Shown here: in pieces, positions 1 to 64,000 of the stretch | How positions within the stretch are numbered: position 1 is the first letter of the stretch | How the letters are laid out: every line of letters begins with the position of its first letter | Assembly (NCBI RefSeq): GCF_002854065.1 | Contig: NZ_CP024153.1 | DNA from: Escherichia coli | Lineage (GTDB): Bacteria; Pseudomonadota; Gammaproteobacteria; Enterobacterales; Enterobacteriaceae | Direction: 5' to 3' (one strand) | Length of the DNA: 64,000 nt | The notes under the pieces: model-generated | The model's database searches: none | What the model saw: only the letters and a program-made list of their open reading frames with translations | Told to the model about the DNA's origin: nothing | Program-made: the position numbers and the translations under genes

Positions 1-1610
1 GTATGCTCTGAGGACCTGTTTTATTAAGGACTCATCCCCTTATGTTGACCCGCAAAAGTATCGATACAGTTCTGCTCTCTGTTGGTGCTGAGAAGCTCTC
101 ACAACGAGAATGGGACTGGATGAAAATGCTCAAACCCATGGACCCACCACCTGCGATGGTGACGACCTCCATCCTGAAGCGCCGTGGCGATACAGCAGCC
201 CTTACCCTGCTACAGGATACCGGGGTTTAATCCATCCTCATGTTGTCCGGTTTTACTCCCCGCCCTCTGAAACGTCTGTTCACAGCCAACCAGTGCTGGA
301 CGTCCTTCCTGGATGCGGGCGGTCTGCGCGATATCGAGGTTGAAGCCGTCACCAAAATGCTGGCCTGCGGCACACGGATACTGGGTGTAAAAGAGTTCGG
401 GTGTGATAACCCGGACTGTCAGCACGTAAAGTACCTGACCAACTCATGCGGCAGCCGTGCCTGCCCGTCCTGCGGAAAGAAGGCCACAGACCTGTGGACA
501 GCAACACAGCTGAATCGTCTTCCTGACTGCGACTGGGTACATCTGGTCTTCACCCTGCCGGACACGCTGTGGCCGGTGTTCGAAAGCAACCGCTGGCTGC
601 TGAATGACGTGTGCCGTCTGGCGGTGGAGAATCTGCTGTATGCCGCCCGAAAACGGGGGCTGGAACCCGGTATCTTCTGCGCCATCCACACGTATGGCCG
701 TCGTCTCAACTGGCATCCGCATGTACATGTGTCTGTAACCTGTGGAGGTCTGAATAAGCATGGTCAGTGGAAAAAGCTGAGCTTCCTGAAAGACGCGATG
801 CGTTCACGGTGGATGTGGAATATGCGGCAGCTGCTTCTGAAAGCGTGGTCAGAGGGGATGGCAATGCCGGAGTCGTTGTCACATATCACGACGGAATCAC
901 AGTGGAGAAGCCTGGTGCTGAAATCCGGCGGAAAATACTGGCATGTGTACATGTCGAAGAAGACAGCCGGAGGGCGGAATACGGCACGCTACCTGGGTCG
1001 TTATCTGAAGAAGCCACCAATAGCGGCTTCCCGACTGGCTCATTACAACGGAGGGGCAAGCCTGAGCTTCCGTTACCTGGACCACAAAACGGGAGAAACG
1101 GCGACGGAAACGCTGACACAGCGTGAGCTGGTCGCGAGGCTGAAACAGCACATCCCGGAGAAGTTTTTTAAGATGGTGAGGTACTTCGGGTTCCTTGCCA
1201 ACCGTGTGTGTGGAGAGAAGCTGCCGCAGGTGTACCGTGCACTGGGGATGGATAAACCGGAACCAGTGGCGAAAGTGTGCTATGCACAAATGGTGAAACA
1301 GTTCCTGAGTCGTGACCCGTTCGAATGCGTGCTGTGTGGCTGCCGGATGGTATACCGCCGGGCCATTGCGGGGCTGAATGTATCAGGGCTGAAGAAAAAC
1401 GCGCGGGATATCAGTCTACTGAGGTATATGCCGGCCTGACACAGGCTAAGTGTGCCCGGGAATCGGTGAAAGTATAAAAAACAGCCTGTTACGGTATAAA
1501 AATCGACCATACAGAGAGGGAAACCACCGGAGTGGTGGGAAAAGCAGAAAGGCTCACGTGGCATAAGGCGTGGACAATGGTATCGACTGGTTTTTCAATT
1601 TCCTATACGT
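1..1610 (+). mobile_element. IS91-family rolling-circle IS (IS1294-like), copy 1; left end cut by window start
   Basis: Window starts inside the element; same sequence recurs inverted at 55327-56933; tnp-distal end ...cctatacgt at ~1610 followed by GAAC. Confidence 0.8.
240..1439 (+). CDS. tnpA: IS91-family (HUH, rolling-circle) transposase
   Basis: 399-aa ORF with Zn-finger-like CxxC...CPSCG and HUH motif (HPHVHV); identical copy at 55494-56693 (-), truncated copy at 13632-14579. Confidence 0.85.
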   Translation: MLSGFTPRPLKRLFTANQCWTSFLDAGGLRDIEVEAVTKMLACGTRILGVKEFGCDNPDCQHVKYLTNSCGSRACPSCGKKATDLWTATQLNRLPDCDWVHLVFTLPDTLWPVFESNRWLLNDVCRLAVENLLYAARKRGLEPGIFCAIHTYGRRLNWHPHVHVSVTCGGLNKHGQWKKLSFLKDAMRSRWMWNMRQLLLKAWSEGMAMPESLSHITTESQWRSLVLKSGGKYWHVYMSKKTAGGRNTARYLGRYLKKPPIAASRLAHYNGGASLSFRYLDHKTGETATETLTQRELVARLKQHIPEKFFKMVRYFGFLANRVCGEKLPQVYRALGMDKPEPVAKVCYAQMVKQFLSRDPFECVLCGCRMVYRRAIAGLNVSGLKKNARDISLLRYMPA

Positions 1611-1878
1611 CGAGAACTGGCTGGACAGAGGGCTAACGCGGCATGAAATTGCTGAAATCCTCGACAGCGAATACAGCTTTTCGGTAACAGCCAAAGGGCT
1701 TGAGATGGCACTGTATAGAACGCGGAAAAACCGAAAAAATGTATTGTACAACACACAACCGTCTGAGCCTGAAGCGCAGGAAAGTGAAAAAGCAGAGAGT
1801 CCCGGCATTATTGATAAAGAATTCTTCAATAAAATCGGTGAGGATTTCAACCCTAAGAAGTTCAACAAAAAATTCTGA
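1570..1878 (+). CDS. Hypothetical protein, 5' end possibly displaced by the IS1294 end
   Basis: 102-aa ORF whose first ~13 codons lie inside the IS end; no recognisable motif. Confidence 0.3.
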   Translation: MDNGIDWFFNFLYVENWLDRGLTRHEIAEILDSEYSFSVTAKGLEMALYRTRKNRKNVLYNTQPSEPEAQESEKAESPGIIDKEFFNKIGEDFNPKKFNKKF

Positions 1879-1886
1879 GGTGATTT

Positions 1887-2073
1887 ATGAAAGTAGCGGT
1901 AATTAATTACAGTGGCAGTGTTGGTAAAACCTTAATTTCATCTTACCTGTTAGCCCCGCGCCTGACTGGTGCAAAGTTCTATGCGGTAGAGACTATAAAC
2001 CAGTCTGCTTCCGATCTGGGTATTGAAAATGTGACCAGTTTTAAAGGTGACGACTTCTCACGTTTGATTGAGG
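1887..2073 (+). pseudogene. ParA/StbB-like ATPase, N-terminal fragment truncated by IS1
   Basis: MKVAVINYSGSVGKT deviant Walker-A start; RBS gaggtg upstream; ORF runs straight into the IS1 terminal repeat at 2074. Confidence 0.55.
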
Positions 2074-2088
2074 GGTAATGACTCCAAC

Positions 2089-2478
2089 TTACTGATAGTG
2101 TTTTATGTTCAGATAATGTCCAATGACTTTGTCATGCAGTTCTCCCTTCAGGCGTGATTCATAAAGCGGCCAGTCATCCGTCATCCATACCACGACCTCA
2201 AAGGCCGACAGCAGGCCCGGAAGACGCTCCAGCATGGCCAACGTGCGTTCACCGAATACGTGCGCCACAACCGTCCTCCGTATCCTGTCATACGCGTAAA
2301 ACAACCAGCGCTGGCGTGATTTAGCGCCGACGTAACCCCACTGTTCGTCCATTTCCGCGCAAACAATGACGTCACTGCCCGGTTGTATACGTGAGTTTAC
2401 CGACTGCGGCCTGAGTTTTTTAAGTGTCGTAAAATCGTGTTGAGGCCAATGCCCATAATGCGTGCACTGGCGCGGCAT
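2089..2478 (-). pseudogene. insB: IS1 InsB frame lacking ~38 internal codons
   Basis: ...[24 protein letters not shown]; the segment between LKGK and ELHDKV of canonical InsB (as recalled) is absent. Confidence 0.6.
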
Positions 2479-2672
2479 CCGACGCCATTCATGGCCATAT
2501 CAATAATTTTCTGGTGTGTACCGGGCTGAGAGGTGGTGTAAGTGAACTGTAGCTGCCATGTTTTACGGCAGTGAGAGCAGAGATAGCGCTGATGTCCGGC
2601 AGTACTTTTACCGTTACGCACCACGCCTTCAGTAGCTGAGCAGGAGGGACAACTGATGGAGATGGAAGCCAC
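2397..2672 (-). CDS. insA: IS1 InsA
   Basis: 91-aa [23 protein letters not shown]... Zn-finger N-terminus typical of InsA. Confidence 0.9.
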
Positions 2673-2859
2673 GGGAGCACCTCAAAAACACCATCATACA
2701 CTAAATCAGCAAGTTGGTAGCATTACCCAGAACTGGACAGAATAGGCTGTATGTCTAACTTCTGGCCACAGATATAATCGAGCCAGCAGTGCTCGCCGCA
2801 GCCGAGCGACAGGGCGAAGCCCCGAGTGAGCGAGGAAGCACCATGGAACAGTACTCATA

Positions 2860-3140
2860 AATTCTGCATACGCTCAATGCCTGCAAAATCACCTCCCCTA
2901 GGGGTTATCCACTTATCCACGGGGATATTTTTATAAGATCTTTTTAAATAGTTGTTAGATCTTTATTTTTAGAATGCCCACAGGCCTTTATCCATGCGGG
3001 TTCCAGAGAGGGATCTGTGACAAAACGCCCTTTCAGTGTGACAAATCACCCTCAAATAGCCGCCCTTTCTGTGACAAGTTGCCCTTAACCCTGTGACAAA
3101 TTGCCCTCAGGAAGCGTTGCTTTTCACAAAGTTATCCATC
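2860..3140. promoter_or_regulatory. ori2-like origin of RepFIA: DnaA boxes, AT-rich stretch, 19-bp iterons
   Basis: ttatccacttatccac DnaA boxes, AT-rich run, then tgtgacaaatcaccctc / tgtgacaagttgccc / tgtgacaaattgccctc direct repeats upstream of repE. Confidence 0.8.
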
Positions 3141-3148
3141 CCTGTTGA

Positions 3149-3961
<813 letters not shown>

Positions 3962-4160
3962 TTGAGGGCTATCTGTCACAGATTTAAGGGTGGTTCGTCA
4001 CATTTGATCTGGAAAGTTGAGGGTGATTTGTCACAGTTTTGCTGTTCCCTCCCTGGCATCCTGCGCTTACTCATAGTTTTTTTGGCTGTAACCGGTAGTG
4101 GAGCCAGAATTGAGGGCAATTTGTCACCCTATCCTGAGGGTAGTTTGTCACACTAGATTT
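3962..4160. repeat. incC-like iteron array downstream of repE
   Basis: Repeated gagggt/caatttgtcac motifs (reverse-oriented ori2-type iterons), cut by IS1 at 4175. Confidence 0.7.
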
Positions 4161-4174
4161 TCTCCCTCTTCCCG

Positions 4175-4600
4175 GGTAATGGTGCCAACTTACTGATTTA
4201 GTGTATGATGGTGTTTTTGAGGTGCTCCCGTGGCTTCCATCTCCATCAGTTGTCCCTCCTGCTCAGCTACTGAAGGCGTGGTGCGTAACGGTAAAAGTAC
4301 TGCCGGACATCAGCGCTATCTCTGCTCTCACTGCCGTAAAACATGGCAGCTACAGTTCACTTACACCGCCTCTCAGGCCGCAGTCGGTAAACTCACGCAT
4401 ACAACCGGGCAGTGACGTCATTGTTTGCGCGGAAATGGACGAACAGTGGGGTTACGTCGGCGCTAAATCACGCCAGCGCTGGTTGTTTTACGCGTATGAC
4501 AGGATACGGAGGACGGTTGTGGCACACGTCTTCGGTGAACGTACTATGGCCACGCTGGAGCATCTTCTGAGCCTGCCGTCGGACTTTCAGGGCGCGTGGT
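4175..4600 (+). mobile_element. IS1 remnant (left IR, truncated insA, part of insB; 3' end degenerate)
   Basis: IR ggtaatggtgccaacttactgat at 4175; InsA frame diverges after FTYT; InsB frame diverges after ...GERTMATL. Confidence 0.7.
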
Positions 4601-5323
4601 TCCTTTTAAACACCAGCTCTGTATCTCTTTTAAAGATCCTTTAATAAATTCTGTAAACCCATAATCTGTTCATCGCCTGCATTGTGGACCGGCTCGGGAG
4701 AATGCCCGCCCTTGCAGCTACCAGACGGTCGCACCGGTTCGGCAACACCAGAGAGAGCTCCCATCGCTTCGCGACGGGCCCCGACCGGAGAATTAAATTA
4801 GTTACAGCATTCATAATGATATTCATCATAAAACCGGCGCCGGTTTGCCGGCCCGGTGCCCCTCCCCACCACTGAAAAGCGCCGCCGCCCCCGCCCAAAG
4901 GGCGGGAACAACATCGCTTTTAATTATGAATGTTGTAACTACATCTTCATCGCTGTCAGTCTTCTCGCTGGAAGTATTGAGTACACGCTCGTAAGCGGCC
5001 CTGATGGCCCGCTAACGCGGAGATACGCCCCGACTTCGGGTAAACCCTCGTCGGGACCACTCCGACCGCGCACAAAAGCTCTGTCATGGCTGAAAGCAGG
5101 TATGGTCTGGCAGGGCAAGGGATGGGTAAGGTGAAATCTGTCAATCCGTACCGGCTTACGCCGGGCTTCGGCGGTTTTACTCCTGTATCATATGAAACAA
5201 CAGAGTGCCGCCTTCCATGCCGCTGATGCGGCATATCCTGGTAACGATATCTGAATTGTTATACATGTGTATATACGTGGTAATGACAAAAATAGGACAA
5301 GTTAAAAATTTACAGGCGATGCA

Positions 5324-5977
5324 ATGATTCAAACACGTAATCAATATCTGCAGTTTATGCTGGTTATACTGGCTGCATGGGGCATTAGTTGGGGAGCCAG
5401 ATTTGTCATGGAGCAGGCCGTTCTGCTTTATGGATCAGGAAAAAACTATTTGTTCTTCAGTCATGGTACTGTTCTGATGTACCTGCTGTGTGTTTTCCTA
5501 GTATACCGCCGTTGGATAGCTCCGCTACCGGTCGTTGGTCAGCTGCGCAACGTTGGCGTACCGTGGCTAGTCGGTGCGATGGCCGTGGTGTATGTCGGTG
5601 TATTTCTGCTCGGTAAGGCGCTGGCTCTGCCTGCTGAGCCATTTATGACGAAACTTTTTGCCGATAAGTCCATACCTGACGTGATCCTGACGTTGCTGAC
5701 CATCTTTATCCTTGCCCCGTTGAATGAGGAAACGCTGTTCCGGGGGATTATGCTGAACGTCTTCCGTTCACGGTACTGCTGGACGATGTGGCTGGGGGCG
5801 CTGATAACGTCGTTGTTGTTCGTCGCCGCGCACAGCCAGTATCAGAACCTGCTGACACTGGCAGAACTGTTCCTAGTGGGGTTGATTACATCAGTGGCCA
5901 GGATCAGAAGTGGTGGCCTGCTGCTGCCGGTATTGCTGCATATGGAAGCAACCACGCTGGGTTTACTGTTTGGTTGA
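5324..5977 (+). CDS. CPBP-family (CAAX/Abi-type) intramembrane metalloprotease
   Basis: 217-aa polytopic membrane protein with EExxFRG and HxxxN/HME motifs typical of CPBP proteases. Confidence 0.7.
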   Translation: MIQTRNQYLQFMLVILAAWGISWGARFVMEQAVLLYGSGKNYLFFSHGTVLMYLLCVFLVYRRWIAPLPVVGQLRNVGVPWLVGAMAVVYVGVFLLGKALALPAEPFMTKLFADKSIPDVILTLLTIFILAPLNEETLFRGIMLNVFRSRYCWTMWLGALITSLLFVAAHSQYQNLLTLAELFLVGLITSVARIRSGGLLLPVLLHMEATTLGLLFG

Positions 5978-6069
5978 AAGTTATATTTTTATTAAACATT
6001 GTGCGTTAAAGCCTGGTGTGTTTTTTTAGTGGATGTTATATTTAAATATAACTTTTATGGAGGTGAAGA

Positions 6070-6327
6070 ATGCATACCACCCGACTGAAGAGGGTTGGCG
6101 GCTCAGTTATGCTGACCGTCCCACCGGCACTGCTGAATGCGCTGTCTCTGGGTACAGATAATGAAGTTGGCATGGTCATTGATAATGGCCGGCTGATTGT
6201 TGAGCCGTACAGACGCCCGCAATATTCACTGGCTGAGCTACTGGCACAGTGTGATCCGAATGCTGAAATATCAGCTGAAGAACGAGAATGGCTGGATGCA
6301 CCGGCGACTGGTCAGGAGGAAATCTGA
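6070..6327 (+). CDS. pemI: PemI antitoxin (MazE/AbrB fold)
   Basis: 85 aa, MHTTRLKRVGGSVMLTVPPALL...; stop overlaps pemK start. Confidence 0.9.
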   Translation: MHTTRLKRVGGSVMLTVPPALLNALSLGTDNEVGMVIDNGRLIVEPYRRPQYSLAELLAQCDPNAEISAEEREWLDAPATGQEEI

Positions 6328-6328
6328 C

Positions 6329-6661
6329 ATGGAAAGAGGGGAAATCTGGCTTGTCTCGCTTGATCCTACCGCAGGTCATGAGCAGCAGGGAACGCGGCCG
6401 GTGCTGATTGTCACACCGGCGGCCTTTAATCGCGTGACCCGCCTGCCTGTTGTTGTGCCCGTAACCAGCGGAGGCAATTTTGCCCGTACTGCCGGCTTTG
6501 CGGTGTCGTTGGATGGTGTTGGCATACGTACCACAGGTGTTGTACGTTGCGATCAACCCCGGACAATTGATATGAAAGCACGGGGCGGAAAACGACTCGA
6601 ACGGGTTCCGGAGACTATCATGAACGAAGTTCTTGGCCGCCTGTCCACTATTCTGACTTGA
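6329..6661 (+). CDS. pemK: PemK endoribonuclease toxin (MazF family)
   Basis: MERGEIWLVSLDPTAGHEQQGTRPVLIV... 110 aa; the listed ORF start at 6197 is an upstream in-frame extension. Confidence 0.9.
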   Translation: MERGEIWLVSLDPTAGHEQQGTRPVLIVTPAAFNRVTRLPVVVPVTSGGNFARTAGFAVSLDGVGIRTTGVVRCDQPRTIDMKARGGKRLERVPETIMNEVLGRLSTILT

Positions 6662-6945
6662 ACATGGGGTTTGAGGGGCAACCGGATGAAAACGTACGAT
6701 TTAGGGCACTAAAACCGCTGTTGTCCCACCATTCTGGTGATTCCCAAACGTTATTTGGCTAAAAAGTAGTTTTGATGTGGTTTATTTTCCGAATTCCAAG
6801 CGCAGCCCTACTTTCTTGTGCGTATTTGCGTGTTTTGCGCAGTTTTGAAGTTCCTACATCAGATTGACTTCGGATACAAATTCAATGAACATTGATGCAA
6901 ATACTGACCTATCAGTTTCTTAACTAAATACTCGAGATACATCTA

Positions 6946-8718
6946 ATGGCTAATGAAAACTTAGATATTGACTCCAAGACAGCAGAAGAATTATACGAGT
7001 GGTATCTGGATGATAAATTAATTATAAATCGAAGATACCAAAGAAAATTAGTATGGTCCCTCGAAGAGAAAACAGCACTGATTTCATCAATGACTCAGCA
7101 ATACCCTATCCCTTTGCTATTGTTTGTTTCCATTGACAACAAAAGAGAAATCCTTGATGGAATGCAAAGACTAGAAGCTTTAATGAGTTTTATTGAGCAG
7201 CGATTTTCATTAAATGGTAAATACTTTAATTTAGATGCCATTGCATTAACAAAACAACTAAAAGACAGTGGTAAACTTCAACAAAAAGAGCCAGTGCTAT
7301 CCCGCGAAAGTTCTACATTAATTGCTCGCTATAGATTTGCTATATCTGAATACTCTTCAACAGAGGACCACATTGACGAAGTGTTTCGACGCATAAATTC
7401 CAATGGTAAAATTTTATCAAAACAAGAACTACGAAGTGCGGGGTGCGTTAGTAATTTTTCAGAGTTAGTAAGGAAAATATCGACAATTATAAGAGGAGAT
7501 ACTACACATAGCGATATAATGGGACTGAATAAAATACATAACATATCAATTTGCAATGATGGACTCGATTATGGAATAAATATAGACAATCATTTCTATA
7601 TTAGAAATCATATCATTAGTAGGCCTAGCATTAGAGACTCTGACGATGAAGAGTTAGTTGCAAATATCTTGGGCTATATATTTTTAGATGATAAGCCAAC
7701 ATCAGGATCAACATCGCTCGATACATTTTACGGTGAAGGTTCGACGAGTCATGCAATCCATACACGAACTCAATTAGAGAATTACATTCAGACAAATGGT
7801 GCAGATAAAATTGTCAATAATTACCTCTTCGTTTATGAGATGATTCAAAAATTATTTGATGCAAATAATTTGAACTTTAGATCACACATTCTGGGCAATG
7901 CATCTTCATCTCAAGAATGTCCTCGTTACTATCAAGCTGTTTTTCTTGCTTTGTATGAATTAATCATAAATGAAAACATGCAACTTGACGATGAACAGAA
8001 ATTTATCGCTCAGTTAGGAGACAGTGTACAACGTTCAATGGTGCAAACCGAAGGGGGCCGTTGGGCAGCTAGCGCTCGTCAGAAAAGTGTCGAAGATTTA
8101 TGTGCTTTAATCAGACGATATTTTAAAGAATCAGAAAATAAATTTATCAATCATGCTTGGCAAACACTGATAAGAACTCTACTTAATAACTCAAGAACAG
8201 AACAACCAAATTATGATTTTAAACAGGGATTATTTATTCTCTCAGGCGAGAATAAAATAGACGAAGAATGTTTCATTAATATAGTCCAAACGGCTGTCGC
8301 CATAAATAACATCGGTAGAGAATCTAATGGTTATATTTTAGTTGGTGTTTCCGATACCAAAGCTACGGCAGACAGAGTTAAGGCTTTATATGGTGTTACC
8401 CCTATTGAGTGCAATGGCTATTATATCAATGGAATTGATCATGAAGCTGTAATTCAATCAAAAAACATAGATAATTACTTTCTGTTCATAAAACAAAAAA
8501 TAGAATCATTTAATTTTAATGAGGCTTTGAAACAACAAATACTAAAAGATATTTCATTATGTTCATATGAAGGACTGCATGTTTTAAAAATCGAAATAAA
8601 AAGTGTCGGAGAAGTCTGTCATTTTGAAAATAGGTATTATATAAGACAAGGAACAGCTACACATTTAATCACTGACGGTGAAGCAATTAGTAGTTTACAC
8701 AGATTATATTACTCATAA
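6946..8718 (+). CDS. DUF262 (ParB-like nuclease superfamily) domain protein, 590 aa; candidate defence gene
   Basis: N-terminal RRYQRKLVWSLEEK ... ILDGMQRLEAL (DGQQR-type motif); about 30% GC versus about 50% flanks; C-terminal half uncharacterised. Confidence 0.75.
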   Translation: MANENLDIDSKTAEELYEWYLDDKLIINRRYQRKLVWSLEEKTALISSMTQQYPIPLLLFVSIDNKREILDGMQRLEALMSFIEQRFSLNGKYFNLDAIALTKQLKDSGKLQQKEPVLSRESSTLIARYRFAISEYSSTEDHIDEVFRRINSNGKILSKQELRSAGCVSNFSELVRKISTIIRGDTTHSDIMGLNKIHNISICNDGLDYGINIDNHFYIRNHIISRPSIRDSDDEELVANILGYIFLDDKPTSGSTSLDTFYGEGSTSHAIHTRTQLENYIQTNGADKIVNNYLFVYEMIQKLFDANNLNFRSHILGNASSSQECPRYYQAVFLALYELIINENMQLDDEQKFIAQLGDSVQRSMVQTEGGRWAASARQKSVEDLCALIRRYFKESENKFINHAWQTLIRTLLNNSRTEQPNYDFKQGLFILSGENKIDEECFINIVQTAVAINNIGRESNGYILVGVSDTKATADRVKALYGVTPIECNGYYINGIDHEAVIQSKNIDNYFLFIKQKIESFNFNEALKQQILKDISLCSYEGLHVLKIEIKSVGEVCHFENRYYIRQGTATHLITDGEAISSLHRLYYS

Positions 8719-8727
8719 TTACTTAAG

Positions 8728-8768
8728 CACTATGAAGGTATCATACACCTTCATAGTGTACTTTTTTA
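8728..8768 (+). terminator. Rho-independent terminator downstream of the DUF262 gene
   Basis: Perfect 12-bp stem cactatgaaggt...accttcatagtg with 7-nt loop, followed by a T-run. Confidence 0.8.
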
Positions 8769-8921
8769 CTGCGCTTTGGGGCTAAATTGTTTTTGTGAAT
8801 AGCCAGAATATCGTGGCTACGGCGGCAATGGAAATATATGGTCTCTGCTGCCAGAGACTGGAGATGTAATTGGGGTCAGTTTGGATATCGAAAATTATTG
8901 TACTATAAGGGGTCCGCTTGA

Positions 8922-8959
8922 GGGGGCCGCTTGGAAAACGGAAATTTTCCCACGCTAAG
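8922..8959 (+). repeat. Orphan 38-bp Tn3-family terminal inverted repeat
   Basis: gggggccgcttggaaaacggaaattttcccacgctaag; preceded by a 13-bp partial copy of its own start (8909-8921). Confidence 0.65.
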
Positions 8960-9399
8960 AGAATTGAGTTGAACGAGTGGTTACATCTAGGCCAGCTAAC
9001 TCACTGAACGTAAAGGCTGTACGAAATGTTCCGACCGTCCGATAACCATTTGGCTTACTTCCGTACATTTCCTTGCGTAGATGTACAGAATTGTACGATT
9101 TCGGACACCAAAACTGCTGTTGTCACGGTGCATGAAGCCACTTTCCGGGTTGGTGGTACTGACTTTGGTGTTCTTAACGACGACGTTTTCAACTCTGAAA
9201 ATCGCCTCTCTGCACGGGGGTTTTTACCCCCCCATAGAGCCGTCATATAAATTCAAATTATTAACTTTGATGGTAGAATTATCTTAGGTTTGATAAAATT
9301 TTGAGCCGTCGCCGTTTACTTCACAGGATTCAATATAATGGCTAAATATACAGTTTGTGATTACCAATCAACTATTAGGGGGCACCTCAGAAAACGGAA

Positions 9400-10726
9400 T
9401 CTATGGTCACTCCCGTTTTTGCAACACCGATTTTGACGATAAATTGGCTTGCTTGAATCTATCCGGCGTCTGAATGGGATTTTATTCCCGCGCCTCGATG
9501 AGTTCCGCGCCTGATGAACCTCCAGAAAATATACGGCTTCAATGAGCCTTTCCGTTTTACAGGTTCCTCAACAGGCCGGTGGGCCGTTAGTATCATCAAT
9601 ATCAGTATTCGCAAAACCAGATCAGTGATTCTTTAAACCGGTGTATTTCTGCCGTTATGCTACATAAGTTTGCTGTCGTGCCGTTAGGGCCCAGGCTATT
9701 CTGGCCAGCTTGTTTGCCAGAGCACAAGTGACGACAAAGTTGCTTTTCCTACACAGTAGATCCCTGACCCAATCGGCCAATTTGCCAGACTGGTGTTCCA
9801 GTTTTTGTATGAATACCCTGGCACATTGAACCAACAAAGTTCGGATCTTTTTGTTACCTCGCTTACTAATTCCCAGCAATGTCGTCCGACCTCCCGTGCT
9901 GTACTGTCGAGGCACTAGCCCTGTTGCCGCCGCAAAGTCACGACTGCTGGCGTACTGCTTCCCGTCGCCAATCTCAGTTGAAATAGTACTCGCTGTCAGT
10001 GTTCCGACGCAGGGAATGCTCAGCAAGCGCTGTCCAATCTCATCTTCGTCCAACTTTCGTTTCAACTGGGATTCCAAATCTTTAATCTGCTCAACAAGAT
10101 AGTGATAATGCTGTTGTAATTTCAGCAATAACTGGCTGAGGTATAGAGGCAAACTATTGTCCTCAAGAAGGGTACTCAGTCGGCTAATAACGGCAGCTCC
10201 TCGTGGAACGCTGATGCCAAATTCCAGCAGAAAAGCATGCATCTGATTGGTTGTTTTTACCTTATCCTGAACCAGGGATTCACGGACACGATGCAGCGCA
10301 CGCATTGCCTGCTGAGATTCAGTTCTGGGCTGTACAAAACGCATAGACGGACGCGATGCAGCTTCACAAATAGCTTCGGCGTCGACAAAGTCGTTTTTGT
10401 TACTTTTAACGAATGGACGGACAAATTGTGGTGATATCAGCTTAGGAAAATGCCCCAACTCTTCCAACTTGCGTGCCATAAAGTGAGAGCCACCACAGGC
10501 TTCCATTGCGATGGTTGTAGCGGGGCATGTCGCCAAAAATTCGATTAACTTTGGCCGTGTAAATTTTTTACGGTAAACAGCCTTGCCGCGACGATCTTGG
10601 CAATGAATATGGAAAGAGTTTTTACCCAGATCGATACCAATGAGCGCAATGTTTTCCATGATAGTTCTCCGAATGAAAGCCTATCCTCAGCATAGTACCG
10701 GGAAGGAGGGAGTGACCATCTCATTA
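9400..10726 (-). mobile_element. IS5075/IS4321-like (IS110 family) inserted in Tn21 IRmer
   Basis: 1327-bp element at the IR position these ISs target; second copy at 50461-51787. Confidence 0.85.
9655..10659 (-). CDS. IS110-family transposase (IS5075-type)
   Basis: 334-aa MENIALIGIDLGKNSFHIHCQD... DEDD-type N-terminus. Confidence 0.85.
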   Translation of the reverse strand: MENIALIGIDLGKNSFHIHCQDRRGKAVYRKKFTRPKLIEFLATCPATTIAMEACGGSHFMARKLEELGHFPKLISPQFVRPFVKSNKNDFVDAEAICEAASRPSMRFVQPRTESQQAMRALHRVRESLVQDKVKTTNQMHAFLLEFGISVPRGAAVISRLSTLLEDNSLPLYLSQLLLKLQQHYHYLVEQIKDLESQLKRKLDEDEIGQRLLSIPCVGTLTASTISTEIGDGKQYASSRDFAAATGLVPRQYSTGGRTTLLGISKRGNKKIRTLLVQCARVFIQKLEHQSGKLADWVRDLLCRKSNFVVTCALANKLARIAWALTARQQTYVA

Positions 10727-10737
10727 AATAAAGCACG

Positions 10738-11172
10738 CTAAGGCATAGCTGACCTTGCCAGGCCTGCTTCGCCCTGTAGTGACGCGATCAACGGGCAGGA
10801 AACATTCCCCTTTCGTGCATGGCAGGCGCACACGAGTTCAGACAGCACGGTTTCCATGCGCGCCAAGTCGGCCATCTTCTCGCGCACGTCCTTGAGCTTG
10901 TGTTCGGCCAGGCTGCTGGCCTCCTCGCAGTGGGTGCCATCGTCGAGCCGCAACAGCTCGGCAATCTCGTCCAGACTGAACCCCAGCCGCTGTGCCGATT
11001 TCACGAATTTCACCCGAACCACGTCCGCCTCCCCATAGCGGCGGATGCTGCCGTAAGGCTTGTCCGGTTCCCGCAACAGGCCCTTGCGCTGATAGAAGCG
11101 GATTGTCTCCACGTTGACCCCGGCCGCCTTGGCAAAAACGCCAATGGTCAGGTTTTCCAAATTATTTTCCAT
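10738..11172 (-). CDS. merR: MerR mercury-responsive regulator
   Basis: 144 aa [33 protein letters not shown]...; divergent from merT. Confidence 0.95.
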
Positions 11173-11177
11173 ATCGC

Positions 11178-11210
11178 TTGACTCCGTACATGAGTACGGA
11201 AGTAAGGTTA
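11178..11210 (+). promoter_or_regulatory. mer operator/promoter (PmerT)
   Basis: -35 ttgact, dyad ccgtacatgagtacgg within a long spacer, -10 taaggt. Confidence 0.9.
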
Positions 11211-11243
11211 CGCTATCCAATCCAAATTCAAAAGGGCCAACGT

Positions 11244-11594
11244 ATGTCTGAACCACAAAACGGGCGCGGTGCGCTCTTCGCCGGCGGGCTGGCCGCCATT
11301 CTTGCATCGACCTGCTGCCTGGGGCCGCTAGTACTGGTCGCCCTGGGCTTCTCCGGTGCTTGGATCGGCAACCTGACGGTGCTGGAACCCTATCGACCGT
11401 TGTTCATCGGCGCGGCGCTAGTGGCGCTGTTCTTCGCCTGGAAGCGGATTTACCGGCCCGTGCAGGCATGCAAGCCAGGTGAGGTCTGCGCGATTCCGCA
11501 GGTGCGCGCCACCTACAAGCTGATTTTCTGGATCGTGGCCGTGCTGGTCCTGGTCGCGCTTGGATTTCCCTATGTCGTTCCATTTTTCTATTAA
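11244..11594 (+). CDS. merT: MerT mercuric ion transporter
   Basis: [29 protein letters not shown]... Confidence 0.95.
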
Positions 11595-11607
11595 CCAGGA
11601 GTTCATC

Positions 11608-11883
11608 ATGAAGAAACTGTTTGCCTCCCTTGCCCTCGCCGCCGCTGTTGCCCCGGTGTGGGCCGCTACCCAGACCGTCACGCTAGCGGTTCCCGGCATG
11701 ACTTGCGCCGCCTGCCCGATCACAGTCAAGAAAGCGCTCTCCAAGGTCGAAGGCGTGAGCAAGGTCGATGTGGGCTTCGAGAAGCGCGAGGCCGTCGTCA
11801 CTTTTGACGACACCAAGGCCAGCGTACAGAAGCTGACCAAGGCCACCGCAGACGCCGGCTATCCGTCCAGCGTCAAGCAGTGA
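11608..11883 (+). CDS. merP: MerP periplasmic Hg(II)-binding protein
   Basis: MKKLFASLALAAAVAPVWA signal peptide, GMTCAACP metal-binding motif. Confidence 0.95.
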   Translation: MKKLFASLALAAAVAPVWAATQTVTLAVPGMTCAACPITVKKALSKVEGVSKVDVGFEKREAVVTFDDTKASVQKLTKATADAGYPSSVKQ

Positions 11884-11918
11884 GCCAGCAAGCCAACGAC
11901 AACAGCGAGAGCCGCTTC

Positions 11919-12341
11919 ATGGGACTGATGACACGCATTGCCGATAAAACCGGCGCGCTCGGCAGCGTCGTTTCCGCGATGGGCTGCGCCGCCTGCTTTC
12001 CAGCCCTCGCCAGCTTCGGCGCGGCCATCGGGCTGGGCTTCTTGAGCCAGTACGAGGGACTGTTCATCAGCCGCCTGCTGCCGCTGTTTGCCGCGCTGGC
12101 CTTCCTGGCGAACGCGCTGGGTTGGTTCAGTCATCGGCAATGGCTGCGCAGTCTGCTCGGCATGATCGGCCCGGCCATCGTGTTTGCGGCCACGGTCTGG
12201 CTGCTCGGCAACTGGTGGACGGCGAACCTGATGTACGTCGGCCTGGCCTTGATGATTGGGGTGTCGATCTGGGACTTCGTGTCGCCGGCGCATCGCCGTT
12301 GCGGACCGGACGGCTGCGAACTCCCCGCCAAGCGCTTGTGA
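11919..12341 (+). CDS. merC: MerC inner-membrane mercury transporter
   Basis: MGLMTRIADKTGALG...; 140 aa from this start (an in-frame ATG at 11880 is an alternative). Confidence 0.85.
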   Translation: MGLMTRIADKTGALGSVVSAMGCAACFPALASFGAAIGLGFLSQYEGLFISRLLPLFAALAFLANALGWFSHRQWLRSLLGMIGPAIVFAATVWLLGNWWTANLMYVGLALMIGVSIWDFVSPAHRRCGPDGCELPAKRL

Positions 12342-15035
<2,694 letters not shown>

Positions 15036-15052
15036 GGACAAGGAGGTGTGCG

Positions 15053-15415
15053 ATGAGCGCCTACACGGTATCGCAACTGGCCCATAACGCTGGGGTGAGC
15101 GTACATATCGTGCGCGACTACCTGGTGCGCGGCTTGTTACGGCCGGTGGCCTGCACCACGGGCGGCTACGGCGTGTTCGACGATGCGGCCTTGCAACGGC
15201 TGTGCTTCGTGCGCGCGGCCTTCGAGGCGGGTATCGGCCTGGATGCCCTGGCGCGGCTGTGCCGTGCGCTCGACGCAGCGGACGGCGCACAAGCCGCAGC
15301 GCAGCTTGCCGTGCTGCGCCAGTTGGTCGAGCGGCGGCGCGCGGCGTTGGCCCATCTGGACGCGCAACTGGCCTCCATGCCAGCCGAGCGGGCGCACGAG
15401 GAGGCATTGCCGTGA
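15053..15415 (+). CDS. merD: MerD co-regulator
   Basis: [29 protein letters not shown]... HTH N-terminus. Confidence 0.9.
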
Positions 15416-15648
15416 ACGCCCCTGACAAACTGCCGCCCGAGACGCGCCAACCCGTTTCCGGCTACCTGTGGGGTGCGCTGGCCGTGTTGACCTGCCCCTG
15501 CCATCTGCCGATTCTCGCCGCCGTGCTGGCCGGGACGACCGCCGGTGCCTTCCTTGGCGAGCATTGGGGTGTTGCCGCGCTCGCGCTGACCGGCTTGTTC
15601 GTTCTGGCCGTAACGCGGCTGCTGCGCGCCTTCCGGGGCGGATCATGA
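15412..15648 (+). CDS. merE: MerE (GTG start)
   Basis: (V)[34 protein letters not shown]...; 78 aa. Confidence 0.8.
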
Positions 15649-16352
15649 CGAGTTCGCAGCCCGCCGGATGGACGGCGGCCGAGTTGGCGCAGGCGGCGGC
15701 GCGCGGACAGCTTGACCTGCATTACCAGCCGCTGGTCGATCTGCGCGATCACCGGATCGCTGGCGCGGAAGCGTTGATGCGCTGGCGGCATCCGAGGCTT
15801 GGCCTGTTGCCGCCCGGCCAGTTCCTGCCGCTGGCCGAGTCGTTCGGCCTGATGCCGGAAATAGGCGCGTGGGTGCTGGGCGAGGCCTGTCGCCAGATGC
15901 ACAAGTGGCAAGGACCGGCATGGCAACCGTTCCGTCTTGCCATCAATGTGTCCGCCAGCCAGGTTGGGCCAACGTTCGACGACGAGGTAAAGCGGGTGCT
16001 GGCCGATATGGCCCTGCCCGCCGAGCTTCTGGAGATCGAACTGACCGAATCGGTCGCATTCGGCAATCCAGCCCTGTTCGCCAGTTTCGACGCCTTGCGC
16101 GCCATCGGCGTGCGCTTCGCCGCCGACGACTTCGGCACCGGCTATTCCTGCCTGCAACATCTGAAATGCTGCCCCATCACCACATTGAAAATCGACCAAT
16201 CCTTTGTCGCCAGGCTCCCGGATGATGCCCGTGACCAAACTATCGTGCGGGCGGTGATCCAGCTCGCGCACGGGCTGGGCATGGATGTCATTTTCAGAAG
16301 ACGACTGCACCAGTTGATTGGGCGTAATGGCTGTTGTGCAGCCAGCTCCTGA
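15645..16352 (+). CDS. urf2: urf2M-type EAL-domain protein of Tn21
   Basis: MTSSQPAGW... EAL-domain motifs; C-terminus encoded by the IRt end of the tni module. Confidence 0.75.
   Translation: MTSSQPAGWTAAELAQAAARGQLDLHYQPLVDLRDHRIAGAEALMRWRHPRLGLLPPGQFLPLAESFGLMPEIGAWVLGEACRQMHKWQGPAWQPFRLAINVSASQVGPTFDDEVKRVLADMALPAELLEIELTESVAFGNPALFASFDALRAIGVRFAADDFGTGYSCLQHLKCCPITTLKIDQSFVARLPDDARDQTIVRAVIQLAHGLGMDVIFRRRLHQLIGRNGCCAASS
16293..16317. repeat. IRt of the Tn402-type tni module (In2 end)
   Basis: tgtcattttcagaagacgactgcac 25-bp IR immediately before tniA. Confidence 0.75.
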
Positions 16353-16426
16353 CAGTTCAATATCAGAAGTGATCTGCACCAATCTCGACTATGCTCAATA
16401 CTCGTGTGCACCAAAGCGAGGTGAGC

Positions 16427-17678
16427 ATGGCGACGGACACCCCACGGATTCCAGAACAAGGCGTGGCCACTCTGCCTGATGAGGCTTGGGAGCGTGCGCG
16501 CCGTCGTGCGGAGATCATCAGTCCGTTGGCGCAGTCGGAGACGGTCGGGCACGAAGCGGCCGATATGGCGGCTCAGGCGCTGGGCTTGTCTCGGCGCCAG
16601 GTATACGTTCTGATCCGGCGTGCCCGGCAAGGCAGCGGCCTCGTGACGGATCTGGTGCCCGGCCAGTCCGGTGGAGGTAAAGGTAAGGGGCGCTTGCCGG
16701 AACCGGTCGAGCGCGTCATCCACGAGCTACTGCAAAAGCGGTTCCTGACCAAGCAGAAGCGCAGCCTAGCGGCCTTTCACCGCGAAGTCACTCAGGTGTG
16801 CAAGGCTCAAAAACTGCGAGTGCCGGCGCGCAATACCGTGGCCTTACGGATCGCTAGCCTTGACCCGCGCAAGGTCATCCGCCGGCGGGAAGGCCAGGAT
16901 GCCGCTCGTGACCTACAAGGTGTGGGCGGCGAGCCTCCTGCCGTGACCGCGCCGCTGGAGCAGGTGCAGATAGACCATACGGTCATCGACCTGATCGTGG
17001 TCGATGACCGCGACCGGCAACCTATTGGCCGCCCGTACCTGACCCTCGCCATCGACGTGTTCACCCGCTGCGTGCTCGGCATGGTCGTCACGCTGGAAGC
17101 GCCGTCTGCCGTTTCGGTTGGCCTGTGCCTCGTGCATGTCGCCTGCGACAAGCGCCCTTGGCTGGAAGGACTGAACGTGGAAATGGATTGGCAGATGAGC
17201 GGCAAGCCCTTGCTGCTCTACCTAGACAACGCGGCCGAGTTCAAGAGCGAGGCCCTGCGCCGGGGTTGCGAGCAGCATGGCATCCGGCTGGACTATCGCC
17301 CGCTGGGACAGCCGCACTATGGCGGCATCGTGGAACGGATCATCGGCACGGCGATGCAGATGATTCACGACGAACTGCCGGGAACGACCTTCTCCAACCC
17401 TGACCAGCGCGGCGACTACGATTCCGAAAACAAGGCCGCCCTGACGCTGCGCGAGCTAGAGCGCTGGCTCACATTGGCGGTCGGCACCTACCACGGTTCG
17501 GTGCACAACGGCCTGCTCCAACCGCCGGCCGCGCGCTGGGCCGAGGCCGTGGCGCGTGTCGGCGTACCGGCCGTCGTCACACGCGCTACTTCGTTCCTGG
17601 TCGATTTTCTGCCGATCCTCCGGCGCACGCTGACCCGCACCGGCTTTGTCATCGACCACATCCACTACTACGCCGATG
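16427..17678 (+). pseudogene. tniA: tniA (Tn402 transposase) truncated at 3' end by IS26
   Basis: MATDTPRIPEQGVATLPDEAWERARRRAEII...; ends ...HIHYYAD at the IS26 left IR. Confidence 0.9.
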
Positions 17679-18498
17679 GGCACTGTTGCAAATAGTCGGT
17701 GGTGATAAACTTATCATCCCCTTTTGCTGATGGAGCTGCACATGAACCCATTCAAAGGCCGGCATTTTCAGCGTGACATCATTCTGTGGGCCGTACGCTG
17801 GTACTGCAAATACGGCATCAGTTACCGTGAGCTGCAGGAGATGCTGGCTGAACGCGGAGTGAATGTCGATCACTCCACGATTTACCGCTGGGTTCAGCGT
17901 TATGCGCCTGAAATGGAAAAACGGCTGCGCTGGTACTGGCGTAACCCTTCCGATCTTTGCCCGTGGCACATGGATGAAACCTACGTGAAGGTCAATGGCC
18001 GCTGGGCGTATCTGTACCGGGCCGTCGACAGCCGGGGCCGCACTGTCGATTTTTATCTCTCCTCCCGTCGTAACAGCAAAGCTGCATACCGGTTTCTGGG
18101 TAAAATCCTCAACAACGTGAAGAAGTGGCAGATCCCGCGATTCATCAACACGGATAAAGCGCCCGCCTATGGTCGCGCGCTTGCTCTGCTCAAACGCGAA
18201 GGCCGGTGCCCGTCTGACGTTGAACACCGACAGATTAAGTACCGGAACAACGTGATTGAATGCGATCATGGCAAACTGAAACGGATAATCGGCGCCACGC
18301 TGGGATTTAAATCCATGAAGACGGCTTACGCCACCATCAAAGGTATTGAGGTGATGCGTGCACTACGCAAAGGCCAGGCCTCAGCATTTTATTATGGTGA
18401 TCCCCTGGGCGAAATGCGCCTGGTAAGCAGAGTTTTTGAAATGTAAGGCCTTTGAATAAGACAAAAGGCTGCCTCATCGCTAACTTTGCAACAGTGCC
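17679..18498 (+). mobile_element. IS26 copy A
   Basis: 820 bp, 14-bp IRs ggcactgttgcaaa; tnp26 17742-18446 (234 aa, G at residue 184). Confidence 0.95.
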
Positions 18499-18758
18499 CA
18501 TTTATGAATGTTCCTGTTATGGCTTATGTTCAAGAAAGCATTGCCCCTGAAATGATGGGCAAGGTGTTTTCCCTTTTGATGACCGCCATGACTCTTTCTA
18601 TGCCGATAGGCTTACTTGTTGCAGGTCCGGTTGTTGAGGTTATAGGTGTTAATACATGGTTTTTCTGGTCTGGTGTTGCGTTGATAGTAAACGCTGTTCT
18701 CTGCCGCATTCTGACACGACGCTATGACAAAGTAACAATGAAACCGCAAGTGGACTGA
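18499..18758 (+). pseudogene. MFS efflux gene 3' fragment (about 260 bp), consistent with the mef(B) remnant seen in sul3 contexts
   Basis: C-terminal about 86 codons of an MFS transporter in frame from the IS26 boundary to a stop. Confidence 0.55.
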
Positions 18759-18903
18759 AAAAAGGACCGGGTTGATGATAATTTGTAGTGGTGAGCTTCT
18801 GGGAGTACAAAACAAAGTGCTCAAAATTGTCGGGCTCATGGCGTTTAACGGTATTAATTTCGCTTATAATAATCTTTCTATAATAGCCTAAAGGAGAATA
18901 TCT

Positions 18904-19767
18904 ATGATACCTAATAGCGAAAATAAAAGAGTATGGTTTATTACCGGAGCAAGCAAGGGGCTTGGCTATGCTTTTACATGCGCCGCCTTGAAAGCCGGGG
19001 ATAAAGTTGTTGCAGTTGCAAGGACTATCGATAATTTGGCGAAGCTAGAAGAAACATATCAAGAGAGCTTACTGCCATTAAACCTCGATGTTACAGATAG
19101 GGAGGCTGTTTTTTCTACGGTTGAAACAGCAGTTAAACATTTCGGTAGGCTTGATATTGTTGTTAATAATGCGGGTATCATGACTATGGGTATGATTGAA
19201 GAACTAAACGAATCCGATGCTCGGAAACTAATGGACACAAACTTTTTTGGAGCTCTTTGGGTTTGTCAGGCAGTGATGCCCTATTTGAGGTCGCAGCGTT
19301 CTGGACATATCATACAGATTACAAGCATTGGCGCTATTATCTCGGGTCCGATGTCTGGTATTTACAGTGCAAGTAAATTTGCGCTGGAAGGAATGAGTGA
19401 AGCCTTAGCAAAAGAAGCGGAACATTTCGGAGTGAAACTCACTATGGTGGAACCAGGAGGATATTGGACAGATTTATACACTTCGATGAGTTACAGCAAT
19501 CCATTAGATTCATACGGTACACTGCGCGATGAGCTGGCGAAACAGTATTCCGAAGATTCGGTCGATAGTGATCCTTCCTTGGCAGCGGAAGCCCTTATGA
19601 AATTAGTAGCCAGCAATAATCCGCCTTTGAGGCTTATCCTTGGCAGCATGGTATACGATTTGGCGATGGATACCTTAAAAGCACGGATGGCTACCTGGGA
19701 AGAATGGGAAGCTGTTAGCCGTGCATCAGAAAAGGCTATTCCTGCACCGGAGAGATATGGAGTATAA
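18904..19767 (+). CDS. Short-chain dehydrogenase/reductase (SDR) family protein
   Basis: TGASKGLGYA glycine-rich NAD(P)-binding motif, NNAG, S...YSASK catalytic motif; low GC. Confidence 0.75.
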   Translation: MIPNSENKRVWFITGASKGLGYAFTCAALKAGDKVVAVARTIDNLAKLEETYQESLLPLNLDVTDREAVFSTVETAVKHFGRLDIVVNNAGIMTMGMIEELNESDARKLMDTNFFGALWVCQAVMPYLRSQRSGHIIQITSIGAIISGPMSGIYSASKFALEGMSEALAKEAEHFGVKLTMVEPGGYWTDLYTSMSYSNPLDSYGTLRDELAKQYSEDSVDSDPSLAAEALMKLVASNNPPLRLILGSMVYDLAMDTLKARMATWEEWEAVSRASEKAIPAPERYGV

Positions 19768-19804
19768 TACCAAACATGGTTTTTGAGGCAAGGACGAAAC
19801 TATC

Positions 19805-20050
19805 ATGAAAATTGAAATTATGGAATATAACCCGGATTGGACAAAGAATTTTGAAGAAGAGAAAATAAAATTGCTCCATTTTTTCGGTTCTCATGCCGTA
19901 GCCATTGAACATATCGGAAGCACGGCGATACCCAATCAACGGGCGAAACCGGTTATAGATATATTTATTGGCGTTTCGCCTTTTGCTGAACTACCTTTTA
20001 TCAGCGCATTTTTAATGCAAAGGAGTATCACCACACTCCGACAGATATGA
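19805..20050 (+). CDS. GrpB-like protein fragment
   Basis: 81-aa ORF ...HIGSTAIPNQRAKPVIDI...; shorter than typical GrpB, probably truncated. Confidence 0.4.
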   Translation: MKIEIMEYNPDWTKNFEEEKIKLLHFFGSHAVAIEHIGSTAIPNQRAKPVIDIFIGVSPFAELPFISAFLMQRSITTLRQI

Positions 20051-20518
20051 CAGGCAGATATTTGTTTGCAAAATATACAAATGAAGTTTGGACCCATAAT
20101 CTTCTTGCTTTGGTGTAGGTATAATACCCAAAAACGAAGTTTATGCGGAACAGGATAACACCTCGAAATCGGAGTTTATATGGCTTCGTGGGGGAGTTAT
20201 GTGTTTGAGCTTTGTCGCATTAACGCGAATCAGGGGTTGACGGCAGAAATAGACTGGAATTACACTTCTTGGAGTCGGCGTTGCCGGAAAATTCTGATTG
20301 GATTAGTTGTTCGGGGTGCGAAAACAGTCGTAGTTCGGGGAAAAAACCGAATTTTGACCCAAAACCGCGAAAAACTCGAAATGACAGTTCCTATCAGTTT
20401 TCATAATGAATTAAAACAAAAAAATTAGGCTGCAAAGATAGGGAAAATGTGTCAATTTGCGTAAGTGATAATTAGTCAATTAAGATAAATGCTACTTTTG
20501 TAATCAAAGCAAAATGAT

Positions 20519-21310
20519 ATGAGCAAGATTTTTGGAATCGTAAATATAACCACCGATAGTTTTTCCGATGGAGGACTTTATTTAGATACAGATAAGGCAA
20601 TTGAGCATGCTCTGCATTTGGTTGAAGATGGAGCAGATGTGATTGATTTGGGAGCCGCTTCCAGTAATCCTGATACAACTGAAGTGGGCGTTGTGGAAGA
20701 AATCAAAAGACTCAAACCTGTCATTAAGGCTTTAAAAGAAAAAGGCATTTCTATTTCTGTTGATACATTTAAACCTGAGGTTCAGAGTTTTTGCATAGAA
20801 CAAAAGGTTGATTTTATTAATGATATTCAAGGTTTTCCTTATCCTGAGATTTATTCAGGCTTGGCAAAGTCAGATTGCAAACTTGTGTTGATGCACTCCG
20901 TTCAGCGAATTGGTGCAGCTACTAAAGTTGAAACGAATCCGGAAGAGGTTTTTACTTCCATGATGGAATTTTTTAAAGAAAGAATTGCTGCTTTAGTTGA
21001 GGCTGGTGTAAAGCGTGAACGAATTATTCTTGATCCGGGTATGGGCTTCTTTTTAGGCTCTAATCCAGAAACATCTATTCTTGTTTTGAAGCGTTTCCCT
21101 GAAATTCAAGAAGCTTTTAATTTGCAAGTAATGATTGCAGTGTCACGGAAATCATTCTTAGGTAAAATAACTGGAACCGATGTGAAATCTCGTTTAGCAC
21201 CAACTCTTGCAGCAGAAATGTATGCATACAAAAAAGGTGCAGATTATCTCCGCACCCATGATGTTAAGTCTTTATCAGATGCCTTGAAAATATCCAAAGC
21301 CCTAGGTTAG
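20519..21310 (+). CDS. sul3: Sul3 sulfonamide-resistant dihydropteroate synthase
   Basis: 263 aa MSKIFGIVNITTDSFSDGGLYLDTDKAIEHALHLVEDGADVIDLG... matches Sul3 as recalled. Confidence 0.9.
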   Translation: MSKIFGIVNITTDSFSDGGLYLDTDKAIEHALHLVEDGADVIDLGAASSNPDTTEVGVVEEIKRLKPVIKALKEKGISISVDTFKPEVQSFCIEQKVDFINDIQGFPYPEIYSGLAKSDCKLVLMHSVQRIGAATKVETNPEEVFTSMMEFFKERIAALVEAGVKRERIILDPGMGFFLGSNPETSILVLKRFPEIQEAFNLQVMIAVSRKSFLGKITGTDVKSRLAPTLAAEMYAYKKGADYLRTHDVKSLSDALKISKALG

Positions 21311-21599
21311 TTTTATTTTTTTAGCTTTCTAAATGAATATGCTATACTTGCTCTGAAGTTGTGTTGGCGTACTTGACTTAGGTCTGGATCTTTCGAACTG
21401 TTACTAAGAGGGTAATCATAGCCAAACATAAACTGGAAATGTCCTAATTCTAAACCTGTTCCAATACCTACACTATAATCAAGAGGACTTAAACTTCCAT
21501 CACTTCCAAAAGGTTTTGTGTACTTCTCTTGAGTTTTCGTAGCTAAATAGTAGTGTTTGTTGGTAAATCCAAATAATCCAATATTCAATCTTGCGACCG

Positions 21600-22243
21600 G
21601 GAAAGTCCTCTTGAAAGTACCACAAGTTCGCGGGATGGAGTTTTATCCCAGCTGCATCGAGAAAGGCATGCGCAGTGAGCGTGCTCTCAAGCTCGCCATC
21701 GCCGAAATGTATGTCAAAGGAGTAAGTACCCGCAGGGTCTCGGATATCGTCGAAATTCTTTGTGGCACCGAAGTCAGCTCGTCCCAGGTCAGCAGGCTGG
21801 CAAAGGAGCTCGATGAAGAGATTACGTCTTGGAAGGCGCAGCCTGTCGGACAGATTCAATACTTGGTACTTGATGCGACCTATGAATCGGTTCGCGTCGG
21901 TTCCCATGTGGTCAAGCAGGCGCTTCTAGTGGCTATTGGCGTTGATTACAGCGGGAATCGGCATATTCTTGACGCCGAAGTCGCGAACAGTGAGGCAGAG
22001 GTAAACTGGCGTTCCTTTCTCGAGGGTCTCGTACGACGAGGGATGCACGGCCTGCGAATGATCACCAGTGATGACCACTCAGGACTGCGCGCGGCAATCG
22101 ATGCTGTCTTCCCTGGAATTCTGTGGCAACGCTGCCAGTTTCATCTGCAGCAGAATGCCCACTCCTACGTCACGAAAAAAGATGAGATCCCGCTGATAGC
22201 CGCTGATATTCGGAAGGTGTTCAATCGGAATATGTCAAGATAG
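21600..22243 (+). pseudogene. IS256-family transposase internal fragment (IS440-like, as found next to sul3)
   Basis: ...MYVKGVSTRRVSDIVEILCGTEVSSSQVSRL...DATYESVR... mutator-type Tnp core; both termini missing. Confidence 0.7.
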
Positions 22244-22645
22244 TTTATGCCAGATTTTTGAGAGGTTTGCATCAAGCAGCCTTCGAAAGAGGACGGCATG
22301 ACATTGAGACCGGCAAGGCGTCGTAGATACGCACTTTCCCAGTACGCCACCGTAAGGGGTTTTTCTCTTTGGCAGCAAGAATGGTTTGGTTTCTTTTTTC
22401 CTCGGCGCCGTAGGCGTCCGACTAACAATTTATTGTACGGAATCTATCCGTGATTTTGGGGTGGATCGGGTCGTCATAGTCTGGTGTGAGACTATGTACC
22501 GGAAGCTTGAAAATCCCGGATAAAGCCCGCTTTGGCAATGTTTTTGTACCGCATAGATTATGCAAAAATGCGGAAAGTTTCTTCATAGTCAGCAATGGGA
22601 CTTGCTCGTGTATATACTGTTTATATATACATGTGGAGGTGACTC

Positions 22646-23617
22646 ATGCGCAAGCCTCATTCGCCGTTTTTGGCAAGCATCTATGAGCAGATGTTGATGC
22701 TGCGTTACGCGATGGCAACCGTTGAAGCCTATCTGCACTGGATCAAGGCATTTATCCGTTTTTCCCGGATGAAGCATCCGGTCGAGCTGGGTGAGGCGGA
22801 GGTTCAGCAATTTTTGTCCTATCTGGTCACCGAGCGCCATGTGGCTGTCAAGACTCAGGCCCAGGCGTTGAATGCGCTGGTCTTCTTGTATCGCACTGTC
22901 TTGTTACGGCCTCTGCAGCTCGAGATGAAATTTACGCGCAGCCAGCGCCCTCCCAAACTGCCAACTGTTTTGACGCAAAGTGAAGTCCGAGCCTTGTTGC
23001 TGGCTATGCCAGTTCATCTTCGTCTCTTGGCGCAACTGATGTATGGCAGCGGACTCAGGCTGATGGAGGTGATGCGCCTGTGCGTGCAGGATATCGACTT
23101 CAACTACCTCTGCCTGATGGTCTGGAATGGCAAAGGGGGCAAGCACAGGCGTGTGACTCTGGCCTCGGAACTCATTCCGGCCCTGCGGGAGCAAATTGCC
23201 TACGTCCAGCGCTTTTATATGACGGACTGCTTAAACGACGCGTATGCCGGGGTGGCCTTGCCGACGGCATTGGCGCGCAAGTATCCGGCTGCCAGCAAAG
23301 AGCTGGGTTGGCACTACCTGTTTCCGGCATCCCATCTGAGTCGCGATCCTGTCGATGGGGCCTTGCGTCGACATCATCTGGATCCAACTACCCTGCAAAA
23401 AGCGGTTCGAGCCACGGCGCGTCAGCTACAGCTGGGAAAACCGGTCACCTGTCATACCTTGCGCCATTCCTTTGCCACCCATTTGCTGGCGCGGGGGGCG
23501 GATATTCGAACCGTGCAGGAGCAACTGGGCCATTCTGATGTTCGAACCACACAAATTTATACCCATGTGCTGCAAAACGGCGCCAATGGGGTACGTAGCC
23601 CTTTGTCTGATCTGTAA
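22646..23617 (+). CDS. Integron-integrase-like tyrosine recombinase, not class 1
   Basis: 323 aa; YLHWIKAFIRF, integron-specific insert (ALARKYP...W.YLFP...DP...RRHH), HTLRHSFATHLL, DIRTVQEQLGHSDVRTTQIYTHV; RBS ggaggtgactc before ATG; clearly divergent from IntI1 copies at 42087 and 44137. Confidence 0.75.
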   Translation: MRKPHSPFLASIYEQMLMLRYAMATVEAYLHWIKAFIRFSRMKHPVELGEAEVQQFLSYLVTERHVAVKTQAQALNALVFLYRTVLLRPLQLEMKFTRSQRPPKLPTVLTQSEVRALLLAMPVHLRLLAQLMYGSGLRLMEVMRLCVQDIDFNYLCLMVWNGKGGKHRRVTLASELIPALREQIAYVQRFYMTDCLNDAYAGVALPTALARKYPAASKELGWHYLFPASHLSRDPVDGALRRHHLDPTTLQKAVRATARQLQLGKPVTCHTLRHSFATHLLARGADIRTVQEQLGHSDVRTTQIYTHVLQNGANGVRSPLSDL

Positions 23618-23845
23618 TGGTTGGGGGGCGGGACGCTCGGTTTTTCAGAACGAGTGGCCTGACGCAGGCACGCTACCGCCCTTAGGTTACAGCTCCTAGA
23701 GGCTGACATCCGTTTCAGGTGGTGGCTTGTTACCCGGGCCATTTTCATCCTGATGGCCTGTTCTTTTCGTCAAACTATGCTACGGATTTCAGTTTCATAT
23801 GGAAATAAATAATCGACGGGATTTGCAAAAATGTGCGATAGACAG

Positions 23846-25041
<1,196 letters not shown>

Positions 25042-26076
25042 CTAAATCGTCGTGCCACTTACGCCAGTCTTTATTGAGCTTATCTTTTTTACCGCCTTCT
25101 TCGGCTTTTACAGGTGCCTGGTCGACGTTCATCACCACTTCAACGGCATCAAAGCCGAGTTTGTCACCCAACAAGTAGTACATCTGCACGCAGGCATCGC
25201 GGTCGTACACCACTACCATGCCTTTCATTGTCGCCCTGGAGGTGCGAGAGCAGGCTATACAGCAGGCGATCGAGGCCGCGCTAGCGCACCAGCCAGTTGA
25301 TCCCCCCCGCCCCAAGAGCTGGCGCGTGCTGCGCCCGCTCCGGCCACGCCTGAACCGCCCCGCCTTCGGCGGAGCCGTTAGGGCGCGGCACCAAATGGGC
25401 TGAAATGCGGCGTTCGGGTATCAAAACGAACGAACCAGGAGAGGCGGATTTTAGCCACTAAAATCCGCCAGAAAACGTCGCGAACTTTCAGGGCTTTTGG
25501 GGGGCATTTGGCAGGGTTTCGCATGCGAAAATCGACGTTTCGTGGTGATCTGGGGAGGAAGAGGGTTTTGCGCATGCGCAAAAGTGCCTATTTAACATAT
25601 TGCCTGTATGACGCAGTAGGAATATGCAAAAAATGCATATACGAAACCGCATGAGGATTTTTATGGTGATGTTGTCTAAATTGGACGCTGATGCCGCTAG
25701 CAATATACGAGATCAGCATGACTACGAACGAGCGCTGGCGTTAATTGATGAACTGTTCGACTGGTATCGCTCGTTGGGAGGATCGTTCGCCGGAATTCGA
25801 CGAATTCAACAAAATGGTGCGAAACATAGAGACCCAGGAGAAGTCACCATGAAAATTTTGGGTGGGTTCTGCATCTAGGGTTGTAGATGGTGCCATTGTG
25901 TTGTTCCGCGAGCCCCTTGTTCCCAGAACTCAAAAAATGGGAGCGAGCGAATATCAGAGACTCGGGCGCAGCGGATGTCACCCTCTATCACAATTGGTAA
26001 TCCAAAAAGTGTTTTTCCTCGCCAAACTATTCAATCCACTCCTTCGTTTCGCCCTGCTATGGCAATCCCTATGGGT

Positions 26077-26274
26077 TCAAATGACGATCCCGTTCTCGAT
26101 CTGTCCGACCAGGTCCTCGACCTCCGTCACCGTAACATCAGGATCTGCCGGTCGTCTATTGCCCAACGAGCGCGCGGGTAGATCTAGCCAGAGCCTCGCT
26201 TTTTGGGCATTCCCATCAAACAGCCGTGTCGCAAAAAATAGTTTTTGAAAATAGGTTTTTGAGTTTCCCACCAT
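26077..26274 (-). CDS. Small ORF with DUF2384-like (Xre/MbcA/ParS antitoxin-type) C-terminus
   Basis: ...ARLWLDLPARSLGNRRPADPDVTVTEVEDLVGQIENGIVI; AGGAG RBS 5 nt before the ATG at 26274. Confidence 0.3.
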   Translation of the reverse strand: MVGNSKTYFQKLFFATRLFDGNAQKARLWLDLPARSLGNRRPADPDVTVTEVEDLVGQIENGIVI

Positions 26275-26335
26275 CAACTCCTGTAAAATGACGTGATACT
26301 GGGTCGTAAATGATGATAGCTCTAACGGAGGTCGT

Positions 26336-26743
26336 ATGTCCCAGCTCAAGGACCGTCGCACCTCGATGCGGGTAACAGCCGAAAACATTGTTCTGAACAG
26401 TGGTGAATGGTTCACGCAGAATGAACTGAACAGCATCGCCACCTGTCAGCAATTCGAACTCGATGAGTGGGAGCTGTCAGGGAAAATATTTTCCATCCAT
26501 CATGACGGCACAGATTACTATCCGACATATGCGCTGGATTCGAAAGATTATCGACCGCTAGATGCAATGGCCAAAGTTATTTCCATTTTTTCTGGACACA
26601 AAAACGGTTGGGGGATGGCATTTTGGTTCATGTCGGCTAATGGTTGTCTGGGTGCCGTAACACCGAAATCTATTATTGCTACTGAACCAGAACGAGTGTT
26701 GGCCGCAGCCCGAGATGAAATTGAAGGCGTGGCCCATGGCTAA
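26336..26743 (+). CDS. Hypothetical protein, 135 aa, divergent from the 26077-26274 ORF
   Basis: GGAGG RBS; C-terminus ...AFWFMSANGCLGAVTPKSIIATEPERVLAAARDEIEGV also loosely DUF2384-like. Confidence 0.4.
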   Translation: MSQLKDRRTSMRVTAENIVLNSGEWFTQNELNSIATCQQFELDEWELSGKIFSIHHDGTDYYPTYALDSKDYRPLDAMAKVISIFSGHKNGWGMAFWFMSANGCLGAVTPKSIIATEPERVLAAARDEIEGVAHG

Positions 26744-26942
26744 CTGTGGCTGTAGGCTTTCGCATAACCAACAGTTGTTGGCACCAGTGTTCACTGCAAA
26801 CATTCGCTCGGTCCGCCCAGGTCTTCTGGTGGACAGCTCTATTTGGTAACAGGCTTTTGACCCAACAGTCCGGACACGTTTTCCAAACTCATCATCCAGT
26901 CGGCAATATCTAGACTCCTCAATTGCAGGATGTTTTCAATTT

Positions 26943-26980
26943 GGGGAGCCCGCAGAATTCGGAAAAAATCGTACGCTAAG
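26943..26980 (+). repeat. Tn1721 38-bp terminal IR
   Basis: ggggagcccgcagaattcggaaaaaatcgtacgctaag; contains the tnpA stop codon. Confidence 0.9.
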
Positions 26981-28790
26981 GTTTTCCGGGCATCCGTAAG
27001 GGCCGAAACTTCCCGTCTTCCAGTCTGCGGCTCTGCCGCCAGACGTAATCGCCGGTTAGGTTGATGTGCTCCCAGCCCAGCGGCGACAGGAATTGCAGCA
27101 GCTCGCCGTCCACCGGCTTGCCGGCCTCGACCAACCCCTGGGTGGCGCGTTCCAGGTACACCGTGTTCCACAGCACGATAGCCGCCGTCACCAGGTTGAG
27201 GCCGCTGGCCCGGTAGCGCTGCTGCTCGAAGCTCCGATCCCTGATTTCCCCAAGGCGGTTGAAGAACACCGCCCTGGCCAGCGAGTTGCGCGCCTCACCT
27301 TTGTTCAGGCCGGCATGCACGCGGCGGCGCAGTTCAACACTTTGCAGCCAGTCCAGGATGAACAGCGTGCGCTCGATCCGGCCCAGCTCGCGCAGGGCCA
27401 CGGCCAGTCCGTTCTGGCGCGGGTAGCTGCCGAGCTTGCGCAGCATCAGCGAGGCGGTGACGGTGCCCTGCTTGATCGAGCTGGCCAGGCGCAGGATGTC
27501 GTCCCAGTGGGCACGCACGTGCTTGATGTTCAGGGTGCCGCCGATCAGCGGGCGCAACGTCGGGTAGGCTTGCACGCCCTGCGGCACGTACAGCTTGGTT
27601 TCGCCGAGGTCGCGGATGCGCGGCGCGAAGCGGAAGCCTAGCAGGTGCATCAGGGCAAAGACGTGATCGGTGAAGCCGGCCGTGTCGGTGTAGTGCTCCT
27701 CGATCCGCAGGTCGGACTCGTGGTACAGCAGGCCGTCGAGCACATAGGTGGAATCGCGGACGCCGACATTCACCACGCGGGTGCTGAACGGCGCGTACTG
27801 GTCGGAGATATGGGTATAGAACAGCCGTCCCGGCTCGCTACCGTACTTCGGGTTGACGTGCCCGGTGCTCTCGCCCCGGCCACCCGCGCGGAAGCGCTGG
27901 CCATCGGAGGATGAGGTCGTGCCGTCGCCCCAGTGGGCGGCAAAGGCGTGGCGATACTGGTGGTTGACCAGCTCGGCCAAGGCCGCCGAATAGGTTTCGT
28001 CGCGGATGTGCCAGGCTTGCAGCCAGGACAGCTTGGCGTAGGTCAGGCCGGGGCTCGACTCGGCCATCTTGGTCAGCCCGAGGTTGATCGCATCACCGAG
28101 GATTGCGGACAGCAGCAACGTCCTGTCTTTGGCCTCGGCCCCGTCCTTCAAGTGGGTGAAGTGGCGGCTGAAGCCCGTCCAGTCGTCCACGTCCATCAGC
28201 AGTTCGGTGATCTTGATGCGCGGCAGTAACTGGCTGGTTTGGTCGATCAGCGCCTGCGCCCGATCCGGCACCGCCGCATCCAGCGGGGTGATTTTCAGCC
28301 CTGACTCGGTGAGGATGGCATCGGGCAGCTCGTTGTCCTTGGCCAGGCGGGTGACGGTGGCCAACTGCTCGTCCAGCAGCTGCAAACGCTCTTCCAGGTA
28401 CTGGTCGCTGTTCGGGTTGATCGCCAGGGGCAGGGCCTGCTCGCGCTTGAGTGCGGCGAACTTCTCGGCCGGCAGCAGGTAGTCGTCGAAGTCGCGGAAC
28501 TGCCGCGAGCCCTTGACCCAGATGTCGCCGGAGCGCAGGGCGTTCTTCAGCTCGGACAGGGCGCAGATTTCGTAGAATTTCCGGTCGAGGCCTTCCGGGG
28601 TGATCACCAGCGGCTTCCAGCGCGGCTTGATGAAGGCCGTGGGTGCATCGGCCGGCACCTTGCGCAGGTTGTCGGCGTTCATCTCACGCAGGGTCTGCAC
28701 GGCTGCCAGCACGCCTTGCGCGGCCGGCCCGTGCTGTTCCCCAACTTTTCGCTCGGCGAAGTGTATGAACATGCGCCGCCGGCGACGAAT
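26976..28790 (-). pseudogene. tnpA: Tn1721 tnpA 3' portion (the duplicated transposase end of the tet module)
   Basis: Tn3-family TnpA C-terminal about 590 aa ending ...RMPGKP at the IR; 5' extent uncertain. Confidence 0.8.
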
Positions 28791-29123
28791 CGCCAAATCT
28801 CACCGTATCTCCCGAGCGGACGATTTCGCACCGGTCTGCCCGTCGAAGGGCTTGCGATCGAACGGGGCGACCTTTTCTATGCATGTCCGCGAGCCAGCGT
28901 CTTTTATGGCACGGCGCTCGACGCCGACCTTCGGACGCGCGGCGTAAGCACGCTTGTCATGGCCGGGATAAGCACCACCGGCGTTGTTCTTTCAAGCGTC
29001 GCCTGGGCTAGTGATGCGGACTACGACGTGCGTTTGGTCCAGGACTGCTGCTACGACCCGGATCGGGATGCCCACGAAGCTCTGTTGCGTTCCGGGTTCG
29101 GCGGACGTGTACAGGTCGTGTAA
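28716..29123 (+). CDS. Isochorismatase-like hydrolase fragment (tentative)
   Basis: ...[35 protein letters not shown]... resembles cysteine-hydrolase fold; overlaps upstream end of tnpA remnant. Confidence 0.3.
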
Positions 29124-29260
29124 TTTTCGGGCCTCGCATGATCGCGGCCATAGCCGCAGGTGGATTGGTGCGAGGCAGGGCCAGTCCAAGTCAGGGTGCG
29201 GTCATCGCGGCGCCTGCAACTCTCAAAAACCCATCGCCGTAGCGGAGGTCTTGTAATCGC

Positions 29261-30145
29261 ATGTCATTACGCACACCCGATTTATTGTTCACAGCGATAG
29301 CACCTGCCATTTGGGGCAGCACCTACATTGTCACCACCCAATACCTGCCGAACTTCTCACCGATGACGGTCGCGATGCTGCGGGCGTTGCCGGCGGGTTT
29401 ATTGCTCGTGATGATCGTCCGACAGATTCCAACGGGAATCTGGTGGATGCGCATCTTCATCCTCGGCGCACTTAATATTTCGCTATTCTGGAGCTTGTTG
29501 TTTATTTCGGTCTACCGCCTGCCGGGCGGGGTCGCGGCGACGGTAGGCGCTGTGCAGCCGCTGATGGTCGTGTTCATCTCTGCCGCTCTGCTAGGTAGCC
29601 CGATACGATTGATGGCGGTCCTGGGGGCTATTTGCGGAACTGCGGGCGTGGCGCTGTTGGTGTTGACACCAAACGCAGCGCTAGATCCTGTCGGCGTCGC
29701 AGCGGGCCTGGCGGGGGCGGTTTCCATGGCGTTCGGAACCGTGCTGACCCGCAAGTGGCAACCTCCCGTGCCTCTGCTCACCTTTACCGCCTGGCAACTG
29801 GCGGCCGGAGGACTTCTGCTCGTTCCAGTAGCTTTAGTGTTTGATCCGCCAATCCCGATGCCTACAGGAACCAATGTTCTCGGCCTGGCGTGGCTCGGCC
29901 TGATCGGAGCGGGTTTAACCTACTTCCTTTGGTTCCGGGGGATCTCGCGACTCGAACCTACAGTTGTTTCCTTACTGGGCTTTCTCAGCCCGGGGACCGC
30001 CGTGTTGCTAGGATGGTTGTTCTTGGATCAGACGCTGAGTGCGCTTCAAATCATCGGCGTCCTGCTCGTGATCGGGAGTATCTGGCTGGGCCAACGTTCC
30101 AACCGCACTCCTAGGGCGCGTATAGCTTGCCGGAAGTCGCCTTGA
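29261..30145 (+). CDS. pecM: PecM-like EamA-family transporter (Tn1721)
   Basis: 294-aa 10-TM EamA protein located between tnpA remnant and tetA, as in Tn1721. Confidence 0.8.
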   Translation: MSLRTPDLLFTAIAPAIWGSTYIVTTQYLPNFSPMTVAMLRALPAGLLLVMIVRQIPTGIWWMRIFILGALNISLFWSLLFISVYRLPGGVAATVGAVQPLMVVFISAALLGSPIRLMAVLGAICGTAGVALLVLTPNAALDPVGVAAGLAGAVSMAFGTVLTRKWQPPVPLLTFTAWQLAAGGLLLVPVALVFDPPIPMPTGTNVLGLAWLGLIGAGLTYFLWFRGISRLEPTVVSLLGFLSPGTAVLLGWLFLDQTLSALQIIGVLLVIGSIWLGQRSNRTPRARIACRKSP

Positions 30146-30176
30146 CCCGCATGGCATAGGCCTATCGTTTCCACGA

Positions 30177-31376
30177 TCAGCGATCGGCTCGTTGCCCTGC
30201 GCCGCTCCAAAGCCCGCGACGCAGCGCCGGCAGGCAGAGCAAGTAGAGGGCAGCGCCTGCAATCCATGCCCACCCGTTCCACGTTGTTATAGAAGCCGCA
30301 TAGATCGCCGTGAAGAGGAGGGGTCCGACGATCGAGGTCAGGCTGGTGAGCGCCGCCAGTGAGCCTTGCAGCTGCCCCTGACGTTCCTCATCCACCTGCC
30401 TGGACAACATTGCTTGCAGCGCCGGCATTCCGATGCCACCCGAAGCAAGCAGGACCATGATCGGGAACGCCATCCATCCCCGTGTCGCGAAGGCAAGCAG
30501 GATGTAGCCTGTGCCGTCGGCAATCATTCCGAGCATGAGTGCCCGCCTTTCGCCGAGCCGGGCGGCTACAGGGCCGGTGATCATTGCCTGGGCGAGTGAA
30601 TGCAGAATGCCAAATGCGGCAAGCGAAATGCCGATCGTGGTCGCGTCCCAGTGAAAGCGATCCTCGCCGAAAATGACCCAAAGCGCGGCCGGCACCTGTC
30701 CGACAAGTTGCATGATGAAGAAGACCGCCATCAGGGCGGCGACGACGGTCATGCCCCGGGCCCACCGGAACGAAGCGAGCGGGTTGAGAGCCTCCCGGCG
30801 TAACGGCCGGCGTTCGCCTTTGTGCGACTCCGGCAAAAGGAAACAGCCCGTCAGGAAATTGAGGCCGTTCAAGGCTGCCGCGGCGAAGAACGGAGCGTGG
30901 GGGGAGAAACCGCCCATCAGCCCACCGAGCACAGGTCCCGCGACCATCCCGAACCCGAAACAGGCGCTCATGAAGCCGAAGTGCCGCGCGCGCTCATCGC
31001 CATCAGTGATATCGGCAATATAAGCGCCGGCTACCGCCCCAGTCGCCCCGGTGATGCCGGCCACGATCCGCCCGATATAGAGAACCCAAAGGAAAGGCGT
31101 CGTCGCCATGATGGCGTAGTCGACAGCAGCGCCGGCCAGCGAGACGAGCAAGACCGGCCGCCGCCCGAAACGATCCGACAGCGCGCCCAGCACAGGTGCG
31201 CAGGCAAATTGCATCAACGCATACAGCGCCAGCAGAATGCCATAGTGGGCGGTGACGTCGTTCGAGTGAACCAGATCGCGCAGGAGGCCCGGCAGCACCG
31301 GCATAATCAGGCCGATGCCGACAGCGTCGAGCGCGACAGTGCTCAGAATTACGATCAGGGGTCTGTTGGGTTTCAC
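30177..31376 (-). CDS. tet(A): TetA(A) tetracycline efflux MFS pump
   Basis: (V)KPNRPLIVILSTVALDAVGIGLIMPVLPGLLRD...; 399 aa from GTG; divergent from tetR. Confidence 0.95.
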   Translation of the reverse strand: MKPNRPLIVILSTVALDAVGIGLIMPVLPGLLRDLVHSNDVTAHYGILLALYALMQFACAPVLGALSDRFGRRPVLLVSLAGAAVDYAIMATTPFLWVLYIGRIVAGITGATGAVAGAYIADITDGDERARHFGFMSACFGFGMVAGPVLGGLMGGFSPHAPFFAAAALNGLNFLTGCFLLPESHKGERRPLRREALNPLASFRWARGMTVVAALMAVFFIMQLVGQVPAALWVIFGEDRFHWDATTIGISLAAFGILHSLAQAMITGPVAARLGERRALMLGMIADGTGYILLAFATRGWMAFPIMVLLASGGIGMPALQAMLSRQVDEERQGQLQGSLAALTSLTSIVGPLLFTAIYAASITTWNGWAWIAGAALYLLCLPALRRGLWSGAGQRADR

Positions 31377-31399
31377 GTCTGGCCTCCGGACCAGCCTCC

Positions 31400-31481
31400 G
31401 CTGGTCCGATTGAACGCGCGGATTCTTTATCACTGATAAGTTGGTGGACATATTATGTTTATCAGTGATAAAGTGTCAAGC
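31400..31481. promoter_or_regulatory. tetA/tetR divergent promoter with tet operators
   Basis: Palindromic ctttatcactgataag and tttatcagtgataaag TetR operator sequences. Confidence 0.8.
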
Positions 31482-32132
31482 ATGACAAAGTTGCAGCCGA
31501 ATACAGTGATCCGTGCCGCCCTGGACCTGTTGAACGAGGTCGGCGTAGACGGTCTGACGACACGCAAACTGGCGGAACGGTTGGGGGTTCAGCAGCCGGC
31601 GCTTTACTGGCACTTCAGGAACAAGCGGGCGCTGCTCGACGCACTGGCCGAAGCCATGCTGGCGGAGAATCATACGCATTCGGTGCCGAGAGCCGACGAC
31701 GACTGGCGCTCATTTCTGATCGGGAATGCCCGCAGCTTCAGGCAGGCGCTGCTCGCCTACCGCGATGGCGCGCGCATCCATGCCGGCACGCGACCGGGCG
31801 CACCGCAGATGGAAACGGCCGACGCGCAGCTTCGCTTCCTCTGCGAGGCGGGTTTTTCGGCCGGGGACGCCGTCAATGCGCTGATGACAATCAGCTACTT
31901 CACTGTTGGGGCCGTGCTTGAGGAGCAGGCCGGCGACAGCGATGCCGGCGAGCGCGGCGGCACCGTTGAACAGGCTCCGCTCTCGCCGCTGTTGCGGGCC
32001 GCGATAGACGCCTTCGACGAAGCCGATCCGGACGCAGCGTTCGAGCAGGGACTCGCGGTGATTGTCGATGGATTGGCGAAAAGGAGGCTCGTTGTCAGGA
32101 ACGTTGAAGGACCGAGAAAGGGTGACGATTGA
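31482..32132 (+). CDS. tetR(A): TetR(A) repressor
   Basis: MTKLQPNTVIRAALDLLNEVGVDGLTTRKLAERLGVQQPALYWHF...; 216 aa. Confidence 0.95.
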   Translation: MTKLQPNTVIRAALDLLNEVGVDGLTTRKLAERLGVQQPALYWHFRNKRALLDALAEAMLAENHTHSVPRADDDWRSFLIGNARSFRQALLAYRDGARIHAGTRPGAPQMETADAQLRFLCEAGFSAGDAVNALMTISYFTVGAVLEEQAGDSDAGERGGTVEQAPLSPLLRAAIDAFDEADPDAAFEQGLAVIVDGLAKRRLVVRNVEGPRKGDD

Positions 32133-32430
32133 TCAGGACCGCTGCCGGAGCGCAACCCACTCACTACAGCAGAGCCATGTAGACAACATCCCCTCCCCCT
32201 TTCCACCGCGTCAGACGCCCGTAGCAGCCCGCTACGGGCTTTTTCATGCCCTGCCCTAGCGTCCAAGCCTCACGGCCGCGCTCGGCCTCTCTGGCGGCCT
32301 TCTGGCGCTCCTGCTGCGGCGTCCGCTCGTGGGCCGTGGCGCGGGTCCGCGCGCCGGCCTCGTGCGCCTGGCGCTCGCGGGCGAGGTCCAGGGCGGCCGT
32401 CTTCACGTTCTGCCTTGCGCAGATGAGATA

Positions 32431-32468
32431 GGGGAGCCCGCAGAATTCGGAAAAAATCGTACGCTAAG
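32431..32468 (+). repeat. Tn1721 38-bp terminal IR (second copy)
   Basis: Identical to 26943-26980. Confidence 0.9.
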
Positions 32469-33980
32469 GTTTTCCGGGCATCCGTAAGGGCCGAAACTTC
32501 CCGTCTTCCAGTCTGCGGCTCTGCCGCCAGACGTAATCGCCGGTTAGGTTGATGTGCTCCCAGCCCAGCGGCGACAGGAATTGCAGCAGCTCGCCGTCCA
32601 CCGGCTTGCCGGCCTCGACCAACCCCTGGGTGGCGCGTTCCAGGTACACCGTGTTCCACAGCACGATAGCCGCCGTCACCAGGTTGAGGCCGCTGGCCCG
32701 GTAGCGCTGCTGCTCGAAGCTCCGATCCCTGATTTCCCCAAGGCGGTTGAAGAACACCGCCCTGGCCAGCGAGTTGCGCGCCTCACCTTTGTTCAGGCCG
32801 GCATGCACGCGGCGGCGCAGTTCAACACTTTGCAGCCAGTCCAGGATGAACAGCGTGCGCTCGATCCGGCCCAGCTCGCGCAGGGCCACGGCCAGTCCGT
32901 TCTGGCGCGGGTAGCTGCCGAGCTTGCGCAGCATCAGCGAGGCGGTGACGGTGCCCTGCTTGATCGAGCTGGCCAGGCGCAGGATGTCGTCCCAGTGGGC
33001 ACGCACGTGCTTGATGTTCAGGGTGCCGCCGATCAGCGGGCGCAACGTCGGGTAGGCTTGCACGCCCTGCGGCACGTACAGCTTGGTTTCGCCGAGGTCG
33101 CGGATGCGCGGCGCGAAGCGGAAGCCTAGCAGGTGCATCAGGGCAAAGACGTGATCGGTGAAGCCGGCCGTGTCGGTGTAGTGCTCCTCGATCCGCAGGT
33201 CGGACTCGTGGTACAGCAGGCCGTCGAGCACATAGGTGGAATCGCGGACGCCGACATTCACCACGCGGGTGCTGAACGGCGCGTACTGGTCGGAGATATG
33301 GGTATAGAACAGCCGTCCCGGCTCGCTACCGTACTTCGGGTTGACGTGCCCGGTGCTCTCGCCCCGGCCACCCGCGCGGAAGCGCTGGCCATCGGAGGAT
33401 GAGGTCGTGCCGTCGCCCCAGTGGGCGGCAAAGGCGTGGCGATACTGGTGGTTGACCAGCTCGGCCAAGGCCGCCGAATAGGTTTCGTCGCGGATGTGCC
33501 AGGCTTGCAGCCAGGACAGCTTGGCGTAGGTCAGGCCGGGGCTCGACTCGGCCATCTTGGTCAGCCCGAGGTTGATCGCATCACCGAGGATTGCGGACAG
33601 CAGCAACGTCCTGTCTTTGGCCTCGGCCCCGTCCTTCAAGTGGGTGAAGTGGCGGCTGAAGCCCGTCCAGTCGTCCACGTCCATCAGCAGTTCGGTGATC
33701 TTGATGCGCGGCAGTAACTGGCTGGTTTGGTCGATCAGCGCCTGCGCCCGATCCGGCACCGCCGCATCCAGCGGGGTGATTTTCAGCCCTGACTCGGTGA
33801 GGATGGCATCGGGCAGCTCGTTGTCCTTGGCCAGGCGGGTGACGGTGGCCAACTGCTCGTCCAGCAGCTGCAAACGCTCTTCCAGGTACTGGTCGCTGTT
33901 CGGGTTGATCGCCAGGGGCAGGGCCTGCTCGCGCTTGAGTGCGGCGAACTTCTCGGCCGGCAGCAGGTAGTCGTCGAAGT
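32464..33980 (-). pseudogene. tnpA: Tn1721 tnpA, 5'-truncated by IS26
   Basis: Identical to 26976-28490 region; frame fuses to the IS26 left IR at 33981. Confidence 0.85.
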
Positions 33981-34800
33981 GGCACTGTTGCAAATAGTCG
34001 GTGGTGATAAACTTATCATCCCCTTTTGCTGATGGAGCTGCACATGAACCCATTCAAAGGCCGGCATTTTCAGCGTGACATCATTCTGTGGGCCGTACGC
34101 TGGTACTGCAAATACGGCATCAGTTACCGTGAGCTGCAGGAGATGCTGGCTGAACGCGGAGTGAATGTCGATCACTCCACGATTTACCGCTGGGTTCAGC
34201 GTTATGCGCCTGAAATGGAAAAACGGCTGCGCTGGTACTGGCGTAACCCTTCCGATCTTTGCCCGTGGCACATGGATGAAACCTACGTGAAGGTCAATGG
34301 CCGCTGGGCGTATCTGTACCGGGCCGTCGACAGCCGGGGCCGCACTGTCGATTTTTATCTCTCCTCCCGTCGTAACAGCAAAGCTGCATACCGGTTTCTG
34401 GGTAAAATCCTCAACAACGTGAAGAAGTGGCAGATCCCGCGATTCATCAACACGGATAAAGCGCCCGCCTATGGTCGCGCGCTTGCTCTGCTCAAACGCG
34501 AAGGCCGGTGCCCGTCTGACGTTGAACACCGACAGATTAAGTACCGGAACAACGTGATTGAATGCGATCATGGCAAACTGAAACGGATAATCGGCGCCAC
34601 GCTGGGATTTAAATCCATGAAGACGGCTTACGCCACCATCAAAGGTATTGAGGTGATGCGTGCACTACGCAAAGGCCAGGCCTCAGCATTTTATTATGGT
34701 GATCCCCTGGGCGAAATGCGCCTGGTAAGCAGAGTTTTTGAAATGTAAGGCCTTTGAATAAGACAAAAGGCTGCCTCATCGCTAACTTTGCAACAGTGCC
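33981..34800 (+). mobile_element. IS26 copy B
   Basis: 820 bp; tnp26 34044-34748 (G184). Confidence 0.95.
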
Positions 34801-35254
34801 ATTTTTCCCGATTCGACTTATTCGGGCGCTCCCCTGGCTCAAATGTGATTTCTCCATCCTCAACAGAGATCCCAGCCAGCCCCATGATAGAAAGATCCCC
34901 GGCCATTTCATCGGTGGTGCCGTTGGCGATTGCTGCCATCAGCTTTTCACGACTGGGGAAGCGATCCATCCAACTGATCCGATAGTCATCCGTCATCAGG
35001 CTTTCATATGCTTCCAAGAAGCGCCCGCCCTCAATGGCATAATCCGCCATCTTGTCGCCGGTTCGTGCTCCACCAGGTGCGCCGGTGCTGCTTGGCATTA
35101 GTCCGATAGCTTCCATGAAGTCGGCCCATTCCTTGTTGTGATAGCCACGCCGCCCAGGCTTGCCGAAATGGTGCTGCCATAGGTGGCACATTTCGTGGCA
35201 AAGCGTTTGCATAATTTCTTCGGGGGGGCATACGGCGAAGTAAGCCGGATTCAT
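34801..35254 (-). pseudogene. SprT-like zinc metalloprotease-domain protein, 3'-truncated by IS26
   Basis: MNPAYFAVCPPEEIMQTLCHEMCHLWQHH... HExxH; ORF runs into the IS26 right end without a stop. Confidence 0.6.
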
Positions 35255-35636
35255 GGCGATTTCGTCCGTCCGGGTTCCTTGGGAGTTAACGAACCTCTCC
35301 GGGCTGAAATAGCCATAGGTTTGTTTTTCTCGTTGGAGGTGTAGGAGAGGAATAAAGTTTCATACTAAGCAGTCAAGTAACCCTGTTTGTACCGTTCTAA
35401 ATGATACTCACCCAGAAATAAAGATTCATACTAATTCCTACTACAAAATCTGAGTCACGCTACAACTGAGTAATAAAGTATCATACTGGTTGTCTTGAGC
35501 ATCCACAGATTGATTGGCCCCATTCAAACACGTTTCTGGACAAGAATGAGCTAGAAGTATTGATCTAGCTCTGGTGATTTGAATTAGAAAATGTATTAAT
35601 GTTGTGTATAGTTTATCAGCAGGTATTCGTAAGCAT

Positions 35637-36293
35637 CTAGTCAGGAAAAACAACAATACCCAACGCTTCGAGAAGCTGTTCTTGTTGCCAGCTGGCAATT
35701 TTGATACCTGATGTATCGACTTTTCGAGGATCTAAACCGTCGAGTTCGGCGTGACATAAATTAGCACCCTGTAGGCTAAACTGTCCCCAGACATCTTCAG
35801 AAAAAACACCTCGACTTAAGTCTGACTCTTTCAGTGATGCGCCCGCGAGGTGAGTCCCTATCCAGCGATTTTCAAACAGCTCACATTTTTCTAAACAGAC
35901 CCGCTCCATATTGGCATAAGACAGGTTACATCCAGTAATAAAGGCTGAGCAAAAGTACATACGATTACTCACTTGATTGGCAAAGTTTGCTCGGGAAAAG
36001 TTGGCCCCTTTTAAATCACACTCACGTAACTCAATACCGTAGCAATTGGCGTTACTAAAGTTTGCCATCGCAAGCTGGCATTGTTGGAAACTTGCATCGC
36101 GAAGGTCTGCGACATCAAAATGGCAACCTTCGATATCACCCTGTTCAATGAACTTGCAGTTAATAAATGTCGCATCACGCAAGTTAGCACGTCGAAAATC
36201 GCATCGGATAAAGGTGCAAGCAGTGAAAGTAATATCACTTAGATCTTGATGTGAAAAACTGTGGTGTCGATATGTGTGACGGTAGGTTTCCAT
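35637..36293 (-). CDS. qnrS: QnrS-family pentapeptide-repeat quinolone-resistance protein
   Basis: 218 aa METYRHTYRHHSFSHQDLSDITFTACTFIRCDFRRANLRD...; pentapeptide repeats; allele not determined. Confidence 0.9.
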   Translation of the reverse strand: METYRHTYRHHSFSHQDLSDITFTACTFIRCDFRRANLRDATFINCKFIEQGDIEGCHFDVADLRDASFQQCQLAMANFSNANCYGIELRECDLKGANFSRANFANQVSNRMYFCSAFITGCNLSYANMERVCLEKCELFENRWIGTHLAGASLKESDLSRGVFSEDVWGQFSLQGANLCHAELDGLDPRKVDTSGIKIASWQQEQLLEALGIVVFPD

Positions 36294-36460
36294 GTTGACT
36301 CCTATGATGAACTGGACGCAACACTACCATCAAAGCCACATCACATCACCAAAATAAAAACACTAAAAATCAAGATCTTAAAAACCCTCATTTTGCCTAT
36401 TTTAAGGGGGTAAAATAGCGCCCTGAGCCTCTATGTTAACGTTCAAAGTACGCGGCACCA

Positions 36461-37093
36461 TTGAAAAAAGTTATCCGCTTAAAAAGCCACAGAGAAAAGG
36501 AACCCAATAGATTACTGATGTCCGCCATGTTGGTTTCATCTAGTGCCCTGCTCCGTGTATTGGATTGCACAATCTATAACCATTATGCGGCAGCCTTTTG
36601 GATTGCACAATCCAAAGTTAGGGGAAGCCGACGAGCCAGGGAGCCCCGCGACCTGGTGAGCCTGGCCGAAGGCCAAAAGCCACTGCAAAACCGAAAAATT
36701 TCGTACGTACGAAAAAACATGGGGGGGTTAGAACTAGGGCAGGAAGAAGGTACATTACATAAATTAGCAAGTAGGTTAGGAATTTCATATCCCACCGCCG
36801 TTAGTTGGACTACCGACATAGGAATAAAGCTAAATCGGCAAGGCTATAATAGCCCCTCTCACGACTTTACAAATCTACAATGCCGCCATGCCAGGGAATT
36901 TCTAAAAATGACCAGGGATGATTTCTGCTCGTTATCCAAAGTAAGCAAAACAGCTCTAAGGGAATTTGAATTAGGGAAGGCCAATATCAGGAGAGAGACG
37001 GCTAATAAAATATTGGCCGCTTTTGAGGTGATGGGGATCAGGTTCAATGCTGATGGCACCTTTTCACATGGCCAAAGCACCCCCCGCGATTGA
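36461..37093 (+). CDS. Hypothetical HTH-type protein
   Basis: 210-aa ORF; C-terminal LSKVSKTALREFELGKANIRRETANKILAAFEVMGIRF resembles an XRE-type HTH; true start uncertain. Confidence 0.35.
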   Translation: MKKVIRLKSHREKEPNRLLMSAMLVSSSALLRVLDCTIYNHYAAAFWIAQSKVRGSRRAREPRDLVSLAEGQKPLQNRKISYVRKNMGGLELGQEEGTLHKLASRLGISYPTAVSWTTDIGIKLNRQGYNSPSHDFTNLQCRHAREFLKMTRDDFCSLSKVSKTALREFELGKANIRRETANKILAAFEVMGIRFNADGTFSHGQSTPRD

Positions 37094-37159
37094 CTGCGCA
37101 ACCTGCTTTTTTATGTTAAATGGCAGTGCGAGAAGTGAGCTATGATGCGGCTTTCAGCT

Positions 37160-37343
37160 AGGTATCAGATGGCGACAATCTCGCCAATGCTGCGTTTAAA
37201 GTCGGCCTAGACACACCAAAGTGTTTTGCAACTTCAGCTTTCGTTATCTCTACATCCGACAGCATGGCCCTTGCCTTCCTGGCGTCTTCATCTGACATGG
37301 CCAAGGGTCGCCCACCGCGTCGCCCTCTTGCCCTTGCTGCCTC
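37160..37343 (-). pseudogene. tnpR: Serine recombinase (resolvase) C-terminal fragment, truncated by IS26
   Basis: ...GRRGGRPLAMSDEDARKARAMLSDVEITKAEVAKHFGVSRPTLNAALARL* (C-terminal HTH of a resolvase). Confidence 0.6.
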
Positions 37344-47648: not shown

Positions 47649-48470
47649 GGCACTGTTGCAAAGTTAGCGATGAGGCAGCCTTTTGTCTTATTCAAAGGCC
47701 TTACATTTCAAAAACTCTGCTTACCAGGCGCATTTCGCCCAGGGGATCACCATAATAAAATGCTGAGGCCTGGCCTTTGCGTAGTGCACGCATCACCTCA
47801 ATACCTTTGATGGTGGCGTAAGCCGTCTTCATGGATTTAAATCCCAGCGTGGCGTTGATTATCCGTTTCAGTTTGCCATGATCGCATTCAATCACGTTGT
47901 TCCGGTACTTAATCTGTCGGTGTTCAACGTCAGACGGGCACCGGCCTTCGCGTTTTGAGCAGAGCAAGCGCGCGACCATAGGCGGGCGCTTTATCCGTGT
48001 TGATGAATCGTGGGAATCTGCCACTTCTTCACGTTGTTGAGGATTTTACCCAGAAACCGGTATGCAGCTTTGCTGTTACGACGGGAGGAGAGATAAAAAT
48101 CGACAGTGCGGCCCCGGCTGTCGACGGCCCGGTACAGATACGCCCAGCGGCCATTGACCTTCACGTAGGTTTCATCCATGTGCCACGGGCAAAGATCGGA
48201 AGGGTTACGCCAGTACCAGCGCAGCCGTTTTTCCATTTCAGGCGCATAACGCTGAACCCAGCGGTAAATCGTGGAGTGATCGACATTCACTCCGCGTTCA
48301 GCCAGCATCTCCTGCAGCTCACGGTAACTGATGCCGTATTTGCAGTACCAGCGTACGGCCCACAGAATGATGTCACGCTGAAAATGCCGGCCTTTGAATG
48401 GGTTCATGTGCAGCTCCATCAGCAAAAGGGGATGATAAGTTTATCACCACCGACTATTTGCAACAGTGCC
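47649..48470 (-). mobile_element. IS26 copy E with frameshifted transposase (1-bp insertion); N184 variant
   Basis: tnp split into ORFs 47991-48425 and 47701-48024; extra a in gggaatctgcc versus gggatctgcc in other copies; RIINATLG. Confidence 0.9.
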
Positions 48471-48586
48471 TAAAAATCGACCATACAGAGAGGGAAACCA
48501 CCGGAGTGGTGGGAAAAGCAGAAAGGCTCACGTGGCATAAGGCGTGGACAATGGTATCGACTGGTTTTTCAATTTCCTATACGTGA
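48471..48586 (+). mobile_element. IS1294-like terminal fragment (tnp-distal end only, about 116 bp)
   Basis: Identical to 1495-1610; ends ...cctatacgt followed by gaac. Confidence 0.85.
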
Positions 48587-48673
48587 ACTATTGAAGTAAT
48601 CAATCAAATTTTATAGGCTGATAGCCAAGTAACAACCACCAATGATATGCCAGGTAAAATCAGGGGACGTAAA

Positions 48674-50110
48674 ATGAGTACTCTTGATGTTCAGAAGCTC
48701 AAGGATGATGCCGTCGAATGGGCCTTAACTCATGGTGTTGCTTTCAAGGAATCGTCGTATTCCGCAGTGCATACCCCGTTTACCCTGACACCAACACCTA
48801 TCAGCCGTAAATCCTATCAGTACTTAAAGAATGCAACAGGAATACTCAGCAAATTAATCTATTCAGTTTCTGAGGATCATGATTTTTTGTACTCTGCGAT
48901 TTATCCCATCAAGGCCGGGAATGCCTTCTTTTCAGCCCTCCTGAACATGCATCAACAAATCCATTCATCATCAAGGCATGCTCCTCGATTACCATTACTC
49001 ATTATGCGTAGCGACTTTATGGATGATAATCGTGATGGGTTCAGGCTTATAGAGTTCAATGGTATAGCTGCAGGAATGGGGCCGTTTGGTCAGCGGATAC
49101 ATGATCTGCATCACTATCTACAACGGCAATATCCCGCTGTCTTTTCTGATTTATCGAATCAGGCAACAGGGGCGCTTGTCGACAATCAAGCGATCGAAGG
49201 GTTATCAGCAGCGATTTGTCAGGCAACTTGCAGAATTAAGCAGGAGTTCGGAGACCCCGGCCCTGCCAGGTTCCTGATGATTGTGCAGGAGAATGAAAAT
49301 AATGTGTTTGATCAACACTTGCTTGAGCTCGCCCTCCAGCAAAAAGGAATCGAAACGCATCGCAGGACTTTTCGTGAACTGCATAATCAATTGAGTACAG
49401 GCGCCGACAACAGGCTCATTCTCGAGGGTGTAGGCCCACTTGATACCGTCTACTTACGTGCCGGATATCAGTATTCTGATTATGAAGCATTCAATATCGA
49501 TGAGCAGGAGTGTTGTCAGGCGCTGATGGCGACCCGAGTATTCATTGAGCAGCACCGGGTTGCAGTGAACGCCACAGTTGGCCAGCAACTGGCGACCAGC
49601 AAGCGAGTACAAATGCTGCTCTCGCAATTGGGTTACGACGAGTTTGTCGCATTTGGATTAACACTGCAGGAAGCTAAAATAGCAAAAACGATACTGGGTG
49701 AGATGTTACCCATCAGCCCGGATAGTATCAACCTTGCAAAAGAGTCTCCTTCGGAAACCTGGGTTCTCAAAAATCAGGGTGAAGGCGGGGGGCATTGTCT
49801 GTTTGGTGCGGATATCCTGACAAAACTGACGGAACTCACTCCACAACAATATCAGTCCTGGTCGCTGATGCGCCGTTTACACCCTCAGCCCCGAGCTATG
49901 CCCACCTTGATTGTGCGTAAAGGGGAGTTGCATAAGGTGAATGATTTGATAAGCGAACTTGGAATGTTCTCCGTGCAGACAGATAACAATCCCTCCAGTG
50001 CTGAGCACAGTTTTGCTGGATATCTAATTCGTAGCAAATCAGCTGAATCGACAGAGGGAGGGGTCCATAGTGGACAAGGTGTTTTAGACTCGCTGGTATA
50101 CAGCGATTAG
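48674..50110 (+). CDS. Eukaryotic-type glutathione synthetase homologue (ATP-grasp)
   Basis: MRSDFM, IEFNGIAAGMGPFGQR, VFDQHLLELAL...IETHRRTFREL, YLRAGYQYSDY, WVLKNQGEGGGHCLFG glycine-rich loop; alternative upstream ATG at 48647. Confidence 0.75.
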   Translation: MSTLDVQKLKDDAVEWALTHGVAFKESSYSAVHTPFTLTPTPISRKSYQYLKNATGILSKLIYSVSEDHDFLYSAIYPIKAGNAFFSALLNMHQQIHSSSRHAPRLPLLIMRSDFMDDNRDGFRLIEFNGIAAGMGPFGQRIHDLHHYLQRQYPAVFSDLSNQATGALVDNQAIEGLSAAICQATCRIKQEFGDPGPARFLMIVQENENNVFDQHLLELALQQKGIETHRRTFRELHNQLSTGADNRLILEGVGPLDTVYLRAGYQYSDYEAFNIDEQECCQALMATRVFIEQHRVAVNATVGQQLATSKRVQMLLSQLGYDEFVAFGLTLQEAKIAKTILGEMLPISPDSINLAKESPSETWVLKNQGEGGGHCLFGADILTKLTELTPQQYQSWSLMRRLHPQPRAMPTLIVRKGELHKVNDLISELGMFSVQTDNNPSSAEHSFAGYLIRSKSAESTEGGVHSGQGVLDSLVYSD

Positions 50111-50460
50111 TCCCTTTCAAGGGGGCTGAAATCTGGTTATATGAAAGCATGCGGTAAGTGGTGTTTTAGCCCCAGTGGAGATGATGCTGTTTCTAGACTG
50201 AGTCGTAGTAAGCTAATAATAGTATTATAAATGAAGCCATGAGGGTATTTACAGGGCATATCTTATTAAGGGAACAACAGCAAAAACTGCTGCTATAAGA
50301 GGCTGCACCCAAAGTTCTTCAAGGTTCACATCATCGCTGCTGGGTCGATGCTGTTTCAGTTACGGGTCAATTTTCAATACCATTAGCTGTTCCTGTGACT
50401 ACGGTCATTACGCGCTGTCGACATCAATTTGTACAGCAAACAGTCTTAGCGTGGGATATT

Positions 50461-51787
50461 TAATGAGATGGTCACTCCCTCCTTCCCGGTACTATGCTGA
50501 GGATAGGCTTTCATTCGGAGAACTATCATGGAAAACATTGCGCTCATTGGTATCGATCTGGGTAAAAACTCTTTCCATATTCATTGCCAAGATCGTCGCG
50601 GCAAGGCTGTTTACCGTAAAAAATTTACACGGCCAAAGTTAATCGAATTTTTGGCGACATGCCCCGCTACAACCATCGCAATGGAAGCCTGTGGTGGCTC
50701 TCACTTTATGGCACGCAAGTTGGAAGAGTTGGGGCATTTTCCTAAGCTGATATCACCACAATTTGTCCGTCCATTCGTTAAAAGTAACAAAAACGACTTT
50801 GTCGACGCCGAAGCTATTTGTGAAGCTGCATCGCGTCCGTCTATGCGTTTTGTACAGCCCAGAACTGAATCTCAGCAGGCAATGCGTGCGCTGCATCGTG
50901 TCCGTGAATCCCTGGTTCAGGATAAGGTAAAAACAACCAATCAGATGCATGCTTTTCTGCTGGAATTTGGCATCAGCGTTCCACGAGGAGCTGCCGTTAT
51001 TAGCCGACTGAGTACCCTTCTTGAGGACAATAGTTTGCCTCTATACCTCAGCCAGTTATTGCTGAAATTACAACAGCATTATCACTATCTTGTTGAGCAG
51101 ATTAAAGATTTGGAATCCCAGTTGAAACGAAAGTTGGACGAAGATGAGATTGGACAGCGCTTGCTGAGCATTCCCTGCGTCGGAACACTGACAGCGAGTA
51201 CTATTTCAACTGAGATTGGCGACGGGAAGCAGTACGCCAGCAGTCGTGACTTTGCGGCGGCAACAGGGCTAGTGCCTCGACAGTACAGCACGGGAGGTCG
51301 GACGACATTGCTGGGAATTAGTAAGCGAGGTAACAAAAAGATCCGAACTTTGTTGGTTCAATGTGCCAGGGTATTCATACAAAAACTGGAACACCAGTCT
51401 GGCAAATTGGCCGATTGGGTCAGGGATCTACTGTGTAGGAAAAGCAACTTTGTCGTCACTTGTGCTCTGGCAAACAAGCTGGCCAGAATAGCCTGGGCCC
51501 TAACGGCACGACAGCAAACTTATGTAGCATAACGGCAGAAATACACCGGTTTAAAGAATCACTGATCTGGTTTTGCGAATACTGATATTGATGATACTAA
51601 CGGCCCACCGGCCTGTTGAGGAACCTGTAAAACGGAAAGGCTCATTGAAGCCGTATATTTTCTGGAGGTTCATCAGGCGCGGAACTCATCGAGGCGCGGG
51701 AATAAAATCCCATTCAGACGCCGGATAGATTCAAGCAAGCCAATTTATCGTCAAAATCGGTGTTGCAAAAACGGGAGTGACCATAGA
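50461..51787 (+). mobile_element. IS5075/IS4321-like copy 2, inserted in a Tn3-family 38-bp IR
   Basis: 1327 bp; flanks reconstitute IR ggggtccgcttggaaaacgga|IS|aaatatcccacgctaag; tnp 50528-51532. Confidence 0.85.
50528..51532 (+). CDS. IS110-family transposase (IS5075-type)
   Basis: Identical 334-aa protein to 9655-10659. Confidence 0.85.
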   Translation: MENIALIGIDLGKNSFHIHCQDRRGKAVYRKKFTRPKLIEFLATCPATTIAMEACGGSHFMARKLEELGHFPKLISPQFVRPFVKSNKNDFVDAEAICEAASRPSMRFVQPRTESQQAMRALHRVRESLVQDKVKTTNQMHAFLLEFGISVPRGAAVISRLSTLLEDNSLPLYLSQLLLKLQQHYHYLVEQIKDLESQLKRKLDEDEIGQRLLSIPCVGTLTASTISTEIGDGKQYASSRDFAAATGLVPRQYSTGGRTTLLGISKRGNKKIRTLLVQCARVFIQKLEHQSGKLADWVRDLLCRKSNFVVTCALANKLARIAWALTARQQTYVA

Positions 51788-51919
51788 TTCCGTTTTCCAA
51801 GCGGACCCCGTGCTGTGTGGAAATCCGCCCACCTTGCCGGGCGCCGGTGCTGTGTGGAAATTCGCCCATCTTCATGACAAAAATTTGTCAAATGACAGGC
51901 TCATGTGTGCTGATTTATG

Positions 51920-52601
51920 TCAGACGGGATTTTGCTTATCAATTATTGAGAACAGAAATTTTCCTGAATCATCAATACTATACTTAGCAAGTAAAGGTGT
52001 TTTCTCATTTATCTGCTTGAGAGCAGGATCAAGGAAAGATCGTTTCAACTCTGCCAAGTTCTTCTGTTGGGATTCCGGCAAAAGGAAACGGTCATTTAAC
52101 CAAGCATGAGTAGTAACCCATAAGCCTGAAGATTTGAATTGAGCAAGACTTTCATAAAGGCGGATCGTCCGTGGATTTCGAAGACTGCCACAATCGCGGA
52201 GCGAGTAGGTGGTGAACTGGTTCGTCAGGCCGTAAATGTACCGCAGGAGTTTATGGTTAAATTCGATTTCCCAGATACCACGAGCTGATCGGCTGCCAGC
52301 CTCTGTTAGCCAGGGGCGCGCGACGCAGTCAAAACTCCCTTCTTTCGGGTAAAAGATTACCGCAGAACGGCTTAACTCAAACACGCCTTCTTTAACATCC
52401 TTGATAGCCTGGTTACGGCTTACCTGAAAAATTTGCTGATAGTCAGCCACCTTTACTTTGAAAGTAGAGTCACCGAGTACAGCCATCTCATCATCATCTT
52501 CGCTTACTGAAGCTGTGAAATACGTCTGCATAAGACATAACCAGAGAACGCGCTTTGCTTTTAGCGAGAGGTAGTAAGCAGCTTCGGTAAGCTCGTTAGA
52601 C
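51920..52601 (-). pseudogene. Rep_3-family (RepE-like) replication initiator, 5'-truncated by IS26
   Basis: ...[23 protein letters not shown]... (parallels Rep[22 protein letters not shown]); frame enters IS26 right end. Confidence 0.65.
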
Positions 52602-53421
52602 GGCACTGTTGCAAAGTTAGCGATGAGGCAGCCTTTTGTCTTATTCAAAGGCCTTACATTTCAAAAACTCTGCTTACCAGGCGCATTTCGCCCAGGGGAT
52701 CACCATAATAAAATGCTGAGGCCTGGCCTTTGCGTAGTGCACGCATCACCTCAATACCTTTGATGGTGGCGTAAGCCGTCTTCATGGATTTAAATCCCAG
52801 CGTGGCGTTGATTATCCGTTTCAGTTTGCCATGATCGCATTCAATCACGTTGTTCCGGTACTTAATCTGTCGGTGTTCAACGTCAGACGGGCACCGGCCT
52901 TCGCGTTTGAGCAGAGCAAGCGCGCGACCATAGGCGGGCGCTTTATCCGTGTTGATGAATCGTGGGATCTGCCACTTCTTCACGTTGTTGAGGATTTTAC
53001 CCAGAAACCGGTATGCAGCTTTGCTGTTACGACGGGAGGAGAGATAAAAATCGACAGTGCGGCCCCGGCTGTCGACGGCCCGGTACAGATACGCCCAGCG
53101 GCCATTGACCTTCACGTAGGTTTCATCCATGTGCCACGGGCAAAGATCGGAAGGGTTACGCCAGTACCAGCGCAGCCGTTTTTCCATTTCAGGCGCATAA
53201 CGCTGAACCCAGCGGTAAATCGTGGAGTGATCGACATTCACTCCGCGTTCAGCCAGCATCTCCTGCAGCTCACGGTAACTGATGCCGTATTTGCAGTACC
53301 AGCGTACGGCCCACAGAATGATGTCACGCTGAAAATGCCGGCCTTTGAATGGGTTCATGTGCAGCTCCATCAGCAAAAGGGGATGATAAGTTTATCACCA
53401 CCGACTATTTGCAACAGTGCC
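52602..53421 (-). mobile_element. IS26 copy F (N184 variant)
   Basis: 820 bp; tnp26 52654-53358; RIINATLG. Confidence 0.95.
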
Positions 53422-53490
53422 GATTAGAGCACTATAAAGAACTAAAGAAATGAAGATACAAAGATACGAATATCTGAATAAAAACAGAAA

Positions 53491-53620
53491 AATGCGTACC
53501 CATCCACCTTTCAGTGCGTACCCATCCACCTTTCAGTGCGCAGCCATCCACCTTTCATGAAAATTACAGTGCGTACCCATCCACCTTTCAGTGCGTACCC
53601 ATCCACCTTTCATTTTGAGG
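53491..53620 (+). repeat. Iteron array: five tandem 22-bp direct repeats plus a sixth degenerate copy
   Basis: (a/g)tgcg(t/c)a(c/g)ccatccacctttca repeated contiguously, no spacers. Confidence 0.8.
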
Positions 53621-53783
53621 CGACAAAAAACAACACCTATCTTAATGAAATTATTGATAAAAAAACTGGCACAATGTTTGCAGAATAAGTTAGAGTAAGT
53701 TAAAGATCTTAAAGTAGATCTACCGATCTACATTTAAGATCTTAAAAACAAGAAGTTTAATAAGCAAAAAAACACAAAAAATC

Positions 53784-53831
53784 TGTGGATAACTTTGCTC
53801 AAAACAAAAAATTCACACTACCTGTGGATAA
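53784..53831. promoter_or_regulatory. Two DnaA boxes in an AT-rich stretch (origin-like)
   Basis: tgtggataa at about 53784 and about 53823. Confidence 0.6.
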
Positions 53832-54474
53832 CTTTGCGTAAACCCAGAGGACAGATCACTCTGAACCAAGACAACCACACATAAAAACAATATGCTCGCT
53901 TTTTAACCACTGCGCGTAATTGCCTGATGTTATCCCTGTGCTGTTCCGCTTCCTCGCTCACTAACTCGCTACACTCGGTCGTTCGGCTGCGGCGAGCGGT
54001 GTCTCCTTTCTCAAAACCAGAAGAGTTCAGATCATACGATCCGTTGATTGATCCTTTTTGGATCTTTCACTGAGAAGCCCTGAATCGCTTTCTAACGCTT
54101 TGTTCGATGTAACCATGAGGAAAACCATGTGAAATCGAAAAAATCGCTCAGAATGCGATACAGCGCGTTTTAGAGGGTATTTACAAAACAGTCGTTGCCT
54201 TGAGGAAATTTTGATCAAGATTGAACTCCTATCCGGATCATGGCAACAGATCACAGCAACAAGGCCGCTAAAAAGCGTTGAGCGGCGTTAAAAACCGTTA
54301 AACCGTAGCTGACTATAACGAAACGGGAAAAAACGCTCAGAACGCGTTACAGAGCGTTTTAAGGCGATGTCGGAAAGAGCCATACCTCACCTGTTCTGAT
54401 GTTTTTCTCAACACAAGCACTTTTAAGAGTACTTTTAAAGATGCTATTATGCCAATAAGACAAGCGGAGGACTT

Positions 54475-54726
54475 ATGAGCTATCAAATTCTGACAACCAC
54501 AGCGGCCAGTATTACTGACCTGAAAAAAAATCCTATGGGAACCGTAGCTGAAGGTGAAGGGGACGCTGTTGCGATCCTGAACCGAAACGAACCGGCGTTC
54601 TATTGCGTTCCACCAAAACTTTACGCCTACTATCGGGAACTCGCTGAAGATGCTGAGTTAAACGCTGTTGCTGATGAGCGCATGAAAAACCCGGAAATTG
54701 TGAAGGTTAACCTGGATGACCTATGA
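54475..54726 (+). CDS. stbD: StbD/RelB-type antitoxin (Phd/YefM family)
   Basis: 83 aa MSYQILTTTAASITDLKKNPMGTVAEGEGDAVAILNRNEPAFYCV... Confidence 0.8.
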   Translation: MSYQILTTTAASITDLKKNPMGTVAEGEGDAVAILNRNEPAFYCVPPKLYAYYRELAEDAELNAVADERMKNPEIVKVNLDDL

Positions 54727-54997
54727 ACTGGCTTTTGACCGCAGAGCACTGAAGGAATGGCAGAAACTCGGCCACACCATCCGTGAACAATTCAAAAAGA
54801 AGCTGGCAGAACGGCTGGAAAATCCACGCGTACCCGCAGCCCGGTTACATGGTCATGCTGATCGCTATAAAATCAAACTTCGTGCATCTGGCTACAGACT
54901 TGTATATCAAGTCATTGATGAGAAAGTCGTTTTACTCGTTATTGCTGTTGGAAGAAGGGAAAGCAGCGAAGTTTATCAGATTGCAGATATGCGCTGA
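54716..54997 (+). CDS. stbE: StbE/RelE-type toxin
   Basis: 93 aa MTYELAFDRRALKEWQKLGHTIREQFKKKLAERLENPRVPAARL...; overlaps stbD stop. Confidence 0.8.
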   Translation: MTYELAFDRRALKEWQKLGHTIREQFKKKLAERLENPRVPAARLHGHADRYKIKLRASGYRLVYQVIDEKVVLLVIAVGRRESSEVYQIADMR

Positions 54998-55183
54998 ACT
55001 GAAACCCGCCCCGTAATTCGCGGCTGCAGCCGCTCAGACGCGCAGATGCTACACACCGTCACGGCGTACCGTTCGCAAGCTTACGCGCTAACTGCGAAAG
55101 GCTAATTGCGTGTTGTTAGTCCGGTAATGGGCTTTGCAGGGAGGGGGGATGTCCCTGATCTTAATTAAGCTGGTTTGTTTCCG

Positions 55184-55326
55184 GGCACTGTTGCAAAGTT
55201 AGCGATGAGGCAGCCTTTTGTCTTATTCAAAGGCCTTACATTTCAAAAACTCTGCTTACCAGGCGCATTTCGCCCAGGGGATCACCATAATAAAATGCTG
55301 AGGCCTGGCCTTTGCGTAGTGCACGT
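55184..55326 (-). mobile_element. IS26 fragment (right IR and 3' end of tnp26), cut by IS1294
   Basis: ggcactgttgcaaagttagcg... to ...gcgtagtgcacg then IS1294 end. Confidence 0.85.
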
Positions 55327-57006
55327 ATAGGAAATTGAAAAACCAGTCGATACCATTGTCCACGCCTTATGCCACGTGAGCCTTTCTGCTTTTCCCACCA
55401 CTCCGGTGGTTTCCCTCTCTGTATGGTCGATTTTTATACCGTAACAGGCTGTTTTTTATACTTTCACCGATTCCCGGGCACACTTAGCCTGTGTCAGGCC
55501 GGCATATACCTCAGTAGACTGATATCCCGCGCGTTTTTCTTCAGCCCTGATACATTCAGCCCCGCAATGGCCCGGCGGTATACCATCCGGCAGCCACACA
55601 GCACGCATTCGAACGGGTCACGACTCAGGAACTGTTTCACCATTTGTGCATAGCACACTTTCGCCACTGGTTCCGGTTTATCCATCCCCAGTGCACGGTA
55701 CACCTGCGGCAGCTTCTCTCCACACACACGGTTGGCAAGGAACCCGAAGTACCTCACCATCTTAAAAAACTTCTCCGGGATGTGCTGTTTCAGCCTCGCG
55801 ACCAGCTCACGCTGTGTCAGCGTTTCCGTCGCCGTTTCTCCCGTTTTGTGGTCCAGGTAACGGAAGCTCAGGCTTGCCCCTCCGTTGTAATGAGCCAGTC
55901 GGGAAGCCGCTATTGGTGGCTTCTTCAGATAACGACCCAGGTAGCGTGCCGTATTCCGCCCTCCGGCTGTCTTCTTCGACATGTACACATGCCAGTATTT
56001 TCCGCCGGATTTCAGCACCAGGCTTCTCCACTGTGATTCCGTCGTGATATGTGACAACGACTCCGGCATTGCCATCCCCTCTGACCACGCTTTCAGAAGC
56101 AGCTGCCGCATATTCCACATCCACCGTGAACGCATCGCGTCTTTCAGGAAGCTCAGCTTTTTCCACTGACCATGCTTATTCAGACCTCCACAGGTTACAG
56201 ACACATGTACATGCGGATGCCAGTTGAGACGACGGCCATACGTGTGGATGGCGCAGAAGATACCGGGTTCCAGCCCCCGTTTTCGGGCGGCATACAGCAG
56301 ATTCTCCACCGCCAGACGGCACACGTCATTCAGCAGCCAGCGGTTGCTTTCGAACACCGGCCACAGCGTGTCCGGCAGGGTGAAGACCAGATGTACCCAG
56401 TCGCAGTCAGGAAGACGATTCAGCTGTGTTGCTGTCCACAGGTCTGTGGCCTTCTTTCCGCAGGACGGGCAGGCACGGCTGCCGCATGAGTTGGTCAGGT
56501 ACTTTACGTGCTGACAGTCCGGGTTATCACACCCGAACTCTTTTACACCCAGTATCCGTGTGCCGCAGGCCAGCATTTTGGTGACGGCTTCAACCTCGAT
56601 ATCGCGCAGACCGCCCGCATCCAGGAAGGACGTCCAGCACTGGTTGGCTGTGAACAGACGTTTCAGAGGGCGGGGAGTAAAACCGGACAACATGAGGATG
56701 GATTAAACCCCGGTATCCTGTAGCAGGGTAAGGGCTGCTGTATCGCCACGGCGCTTCAGGATGGAGGTCGTCACCATCGCAGGTGGTGGGTCCATGGGTT
56801 TGAGCATTTTCATCCAGTCCCATTCTCGTTGTGAGAGCTTCTCAGCACCAACAGAGAGCAGAACTGTATCGATACTTTTGCGGGTCAACATAAGGGGATG
56901 AGTCCTTAATAAAACAGGTCCTCAGAGCATACATATTCTGCGGGGCGTGCGGCAACAACAGGACGAACCGGGGCGGTTTTCAATTTGCAGCCGCCAGGCT
57001 GCCGTG
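55327..57006 (-). mobile_element. IS91-family IS (IS1294-like), copy 3; outer boundary approximate
   Basis: Inverted duplicate of 1-1610; outer end assumed near the IS50 junction at about 57006. Confidence 0.75.
55494..56693 (-). CDS. tnpA: IS91-family transposase
   Basis: Identical 399-aa protein to 240-1439. Confidence 0.85.
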   Translation of the reverse strand: MLSGFTPRPLKRLFTANQCWTSFLDAGGLRDIEVEAVTKMLACGTRILGVKEFGCDNPDCQHVKYLTNSCGSRACPSCGKKATDLWTATQLNRLPDCDWVHLVFTLPDTLWPVFESNRWLLNDVCRLAVENLLYAARKRGLEPGIFCAIHTYGRRLNWHPHVHVSVTCGGLNKHGQWKKLSFLKDAMRSRWMWNMRQLLLKAWSEGMAMPESLSHITTESQWRSLVLKSGGKYWHVYMSKKTAGGRNTARYLGRYLKKPPIAASRLAHYNGGASLSFRYLDHKTGETATETLTQRELVARLKQHIPEKFFKMVRYFGFLANRVCGEKLPQVYRALGMDKPEPVAKVCYAQMVKQFLSRDPFECVLCGCRMVYRRAIAGLNVSGLKKNARDISLLRYMPA

Positions 57007-58452
57007 GTTCATGATAACTTCTGCTCTTCATCGTGCGGCCGACTGGGCTAAATCTGTGTTCTCTTCGGCGGCGCTGGGTGATCCTCGCCGTACTGCCCGC
57101 TTGGTTAACGTCGCCGCCCAATTGGCAAAATATTCTGGTAAATCAATAACCATCTCATCAGAGGGTAGTGAAGCCATGCAGGAAGGCGCTTACCGATTTA
57201 TCCGCAATCCCAACGTTTCTGCCGAGGCGATCAGAAAGGCTGGCGCCATGCAAACAGTCAAGTTGGCTCAGGAGTTTCCCGAACTGCTGGCCATTGAGGA
57301 CACCACCTCTTTGAGTTATCGCCACCAGGTCGCCGAAGAGCTTGGCAAGCTGGGCTCTATTCAGGATAAATCCCGCGGATGGTGGGTTCACTCCGTTCTC
57401 TTGCTCGAGGCCACCACATTCCGCACCGTAGGATTACTGCATCAGGAGTGGTGGATGCGCCCGGATGACCCTGCCGATGCGGATGAAAAGGAGAGTGGCA
57501 AATGGCTGGCAGCGGCCGCAACTAGCCGGTTACGCATGGGCAGCATGATGAGCAACGTGATTGCGGTCTGTGACCGCGAAGCCGATATTCATGCTTATCT
57601 GCAGGACAAACTGGCGCATAACGAGCGCTTCGTGGTGCGCTCCAAGCACCCACGCAAGGACGTAGAGTCTGGGTTGTATCTGTACGACCATCTGAAGAAC
57701 CAACCGGAGTTGGGTGGCTATCAGATCAGCATTCCGCAAAAGGGCGTGGTGGATAAACGCGGTAAACGTAAAAATCGACCAGCCCGCAAGGCGAGCTTGA
57801 GCCTGCGCAGTGGGCGCATCACGCTAAAACAGGGGAATATCACGCTCAACGCGGTGCTGGCCGAGGAGATTAACCCGCCCAAGGGTGAGACCCCGTTGAA
57901 ATGGTTGTTGCTGACCAGCGAACCGGTCGAGTCGCTAGCCCAAGCCTTGCGCGTCATCGACATTTATACCCATCGCTGGCGGATCGAGGAGTTCCATAAG
58001 GCATGGAAAACCGGAGCAGGAGCCGAGAGGCAACGCATGGAGGAGCCGGATAATCTGGAGCGGATGGTCTCGATCCTCTCGTTTGTTGCGGTCAGGCTGT
58101 TACAGCTCAGAGAAAGCTTCACGCTGCCGCAAGCACTCAGGGCGCAAGGGCTGCTAAAGGAAGCGGAACACGTAGAAAGCCAGTCCGCAGAAACGGTGCT
58201 GACCCCGGATGAATGTCAGCTACTGGGCTATCTGGACAAGGGAAAACGCAAGCGCAAAGAGAAAGCAGGTAGCTTGCAGTGGGCTTACATGGCGATAGCT
58301 AGACTGGGCGGTTTTATGGACAGCAAGCGAACCGGAATTGCCAGCTGGGGCGCCCTCTGGTAAGGTTGGGAAGCCCTGCAAAGTAAACTGGATGGCTTTC
58401 TTGCCGCCAAGGATCTGATGGCGCAGGGGATCAAGATCTGATCAAGAGACAG
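57007..58452 (+). mobile_element. IS50L of Tn5, outside end (about 88 bp) missing
   Basis: Starts 4 bp before tnp ATG; inside end agatctgatcaagagacag at about 58434-58452. Confidence 0.85.
57011..58363 (+). pseudogene. tnp: IS50L transposase ending at the ochre codon (450 of 476 codons)
   Basis: MITSALHRAADWAKSVF... ends ...IASWGALW* (tgg taa ggt tgg gaa). Confidence 0.9.
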
Positions 58453-58457
58453 GATGA

Positions 58458-59264
<807 letters not shown>

Positions 59265-59284
59265 GCGGGACTCTGGGGTTCGAA

Positions 59285-59457
59285 ATGACCGACCAAGCGA
59301 CGCCCAACCTGCCATCACGAGATTTCGATTCCACCGCCGCCTTCTATGAAAGGTTGGGCTTCGGAATCGTTTTCCGGGACGCCGGCTGGATGATCCTCCA
59401 GCGCGGGGATCTCATGCTGGAGTTCTTCGCCCACCCCGGGCTCGATCCCCTCGCGAG
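59285..59457 (+). pseudogene. ble: ble (Tn5 bleomycin resistance), first about 58 codons, truncated by IS26
   Basis: MTDQATPNLPSRDFDSTAAFYERLGFGIVFRDAGWMILQRGDLMLEFFAHPGLDPLA| then IS26 IR. Confidence 0.9.
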
Positions 59458-60277
59458 GGCACTGTTGCAAATAGTCGGTGGTGATAAACTTATCATCCCC
59501 TTTTGCTGATGGAGCTGCACATGAACCCATTCAAAGGCCGGCATTTTCAGCGTGACATCATTCTGTGGGCCGTACGCTGGTACTGCAAATACGGCATCAG
59601 TTACCGTGAGCTGCAGGAGATGCTGGCTGAACGCGGAGTGAATGTCGATCACTCCACGATTTACCGCTGGGTTCAGCGTTATGCGCCTGAAATGGAAAAA
59701 CGGCTGCGCTGGTACTGGCGTAACCCTTCCGATCTTTGCCCGTGGCACATGGATGAAACCTACGTGAAGGTCAATGGCCGCTGGGCGTATCTGTACCGGG
59801 CCGTCGACAGCCGGGGCCGCACTGTCGATTTTTATCTCTCCTCCCGTCGTAACAGCAAAGCTGCATACCGGTTTCTGGGTAAAATCCTCAACAACGTGAA
59901 GAAGTGGCAGATCCCACGATTCATCAACACGGATAAAGCGCCCGCCTATGGTCGCGCGCTTGCTCTGCTCAAACGCGAAGGCCGGTGCCCGTCTGACGTT
60001 GAACACCGACAGATTAAGTACCGGAACAACGTGATTGAATGCGATCATGGCAAACTGAAACGGATAATCAACGCCACGCTGGGATTTAAATCCATGAAGA
60101 CGGCTTACGCCACCATCAAAGGTATTGAGGTGATGCGTGCACTACGCAAAGGCCAGGCCTCAGCATTTTATTATGGTGATCCCCTGGGCGAAATGCGCCT
60201 GGTAAGCAGAGTTTTTGAAATGTAAGGCCTTTGAATAAGACAAAAGGCTGCCTCATCGCTAACTTTGCAACAGTGCC
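59458..60277 (+). mobile_element. IS26 copy G (N184 variant)
   Basis: 820 bp; tnp26 59521-60225; RIINATLG. Confidence 0.95.
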
Positions 60278-60316
60278 CCAAAAAGAACAAGATTCACCGC
60301 AACCCAGGACACTGCC

Positions 60317-60796
60317 ATGTTAGATTACCGCTTCCCGACAGCTTTGCAGATGGTTCTCAGCGTAGCAATGGCGGAGCAGATGGGTGAACGTTCGACGAGT
60401 GCGATTCTGGCCTACGGCCTGGAAGCGAACCCGAGCTTTATCCGTAAACTAATGGTTCCGCTAACTCGTGACGGCATTATCGTCTCCACGCTTGGTCGCA
60501 ACGGCTCAATTCATCTTGGCCGTCCGGCGGACAAGATCACCCTGCGTGATATCTATCTTTCGGTTATCGAAGATAAAAAACTGTGGGCGTCGCGTCCTGA
60601 CGTCCCGGCCCGCTGCGTGGTCAGCGCCAACGCCTGCTGGTACTTCAAATCGGTTGCCGATGAAGCAGAGCAGGCTTCGTTAAACGTCCTCGCTCGCCAT
60701 ACCGTGGCCAGCGCGCTGGAGGCGGTCAAAAACGCCGATACCAGCGGCTGCGACCCGGTGCCGGAAATGATCGCCCGCTTTAAAAAAGCGCATTAA
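60317..60796 (+). CDS. oqxR: OqxR, Rrf2-family repressor of oqxAB
   Basis: 159-aa Rrf2-type HTH protein convergent with oqxB; IS26 upstream as in the plasmid-borne oqxAB unit. Confidence 0.8.
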   Translation: MLDYRFPTALQMVLSVAMAEQMGERSTSAILAYGLEANPSFIRKLMVPLTRDGIIVSTLGRNGSIHLGRPADKITLRDIYLSVIEDKKLWASRPDVPARCVVSANACWYFKSVADEAEQASLNVLARHTVASALEAVKNADTSGCDPVPEMIARFKKAH

Positions 60797-60810
60797 TCAT
60801 TTTCTGGTGA

Positions 60811-60852
60811 CGAAAAAAAACCGCCTTCAAATTGTGAAGGCGGTTTTTTTGT
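60811..60852. terminator. Bidirectional rho-independent terminator between oqxR and oqxB
   Basis: A-run, stem accgccttca...tgaaggcggt, T-run. Confidence 0.8.
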
Positions 60853-60865
60853 TATCTGCTGCAGG

Positions 60866-63800
60866 CTAGGCGGGCAGATCCTCCTGGACCGGCTTCCTGC
60901 GGGTCACCAGTTTCCGTAGCGTCACGTAAAACACCGGCGTCAGGAACAGACCGAAGAGCGTCACGCCCAGCATCCCGGAGAACACCGTGATCCCGGTGAC
61001 GCCGCGGACTTCCGCCCCCGCGCCGTGGCCGAGGATCAGCGGAATGGTCCCGGCGATAAAGGCGATGGAGGTCATCACGATCGGGCGCAGACGCAGGCGG
61101 CATGCCTCCAGCGCCGCTTCCATGATGCCTTTCCCCTGGATCTCCAGCTCGCGGGCAAACTCGACGATCAGAATGGCGTTTTTACAGGCCAGGCCCATCA
61201 GGACCACCAGACCCACCTGCACGAAGACGTTGTTATCGCCCCCGGTCAGCCAGACGCCAAACAGCGCGGAGAGCATCGTCATCGGTACGATAAGGATCAC
61301 CGCCAGCGGCAGGGTCCAGCTTTCATACAGCGCGGCCAGTACGAGGAATGCCAGCAGCACCGCCACCGGGAAGACGATCAGCGCCGTGTTGCCCTGGGTG
61401 GCCTGCTGGAAGCTGAGATCCGTCCACTCAATATTCATCCCATTCGGCAGGATCTGCTTCGACAGCTCTTCCAGATGCGTCATCGCCTGCGAAGAAGAGA
61501 GGACCCGCGGATCGGCATCGCCAATCAGGTCCGCCGCCGGATAACCGTTGTAGCGGATCACCGGATCCGGCCCGTAGGTGGTACTGATATTCACCATACT
61601 GCCGATCGGTACCATTTCGCCCTGATTATTGCGGGTGCGCAGATTGGCGATATCTTCCACGCTCTCGCGGTATGGTCCGTCAGCCTGGGCCATCACGCGC
61701 CAGGTACGCCCGAACTGGTTAAAGTCATTGACATAAGACGAGCCGAGATAGGTCTGCAGCGTACCGAACAGATCGGTTAGCGATACCCCCTGCGCTTTCG
61801 CCTTATCGCGATCGACCTGCACGTCCAGCTGCGGCACGTTAGCCTGGTAAGTCGAGATCGGGAAGTGCATCCCCGGCGTCTGCATAATCGCCCCGGACAT
61901 CGCATTCACCGCGCTTTGCAGCGCGCCATAGCCCAGCCCTCCGCGATCCTGGATGTACAGGGAGTAGCCGGAACCCTGACCCAGACCTAAAATCGGCGGC
62001 GGCAGGATGGAAAAGCCAAAGCCCTGCTGGATTTGCGCGATTTTGGCGTTGATCTCCGCGTTAATTTCCGCCGCCGTGTGTTTGCGCTGGTCGAACGGTT
62101 TCAGGCCAAAAAAGACCGTCCCGGTATTCGGCGTGTTGGTGAACTGCAGCGCGTTAAGCCCCGGGAAAGCGACCGCATAGTCGACCCCTTCGGTATTCAT
62201 CCCGATCTCGCTCATTTTGCGGATCACCGCGTCGGTGCGCGCCAGCGACGACCCTTCCGGCATCTTCACGCCGCCAATGAGATACAGCTTATCCTGGGTG
62301 GGAATAAACCCGCCGGGGACGACTTTAAACATCACCCCAGCGGCGCAGAGCAGCAGCAGGTACACCGCAAACACTGCGCCACGGCGTCCAAGCGTTTTGC
62401 CTACCAGTCCCTGATAGCCGTTCGAGCTGCGCAGGAAAAAGCGGTTAAACGGACGGAAAATCCAGCCAAACAGGCGATCGATCAGCCGGGTAGGGAGGTC
62501 TTTCTTCGCGCCGTGCGGCTTTAACAGCAGGGCCGCCAGCGCCGGGGAGAGCGTCAGCGAGTTGATGGCCGAGATCACCGTCGAGATGGCGATGGTCACC
62601 GCGAACTGTTTGTAGAACTGGCCGGTGACCCCGGAGAGAAACGCCATCGGCACGAACACCGCACACAGCACCAGCGCAATGGCGATAATCGGCCCGGAGA
62701 CCTCACGCATCGCCTGATGCGCCGCGGCAAGCGGCGCAAGCCCCTCTTCGATATTACGCTCGACGTTCTCCACCACCACGATGGCGTCGTCCACCACGAT
62801 ACCGATAGCCAGTACCAGCCCGAACAGGCTCAGGGTATTCAGCGAGAAGCCCAGCAGATAGAGAATGCTGAAGGTACCCACCACCGATACCGGCACAGCG
62901 ATCAACGGGATAATCGACGCGCGCCAGGTCTGCAGGAACAGGATCACTACCAGCACCACCAGCACTACCGCCTCCAGCAGCGTCTGCACCACCGCGCGGA
63001 TGGAGTCGCGGACGAAAACCGTCGGGTCGTACGGCGCCGCCCATTGCATATCTTCCGGGAAGCGGGTGGCCAGCTCGGCCATTTTGGCGCGTACCGCGTT
63101 CGACAGATCGATGGCGTTAGCGCCGGGTGACTGGAAGATACCGATCCCGACCGCATCCTTATTGTTGAGCTGGGAGCGCAGCGCATAGCTACCGGAACCC
63201 ATCTCGATGCGCGCCACGTCGCGCAGGCGGACCAGCGAGCCATCCTGCGCCGTTTTCAGAATGATATTGCCAAACTCTTCTTCGGTATGCAGACGGCCCT
63301 GGGCGTTAATGGAGATCAGGAAATCGCTCTCCTGCGGCAGCGGCTCGGCGCCAAGCTGTCCGGCAGACACCTGGACGTTTTGCTCCTGCATCGCCGTCAC
63401 CACATCCGAGGCCGTCAGACCGCGGGCAGCGACCTTATTGGGATCCAGCCAGACGCGCATCGCATATTCACCGGAGCCAAAAATCTGGATCTGGCCGACG
63501 CCGGGCAGGCGCGCCAGCTCATCCTTCACTTTCAGCGTGGCGTAGTTGCGCATATACAGCGAGTCGTACTTCCCGCCGGGGGAGAACAGATGCACCACCA
63601 GGGTCAGCGTCGGAGACTGCTTCTGGGTGGTGATCCCCAGACGGCGTACATCCTCCGGCAGACGCGCTTCGGCCTGCGCGACGCGGTTCTGCACCTGAAC
63701 CTGCGCCTGATCCGGGTCGGTACCCGGGCGGAAGGTGACGGTGGTGACCAGCACGCCGTCGGAGCCGGCGACCGATTTCATGTACATCATGTTTTCAACG

Positions 63801-64000
63801 CCGTTGATCGCTTCCTCCAGCGGCGTCGCCACGGTCTCGGCAATCACTTTCGGGTTGGCGCCGGGATACTCCGCGCGCACCTGGACGCTCGGCGGGACGA
63901 CATCCGGATATTCGCTCACCGGCAGCAGTGGGATAGCGATTAACCCGGTGATAAAAATTAAAATCGACAGCACCGCGGCGAAAATCGGCCTGTCGATAAA
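60866..64000 (-). CDS. oqxB: OqxB RND efflux permease, partial (start lies beyond window end)
   Basis: 1035 codons in window of a 12-TM RND transporter, ends ...RRKPVQEDLPA; reading frame continues past 64000. Confidence 0.9.
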   Translation of the reverse strand, partial: FIDRPIFAAVLSILIFITGLIAIPLLPVSEYPDVVPPSVQVRAEYPGANPKVIAETVATPLEEAINGVENMMYMKSVAGSDGVLVTTVTFRPGTDPDQAQVQVQNRVAQAEARLPEDVRRLGITTQKQSPTLTLVVHLFSPGGKYDSLYMRNYATLKVKDELARLPGVGQIQIFGSGEYAMRVWLDPNKVAARGLTASDVVTAMQEQNVQVSAGQLGAEPLPQESDFLISINAQGRLHTEEEFGNIILKTAQDGSLVRLRDVARIEMGSGSYALRSQLNNKDAVGIGIFQSPGANAIDLSNAVRAKMAELATRFPEDMQWAAPYDPTVFVRDSIRAVVQTLLEAVVLVVLVVILFLQTWRASIIPLIAVPVSVVGTFSILYLLGFSLNTLSLFGLVLAIGIVVDDAIVVVENVERNIEEGLAPLAAAHQAMREVSGPIIAIALVLCAVFVPMAFLSGVTGQFYKQFAVTIAISTVISAINSLTLSPALAALLLKPHGAKKDLPTRLIDRLFGWIFRPFNRFFLRSSNGYQGLVGKTLGRRGAVFAVYLLLLCAAGVMFKVVPGGFIPTQDKLYLIGGVKMPEGSSLARTDAVIRKMSEIGMNTEGVDYAVAFPGLNALQFTNTPNTGTVFFGLKPFDQRKHTAAEINAEINAKIAQIQQGFGFSILPPPILGLGQGSGYSLYIQDRGGLGYGALQSAVNAMSGAIMQTPGMHFPISTYQANVPQLDVQVDRDKAKAQGVSLTDLFGTLQTYLGSSYVNDFNQFGRTWRVMAQADGPYRESVEDIANLRTRNNQGEMVPIGSMVNISTTYGPDPVIRYNGYPAADLIGDADPRVLSSSQAMTHLEELSKQILPNGMNIEWTDLSFQQATQGNTALIVFPVAVLLAFLVLAALYESWTLPLAVILIVPMTMLSALFGVWLTGGDNNVFVQVGLVVLMGLACKNAILIVEFARELEIQGKGIMEAALEACRLRLRPIVMTSIAFIAGTIPLILGHGAGAEVRGVTGITVFSGMLGVTLFGLFLTPVFYVTLRKLVTRRKPVQEDLPA

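Follow-up and report, generated by a model that had tools for sequence, protein, structure and literature searches.

A Eukaryotic-Type Glutathione Synthetase Homologue on an Escherichia coli Plasmid Is the Only Gene Left from a Tn3-Family Arsenic-Resistance Transposon

Introduction

How did a homologue of eukaryotic glutathione synthetases come to lie among insertion sequences on an Escherichia coli plasmid, and what might it do there? The gene (GS, a term we also use for its product) lies in a 64,000-nucleotide stretch of contig NZ_CP024153.1, here called the window. A preliminary description, made from the sequence alone, had proposed that GS is a eukaryotic-type GshB homologue carried as cargo of a Tn3-family element, in a segment bounded on one side by an IS1294 end next to GAAC and on the other by IS5075 in a 38-bp Tn3-type inverted repeat. 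It had also suggested roles in fosfomycin inactivation by FosA-type enzymes or in metal or oxidative stress, or else a different substrate.

Neither the gene nor its plasmid location is new, and the finding as first stated was not a discovery. The protein is in RefSeq as WP_000105383.1, "glutathione synthase", and the segment has been annotated and published as gshB on resistance plasmids; two papers describe it as ΔrepA-iterons-gshB-ΔIS1294, assigning the gene to an IncN segment and regarding the sequence hit by IS5075 only as repeat-like. What is newly shown here is the origin of this "IncN gshB segment", i.e., that it is the stump of a Tn3-family arsenic-resistance transposon.

Results

Map of the GS Segment

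Both borders were found where the preliminary description had placed them, with the IS1294 end directly followed by its GAAC target and the IS5075/IS4321-type element lying within the 38-bp repeat (Table 1). The length of the IS1294 remnant is likewise given as 114 bp in the literature; a complete IS1294 adjoining GS was not found in PLSDB. When its two parts are joined, the split repeat shares 29 of 38 positions with that of Tn21 and 37 of 38 with the tnpA-side repeat of the parent transposon (described below). The window retains no more of that transposon than its last ~1.9 kb, with the right repeat alone surviving and no ars genes remaining.

Positions 48440-50470 are 100% identical to the IncN1 segment of plasmids pHNFP460-1, pHN6DS2 and pABWA45_3. 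These plasmids share the IS26/114-bp IS1294 junction with the window, and some of them share the IS5075/IS4321 insertion as well. The window differs from these published segments only by the loss of five 37-bp iterons.

Table 1. Features of the GS segment and its borders, in window coordinates
Feature	Coordinates	Strand	Remarks
IS26 copy, left edge of segment	47649..48470	-	2-bp indel relative to other IS26 copies, which splits its transposase frame
IS1294 remnant (114 bp of its oriIS end), truncated by IS26	48471..48584	.	Same sequence as the ends of three further IS1294 copies in the window
Part (89 bp) of the native arsR-GS intergenic region	48585..48673	+	Begins with GAAC (48585-48588), the IS1294 target; in intact copies the arsR start codon lies 16 bp to its left
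Eukaryotic-type glutathione synthetase (GS) homologue	48674..50110	+	478 aa; conserved start ATG 48674
Non-coding 3' region of transposon	50111..50396	.	Unchanged in intact copies
Subterminal part of extended terminal repeat	50397..50444	.	36/48 positions match the tnpA-side end
Inner 17 bp of 38-bp Tn3-family inverted repeat (CTTAGCGTGGGATATTT)	50445..50461	.	
IS5075/IS4321-type element, 1327 bp, inside the repeat	50462..51788	+	Transposase 50528-51532
Outer 21 bp of inverted repeat (TCCGTTTTCCAAGCGGACCCC), the transposon end	51789..51809	.	Flanks diverge exactly here in at least 7 other insertion sites
IncN entry site of transposon	51810..52648	-	37-bp iteron (about 1.7 copies), followed by an IS26-truncated repA (51920-52648)

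GS Belongs to the Eukaryotic-Type Family

The GS open reading frame is intact. We took as its start the ATG that is conserved among homologues and also chosen by RefSeq; an alternative in-frame ATG at 48647 would yield a protein of 487 residues (48647-50110, + strand). The sequence GGGGA that precedes the conserved start is a plausible ribosome-binding site.

The proposed membership of the eukaryotic-type family was borne out. The protein matched Pfam PF03917 (E = 9.7e-61, covering residues 15-484) and PF03199 (E = 4.3e-19), and was aligned over its full length with glutathione synthetases in the PDB (E values from 1e-36 to 1e-41). An AlphaFold model (pLDDT 86) gave Foldseek E values of about 1e-33, with TM scores of about 0.85 to 2HGS and 3KAL. 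The glycine-loop, RSDYM-like and RRTFxE blocks named in the preliminary description are present as VLKNQGEGGG, RSDFM and RRTFRE. Membership of the prokaryotic GshB family was rejected, since Pfam and NCBIfam scans gave eukaryotic-type models only. Prokaryotic GshB (E. coli type) is of a different sequence family; it is also an ATP-grasp enzyme, and catalyzes the same reaction as GS if the annotation of the latter is right.

GS shares its fold with human GSS (2HGS), potato StGSS1 (5OES) and yeast Gsh2 (1M0W), with TM scores of about 0.85, although it is only 24-26% identical to these eukaryotic enzymes, and its score of 236.4 bits against TIGR01986 (glutathione synthase equivalog, EC 6.3.2.3) lies below the cut-off of 329.8. 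Comparison with homologues gave dN/dS ratios of 0.08-0.13. We place the intact GS protein in a gammaproteobacterial branch of the eukaryotic-type glutathione synthetases. A search of the literature accessible to us found no activity, expression or phenotype data for bacterial enzymes of this type.

Intact Copies Reveal an Arsenic-Resistance Transposon

Near-identical GS DNA that lacks the insertion sequences is present in metagenomes and genomes. Two contigs (L099 and L100) contain window positions 48585-50461 at 99.9% identity, without IS1294, IS26 or IS5075; in both, arsR lies 16 bp to the left of GAAC, the 38-bp repeat is unbroken, and the two contigs diverge from one another exactly at its outer end. 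Six further right flanks, all different from one another, were also found, and there are at least eight different right flanks with the window included. The left end consists of tnpA, tnpR and a repeat that is 37/38 identical, the terminal repeats being those at 1268-1305 of contig L112 and 11772-11809 of contig L109. A 5-bp target duplication, AAGAA, is present on both sides of the transposon, and removal of the element in silico restored a 282-codon open frame, an N-acetyltransferase gene (Pfam Acetyltransf_2).

The element is a Tn3-family transposon of ~17-20 kb that encodes a 994-aa Tn3-type transposase and a resolvase, and its cargo is an ~11-kb double ars cluster together with GS. From the first repeat, the order is tnpA, tnpR, then arsR-arsH-sigma factor-arsD-arsA-arsN on one strand and arsC-arsB-arsA-arsD-arsR-LMW phosphatase-PTP-LMW phosphatase-arsR on the opposite one; GS, placed divergently from this last arsR, comes next, ahead of the repeat at the right end. 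The ArsR-type regulator divergent from GS is 123 aa long and carries a C-terminal CC...C motif.

Because it shares 36 of its 48 positions with the end on the tnpA side, 50397..50444 resembles the final 15 codons of tnpA, and we considered whether it might be a leftover tnpA 3' end, in which case GS would perhaps not be cargo. This was rejected, since both ends of intact copies bear an extended repeat, about 81 bp in length (37/38 plus 36/48), with GS between them. The intact copies, with tnpA, tnpR, two repeats and the 5-bp duplication, thus show that GS, on the inner side of the repeat, is cargo of a Tn3-family arsenic-resistance transposon and the last gene before its right end; the preliminary description had already proposed that it is cargo of a Tn3-family element. 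In the window it is the last surviving gene, the others having been deleted by insertion sequences.

Like other Tn3-family transposons with long terminal repeats, such as Tn5393 (81-bp repeats) and the Tn21 subgroup, the arsenic transposon encodes a resolvase, duplicates 5 bp of its target and has 38-bp GGGG...ACGCTAAG repeats; its tnpA runs into the repeat, and the repeat is targeted by IS5075/IS4321. It differs from them in its cargo of the double ars cluster and GS. The non-coding region at 50111-50396 had no homologue outside the transposon, other ars loci included. We found no name or description of the transposon in the searchable literature, no IS26-free copy among those examined, and no GS copy closer than 78% in species-representative genomes. 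The element is widespread in Enterobacteriaceae, and the index of an assembly collection lists the GS protein in about 5000 blocks. Plasmid pENT01 of Enterobacter sp. R4-368, considered as a further copy, has a tnpA that is 100% identical, but it is rearranged by IS26 and lacks ars and GS genes in the region examined.

GS on Plasmids

A total of 351 PLSDB plasmids contain GS, as do 172 of 5426 complete E. coli genomes. The transposon has been truncated independently at least three times with GS left whole; in other truncated lineages IS26 lies 26 bp to the left of GAAC, or ISEc52 lies inside arsR. These counts, together with published plasmids in which the segment adjoins a fosA3 module, would fit the idea that multiresistance plasmids keep GS for a benefit, either glutathione for FosA-type enzymes or protection against oxidants or metals. 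However, a terminal gene next to the repeat would be spared by leftward deletions through position alone, and in 43 of the 351 plasmids the copy spans under 80% of the gene, some being visibly truncated. The copies are nearly identical, and therefore carry no signal of selection. A FosA3 query sequence had no match anywhere in the window; E. coli has its own prokaryotic-type GshB, and GshA, not GshB, is usually rate-limiting for glutathione. We therefore regard retention for a benefit as very unlikely. Among the roles suggested previously, that in fosfomycin inactivation has no support, given the FosA3 result and the GshB that E. coli already has, while a role in metal(loid) stress gained ground from gene context, specifically for arsenic.

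Arsenic Linkage Is Confined to One Sub-clade

GS homologues of Salmonella, Aeromonas, Shewanella and Yersinia are located in ars, arr or chr clusters, those of at least 63% identity being from Aeromonas and Shewanella (including ANA-3). Among 80 species-representative loci, full ars clusters surrounded GS in all eight at ≥63% identity, and at least one core ars gene was nearby in 9 of 13 at ≥60%; in the lower identity bands the latter counts were 2/20, 1/26 and 1/21. Linkage to arsR, arsC, arsB/acr3, arsA and arsD thus recurred in unrelated genomes, including the Salmonella and Yersinia islands as well as the parent transposon. Family members at 50-58% identity were found in ordinary chromosomal neighbourhoods without such linkage; the arsenic link is therefore limited to one sub-clade and does not extend to the whole family. 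In Ferrimonas, Endozoicomonas and Grimontia genomes, a stand-alone form is the only copy. A published figure colours a "glutathione synthetase" within Shewanella and Aeromonas ars/arr modules. We found no experiment in the searchable literature on arsenic induction of a bacterial eukaryotic-type GS, or on a role of such an enzyme in arsenic tolerance.

The Upstream Region

The 89 bp kept of the arsR-GS intergenic region, which is 104 bp long in full, are 80% identical to the Salmonella locus and contain a dyad, ATTGAAGTAATCAAT, which we infer to be a candidate operator. A promoter scan of these 89 bp detected a leftward promoter-like site; on the GS strand nothing rose above shuffled background, and there was no convincing sigma-70 promoter. 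GS on this plasmid could therefore be a silent relic, i.e., intact but unexpressed, a reading that we consider somewhat unlikely. It would agree with the direction of the flanking IS26 transposase, which is transcribed away from GS, and with the presence of an ECF-type sigma factor in the native transposon and in an Aeromonas cluster, as such a factor might be needed for expression. Against it, the native intergenic region is wholly kept on the GS side of GAAC, the putative ribosome-binding site precedes the conserved start, and the repressor has been lost, which would favor expression.

A Canonical Dipeptide Pocket and an Altered Glycine Site

We compared the active sites of GS and 118 bacterial homologues (51-100% identity), using human residue numbering and residue criteria taken from PMC5919673. 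The γ-Glu-Cys pocket (R125, E214, N216, Q220, R267 and Y270) is canonical in GS and invariant in all 118. The Mg ligands (E144, N146 and E368), the ATP ligands (K305, K364, E425 and K452) and the conserved arginines R125 and R450 are also kept, and are invariant in 117-118 of the 118; all of these features are shared with the eukaryotic enzymes. GS departs from the latter at S149A and S151G (both backbone contacts), R367G, N372H, N373C, Y375F, A462H and A463S. Thus, the eukaryotic signature around the glycine site, i.e., Ala-Ala in the Ala-rich loop and Asn-Asn with Tyr in the Gly-rich loop, is replaced by His-Ser (His465-Ser466 of GS), and by His-Cys (His374-Cys375) with Phe, respectively. 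These replacements are invariant, or nearly so, among the 118 homologues, and both loops close over the glycine site.

Because both glycine-site loops differ invariantly from those of eukaryotic enzymes, glycine is perhaps not the acceptor. An enzyme with the same fold and the same γ-Glu-Cys donor would then make, in place of glutathione, an analogue of it (γ-Glu-Cys-X) or another thiol peptide fit for binding or handling arsenic. In soybean homoglutathione synthetase (3KAJ/3KAL), which has the same fold and is among the best structural matches (3KAL), substitutions of the corresponding two Ala residues make β-alanine the acceptor in place of glycine (PMC5919673); both enzymes depart from Ala-Ala, with Leu-Pro in the soybean loop and His-Ser in GS. 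However, glycine remains the preferred acceptor of nematode enzymes without the two Ala residues (PMC5919673), and the loop signature of GS is therefore not decisive. The whole dipeptide pocket is canonical, whereas its glutamate half is missing from diverged members of the same fold, which are believed to act on new substrates. In addition, no unusual thiol is known from these bacteria. On the other side, the score below the TIGR01986 cut-off would fit a different product, as would the fact that the hosts already possess a prokaryotic-type GshB. Taking all of this together, we consider a different acceptor unlikely. Also unlikely is the proposal that this branch either joins γ-Glu-Cys to a different acceptor or responds to arsenite through the His/Cys cluster at the active-site lid. 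If that were true, ars elements would own a dedicated thiol, and such an enzyme would be spreading, without its regulator, on hundreds of livestock-associated multiresistance plasmids.

Discussion

Our preferred reading, which we hold to be probable as a whole, is that of a transposon-borne, arsenic-linked glutathione synthetase that has become an orphan passenger on this plasmid. GS is most likely an arsenic-inducible glutathione synthetase, here cut off from its regulator and partner genes. In the native element, arsenite would cause the neighbouring ArsR-type repressor to release the divergent promoters; GS would then ligate γ-Glu-Cys and glycine with ATP, and the glutathione formed would sustain the glutathione/glutaredoxin-dependent ArsC of the same element, as well as general arsenic-thiol chemistry. 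On this plasmid, GS would be carried in an IS26-bounded block without regulator or ars partners, and it probably changes little in E. coli, with its own GshB. One point against an arsenic-linked glutathione synthetase is that GshA usually limits the pathway, and the need of an ars element for a synthetase is not evident.

The recognition of the segment as the stump of an arsenic transposon ties livestock-associated plasmids to arsenic exposure. The GS family also has an active-site signature of its own, and arsenic elements may bring their own supply of glutathione or make another product.

The junctions suggest an order of events. The transposon would have entered an IncN plasmid beside the iterons, after which IS1294 inserted at GAAC, 16 bp from the divergent arsR start; IS26 would then have removed everything to the left save 114 bp of IS1294, and IS5075 would have landed in the terminal repeat. 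IS5075 is found at this segment because the segment end is the terminus of a Tn3-family transposon, and a second IS5075/IS4321-type copy in the window splits a Tn21 repeat at the same position.

A Bacterial Member of the Eukaryotic-Type Glutathione Synthetase Family

Alignment of the region upstream of the glutathione synthetase (GS) open reading frame with five homologous loci placed the conserved start at ATG 48674, preceded by GGGGA, giving a protein of 478 aa, the same length as RefSeq WP_000105383.1. The protein matched the Pfam models GSH_synth_ATP (PF03917; E = 9.7e-61, residues 15-484) and GSH_synthase (PF03199; E = 4.3e-19), and aligned over its full length with the potato, human, soybean and yeast enzymes of solved structure (E 1e-36 to 1e-41). 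The score against NCBIfam TIGR01986 ("glut_syn_euk") was 236 bits, under the curated cut-off of 329.8, and no prokaryotic-type GshB model was among the reported matches. All three motifs named in the preliminary description were found (VLKNQGEGGG, RSDFM and RRTFRE), and its proposal of a eukaryotic-type GshB homologue, for which a search against GshB families had been suggested, was borne out. An AlphaFold model, computed from an alignment of 40 homologues (mean pLDDT 86), superposed on 2HGS and 3KAL with a TM of ~0.85. Comparison with four homologues gave dN/dS values of 0.08-0.13, so that the lineage has evolved as a working protein.

The active site was judged by the residue criteria of Lilley et al. 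(PMC5919673), using an alignment in which 118 bacterial homologues were set beside the human and potato enzymes, whose sequences came from structure-database alignments. The following residues (human numbering) were invariant, in 117 or all of the 118: R125 and R450; E144, N146 and E368, which bind Mg; K305, K364, E425 and K452, which bind ATP; and the glutamate-binding E214, N216, Q220, R267 and Y270. The two serines with backbone contact to cysteine are replaced here by Ala and Gly, small residues that the criteria permit. Around the glycine site, changes in the Gly-rich loop (R367G, N372H, N373C and Y375F) and the Ala-rich loop (A462H and A463S) are invariant, or nearly so, in the bacterial family. 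In soybean, changes at both Ala positions shift the acceptor to β-alanine, whereas nematode enzymes without the Ala pair still prefer glycine (PMC5919673). The conserved glutamate-binding residues indicate that the donor is almost certainly γ-Glu-Cys; given the contrast between soybean and nematodes, the sequence does not settle which acceptor is used. We found no functional study of a bacterial eukaryotic-type glutathione synthetase in the searchable literature; the question of what product this branch makes is new here, and cheap to test.

The GS Gene Is Cargo of a Tn3-Family Arsenic-Resistance Transposon

A scan of metagenome contigs for exact matches to the 36 bp just upstream of the GS gene returned three contigs. 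Two of these, L099 and L100, contain window 48585-50461 at 99.9% identity without any of the insertion sequences: to the left of GAAC, a divergent ArsR-family gene (123 aa) starts after 16 bp, and on the right the 38-bp repeat is intact. Their 7.5 kb of 99.9% mutual identity ends precisely where the repeat does, at its outer CCCC. Their GS protein differs from that of the window by Y153C, and a look-up found it in 4972 index blocks, often on contigs hundreds of kb long.

The same gene order recurs in six loci: one strand encodes ArsH, an ECF-type sigma factor, ArsD, ArsA and an ArsN-like acetyltransferase, the other ArsC (glutaredoxin type), ArsB, ArsA, ArsD, ArsR, LMW phosphatase, PTP, LMW phosphatase and ArsR. 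Past the final ArsR come the divergent GS gene and the repeat, followed by six different flanking sequences, including a pyruvate kinase-lpp-suf region and a nar operon. Leftward of the sigma-factor gene are a resolvase, a 994-aa Tn3-type transposase and a second, inverted repeat (37/38 identical). On a 2-Mb metagenome scaffold both ends lie 20,513 bp apart (L112 1268 to L109 11809), flanked by a 5-bp direct repeat, AAGAA; without the element and one copy of AAGAA, the flanks join again into a 282-codon open frame of an N-acetyltransferase gene (Pfam Acetyltransf_2). Because this copy carries a 3.8-kb IS26-bounded insertion within the resolvase gene, the basic element is ~16.7 kb. The terminal repeats reach ~81 bp, less perfectly past the first 38 (36/48), which is why the inner side of the window repeat resembles the last 15 tnpA codons.

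The two repeats, tnpA, the resolvase and the AAGAA duplication thus establish the GS gene as genuine cargo of a Tn3-family arsenic-resistance transposon; the reading of it as cargo in a Tn3-family repeat was right, since intact copies place the gene between two 38-bp repeats. We found no name for this transposon (also seen in L101-L115) in the searchable literature. IS26 lies in or beside the resolvase gene in every copy seen. Residue 153 (window 49131) is Tyr in the window and IncN-linked plasmids, and Cys in intact transposon copies and a strAB-linked plasmid lineage; since homologues mostly have Trp, Tyr or Phe, the widespread Cys153 form may be derived. CBASS-type defence genes (a SMODS cyclase with SAVED, or with HORMA/AAA, plus Cap2 and JAB) adjoin one transposon insertion (L101 15585-19090) and a Salmonella arsenic island (L002 11595-16522).

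The Window Retains Only the End of the Transposon

The window keeps only the last 1.9 kb of the transposon.

Features of the GS segment and its surroundings (window coordinates)
Feature	Position	Strand	Remarks
Second IS5075/IS4321-type copy	9390-10742		99.8% identical to the first; in mer-side repeat of Tn21-like transposon
Low-GC island	46000-47600		34-39% GC; between dfrA12-aadA2-type cassettes and IS26
Presumed pyridoxamine-phosphate-oxidase-like ORF	46463-46855		judged by reading the translation
Presumed bleomycin-binding-protein-like ORF	47175-47552	minus	judged by reading the translation
IS26	47649-48470		left edge of segment, ending at 48470
IS1294 end	48471-48584		114 bp, identical to ends of three other IS1294 copies in window
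GS ORF, longest frame	48647-50110	plus	uninterrupted, 487 aa
IS5075/IS4321-type element	50462-51788		1327 bp; right side of GS segment
IncN iterons	51810-51900		~1.7 copies of 37-bp unit left

Both flanks were as first described, i.e., an IS1294 end directly followed by GAAC, and IS5075 in a 38-bp Tn3-type repeat. The latter element, whose transposase is 3 residues off a RefSeq "IS4321" protein and 6 off an "IS5075" protein, entered between CTTAGCGTGGGATATTT and TCCGTTTTCCAAGCGGACCCC, a point defined with the second window copy as reference; that copy splits the Tn21 repeat next to mer at the same position. The 38-bp repeat and that of Tn21 have 29 positions in common, GGGG and ACGCTAAG among these. 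The IS26 at the left edge has a 2-bp indel relative to the six other window copies, breaking its transposase into 144-aa and 107-aa ORFs; a genuine defect and a fault of the assembly are both possible. The first IncN iteron directly adjoins the transposon repeat, and comparison with the 6.7 iteron copies in pABWA45_3 (L013 15371-15618) points to a 185-bp (5-unit) loss in the window.

From the junctions, the transposon would have landed next to the IncN iterons, followed by entry of IS1294 at GAAC, a leftward deletion by IS26 and, lastly, entry of IS5075 into the terminal repeat. In other E. coli plasmid lineages (CP019905 and CP048824, i.e., L117 and L118; L104-L106, L108) the transposon was truncated independently with the GS gene still intact. 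One has IS26 26 bp left of GAAC and another ISEc52 within arsR, and the repeat is followed by strA-strB, not by IncN iterons.

Among 297 PLSDB plasmids with at least 80% coverage of the 2-kb segment, the best 30 were 100% identical, and its gene is annotated "glutathione synthase". By protein search, the gene is present on 351 plasmids and in 172 of 5426 complete E. coli genomes, in the latter nearly always on plasmids. The structure has been published as "ΔrepA-iterons-gshB-ΔIS1294" with "114 bp of the oriIS end of IS1294", with the IS5075/IS4321 insertion optional, gshB counted as part of the IncN segment and the IS5075 target described as only similar to the Tn21 repeat; neither paper contains experiments on the function of gshB (PMC6052338, PMC6288184). 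The segment itself, previously annotated and published, is thus little new; its origin in an arsenic transposon is.

Closer Homologues Lie in Arsenic or Metalloid Clusters

A scan of 100,044 species, each represented by a single genome, gave 190 stretches coding for a relative. The copy in a Salmonella genomic island was 80% identical, those of Aeromonas and Yersinia 77-78%, and those of Shewanella 64-67%; homologues of 50-58% came from Grimontia, Vibrio, Photobacterium, Ferrimonas, Endozoicomonas and others. The closer homologues have arsenic or metalloid neighbourhoods: a divergent arsR-LMW phosphatase-PTP unit, arsRDAB and a molybdoenzyme in Salmonella; arsRRDA-PTP-gapdh-arsJ-acr3-arsC, then GS on the same strand, in A. 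tecta; arsC, a sigma factor, GS, an ArsP-type permease and an ArsE-type thioredoxin in A. allosaccharophila; permease-GS-arsB-arsC in S. putrefaciens; and, in an integrase-bounded Yersinia island, a divergent chrA-padR pair, then GS-permease-thioredoxin.

When 80 species-representative loci with 10-kb flanks were scored by tblastn for ars proteins, full ars clusters surrounded all eight loci of at least 63% identity, including Shewanella sp. ANA-3. Core ars genes became rarer as identity fell: one or more were present at 9/13 loci of 60% or above, and at 2/20, 1/26 and 1/21 of those in the lower bands. Several loci of 55-62% still have an ArsR-like gene close to GS, and more distant members have ordinary chromosomal surroundings. 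A published figure colours "glutathione synthetase" in Shewanella and Aeromonas ars/arr modules, its function not being discussed (PMC6429310).

An ECF-type sigma factor, best matched by NCBIfam SigZ (under cut-off), recurs in GS-bearing ars clusters (L012 9221-10004; L101 30-575). In A. allosaccharophila, a 64-aa ORF separates the sigma-factor gene from the GS gene immediately downstream. The GS gene might depend on this factor.

A Possible Role in the Transposon, and the Plasmid Copy

The family, fold, catalytic and dipeptide residues, transposon membership and ars linkage of GS being established, a mechanism can be proposed. In the transposon, the GS gene and the arsR-led operon would be under a common 104-bp divergent control region. 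The transposon ArsR has a C-terminal CC...C motif, resembling the arsenite site of Acidithiobacillus-type ArsR, and arsenite would cause derepression in both directions. The enzyme might then provide glutathione for the glutaredoxin-coupled ArsC of the same element and for arsenic-thiol chemistry.

In the plasmid copy, 89 bp of the control region are left, within which lie a leftward promoter-like site and the dyad ATTGAAGTAATCAAT. As the repressor gene is lost and a scan of these 89 bp predicted no strong sigma-70 promoter reading rightward into the GS gene, expression could be constitutive, weak or absent. No ars genes remain within the 64-kb window, and E. coli possesses a GshB of its own, the limiting step normally being GshA. 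For these reasons little phenotype is expected, and we regard the plasmid GS gene as a passenger, spared through its terminal position.

Follow-up and report, generated by a model that had tools for sequence, protein, structure and literature searches.

Introduction

IS26-truncated IncN repA genes accompanied by 37-bp iterons and gshB have been described in resistance plasmids (PMC6052338, PMC10654068). Among F33:A-:B- plasmids they form a module consisting of IS26, an IS1294 fragment, gshB, an optional IS5075, the 37-bp iterons, truncated repA and IS26 (PMC6052338). The 37-bp repeats are the RepA-binding iterons of IncN plasmids (PMC9412624, PMC6052338; both cite Papp and Iyer 1995). An IncX1 segment, ddp3-bis-repX-pir-stbDE, has likewise been described together with its downstream aph(3')-IIa and Tn6010 (oqxAB) region (PMC6052338, PMC10654068). 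IncX1 plasmids normally have five iterons upstream of repX/pir, and stbDE is part of their backbone (Burmolle et al., PMC3402527).

Here, we analyzed a 64,000-nucleotide stretch of Escherichia coli contig NZ_CP024153.1 (assembly GCF_002854065.1), hereafter the window. An initial annotation had noted an iteron-type origin separated by IS26 from a 5'-truncated Rep_3 gene at 51920-53840, leaving open whether the two parts derive from the same replicon. All of these elements are present where they had been placed, and only the iteron count required correction. Our comparisons indicate that the locus is very probably a mosaic, in which two unrelated, disabled iteron replicons share one IS26 by chance.

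Truncated IncN repA and its module

The rep fragment to the left of IS26 (51920-52601, minus strand) corresponds to an IncN repA without codons 1-13 and encodes RepA residues 14-239 plus the stop codon. Its protein shares 100% identity with residues 14-239 of R46 RepA, and the fragment together with its downstream repeats shows 99.5-99.7% DNA identity to R46, the IncN reference plasmid. Domain analysis revealed Pfam matches to Rep3_N (9.7e-28) and Rep3_C (1.5e-9), representing both winged-helix domains (WH1 and WH2), while the closest solved structure is F RepE (PDB 1REP, 6e-28), with an alignment that starts at RepE residue 21. The earlier description of a 5'-truncated RepE-like rep fragment is therefore accurate: the Rep_3 domains are present, and 13 codons are missing relative to R46 RepA. 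IS26 replaces the first 38 bp of repA and everything upstream, and the remainder is an incomplete gene that has neither a start codon nor a promoter of its own.

In R46, the region upstream of repA contains a 22-bp iteron (AAGGTGGGCCAATTCCCATAAC) in 4.8 copies as well as an A+T-rich stretch and a site resembling a DnaA box, and the gene is followed by 6.5 tandem copies of a 37-bp repeat. A search of the whole window recovered neither the 5' end of IncN repA nor the upstream 22-bp iterons. The locus thus lacks the functional IncN basic replicon as it exists in R46, where upstream 22-bp iterons, an A+T-rich region and a DnaA box stand beside repA.

Of the IncN 37-bp iteron array, the final 1.6 units remain downstream of the fragment (51807-51872, minus strand); they contain RepA-type cores (AAGGTGGGCGGATTTCCA) at 51818-51835 and 51855-51872. 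No other IncN-type cores (AAGGTGGGCnnATTYCCA) occur in the whole window. The pair of 23-bp direct repeats reported previously is real; both lie within this interval at a spacing of 37 bp and represent the cognate IncN repeats.

The iteron array adjoins an IS4321/IS5075-type element of the IS110 family (50462-51787, plus strand; limits derived from the uninterrupted pSTM6-275 sequence), whose transposase gene at 50528-51532 matches the Pfam domains DEDD_Tnp_IS110 and Transposase_20. Farther to the left lies gshB (48647-50110, plus strand), a passenger open reading frame (ORF) annotated as glutathione synthase in pE80 and pSTM6-275 and described in PMC6052338. The left boundary of the module is an 822-bp IS26 copy (47649-48470, plus strand) in which two 1-bp insertions break tnp26. 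As one part of a mosaic reading that we hold with high confidence, the left side represents the end of an IS26-bounded, IncN1-derived module comprising IS26, gshB, IS4321/IS5075, the 37-bp iterons and repA without its 5' end.

The IS26 copy between the two parts

The IS26 that joins the two parts (52602-53421, minus strand) is 820 bp long, is bounded by GGCACTGTTGCAAA terminal inverted repeats and carries an intact tnp26 (longest ATG-initiated ORF, 238 aa) transcribed toward the repA fragment. It is identical to the window copy at 59458-60277. Its flanks, CGTTAGAC and GATTAGAG, differ from each other, in agreement with the earlier observation that they form no 8-bp duplication, and the target-site duplication of a simple insertion is accordingly absent. 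A reciprocal 8-bp flank was not found at any of the six other full IS26 copies or the two IS26 fragments in the window.

Two IS26 variants, told apart by three SNPs, occur in the window. These SNPs were considered as a marker of the crossover point and set aside as uninformative, the same variant adjoining repA in another plasmid; they do not discriminate between the routes of formation discussed below.

The IncX1 origin and its missing initiator

To the right of IS26, an A+T-rich IncX1 sequence of ~25% GC (53422-53491, plus strand) separates the junction from the first of five 22-bp IncX1 iterons (53492-53612, plus strand), which are arranged as three copies, an 11-bp spacer and two further copies. 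Scanning for GTGCGTACCCATCCACCTTTCA returned exactly five matches at ≤3 mismatches, with 0 expected by chance; they start at 53492, 53514, 53536, 53569 and 53591 and carry 1, 0, 2, 0 and 0 mismatches, respectively. The initial annotation had listed these five plus a sixth, degenerate copy. The five were recovered, whereas the sixth was not found on either strand of 53422-54000 in a scan allowing up to 7 mismatches.

Beyond the iterons, an A+T-rich stretch of 23-32% GC (53613-53783, plus strand), with four GATC sites between 53705 and 53741, is the probable DNA-unwinding region; the same GC range extends across 53610-53820. A sequence scan located two perfect DnaA boxes (TTATCCACA) on the minus strand at 53784-53792 and 53823-53831, in line with the boxes noted earlier to the right of the iterons. 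Perfect boxes number 3 in the whole window, versus 0.38 expected. Separately, a primosome-assembly-like hairpin at 53935-54010 was rejected, its fold energy being no better than that of shuffled sequences.

Comparison with IncX1 plasmids revealed 100% identity to p3-H9 over 53422-55870 and 97.5% identity to the IncX1 archetype pOLA52 over 53423-54995. The five iterons and two DnaA boxes recur in both plasmids, in pOLA52 at the same positions; the iteron array is identical to that of p3-H9 and near-identical to that of pOLA52, whose fourth copy is one base off. In several IncX1 plasmids, the iterons and DnaA boxes are 100% identical to those of the window and lie upstream of a pi-type pir gene. 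The segment therefore has the features of an IncX1 (pOLA52-type) origin, namely five 22-bp iterons with flanking DnaA boxes and an A+T-rich region. On the same well-supported mosaic reading, the complete cis-acting IncX1 origin very likely survives in the window along with stbDE.

The initiator gene does not survive with it. In p3-H9 and pHNAH8160R, a gene for a 279-aa initiator begins 181 bp beyond (to the left of) the point at which the window is joined to IS26, and this pir product matches R6K pi (PDB 2NRA, E 1.2e-51). Judging from intact IncX1 plasmids, the lost 181 bp include a degenerate sixth iteron with 6 mismatches as well as one more site containing ATCCACCTT, and they probably correspond to the pir promoter/operator region. 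IS26 would have replaced this region along with pir itself and the rep/bis genes beside it. A tblastn search of the window with IncX1 Pir retrieved only the IncN RepA fragment (22% identical) and no pir, and a search for a second IncX1 rep gene in the window was also negative. A functional IncX1 replicon, with its cognate pir beside the iterons, is not present.

Downstream of the origin, stbD (54475-54726, plus strand) and stbE (54716-54997, plus strand; ParE_toxin, 3.3e-14), the type II toxin-antitoxin pair of the IncX1 backbone, are both intact. IncX1-derived sequence extends as far as a 142-bp IS26 fragment (55184-55325, plus strand). Beyond this fragment lie IS1294, aph(3')-IIa, IS26 and the oqxAB region, known from pOLA52-related and F33 plasmids.

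One replicon or two

To place the two junctions among known plasmids, exact junction-spanning 120-mers were searched in PLSDB. The complete repA|IS26 120-mer occurs in 213 records, pSTM6-275 among them, and the complete IS26|iteron 120-mer in 27. The two junctions have independent histories. The IncHI2 plasmid pSTM6-275 carries both, on two different, inversely oriented IS26 copies; the paper on this plasmid (PMC5923156) does not mention the remnants. A single IS26 carrying both junctions was found neither in PLSDB nor in a set of 5,426 complete E. coli genomes.

A single iteron replicon interrupted by IS26, with the rep fragment and the iterons cognate to each other, would account for the Rep_3-like order of the locus (DnaA boxes, A+T-rich region, iterons, then a minus-strand rep) and for the fact that both initiator lineages belong to Rep_3. 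It would also fit the 7-mer AAGGTGG, the only element common to the otherwise different IncX1 iteron (as reverse complement) and IncN 22-bp iteron. However, no 8-bp duplication surrounds IS26, and the flanks match different plasmid groups at 97-100% identity. Intact IncN plasmids have other iterons upstream of repA, and intact IncX1 plasmids have, at the corresponding place, a pi-type gene whose product is 24% identical to RepA (E 4e-10). The independent occurrence of the junctions in 213 and 27 plasmids argues in the same direction. Judged by these sequence comparisons, the single-replicon explanation is already refuted, and we assign it almost no probability.

Sequence matches accordingly place the halves of 51920-53840 in different replicons, the rep fragment being assigned to IncN and the iterons to IncX1. 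The literal description given by the initial annotation holds, while the shared origin that it had allowed for does not. It had named, as the observation that would speak against its proposal, iterons of a replicon family whose Rep is unrelated to the fragment; this is what we found at the level of incompatibility groups, with the initiators remaining distant relatives in the Rep_3 superfamily at the 24% identity given above.

Formation of the pairing

Recombination between IS26 copies, or conservative insertion of a translocatable unit, leaves no target duplication. Both junctions would have existed beforehand and been brought together later via IS26, for which two routes can be proposed. In the first, homologous recombination would have occurred between two IS26 copies; one inversion in a pSTM6-275-like molecule would yield exactly this order. 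In the second, Tnp26 would have mediated conservative insertion of a translocatable unit, consisting of one IS26 plus 48471-52601, beside an IS26 that already abutted the IncX1 origin. The direct IS26 copies at 47649 and 52602 fit the translocatable-unit route.

They are the simplest routes, given that each junction was already widespread and that no target duplication flanks the IS26. We infer that the pairing is a by-product of either IS26 recombination or translocatable-unit insertion.

Functional potential of the two relics

Both relics appear disabled, because the IncN part lacks a promoter, a start codon and the upstream origin elements, and the IncX1 part lacks an initiator. Neither is predicted to initiate replication in cis, and the plasmid is presumably maintained by other replicons. 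A candidate for this role is the intact repE (Rep_3) at ~3254-3922 (about 3.2-3.9 kb), which is annotated as repE in the matching plasmid p2017.15.02CC_1, typed in PLSDB as IncFIA, IncFIB and IncX1.

The reading frame of truncated repA continues into the end of IS26 and forms a 242-aa ORF there; its TTG start, at 52648, lies 6 nt past the tnp26 stop codon on the same strand. In pSTM6-275, PGAP annotates the same IS26::repA fusion ORF as a replication initiation protein. A search for promoters reading from the IS26 end into truncated repA found none that was convincing, with fewer sites than the shuffle expectation, and the sole minus-strand promoter-like match lies inside the repA fragment gene. 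With both winged-helix domains kept and the ORF located downstream of tnp26, some expression of truncated RepA is nevertheless conceivable.

This fusion raises the question of whether the junction could be a working chimeric replicon, in which IS26::RepA, produced by tnp26 read-through, would act on the IncX1 iterons or on the two residual 37-bp repeats. The position of the TTG relative to tnp26, the intact winged-helix domains, the PGAP label, an alignment to RepE that begins at residue 21 and implies little loss of fold, and the AAGGTGG half-site common to the iterons would all suit such a replicon. Against it, the fragment has no promoter-like site directed into it from the IS26 end, the remainder of the iteron differs between IncN and IncX1, and the initiators are 24% identical. 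Moreover, nothing is left of the IncN A+T-rich region, DnaA box or 22-bp iterons, and the repA|IS26 junction has many other right-hand flanks, which indicates that the pairing is not the conserved part. A chimeric replicon is therefore highly improbable. It is just as doubtful that the fusion ORF, whose junction occurs in at least 213 plasmids, is expressed as a DNA-binding factor that acts in trans in IncN incompatibility or copy control, or that might even cross-activate the IncX1 iterons.

Returning to the reading of two disabled relics, the IncX1 part could still be responsive in trans. The gamma origin of R6K is functional when pi is provided in trans, and iterons that have been cloned are known to cause incompatibility. 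By analogy, pi from another molecule would be expected to act on the window's set of iterons, A+T-rich region and DnaA boxes, which could then serve as a conditional origin or an IncX1 incompatibility determinant. The origin would fire, or titrate pi and thereby cause incompatibility, only with pi provided by an IncX1 plasmid. The stbDE pair, for its part, may stabilise the plasmid that carries it.

Such properties would allow the IncX1 piece to be retained as useful, through stabilisation by stbDE and through iterons serving as an IncX1 exclusion/incompatibility determinant or a pi-dependent conditional origin. Consistent with this, stbD and stbE are intact. So is the origin, whose iterons, A+T-rich region and DnaA boxes show 100% identity to functional IncX1 plasmids. 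In addition, the IS26|ori-stbDE block recurs in at least 27 plasmids, among them large IncHI2 plasmids from several countries. However, the block adjoins aph(3')-IIa and the oqxAB transposon Tn6010, and hitch-hiking alongside selected resistance genes would account for its spread just as well. Retention for usefulness is thus possible, although we consider it unlikely.

Implications for typing and annotation

Remnants of this kind can yield IncN or IncX1 calls for plasmids that are unable to replicate as such. pSTM6-275, for example, which carries this same truncated repA, is typed IncN by PLSDB/MOB-suite, a call to which the remnant may contribute. Automatic annotation is similarly affected, in that the IS26-fusion ORF is labelled a replication initiation protein. 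More broadly, the locus is a record of how F-type and IncHI2 resistance plasmids have acquired IncN and IncX1 backbone pieces, along with oqxAB and aph(3')-IIa, through stitching by IS26.

Comparison with known systems

The left side closely resembles the IS26-bounded IncN1 remnants of F33:A-:B- and IncHI2 plasmids (pHNAH17, pHNFP460-1, pE80 and pSTM6-275), with matching gene content and order. The IS5075-type insertion just past the iteron array also agrees with the published description (PMC6052338). The window differs in retaining 1.6 copies of the 37-bp repeat, compared with ~5-7 in pE80 and pSTM6-275 (6.5 in R46), and in its repA, which in pE80 is cut 81 bp deeper. The right-hand neighbour of IS26 is likewise unlike that of IncN1 remnants in known plasmids.

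The right side corresponds to the IncX1 origin of pOLA52, with five 22-bp iterons, two DnaA boxes, an A+T-rich spacer and stbDE downstream, all as in the window. In contrast to pOLA52, the window has lost pir, the promoter region and the sixth, degenerate iteron. The gamma origin of R6K (IncX2) is the counterpart of the IncX1 origin and follows the same logic, with iterons bound by a pi-type Rep_3 initiator; the IncX1 iteron sequence in the window is, we assume, unlike the R6K iteron.

As in IS26 pseudo-compound transposons and translocatable units, two direct IS26 copies (47649 and 52602) bracket the IncN module. Unlike in typical pseudo-compound transposons, the left copy has a frameshifted tnp26 and, in place of a resistance gene, the two copies enclose replicon debris. 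The components and both junctions are therefore of already known kinds, namely IncN1 remnants, an IncX1 origin with stbDE and IS26 pseudo-compound structures. Only the exact repA|IS26|iteron pairing was without a match in the collections searched, and it is a trivial product of rearrangement. The locus shows no new replication mechanism; it is an IS26 scar between replicon leftovers, an ordinary feature previously described in multidrug-resistance plasmids.

Sequence features at the IS26 junction

The flanks of the IS26 copy at 52602-53421, CGTTAGAC (52594-52601) and GATTAGAG (53422-53429), have TTAGA in common and in register. In a record carrying intact IncX1 sequence (L002, 3994-4008), the junction point reads ACGTTA followed directly by GATTAGAG, and the 7-mer CGTTAGA occurs near the junction point in both parents. 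This sharing of TTAGA and CGTTAGA is probably due to chance, a 5-of-8 match having roughly p = 0.03 by our own estimate.

Comparison of IS26 copies revealed two sequence variants in the window, the copies at 17679, 33981, 37344 and 42769 versus those at 52602 and 59458, distinguished by three positions (207, 208 and 362, numbered from the 52602 end) and matched by different Tnp26 protein accessions in reference plasmids. The copy at 47649-48470 is 822 bp long and carries two single-base insertions that disrupt tnp26, its longest ORF encoding 156 aa; this break could represent either real inactivation or a sequencing error.

The IncX1 backbone between the origin and stbD

Within the IncX1 backbone, a stretch of about 60 bp (ttccgcttcctcgctcactaactcgctacactcggtcgttcggctgcggcgagcggtgtc, 53940-54000) closely resembles the sequence that adjoins the ColE1 origin in pBR322/pUC. 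We can only guess at a role in primosome assembly or single-strand initiation, since the fold of the DNA hairpin at this stretch is no better than the folds of shuffled sequences. The interval from the IncX1 origin to stbD also holds a pair of 42-nt direct repeats (54131-54172 and 54320-54361), 189 bp apart and 83% identical, each containing a short GCGnT...AnCGC palindrome.

A second initiator gene and the IncN remnant

An intact Rep_3 initiator gene with 31% identity to IncN RepA is located on the plus strand at about 3254-3922 and is a candidate for a working replicon inside the window. The gene is annotated as repE in the matching plasmid p2017.15.02CC_1, to which PLSDB assigns the replicon types IncFIA, IncFIB and IncX1.

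At 51788-51810, the insertion point of the IS4321/IS5075-type element adjoins the IncN iterons, and the reverse complement of the adjoining sequence, GGGGTCCGCTTGGAAAACGGAA, is repeat-like in appearance. The same off-target insertion beside IncN iterons is on record (PMC6052338).

The IncN repA remnant may mislead both annotation and replicon typing, as exemplified by the IncHI2 plasmid pSTM6-275, in which PGAP labels the IS26-initiated 242-aa fusion ORF (3638-4366) a "replication initiation protein" and which PLSDB/MOB-suite types as IncN.
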